Source of the DNA: a candidate division FCPU426 bacterium
Lineage (GTDB): Bacteria; Oederibacteriota; JAAXVQ01; JAUVAV01
DNA: 10,885 nt
NCBI GenBank assembly: GCA_030637655.1
Contig: DAOWGI010000052.1
Location: 1 to 10,885 of the forward strand
Direction of reading: 5' to 3'
Below the pieces are notes generated by a model. The model had not been told where the DNA came from. It searched no databases and was given only the letters and a program-made list of their open reading frames with translations. Positions 1 to 10,885 of this stretch are shown here, in pieces (positions within the stretch are counted from its first letter, which is position 1; every line of letters starts with the position of its first letter). The translations under genes were made by a program, and so were the position numbers.

Positions 1-240
1 GACGCATACGCCAACGTATACTGGGACACCGACGCATACGCCGACGTATACTGGGACACCGACGCATACGCCGACGTATACTGGGACACCGACGCATACG
101 CCAACGTATACTGCCACACCGACGCATACGCCGACGTATACTGCGACACCGACGCATACGCCGACGTATACTGCAACTCAGACCCATACCCTGACGTATA
201 CTGGGACACCGACGCATACGCCGACGTATACTGCGACTCC
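1..240 (+). repeat. Tandem 30-bp coding repeat, 8 copies visible (consensus GACGCATACGCCGACGTATACTGGGACACC; peptide THTPTYT(G/A)TP)
   Basis: Units begin at 1, 31, 61, 91, 121, 151, 181 and 211, are contiguous and differ only by a few substitutions. The array probably continues upstream of the window. Confidence 0.97.
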
Positions 241-2185
241 GACTTTAACCAATACTCCGACTGCTACTGTAACACCAACCATTACTCCGGCAGCAAAAGG
301 GTATATTGATCCGACTGTGGCTATGATCAATGTCACGCAAAATTATGAGTATATGGTCGTTGCCAATTCAGATGGTGAGATCAACCGTCTACTGATTACC
401 ATTCCGAGCGGCTGGGCAGTTCCGTTGACGCCGTCTTCCAATATTCAAGGCGGGTTGGTCTCCTTTGTTGGGAACCAGATTGAAGTGACCTATACCACAC
501 CATGGTCAGCCGGATCCTTTGACAGCATTACTTTGACTGCCACCGCACCTGGAGTGGGAGGTACTTATTACTGGGATTCCTATTTGAATGATGGAACTTA
601 TCAGATCGTCACGCCTGCTACAAAGCAGCAGTATGTCACAATTATTACACCCACAGCTACAGCCACCTCAACCTTAACCAATACTCCGACCTTCACCTCT
701 ACGGCTACCTCGACTTTGACTCCAACCGCTACGGTGACGCCGACACCGATGTTTACCGCGACGATTACCCGGACATCAACAGCATCATCGACTTCGACGA
801 TCACTTTGACAGTTACACCGACAGAAACAGTTACTTATACATCCACAGCCACACCGACCATTACATCAACTGTGACCCCGTCGATTACCTTTACCTCAAC
901 AGAGACCTGTACGATTACGGTGACAGCAACACTGACCCCTACTATCACTATGACCACAACCATAACGTTAACCTGTACGGTAACTCCGACAATTACACCC
1001 ACACCGGTATATCAGCTGGTATTGATTGTTCCGAACGAATACTTCACTCCGGGCACATTACCCGGGTATGCGGGTAGTATCAACGCTGTTACTGCGGGTT
1101 ATGGAGTTGATATCACGATCCGATTGCTTGATATGCTGACCTATCAGATTGTACCTTTTAACGGTGAATTGGGCTTGTCGACCTCAGCCGCCGCGGAGCA
1201 GGTACGGGATTTGCCGGCGCAAGTCACCATGACCAATGGACAGGCGACCATTACTCCGCGTTTCATGGAACCCGGTCAGACCTATACGGTGACAGCCACG
1301 GATTTAACGTATGGCTATGTTATAGCCGGCACCACCCGTCCGATTCCGTGCGATCCGGGAACATATTCGGCTTTTTCTTATGTAGTGGTACGTCATAATT
1401 CGCTTGCGCCCACAACCGCCATTCGAGGAGAACAGGATCTGAATATGGTTTCCTTCCAATTTACGAATCCTAATTCACCTGGTTCAGCTGTGTATAATTT
1501 GCGGGGTATAAACATAACCAGCCAGAGCTTTAGTGGGACCAATCTGCCGATGAATGAGATGTTCTCTGAGTTGGTGGTTACAGAGAGTGGTTCCGGAGAT
1601 GTTATGGCAACTCTGACGAATTTCCCGGCAGACGGAAATATATATCTTGATTTCTCCAGCCAGTCCATACTGATTTATCCTGGTGAGACGATCGAACTTA
1701 GGATTCAAATTGACTTACTTATTAACTCGCCGCATGATAGTGTGCGGATTGGTATCCTGGCGGGTGATGATATTGAATGCAATTTTATGGATGGCACACC
1801 CATGCTGGTGCGCACTACCTTTGACGATACCTTCCCCATGTTCTCAGATGATATTGTCATTAGTTCCCGGGATATGAATGATTCCTATCGGAATTATCCG
1901 AATCCGTTTGCCGCCGGCAGGGGTTATACTAATGTTGAGTACTTCCTGGAAAATGATGCTCAAGTAAGTTTGAAGATTTATAATGTAATTGGACAGCTTG
2001 TGTCCGTGATCGTGGATCAGGAGATTCAGGCCGGTGGAACAAACTTGTATCGTTACCAATGGAATGGCCGCAATGACAAAGGCCAAATTGTATTGAATGG
2101 TATTTATTTTGCGGTCTTGACCGTAAAGACGGTGGCCGTCGGGGAAACCAGGCAATTGGTGATTAAAATAGCGGTGATAAAGTAG
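2..2185 (+). CDS. 5'-truncated large secreted/surface protein with Thr/Pro-rich repeats, beta-rich (Ig-like) domains and a C-terminal FlgD-Ig / T9SS type A CTD-like sorting domain
   Basis: The frame of ORF 317..2185 is open back to base 2 ([10 protein letters not shown] x8 ... [29 protein letters not shown]), so the real start lies upstream of the window (727 aa visible). The C-terminus (about 1886-2182) reads YRNYPNPF...[13 protein letters not shown]...[22 protein letters not shown]...KIAVIK, the typical FlgD-Ig/Por-secretion-tail pattern. Confidence 0.85.
647..1006 (+). repeat. Degenerate Thr-X alternating low-complexity coding tract (about 120 aa)
   Basis: [27 protein letters not shown]...[16 protein letters not shown]: Thr/Ser at nearly every second residue, with diverged codons. 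Confidence 0.9.
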
Positions 2186-2209
2186 GGGCGACCGGCTGGT
2201 CGCCCCTAC
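2182..2209. repeat. GTAG-type REP palindrome GTAGGGGCGACC-GGCT-GGTCGCCCCTAC overlapping the stop codon of the first CDS
   Basis: Perfect 12-bp inverted arms with a 4-nt loop. The TAG stop (2183-2185) is part of the GTAG tetranucleotide. Confidence 0.85.
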
Positions 2210-2227
2210 AACTTCGAGGTTTTTTCA

Positions 2228-3859
2228 ATGAAACAGGTACTTGTGGGAACATTATTATTGGGCTTGCTCATCAGTCCGGTGCAGATCTGCCAGGCAGTGG
2301 TAGGTGATGCGGGTACTAATAGTCCTTTTGAGTTGGGCGCCGGTTCCCGTGCTTTGTCCATGGCCGGCGCTTTTACTGCTGTGGCAGATGACGCGACCTC
2401 AATATTTTGGAATCCAGGCGGTCTGGCTCAATTGGATCAGATTGAAGTAGCTGCCATGCATATTGATCTCTTTTTTGATACTCCCTATGATTTTTTTGGT
2501 ATGTCCTATCCGATTTTGGATTGGGGAACTTTTTCTTTAGGTGTAGTACGTATTGCCACAGAAGGCGTGGTTTTACGGGATGAGCGTTCCCGTATTATTG
2601 GAAGCGGTGAAGGAAGTTTAGATCTACGTGAGTATCTCATCGGATACAGCCGTGAAGTGATTGGAAATATCCGGGCCGGCGTTGTTTTTAAAATTGATCA
2701 GCAGCGCTTACTGGGTGATTTTGATACCGGGGTGGGCATGGACCTGGGATTCCATTATAACTTTCCGGAAGATCTCATGGGAGTCAGCGGTTTTGATTGG
2801 GAAAGTTTAAGTCTGGGTTTAACCTTTCAGAATCTAGTAGGCTCGCAGTTACGCTTGGGAGAGGTTATGGATGTACTTCCTCTTTTTATAAAAGCCGGTA
2901 TTGCCTACAAATATCAGTCCCGGGATTCACTAGCACAACACATTTTAATAAGTATAGCTTGGAAAAAATCAACCTGGCGGACATCCCGGTTTTCTGCCGG
3001 GCTTGAGTATGCACTTTTAGATATGATTTTTGTACGCGGAGGCATTCATTCCGCTGCCTGGACCATGGGCGGAGGAGTGAAATATATCGGTGTTGCCCTG
3101 GATTATGCCTTGGTTAGTGAAGCATTGGGCATGACACACCGGTTTACGCTTTCTTACCGTTTTGGTACCCCTATTTCCGAGCAGCGAGCCTACCGGGAAC
3201 GCCGGCGTCAAGAAGAAATTGATCGGGAAGCTAAAGCCCGGGCCGAAGAAGCTGTGGAGCAGACCCGGGAGGAAATGGGAAAGGCTTTGCGCTTGGCTAA
3301 ACGCCGTCATAATCGGGAAAAAAATGCGCTGCGCGCTAAGCAGAAGCGTCTTTTGAAGGCTGAACGGCAGCGTCAACTGAAACAGAGAAAAGCTGCAGTG
3401 GCGGATGAATACTTTAAGGCCTACCATTATTTTCAAGGCATTAAAGATTATATGGCCAAAAATTACAAACAAGCCTTAATGGAATTTGAGACCGTTGCCA
3501 AATACGATCCCAATTATCTTGAATTGTCCTTGTATCTGCAGCGTACCAAGCAGAGAAGTAAAGGGAAAGTTGAATTCATGAGCCCAAAGAGTAGTGAGTT
3601 GTATTACCAGGGTATTGATTATTATGTGTCCGACCGGTTTGAGGATGCCATACGGGTCTGGGATAAAATGCTCGGATCTGAGCCTGACAATATTTTGGTG
3701 CTCCGCAATATTGATGAAGCCAAAGAGCGCATAGCCAAATTGAAAGCCATGAAAAATTTGGCGGCCAAAGAAGAAAAACAGAAAACGAAAAACCGGGATA
3801 GCCCGGCGGAAAAAGAGGAAAAGCAGCCGGAACCGTCGTCTGTGCCACAGCCGGAGTAA
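2228..3859 (+). CDS. PorV/PorQ (UPF0164, FadL-like) outer-membrane beta-barrel protein with C-terminal coiled coil and TPR repeats
   Basis: GAGGT RBS at 2216-2220. Sec-type signal peptide MKQVLVGTLLLGLLISPVQICQA. Family motif GAGSRALSMAGAFTAVADDATSIFWNPGGLAQL. Amphipathic strands end at HRFTLSYRFG, followed by a charged coiled coil and TPR-like helices (YFQGIKDYMAKNYKQALMEFETVAKYDPNY; YYQGIDYYVSDRFEDAIRVWDKMLGSEPDN). Confidence 0.85.
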   Translation: MKQVLVGTLLLGLLISPVQICQAVVGDAGTNSPFELGAGSRALSMAGAFTAVADDATSIFWNPGGLAQLDQIEVAAMHIDLFFDTPYDFFGMSYPILDWGTFSLGVVRIATEGVVLRDERSRIIGSGEGSLDLREYLIGYSREVIGNIRAGVVFKIDQQRLLGDFDTGVGMDLGFHYNFPEDLMGVSGFDWESLSLGLTFQNLVGSQLRLGEVMDVLPLFIKAGIAYKYQSRDSLAQHILISIAWKKSTWRTSRFSAGLEYALLDMIFVRGGIHSAAWTMGGGVKYIGVALDYALVSEALGMTHRFTLSYRFGTPISEQRAYRERRRQEEIDREAKARAEEAVEQTREEMGKALRLAKRRHNREKNALRAKQKRLLKAERQRQLKQRKAAVADEYFKAYHYFQGIKDYMAKNYKQALMEFETVAKYDPNYLELSLYLQRTKQRSKGKVEFMSPKSSELYYQGIDYYVSDRFEDAIRVWDKMLGSEPDNILVLRNIDEAKERIAKLKAMKNLAAKEEKQKTKNRDSPAEKEEKQPEPSSVPQPE

Positions 3860-3886
3860 TTTAGTTTCGAATTTAATTTTTTTTAG

Positions 3887-4016
3887 TTCCGGCTGGTCCG
3901 GCTAAAGAACGCAAAATTTTTTTGACAGGATAACAGGATTGATAGGATTTATTTAAAATCCCGTAGATCCTGTTAATCTTGTCAAACATTTTTGATTCCG
4001 GCTGGTCCGGGTTAGG
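3887..4016. repeat. Composite intergenic element: long imperfect hairpin (3921-3986) flanked by a 15-bp direct repeat TTCCGGCTGGTCCGG (3887-3901 and 3996-4010)
   Basis: Left arm TTTGACAGGATAACAGGATTGATAGGATTT (3921-3950) pairs imperfectly with AAATCCCGTAGATCCTGTTAATCTTGTCAAA (3956-3986). The arms are built of roughly 9-bp ACAGGAT units. Confidence 0.8.
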
Positions 4017-4047
4017 TGTGAAGTCAAATGGTGAAAGGATACGAACC

Positions 4048-6477
4048 TTGCCGAAATTGTTCGCTAAATTTTTTAGAAAACCAGTAGTGCAGAAGTATGA
4101 AATAGAGGTGCCTGCTGTTGAACGTCACTTGGGTGATATTCGCGATTTCATCACCCAAGCCTCCACAGAAGCCGGTTTTTCTCAGCATGAAATCAACAAT
4201 ATTAAACTGGCTGTTGATGAAGCGTGTTCCAATGTAGTGCGTCATGCCTACAAAGGTATGGAATCCGGGAAAATCCGCTTGGAAGTCTTGCGTCGTGACG
4301 GTGAAGTTGAGATTGTTATCCAGGACCAGGGTAAAAGCTTTGAGTGGAAAAAATCCAGAACCCCTAATTTGAATCGGTATGTGGAAATCGGAAAACGTGG
4401 TGGCTTGGGTATCTGGTTTATCCGCAAGTTGATGGATGAAGCTGAGTATAAATCCAATCGCCAAGTAAATTCTTTGCGTTTGGTGAAGAGAGTAAAGGAG
4501 TTTGGCCCGCAAACCACAGCTGCTCCGGCGTTGCCGGAAACCACTTTGCCGGCTACGGCGCACAAAATTCCGCGGCCACGTGGGATCAGCAAGGTCAGTG
4601 TAAAATATTTATTCCCGGTCACCACCTCGGTTGCGATTTTGGTTCTGATTATTTTTGCGTATATGTTTTCCACCCAAGCCAGTACCATGCGCGAAAAAAT
4701 TATGTCTAATGCGGAAGATACGGTTAGAGGTATGGCCCGGGACTCGGAAAATTATTTGTTAAAGCAAAACGATCTCCACCTGGCCGGTTTGGTCAACACC
4801 TTGGTGCGGACCAATACCCGAATTGCCTATGCGTATATTTTGGACAACGAGAAAATGGTGTGGGCCCATTCCATTACCAAAAAGTTGTTCAAACCCTTGC
4901 CGACGATGCCGGATTTTCGTCTGCCGGAAAAGGATGAGGTTCTGATCCAGAGTATACAGGATGATCAAGACAACATTGTGTATGATATCAGTACCGGGGT
5001 TTTCCTGGGAAACATTCGTTTGGGAACAGCGCATCTGGGTATTTGTGAGATGGCAATTATGGGTGATATAAAAACCGGTCGCCAAAATGCTGTTCTGATA
5101 TTTATCATTATTTTGGCCGTGAGTACTACTGCGGCGTATTTGTTTATGATCTTCTTAATTGCTCCGATTCGCACGCTAACTGAAGGTATGCTGGCCGTGA
5201 GTGAAGGGCGCCTGGATCATCGTATTATTATTAACAGCAACGATGAGTTTGGGCAGATTGCCGGTGTGTTTAATGAAATGACCCAACGGTTTAGTGAGGC
5301 CCAGAAAAACCTGTTGGAACAGGAACGTATTCAACAGGAAATGCAGGTGGCCCAGGAAATTCAGCATACGCTGTTGCCGAGGGAATTGCCGAAGATTGAA
5401 GGGTATGATGTGGCCAGCATGTACCGTAGCGCTAAAGAGGTTGGCGGCGATTATTTTGATTTTGTCTGGGTGGATGACAATATTCTGGGTGTGGCGGTAG
5501 CCGACGTTTCGGGTAAAGGTATTCCCGGATCTTTGGTTATGACCATGATCCGTACTGCCTTGCGTTTGGAAGCACGGGGGAATCACAGCGCTACGGATGT
5601 GATGAGCAAAGTTAATTCCTTTGTTACGCGGGACATGAAAAAAGGCATGTTTGTTACCATGTTCTACATTATATTGGATTCGCGGCGCCGTATTATTAAT
5701 TATTCCAGTGCCGGGCATAATCCGATGATTCTGTACCGCGAAGAGAACAAGGAGGTCTACTTTTTAAAGCCGCGTGGTTTTCCCTTAGGGATAGATCTTC
5801 CCAATCCGGAATTGTTTGTTAAATCCATGACCCAGGAAAGCGTAAAATTGAAAAAGGGGGATCTGCTGCTTCTGTACACAGACGGTATCACAGAAGCCAT
5901 GAATTCGCGGCGTGAACAATATGGGGAGCAACGGGTAATAGACATTATTAAGCAGTATCATCAGCTTTCGGCAGATGAGTTTGTAGCCAAACTGACGGAA
6001 GATATTGCCGTTTTTACTGAAGATTATCCGCAAAATGACGATATTACCTTTGTAGCTATTAAAGAGAAGATGATGGCAGATGAGGTCCAGTTTAATTTGC
6101 GGCGTAAATTATTCTATCTGGTGGAAGAACGGGGAGTCTCGGTGCGGGAAGCCTGCCGGTATTTGAATGTTTCCACCACTACGTACTATCGACTCAAACA
6201 AATACGCGATACGAAGGGTGTTGCGGCTTTGCGTACAACCACGCAGAGAAAAGATGCGCAAATGCAGCAATTGTCTTTGAGTGAACGCCAAAAGATATTG
6301 CAGGTGATCATGGAGCAACCGGAGTATGGAGCCAAACGTATTTCGGAAATTTTGGCCGCTTCAGCGGGTGGGGAGATGAAGATTCCGCCCAAATTAGTAT
6401 ACCAGGAATTGAAGCGGTTGCGTTTGTCCACCAAGGAAGAAAGATATGAATATGTCGCTAAGAAGAAAGTTGACTAG
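4048..6477 (+). CDS. Membrane-bound bifunctional partner-switching regulator: RsbW-like Ser kinase (HATPase_c_2) - TM - extracytoplasmic sensor - TM - HAMP - SpoIIE/PP2C phosphatase - C-terminal bipartite HTH
   Basis: Kinase boxes: LAVDEACSNVVRHAY, IQDQGKSF, GGLGIWFIRKLMD. TM segments at about 4606-4668 and 5089-5160. HAMP: PIRTLTEGMLAVSEGRLDHRIIINSNDEFGQIAGVFNEM. PP2C motifs: EVGGDYFD, VADVSGKG, SAGHNP, LYTDGITEA, DDITFV. HTH: VSVREACRYLNVSTTTYYRL. Start moved from 3979 (inside the repeat) to TTG 4048, which has AAAGGA at 4034-4039; 809 aa. Confidence 0.9.
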   Translation: MPKLFAKFFRKPVVQKYEIEVPAVERHLGDIRDFITQASTEAGFSQHEINNIKLAVDEACSNVVRHAYKGMESGKIRLEVLRRDGEVEIVIQDQGKSFEWKKSRTPNLNRYVEIGKRGGLGIWFIRKLMDEAEYKSNRQVNSLRLVKRVKEFGPQTTAAPALPETTLPATAHKIPRPRGISKVSVKYLFPVTTSVAILVLIIFAYMFSTQASTMREKIMSNAEDTVRGMARDSENYLLKQNDLHLAGLVNTLVRTNTRIAYAYILDNEKMVWAHSITKKLFKPLPTMPDFRLPEKDEVLIQSIQDDQDNIVYDISTGVFLGNIRLGTAHLGICEMAIMGDIKTGRQNAVLIFIIILAVSTTAAYLFMIFLIAPIRTLTEGMLAVSEGRLDHRIIINSNDEFGQIAGVFNEMTQRFSEAQKNLLEQERIQQEMQVAQEIQHTLLPRELPKIEGYDVASMYRSAKEVGGDYFDFVWVDDNILGVAVADVSGKGIPGSLVMTMIRTALRLEARGNHSATDVMSKVNSFVTRDMKKGMFVTMFYIILDSRRRIINYSSAGHNPMILYREENKEVYFLKPRGFPLGIDLPNPELFVKSMTQESVKLKKGDLLLLYTDGITEAMNSRREQYGEQRVIDIIKQYHQLSADEFVAKLTEDIAVFTEDYPQNDDITFVAIKEKMMADEVQFNLRRKLFYLVEERGVSVREACRYLNVSTTTYYRLKQIRDTKGVAALRTTTQRKDAQMQQLSLSERQKILQVIMEQPEYGAKRISEILAASAGGEMKIPPKLVYQELKRLRLSTKEERYEYVAKKKVD

Positions 6478-6499
6478 CTGACTTTATCTATGCTACCAT
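6470..6499 (+). promoter_or_regulatory. Putative internal sigma70-type promoter for the STAS gene
   Basis: TTGACT (6470-6475), an 18-nt spacer ending in TGC (extended -10), then TACCAT (6494-6499), just upstream of RBS AAGGAG (6510-6515). Motif match only. Confidence 0.45.
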
Positions 6500-6524
6500 C
6501 GGGACGGTAAAGGAGCTTGAACTT

Positions 6525-7367
6525 ATGGATGGGATTCAGATTTCAGTTGAAGCAGCAGGTGCAAACAACGATATTCAAGTAGTTGAAATCAAGGGGTATA
6601 TTGATACTACGACTTCCAGTGAGTTGGAACGCGTGATTCAAGGGTTGCTCCGCGAGCAGCACTACAAAATCATCGTAAATCTGCTGGAGGTAGACTATAT
6701 CAGCTCCGCCGGGTGGGGTATTTTCATCTCCGAGATTAAAAATATCCGGACTAATCGCGGAGATTTGAAATTGGCCGGTATGTCCGAAACGGTGAATGAG
6801 GTATATGAATTATTGGAATTTTCCACGATTTTGACTTCAGCCAACACAGTCAATGATGCGGTTCGCCTTTTTGGGGATGGCAGCGAAGCAGCTGCCAAGG
6901 CTGCCAAATCAGCACCAACTCCAACACATCCCACACCTCATCCTAAGCCGGAAACTGTTAAGCGTCTTGAGCCACAGTCTGTGAGTCCGGCTCAAAGTGC
7001 GGCTCCTCAAGCACCAATAATTGCAACTGGAACTTCGGCGGTTTCTGACAAGTCTTCGGTCTCACAATTGGCCGCGAGTATGAATGCTGCCTCAATGTCA
7101 AAAACACCGGCTCCTCCAACGCCGGCGCCGGTCAATGATACTGCAGTCAACGCTGCGTCGGGAGGAATACTGCCATTGATTGACCGTATACAGGCGCTGG
7201 TGAAAGCACATCCGGATTGGGGTGCCTGGAAATTAAAAAGTGAATTGAACCAGCGGCGTGGAACACAACCTAAAGTCAGTTGGGGTGAGGTGCGCGCTGA
7301 ATTAAAATATAATGATTTGGGTTCGAAAAAAGATCGGTTTAAATTTGCCCGTAGCCGGCAAGTGTAA
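6525..7367 (+). CDS. STAS-domain anti-sigma-factor antagonist (RsbV/SpoIIAA-like) with Pro/Ala/Ser linker and C-terminal HTH-like domain
   Basis: KGYIDTTTSSELERVI, KIIVNLLEVDYISSAGWGIF (phosphoacceptor SSAG motif, 6693-6713), GDLKLAGMSETVNEVYELLEF. A low-complexity linker of about 100 aa precedes IQALVKAHPDWGAWKLKSELN...VSWGEVRAELKYNDL. RBS AAGGAG. Confidence 0.9.
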   Translation: MDGIQISVEAAGANNDIQVVEIKGYIDTTTSSELERVIQGLLREQHYKIIVNLLEVDYISSAGWGIFISEIKNIRTNRGDLKLAGMSETVNEVYELLEFSTILTSANTVNDAVRLFGDGSEAAAKAAKSAPTPTHPTPHPKPETVKRLEPQSVSPAQSAAPQAPIIATGTSAVSDKSSVSQLAASMNAASMSKTPAPPTPAPVNDTAVNAASGGILPLIDRIQALVKAHPDWGAWKLKSELNQRRGTQPKVSWGEVRAELKYNDLGSKKDRFKFARSRQV

Positions 7368-7382
7368 AAAGGGGGGCTTCCC

Positions 7383-8498
7383 TTGAGCGGTTTTAATTTC
7401 ACTTCAACCATTCATGGCAAACAGTATGATTATACGGTTCGCACCATGAACTTTGATTCCATTCAACGCATTGTTATCAACTTAAATGATCAGAACAAAG
7501 TCATCAATACCCGTGAAATTTCCTATGATTCGAAATTGACGGATGAAAAATTGAAGGCATTGGTTAAGGATACGCATGAAGAACGCGTGAATACCTTGCA
7601 GGAATTAATAAAGATTTCCGCCAAATTGGAAGTAAAACCCGATGTGGATTCCAATCACAAATTGGGCATGGTCTTTTTAAATAATGGCTTGGGTCGTGAG
7701 ACGATTGCGGAATTCAAACGCGCGCTGACTATATCCCCGGACAATGCTCCGATTTTGAATCATTTGGGATTGGCTTTGTTGCTGGAAGAAAAATTTGGGG
7801 AAGCCTTGAAGGTTTTCAAACGCGCAGTAGAGATCAAACCCAGCTATCCGGATTTACACAACAATTATGGTTTGGCCTTGCTCAAAACCGAAAAGTATGA
7901 CGAGGCACTTAAAGAATTCGAAACGGCGATTGATATTAACCGGAAATATGCGGAAGCGCATTTTAACGTAAGCCTCTGTCTGGTTTCGCAGTATTCCAGC
8001 AACGGGAACCTCACCCCGGATATGATCGAACGCATTCAAACGCATCTGCAGACAGCTGTGGAAAGTAATGTATATTTTGATAATAAATATTTTAAGGTCG
8101 CACAAAATTATTTTTCTAAAGAGCAATACGCGGAAGCACGACAAGCTCTAATTGAGGCCAAAGCCGCGGTCTTAACTCAAACCGGCAGTGAGATTTACCA
8201 TGAGTTTTATTTGCGCTTGAAATACGGTGAAGAGGGAGTGGATCGCAAGGCCACTGAGCATTATATTGAGAAATTGGAAGAAATATTGGAAAAACACGCG
8301 CATTACGTGGACATTCATAATGATCTGGGTGTTGCCTATCTTATTCAATGCCGTTTTTTGTTCAATCGGGCCATTACGGAATTCAAAAAAGCGTTGGCCA
8401 TTAATCCAAATTATACTCAGTCCAAAAAGAATTTGAAATTGGCGGAAAATGAGGGCAAGGGATTTCTTATTCTTTTGCGCGCTATTCTTTACTTCTGA
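7383..8498 (+). CDS. Tetratricopeptide-repeat protein with uncharacterised N-terminal domain
   Basis: Several TPR units (HKLGMVFLNNGLGRETIAEFKRALTISPDN; NHLGLALLLEEKFGEALKVFKRAVEIKPSY; NNYGLALLKTEKYDEALKEFETAIDINRKY). TTG start 15 nt after the STAS stop, with a G-rich RBS at 7369-7376. No signal peptide. Confidence 0.88.
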   Translation: MSGFNFTSTIHGKQYDYTVRTMNFDSIQRIVINLNDQNKVINTREISYDSKLTDEKLKALVKDTHEERVNTLQELIKISAKLEVKPDVDSNHKLGMVFLNNGLGRETIAEFKRALTISPDNAPILNHLGLALLLEEKFGEALKVFKRAVEIKPSYPDLHNNYGLALLKTEKYDEALKEFETAIDINRKYAEAHFNVSLCLVSQYSSNGNLTPDMIERIQTHLQTAVESNVYFDNKYFKVAQNYFSKEQYAEARQALIEAKAAVLTQTGSEIYHEFYLRLKYGEEGVDRKATEHYIEKLEEILEKHAHYVDIHNDLGVAYLIQCRFLFNRAITEFKKALAINPNYTQSKKNLKLAENEGKGFLILLRAILYF

Positions 8499-8504
8499 GA
8501 GAAC

Positions 8505-8697
8505 ATCTGGCGGGCGGGTTTGGAACCCGCCCCTACGGGTTATATTTTCATCATCGGGTTCCCAATGTATTGGATTGTTGGTGATGTATTCACGGATTTC
8601 ATTTAAATTCCCTCTCATTGCGGATAATACGTTCGAAATAATTACGTTGCCAAACGGGTTGGCCAGTAGGGGCGGGTTCCAAACCCGCCCGCCAGAT
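8505..8697. mobile_element. REPIN-like non-autonomous element: perfect 32-bp inverted GTAG-REP pair enclosing a RAYT transposase remnant
   Basis: 8505-8536 (ATCTGGCGGGCGGGTTTGGAACCCGCCCCTAC) is the exact reverse complement of 8666-8697 (GTAGGGGCGGGTTCCAAACCCGCCCGCCAGAT). Each copy has an internal GGGCGGG/CCCGCCC hairpin. Confidence 0.85.
8537..8664 (-). pseudogene. Frameshifted C-terminal fragment of a REP-associated tyrosine transposase (RAYT, Y1 HUH family)
   Basis: The minus strand reads GQPVWQRNYFERIIRNERE, then after a one-base frameshift near 8605-8612 LNEIREYITNNPIHWEPDDEN. This matches the RAYT C-terminal consensus WQRxYxEHIIR...L..IR.YI..NP..W. The N-terminus and HUH motif are absent. 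Confidence 0.85.
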
Positions 8698-8708
8698 TAA
8701 ACTTTTCC

Positions 8709-8738
8709 AGTAGAGACGTACGATCGTACGTCTCTACT
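8709..8738. repeat. Perfect 30-bp palindrome AGTAGAGACGTACGATCGTACGTCTCTACT (GTAG-type REP; may also act as a terminator)
   Basis: Self-complementary over all 30 bp, with GTAG...CTAC ends and a short T run at 8738-8741. Confidence 0.85.
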
Positions 8739-8761
8739 TTTAAAAAACGGAGGCATCGGTT

Positions 8762-9952
8762 TTGCTGATTTTAGTTATTAACTGTGGAAGTTCATCTTTG
8801 AAATATACGCTTTTTAAACACGAACAGGAAATTGCGTCTGGATTGGTGGAACGAATTGGAACCGAGACGGCAGTGTATACGCGCCAGGTTCGGGGAAAAA
8901 AACAATCAGCCCTAACCATGTCCGTGCCCAATCATGAACGCGCTATTAGATTAATGATGGAATATTTAGGGCGGGATAACCTGGTGCGCCGGCCGGAAGA
9001 TATTGAAGCTGTGGGACATCGGGTAGCGCATGGCGGCCCGAATTTTACGGATTCCGCGCTGGTGGATGAACGGGTTCGCAATAATCAGATAGCGCGGGAT
9101 TTGGCGCCCTTGCATCAAGTTAATTATGACGGCATTGAAGCGGCTTTGAAATTATTGCCCCAACAGCCGCAGGTAGCTGTTTTTGATACTGCTTTTCACC
9201 AGACAATGCCGGCCAAAGCGTATACCTACGCTTTGCCTTATCGTTTTTTTACAGAATTAAAGATTCGCAAATACGGATTTCATGGCACTTCACACAAGTA
9301 TGTGTCTCTGCGGGCCGCGCAATTACTTAAGAAAACAGCGCGCCGGATCAATGTGATTACTTTGCATTTGGGAAACGGTTCATCCCTGGCCGCGATACAA
9401 AAAGGGAAGTGCATTGACACTAGTATGGGGCTCACTCCGTTGGCCGGTGTGGTCATGGGGACCAGGTCCGGGGATATTGATCCGGCGATTGTAACATATT
9501 TGATGGAAAAAGAAGGTCTCAGTGCGGCTGAGGTAGAAAATTTGCTCAATAAAAAGAGTGGAATCTTAGGCGTGTCCGGGATATCAAATGATTTGCGGGA
9601 AGTGATTAAGCAGGCTGGCAAAGGAAACGCGCGGGCCAAGTTATGCTTGCAGGTGTTGGCATACAGCATTCAAAAATACATCGGGGCCTATCATGCCATT
9701 CTGGGTGGAGTGGATGCCCTGGTATTTACTGCTGGTATTGGCGAAAAGAGTCCAATGGTACGGAAACTTATATGTGATGGCTTGCAGGGTTTGGGAGTGA
9801 AGTTGGATGTCGGCAAGAATCGCAAGACCATTGCTCAGGAAAAAGCGATCCACGCGGCTGGTTCTAAAATTAAGATACTGGTCATTCCAACGCGAGAAGA
9901 ATATATGATTGCACAAGAAACCAGGCGAATTATTCATAAAGCAAAGAAATAA
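8762..9952 (+). CDS. ackA: Acetate kinase
   Basis: ILVINCGSSSLKY, GHRVAHGG, LAPLH, VFDTAFHQT, RKYGFHGTSH, HLGNGSS, DTSMGLTPLAGVVMGTRSGDIDP, FTAGIGE, IPTREE; 396 aa. GGAGG RBS at 8749-8753 before a TTG start. Confidence 0.97.
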   Translation: MLILVINCGSSSLKYTLFKHEQEIASGLVERIGTETAVYTRQVRGKKQSALTMSVPNHERAIRLMMEYLGRDNLVRRPEDIEAVGHRVAHGGPNFTDSALVDERVRNNQIARDLAPLHQVNYDGIEAALKLLPQQPQVAVFDTAFHQTMPAKAYTYALPYRFFTELKIRKYGFHGTSHKYVSLRAAQLLKKTARRINVITLHLGNGSSLAAIQKGKCIDTSMGLTPLAGVVMGTRSGDIDPAIVTYLMEKEGLSAAEVENLLNKKSGILGVSGISNDLREVIKQAGKGNARAKLCLQVLAYSIQKYIGAYHAILGGVDALVFTAGIGEKSPMVRKLICDGLQGLGVKLDVGKNRKTIAQEKAIHAAGSKIKILVIPTREEYMIAQETRRIIHKAKK

Positions 9953-9999
9953 CACGATTCACAGTAAAATATCAGTTCAGTCAAGCGTTTTTTTTTCGT

Positions 10000-10060
10000 T
10001 TGTCATCCCCGAATGTTTTTATCGGGGATATGGTTTAAAAAACCAGTCGGAGAATGACAA
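10000..10060. repeat. GTCAT...ATGAC-bounded multi-hairpin REP-like element downstream of ackA
   Basis: TTGTCAT (10000-10006) pairs with ATGACAA (10054-10060). Internal stems are ATCCCCGA/TCGGGGAT (10005-10012 / 10022-10029) and TGGTTT/AAACCA (10031-10036 / 10040-10045). Confidence 0.65.
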
Positions 10061-10065
10061 CCTAT

Positions 10066-10202
10066 AAAAGATTCACCACAGAGGCACAGAGTTACACAAA
10101 GGAAAGATTAAATAAAATCTTTAGAATTTATGCATTAATACAATCAATTTTTGTTTTCTCTGTGAACCTTTGTGTTCTCTGTGCCTCTGTGGTGAATCTT
10201 TT
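10066..10202. repeat. Long inverted-repeat (MITE-like) element with 9-bp-periodic CACAGAG arms
   Basis: AAAAGATTCACCACAGAGGCACAGAG (10066-10091) is the exact reverse complement of 10177-10202 (26 bp). A further 9-bp stem ACACAAAGG/CCTTTGTGT (10094-10102 / 10167-10175) encloses an AT-rich loop. Confidence 0.88.
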
Positions 10203-10308
10203 CATTTTTTATCATTTTATTTTTGACATTACCAGCTATTTCATTCACCTTGAAAACTGTTTCAAATCAAAACATCCAGTTGCAAACAATAAAAAACATT
10301 TGCGATTA

Positions 10309-10336
10309 TTGCTTTTTTCTTTTTTTATGATATATT
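10309..10336 (+). promoter_or_regulatory. Possible sigma70-type promoter for the terminal ORF
   Basis: TTGCTT (10309-10314), a 16-nt spacer ending in TGA, then TATATT (10331-10336). The region is very AT-rich, so chance matches are likely. Confidence 0.3.
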
Positions 10337-10404
10337 TAAAATAATAGATTTTTATACTTCACTAAACTAACTATTTTATAAATCAATATGAAAGGGATAT
10401 CAAA

Positions 10405-10885
10405 ATGTCCAAGCTCACTTCAATGTCTGCTTTTCATTATCCCAAGTTTCGTACCTGGATAAAAGCCTGTACTATTTTAATTGCCGTAAGCTTTATTCTG
10501 CCCTACGTAACCTGGGCCTTTGATGCCGGGAATTATGCTATATCCCAGCCTAATTTTATGCGGATTGCTTACCTGGGAAAAACGCTGACCATCCCGGAGA
10601 AAATAGGCGCCATCAGCCAAGGATTTCAGGGCAATGGGAAAACCATAGTCTGCATCCAGGATCTGCACTGCAATTATGAGGTGCAGAAGAACATTGCCAA
10701 TATCATTCAACACCTGGTCAAAAAAAATGGTTTGAAACTGATAGGTGAAGAAGGCGCTTTTGATACGGTTAATACGGATAAGATCAGCACCTTTCCAATT
10801 AAAAAAATCCGGGAACAAGTGAGTGATTATTTTGTCAAACAGGGCAAGATCACAGGCGCGGAATATTACGCGTGCACGAGCGAAC
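10405..10885 (+). CDS. 3'-truncated ORF absent from the supplied track; N-terminus of a probable very large exported protein (IQDxHCNxExQxNI...EG...ITGAEY signature)
   Basis: AAAGGGA RBS at 10391-10397, ATG at 10405, and 160 codons open to the window end: MSKLTSMSAFHYPKFRTWIKACTILIAVSFILPYVTWAFDAG...LTIPEKIGAISQGFQGNGKTIVCIQDLHCNYEVQKNIANIIQHLVKKNGLKLIGEEGAFDTVNTDKISTFPIKKIREQVSDYFVKQGKITGAEYYACTSE. A basic stretch followed by a hydrophobic one suggests a signal peptide or anchor. Confidence 0.85.
   Translation, partial: MSKLTSMSAFHYPKFRTWIKACTILIAVSFILPYVTWAFDAGNYAISQPNFMRIAYLGKTLTIPEKIGAISQGFQGNGKTIVCIQDLHCNYEVQKNIANIIQHLVKKNGLKLIGEEGAFDTVNTDKISTFPIKKIREQVSDYFVKQGKITGAEYYACTSE

Follow-up and report, generated by a model that had tools for sequence, protein, structure and literature searches.

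A kinase-phosphatase and its neighbouring STAS protein carry homologous HTH domains of transposase type in a candidate division FCPU426 bacterium

Gene content and domain organisation of the locus

The window, i.e. the whole stretch of DNA that was analysed (10,885 nucleotides of a candidate division FCPU426 bacterium), harbours a core operon formed by the genes for a T9SS-tailed protein, a PorV-like protein, a kinase-phosphatase (the enzyme) and a STAS protein. These genes are located on the forward strand, as are all features described below. The first gene of the cluster (2..2185), open at the contig start, encodes according to the ORF call and profile matches a secreted or surface protein with Pro/Thr-rich repeats, and a 30-nt tandem array is located at 1-243. 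Its C-terminus corresponds to a T9SS type A sorting domain (TIGR04183 Por_Secre_tail, 26 bits, cut-off 23), and the Pfam family FlgD_ig was also detected (27.8 bits). A homologous C-terminus was found upstream in 40 of 80 related loci. Profiles assign the second gene (2228..3859) to the PorV/PorQ family of outer-membrane barrels (NF033709 PorV_fam, 101.3 bits, cut-off 90). Its product possesses a signal peptide, an N-terminal hydrophobic segment (residues 3-27), a charged helical stretch and TPR-like repeats, for which TPR_2 scored 25.1 bits, below the Pfam cut-off of 27. This gene lies directly upstream of the enzyme gene in 58/80 loci. The uncharacterised pair of enzyme and STAS protein is found beside genes for outer-membrane secretion.

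In the phylum of the window the operon has a fifth gene (7383..8498), which encodes a predicted cytoplasmic protein that matches Pfam TPR families and has no hydrophobic segment. It follows the STAS gene in 7/7 loci of the clade of the window, and in 4/4 checked loci from genomes lacking the STAS tail described below. Genes neighbouring the pair include those for T9SS-tailed, PorV-like and TPR proteins and ackA, or alternatively DUF456, DUF4159, DUF4175 and patatin genes. Between the PorV-like and the enzyme genes, nhmmer located a copy (3903..4035) of a hairpin-forming, dispersed repeat roughly 170 nt long (fold z = -4.5). The repeat has 50 distinct copies in its own genome and none in the 80 fetched loci; it is genome-specific and lies outside the conserved system. 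The search for a candidate operator found none, the sole repeat near the operon being this dispersed element, whose copies precede unrelated genes.

The enzyme gene (4048..6477) encodes 809 amino acids. The start is corrected from 3979 to the TTG at 4048, which is the start in an 809-residue database homologue (100% identity across the tail region queried). The enzyme begins with a predicted cytoplasmic serine kinase domain of RsbW type (HATPase_c_2, 4111..4488; Pfam E 1.1e-27, 97 bits, cut-off 27.4), for which RsbW and SpoIIAB were the best-scoring models; the NCBIfam RsbW match (E 3.2e-25) stays below the equivalog cut-off. Residues of the N-box and G-box, which we take to be the ATP boxes, show little or no variation among 25 relatives. 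The region 4594..5289 comprises TM1, a periplasmic sCache_3_2 sensor (E 2.6e-8), TM2 and HAMP (E 1e-11), as predicted by Pfam and by two hydrophobic segments flanking the Cache domain. A PP2C phosphatase domain of SpoIIE/RsbU type follows (5479..6063; Pfam SpoIIE E 1.7e-49, 168.9 bits), in which the aspartates D468, D471, D486, D612, D664 and D665, presumably metal ligands, are invariant in the alignment.

The enzyme ends with two HTH domains. The first, HTH1 (6100..6237), is of HTH_23/HTH_28 type by Pfam and was modelled by AlphaFold2 with helices of pLDDT >90, in agreement with the upstream HTH noticed earlier. HTH2 (6268..6474), of HTH_32/HTH_21 type, consists of four helices and is a paralogue of the STAS tail according to Pfam, hhalign, AlphaFold2 and a tree. 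The RsbW-like kinase and the PP2C phosphatase therefore share one polypeptide of the order kinase-TM-Cache-TM-HAMP-PP2C-HTH-HTH, in which Pfam detected no STAS domain.

The STAS-tail protein (6525..7367, ORF call) has 280 amino acids and 1756 relatives at E <= 1e-3. Its STAS domain (6564..6860; Pfam E 2.3e-14; TIGR00377 61.4 bits, cut-off 53.45) includes Ser61 (codon 6705-6707), which shows no variation across 37 sequences and aligns to the 'DS'-motif serine of TM1442 and RsbV. With this conserved serine, the RsbW-type kinase and the PP2C/SpoIIE phosphatase, three sequence features of a partner-switching system are present. A Pro/Ala/Ser-rich linker (6885..7160) follows, predicted to be disordered by its low pLDDT (mostly <60 over residues 121-212, with ten-residue block means of 44-60). 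The linker has about 100 residues in the window protein and 49-124 among relatives, with a mean identity of 26%. The protein ends with a basic four-helix tail (7176..7355, pLDDT about 96), identified by hhalign as a homologue of HTH2. Net charge of the tail ranges from +4 to +12 (median +8), with pI >= 9.5 in 41/41 tails, next to an acidic STAS domain. The enzyme HTH2 is also basic (median charge +4). With both domains basic, simple charge-complementary docking is a poorer fit than binding of both to one polyanion, for instance DNA.

Homology and origin of the two C-terminal domains

Both C-termini quoted in the initial annotation were located, in the ORFs 3979/4048-6477 and 6525-7367, and its observation as a whole was confirmed: the tails are real, homologous to each other and of transposase HTH type. 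A single BLASTP comparison aligned them over 60 ungapped residues with 25% identity (E 1e-5). When profiles of STAS tails (41 sequences) and of enzyme HTH2 segments (36 sequences) were compared by hhalign, the probability was 99.0% and E 5.5e-18 over 63 columns. Custom-built HMMs were reciprocal, with the enzyme-HTH2 model matching 75/80 STAS ORFs, and the STAS-tail model 69/73 enzyme ORFs. In the tree, a single branch with support 100/100 divides the 41 STAS tails from the 36 HTH2 segments. These data are consistent with an origin of the STAS tail from one duplication of the enzyme HTH2, which would now be carried on the long disordered linker.

The excised enzyme tail scored above the Pfam cut-offs for HTH_23 (27.1 bits, cut-off 24.6) and HTH_28 (26.5 bits, cut-off 25). 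The best-scoring transposase model was the NCBIfam IS481 model NF033577, of which positions 2-112 of 284 match residues 685-798 of the 809-residue enzyme (E 3.8e-11), ahead of IS3 (4.2e-6) and IS630 (8e-6); the whole protein scores 43 bits against NF033577, well short of the required 224. Among relatives, HTH_23 was matched by 33/47 enzyme tails and HTH_32 by 30/47, HTH_21 by 14/41 STAS tails and HTH_Tnp_Tc3_2 by 6/41. The STAS tail of the window matches HTH_Tnp_Tc3_2 at E 8e-4 only, below the family cut-off. Fold matches span both subdomains of the bipartite DNA-binding domains of Tc3, TnsB, Mos1, SETMAR and Pax; they are middling, with all VIA Z-scores <8, and Foldseek returned no match at E <= 1e-3.

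The enzyme tail thus belongs to the same families (HTH_23/28 plus HTH_32/21) as the N-terminus of IS481, and also IS3 and IS630, transposases. Unlike in IS481-family transposases, the HTH domains are C-terminal on a signalling enzyme, occur in one copy per genome, are vertically conserved, and lack both DDE/rve and terminal repeats. The nearest relatives outside the enzyme family (E about 1e-17 to 1e-25) are HTH modules that occur either alone or attached to GT2 glycosyltransferases, and the initial annotation is therefore corrected in that the nearest relatives are not transposases. The GT2-type proteins carry two tandem bipartite modules at the N-terminus, attached to polysaccharide synthases, whereas the enzyme tail is C-terminal. 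They likewise lack DDE (42 scanned), and many are joined to membrane enzymes. No GT2-type tandem HTH protein was found in the genome of the window. The DNA-binding N-terminus of an IS481/IS3/IS630-type transposase may be the ancient source of the two-part HTH.

Conservation of the pair and lineages without the STAS tail

The STAS tail is kept in all 80 related loci fetched. The enzyme gene is directly upstream of the STAS-tail gene in 71/80 of them, or in 59/65 with at least 3 kb of upstream sequence, and the enzyme was present elsewhere in the genome in 5/5 tested exceptions. The pair is conserved across several candidate phyla and hundreds of uncultured bacterial species. Within the own genome the tail domains are confined to the enzyme and STAS pair, and in the phylum sample 24/24 genomes with an enzyme-tail match have one match each. 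Pfam detected no DDE domain in the window ORFs scanned and no rve in the genome (91.6% complete); between 5600 and 7700 there were just short, imperfect pairs of inverted repeats, none of them convincing as flanking repeats. The absence of DDE and terminal repeats described earlier was thus borne out. Selection on the tail is purifying, with a dN (0.23) close to that of the STAS domain (0.21) and below that of the linker (0.93), while synonymous sites are saturated.

Recent IS debris, or chance resemblance without function, would fit with the position of the STAS tail of the window below Pfam cut-offs. This reading is refuted by the single copy per genome, the conservation across several candidate phyla, the absence of rve, the low dN of the tail and the hhalign E of 5.5e-18, and we give it practically no weight. 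The earlier description of both fusions as ending neatly after the domain holds for the clade of the window, but 61/69 enzymes elsewhere extend by 80-600 residues.

In the phylum of the window, 23/60 other genomes possess the enzyme tail and just 11, belonging to two families (f1 and f2), the STAS tail. None of 13 sampled genomes from three other families of the phylum matched the STAS tail. We fetched 12 loci from the 12 genomes of the phylum with an enzyme tail and no STAS-tail match. In 9/12 the STAS protein adjoining the enzyme ends at most six residues past its domain, the enzyme retains HTH1 and HTH2, and the full five-gene order was present in 4/4 loci checked. Judging from these genomes, the STAS tail cannot be the general output of the system, and a direct DNA-binding output through it, as proposed initially, is not tenable as the general mechanism.

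Loci without the STAS tail show clearly weaker conservation of the enzyme HTH2. The 58 tail-bearing loci from other phyla and the 12 tail-less loci have similar PP2C scores (333 vs 342 bits), but the median HTH1/HTH2 scores are 41.0/69.6 bits in the former and 69.5/37.3 bits in the latter. For pairs with a PP2C identity of 0.55-0.75, the two tail-bearing groups have HTH2 identities of 0.47 and 0.52, and the tail-less group 0.28. This suggests that HTH2 and the STAS tail are functionally coupled, a result with few independent lineages behind it: since the 12 tail-less genomes represent three families, the Mann-Whitney p-values for the HMM scores overstate the coupling. Coupled constraint is also expected if both domains bound adjacent sites on one ligand.

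Relation to known partner-switching systems and possible output

RsbU/RsbV/RsbW and SpoIIE/SpoIIAA/SpoIIAB are the partner-switching systems of Bacillus. The window pair shares with them the HATPase_c_2 kinase, the PP2C phosphatase and the STAS serine in a 'DS/SS-AG-xG' helix. It differs in that a single membrane-bound polypeptide carries both the kinase and the phosphatase, with a periplasmic Cache domain between them, and in that the enzyme, and in many lineages also its substrate, bears HTH domains. Further differences are the PorV-like outer-membrane protein of the operon and the lack of a linked sigma factor. As stated initially, no sigma factor is encoded in the window, and none was found in the conserved neighbourhood of the 80 loci.

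The RsbW-type domain could nonetheless act as a canonical anti-sigma factor, holding a sigma factor encoded elsewhere that unphosphorylated STAS protein would free, with the tails as accessories. The best scores of the kinase domain, against RsbW and SpoIIAB, and the 12 sigma-70-type genes of the genome agree with such a role. Against it, sigma-70 region 2 was not detected on the contig of the window, the conserved gene families flanking the 80 loci include no sigma gene, and two conserved HTH-type domains under selection are left without an account; we regard it as unlikely. Genes for STAS, kinase and PP2C proteins are also present on seven contigs (C118, C30, C10, C92, C43, C67 and C19). No sigma genes were found on C118, C30, C10, C92, C43 and C19, and C67 carries one, 25 kb from the STAS gene.

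In Vibrio fischeri, SypE reportedly combines an RsbW-like kinase and a PP2C phosphatase for the STAS substrate SypA in one protein, with an output other than sigma, and is said to be cytoplasmic with a central receiver domain. The enzyme of the window is similar in joining both activities in one polypeptide. It differs in possessing sCache_3_2 and HAMP, with no Pfam match to Response_reg (REC), and in the presence of HTH domains on both partners; SypE and SypA are not known to have any.

The tails may bind neither each other nor DNA but a third partner, such as the TPR protein, an acidic C-terminal extension in some lineages, or anionic membrane lipids. The TPR gene behind the STAS gene in the phylum of the window, the TPR matches behind HTH2 in 9/33 extensions sampled from enzymes of other lineages, segments after HTH2 reaching a net charge of -95, and the fusion of the closest HTH modules outside the family to membrane GT2 enzymes are all compatible with this. 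The remaining 24/33 sampled extensions have no TPR and the median extension charge is just -3, and we find a third partner quite improbable.

Another parallel is CapK/CapS, described by Chambers et al. (EMBO J 2026, PMC13373217) as a sigma-independent system in which an RsbW-like kinase is paired with a STAS protein that ends in an HTH-type domain. CapS is a STAS-wHTH repressor whose DNA binding is abolished upon phosphorylation by CapK; its wHTH follows STAS without a long disordered linker, and control is exerted through STAS dimerisation (PMC13373217). CapK is soluble, has the order HTH-STAS-GHKL with no phosphatase or sensor, and carries an HTH of unknown role, and the capK/capS genes flank immune operons (PMC13373217). 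Compared with this published description, the window pair is alike in architecture only: its STAS protein also ends in an HTH-type domain, here behind a disordered linker, and its kinase has an HTH as well. It differs in the domain order of the enzyme and in having no immune operon among its neighbours. The architecture on which the initial annotation based a sigma-independent STAS-HTH switch is real, but the concept is less new than was assumed, CapK/CapS having been published (PMC13373217).

By analogy, the STAS-tail protein could itself be the output, a CapS-like DNA-binding regulator gated by phosphorylation of Ser61, with the enzyme HTH also binding DNA; for example, it may be held on the membrane kinase when unphosphorylated and released when phosphorylated. 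Such a role is suggested by the membership of the tail in sequence families of transposase DNA-binding domains, the strongly basic character of 41/41 tails beside an acidic STAS domain, the fold matches covering both subdomains of Tc3, TnsB, Mos1, SETMAR and Pax, the lack of another obvious DNA-binding output encoded in the operon, and the precedent of CapS with its HTH-bearing kinase (PMC13373217). However, the operon, including an intact STAS domain, is retained in those tail-less lineages that were checked, so the system works without a STAS-tail output. In addition, 49-124 disordered residues lie between the two domains and uncouple them, unlike in CapS (PMC13373217), and no candidate operator was found near the operon. 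We consider this regulator a possible but rather unlikely explanation.

Our preferred explanation, held tentatively, is a matched docking pair with its output through the enzyme HTH1 and/or the TPR protein and no dedicated sigma factor. The locus would encode a conserved, membrane-anchored partner-switching module, in which one inner-membrane enzyme, with its kinase on the cytoplasmic side of TM1, phosphorylates and dephosphorylates Ser61 of the neighbouring STAS protein. The STAS tail would most likely dock on the enzyme HTH2, the two domains acting together as a matched pair, which would hold the substrate within reach of both catalytic domains and shield the pair from further partner-switching modules that the genome carries on six other contigs. 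A homotypic docking role had been one of the three initial suggestions; it gains comparative support because HTH2 is under weaker constraint in lineages without the STAS tail, while the basic charge of both domains speaks against it. The tails, their conservation and the absence of a linked sigma factor stand from the initial interpretation, and a general output through the STAS tail does not. The output of the core system is independent of that tail, with nucleic-acid binding by HTH1 at the membrane, the TPR protein or both as its probable route. The weak persistence of HTH2 in tail-less lineages points to some other role of this domain as well.

The KP/STAS pair and its operon

Partner switching is a classic scheme of bacterial signalling, and the window encodes a variant of it that is real, widespread and so far unannotated. 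All genes of the window, which is one whole 10,885-base contig of a 3.28 Mb genome (91.6% complete), lie on the plus strand. The ORF of the kinase-phosphatase (KP, 4048-6477) possesses the Pfam domains HATPase_c_2, sCache_3_2, HAMP and SpoIIE, and a C-terminal tail composed of two helix-turn-helix parts, HTH1 and HTH2. As a hydrophobic segment lies on either side of the Cache domain (two in all), this domain should be periplasmic, and the kinase and the HAMP-PP2C-HTH part cytoplasmic. The next ORF (6525-7367) encodes the STAS-tail protein, in which a STAS domain is followed by a linker and a basic tail. Ser61 of this protein is invariant among 37 relatives and occupies, in the alignment, the position of the 'DS' motif serine of TM1442 and RsbV, which is the phospho-acceptor in both.

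Upstream of KP, one gene encodes a protein that is rich in Pro and Thr and carries a T9SS type A sorting domain (2-2185; TIGR04183, 26 bits, cut-off 23), and the next a PorV/PorQ-family protein (2228-3859; 101.3 bits, cut-off 90), the latter with a signal peptide, a charged helical stretch and a TPR-like C-terminus. The first of these genes is open at the contig start, and its Pro/Thr repeat is encoded by a 30-nt tandem repeat (1-243, 8.1 copies, 90% matches). Downstream of the STAS gene follow an ORF for a TPR protein (7383-8498), an acetate kinase gene identified with Pfam (8762-9952), and an ORF open at its 3' end (10405-10884), of which 160 aa are visible, including an N-terminal hydrophobic stretch, and which has no family match in Pfam or NCBIfam.

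The search revealed 1756 relatives of the STAS-tail protein at E <= 1e-3 within the length range searched. Database annotation of this protein goes no further than 'STAS domain-containing protein' or 'RsbU/anti-sigma regulatory factor', and its close relatives carry the name candidate division FCPU426. In a one-genome-per-species collection, 535 of 575 candidate stretches, found with patterns taken from the STAS domain and not from the tail, encode a relative. The best 80 of the 535 (L003-L082) are mostly labelled Calditrichota, including Caldithrix; the remaining labels are KSB1, Zixiibacteriota, Goldiibacteriota, Firestonebacteria, and MAGs labelled Bacteroidota or Cytophagia. With custom-built HMMs the tail was present in all 80 STAS ORFs. 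A KP-type gene is directly upstream of STAS in 71 of the 80 loci, counting L016, whose truncated upstream ORF has HTH2, and, where 3 kb or more of upstream sequence was available, in 59 of 65. In the six exception loci an M1 peptidase gene adjoins the STAS gene, and a KP with tail was present elsewhere in all five exception genomes searched.

The comparison of the window with four genomes of its order was limited to dN by saturation at synonymous sites (pS 0.70-0.77). The dN values are 0.93 (linker), 0.48 (HTH2), 0.32 (HTH1), 0.23 (STAS tail) and 0.21 (STAS). The KP/STAS pair is conserved and not debris. In the genome containing the window the tail domains are confined to this pair. When other architectures were screened for the STAS tail, over a restricted length range and with limited sensitivity, all nine matches were STAS proteins.

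In 58 of the 80 loci KP is immediately preceded by the PorV-like gene, and in 40 the protein before the PorV-like one has a homologous T9SS-type C-terminus. In the clade of the window a TPR gene follows STAS in 7/7 loci and acetate kinase comes next in 6/7. Conserved downstream genes in Calditrichota-type loci encode DUF456, DUF4159, DUF4175 and patatin. No sigma factor was found among the conserved neighbours of KP and STAS; in agreement with the initial annotation, which noted none in the window, the 12 sigma-70-type genes of the genome are all on other contigs. Further STAS, RsbW-like and Cache-PP2C genes are present on contigs C118, C30, C10, C92, C43, C67 and C19, including a STAS-kinase fusion on C43. 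Tail domains are absent from the partner-switching genes of these seven contigs, whose sole sigma-70-type gene is on C67, 25 kb from a STAS gene.

Origin and fold of the HTH tails

The proposal that both partners carry related transposase-like HTH tails was borne out. The excised KP tail scores above the Pfam cut-offs for HTH_23 and HTH_28, and positions 2-112 of the NCBIfam IS481 transposase model align to it (E 3.8e-11), with IS3 and IS630 scoring behind. The two tails match each other in BLASTP (E 1e-5), and the profiles of KP HTH2 and the STAS tail match in hhalign (probability 99.0%, E 5.5e-18). Also as initially stated, there is no sign of a DDE domain: no rve domain was detected in the genome at its 91.6% completeness. 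A single tree branch with support 100/100 divides 36 KP HTH2 segments from 41 STAS tails, as would be expected if HTH2 had been duplicated once, long ago.

AlphaFold2 predicts the KP tail as two helical subdomains with a disordered hinge between them (mean pLDDT 85). In the STAS-tail protein it predicts a confident STAS fold, a linker (approximately residues 121-212) mostly below pLDDT 60, and a tail of four helices (pLDDT approximately 96). Fold searches matched transposase and Pax-type bipartite DNA-binding domains and winged-helix regulators with only middling scores. Foldseek gave no match in the PDB at E <= 1e-3 and every Z in the wide VIA fold search was <8; therefore, the fold evidence is supportive only. 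The sole match of the tail profile among PDB sequences was 3o60, a weak one (E 0.0028), and the ESM Atlas gave no usable match to the STAS tail.

Outside the KP family, the nearest relatives of the HTH module are tandem HTH modules that are linked to GT2 glycosyltransferases or free-standing. In this family (P0232-P0295) a tandem pair of bipartite transposase-type HTH modules either forms the N-terminus of a GT2 glycosyltransferase, in proteins of up to 2949 aa, or is free-standing, in proteins of 226-391 aa. None of 42 scanned tandem-HTH proteins, GT2-fused or free-standing, has a DDE domain. The family is apparently a further case in which this module was domesticated onto membrane enzymes.

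The statement that the fusions end after the HTH domain holds for the clade of the window, where KP terminates in KKKVD, but not elsewhere: outside this clade 61 of 69 KPs continue for at least 80 residues past HTH2. Directly after HTH2 the long KPs (L011-L082, alignment A6) have a nearly invariant K-x-PGTP-x-x-TLDG motif, missing from the clade of the window, and the extensions behind it reach a net charge of down to -95 in some lineages. The idea that the TPR is fused to KP in all other lineages was rejected, as TPR matches occurred in no more than 9 of the 33 extensions sampled.

Role of the STAS tail in the switch

The recurrence of the architecture in other genomes, complete for the tail among the 80 STAS ORFs, does not extend to the whole phylum of the window. 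Of 60 other genomes sampled from this phylum, 23 gave a match to the KP tail, one each. Matches to the STAS tail were restricted to the 11 genomes belonging to families f1 and f2, and none of the 13 genomes of families f9, f13 and f15 had one. Nine of the 12 KP loci of these three families (L110-L121) have a STAS ORF directly after KP, which ends at most six residues past the STAS domain, without linker and tail; the other three have no adjacent STAS in the stretch examined. The order cargo, PorV-like, KP, STAS, TPR was complete in all four of these loci checked. Since the system persists without the STAS tail, the tail cannot be its general output. The predicted core output, common to tail-bearing and tail-less lineages, must lie with KP HTH1, the TPR protein or an unlinked partner.

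Loss of conservation in KP HTH2 goes along with absence of the STAS tail, and HTH2 is markedly diverged in L110-L121. Median scores for PP2C, HTH1 and HTH2 are 333, 41.0 and 69.6 bits in 58 tail-bearing loci of other phyla, against 342, 69.5 and 37.3 bits in the 12 tail-less loci of the same phylum. Among pairs with a PP2C identity of 0.55-0.75, HTH2 identity within groups was 0.47 in the clade of the window, 0.52 in tail-bearing loci of other phyla, and 0.28 in tail-less loci. Because the lineages are few and related, both contrasts are to be read as patterns and not as probabilities, but they point to a functional coupling of KP HTH2 and the STAS tail.

By analogy with the families involved, the RsbW-type kinase would phosphorylate the STAS serine and the PP2C would take the phosphate off, both activities being placed in one sensor protein, KP. 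SypE likewise combines kinase and phosphatase activities in one protein. The STAS tail may dock on KP HTH2 and thereby tether the substrate, a reading that fits the coupled constraint, the fact that it was HTH2 in particular that was duplicated, and a linker that is long and variable. As further STAS, kinase and PP2C genes are present on seven other contigs, the tether could also block cross-talk with other partner-switching modules.

Direct DNA binding by the STAS tail is a serious rival, in line with the net charge of +4 to +12 in all 41 STAS tails examined, with the DNA-binding ancestry of the tail, and with the precedent of CapS. According to the CapK/CapS report, CapS is a STAS-wHTH repressor switched off by an RsbW-like kinase, CapK, which has an HTH of unknown role (PMC13373217). 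The idea is the same as in the KP/STAS pair, but architecture and context differ, and with CapK/CapS as described there, a DNA-binding STAS switch is no longer new as a concept (PMC13373217). Of the readings offered in the initial annotation, docking is the better supported. The docking and DNA-binding readings are compatible, as the two domains could bind DNA next to each other.

More broadly, partner-switching outputs outside sigma factors (SypA, HenR, CapS) are only now being worked out. Full-text searches of largely open-access literature found no description of the KP/STAS system. The system is unusual in three respects: kinase and phosphatase share a single membrane sensor, the substrate apparently carries a duplicate from a domesticated transposase HTH module, and the genes are tightly linked to that of a PorV-like outer-membrane protein. 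We regard it as rather unlikely, though worth stating, that the five-gene operon forms a trans-envelope route, in which a dedicated PorV-like outer-membrane protein, through a long helix and TPR part in the periplasm, and its T9SS-tailed cargo would report secretion or surface state to the periplasmic Cache domain, KP would set the phosphorylation of a substrate tethered by the domesticated transposase domain, and the signal would exit via a membrane-anchored, transposase-derived DNA-binding module and not a sigma factor. If true, Calditrichota, KSB1 and related candidate phyla would have a new means of linking gene expression to type IX-like secretion. Tail-bearing and tail-less lineages provide a natural comparative experiment on what the STAS tail adds. 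Bench testing should be feasible, as the related locus L018 is labelled Caldithrix abyssi, a cultured species.

Hairpins and a dispersed repeat

A near-perfect long inverted repeat (10046-10221; -70 kcal/mol, z = -11) forms a hairpin in the 30%-GC stretch from acetate kinase to the last ORF. Rfam found nothing real over the window; for this hairpin it gave only plant microRNA-precursor matches, all sub-threshold, which reflect a generic hairpin.

A dispersed repeat of approximately 170 nt (3880-4047, core 3903-4035) contains a long hairpin, TTGACAGGATAACAGGAT ... ATCCTGTTAATCCTGTCAA (fold z = -4.5), and nhmmer detected 50 distinct copies in the genome. Many copies closely precede a gene and share its orientation. 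The genes following 18 copies are functionally diverse, one being another STAS gene, on C67. A role as operator for the HTH tails was rejected, given these unrelated downstream genes and the absence of copies from the 80 related loci. In L003 and similar relatives from the clade of the window the PorV-like and KP ORFs abut or overlap, and for this reason the copy in the window looks like an insertion into the operon.
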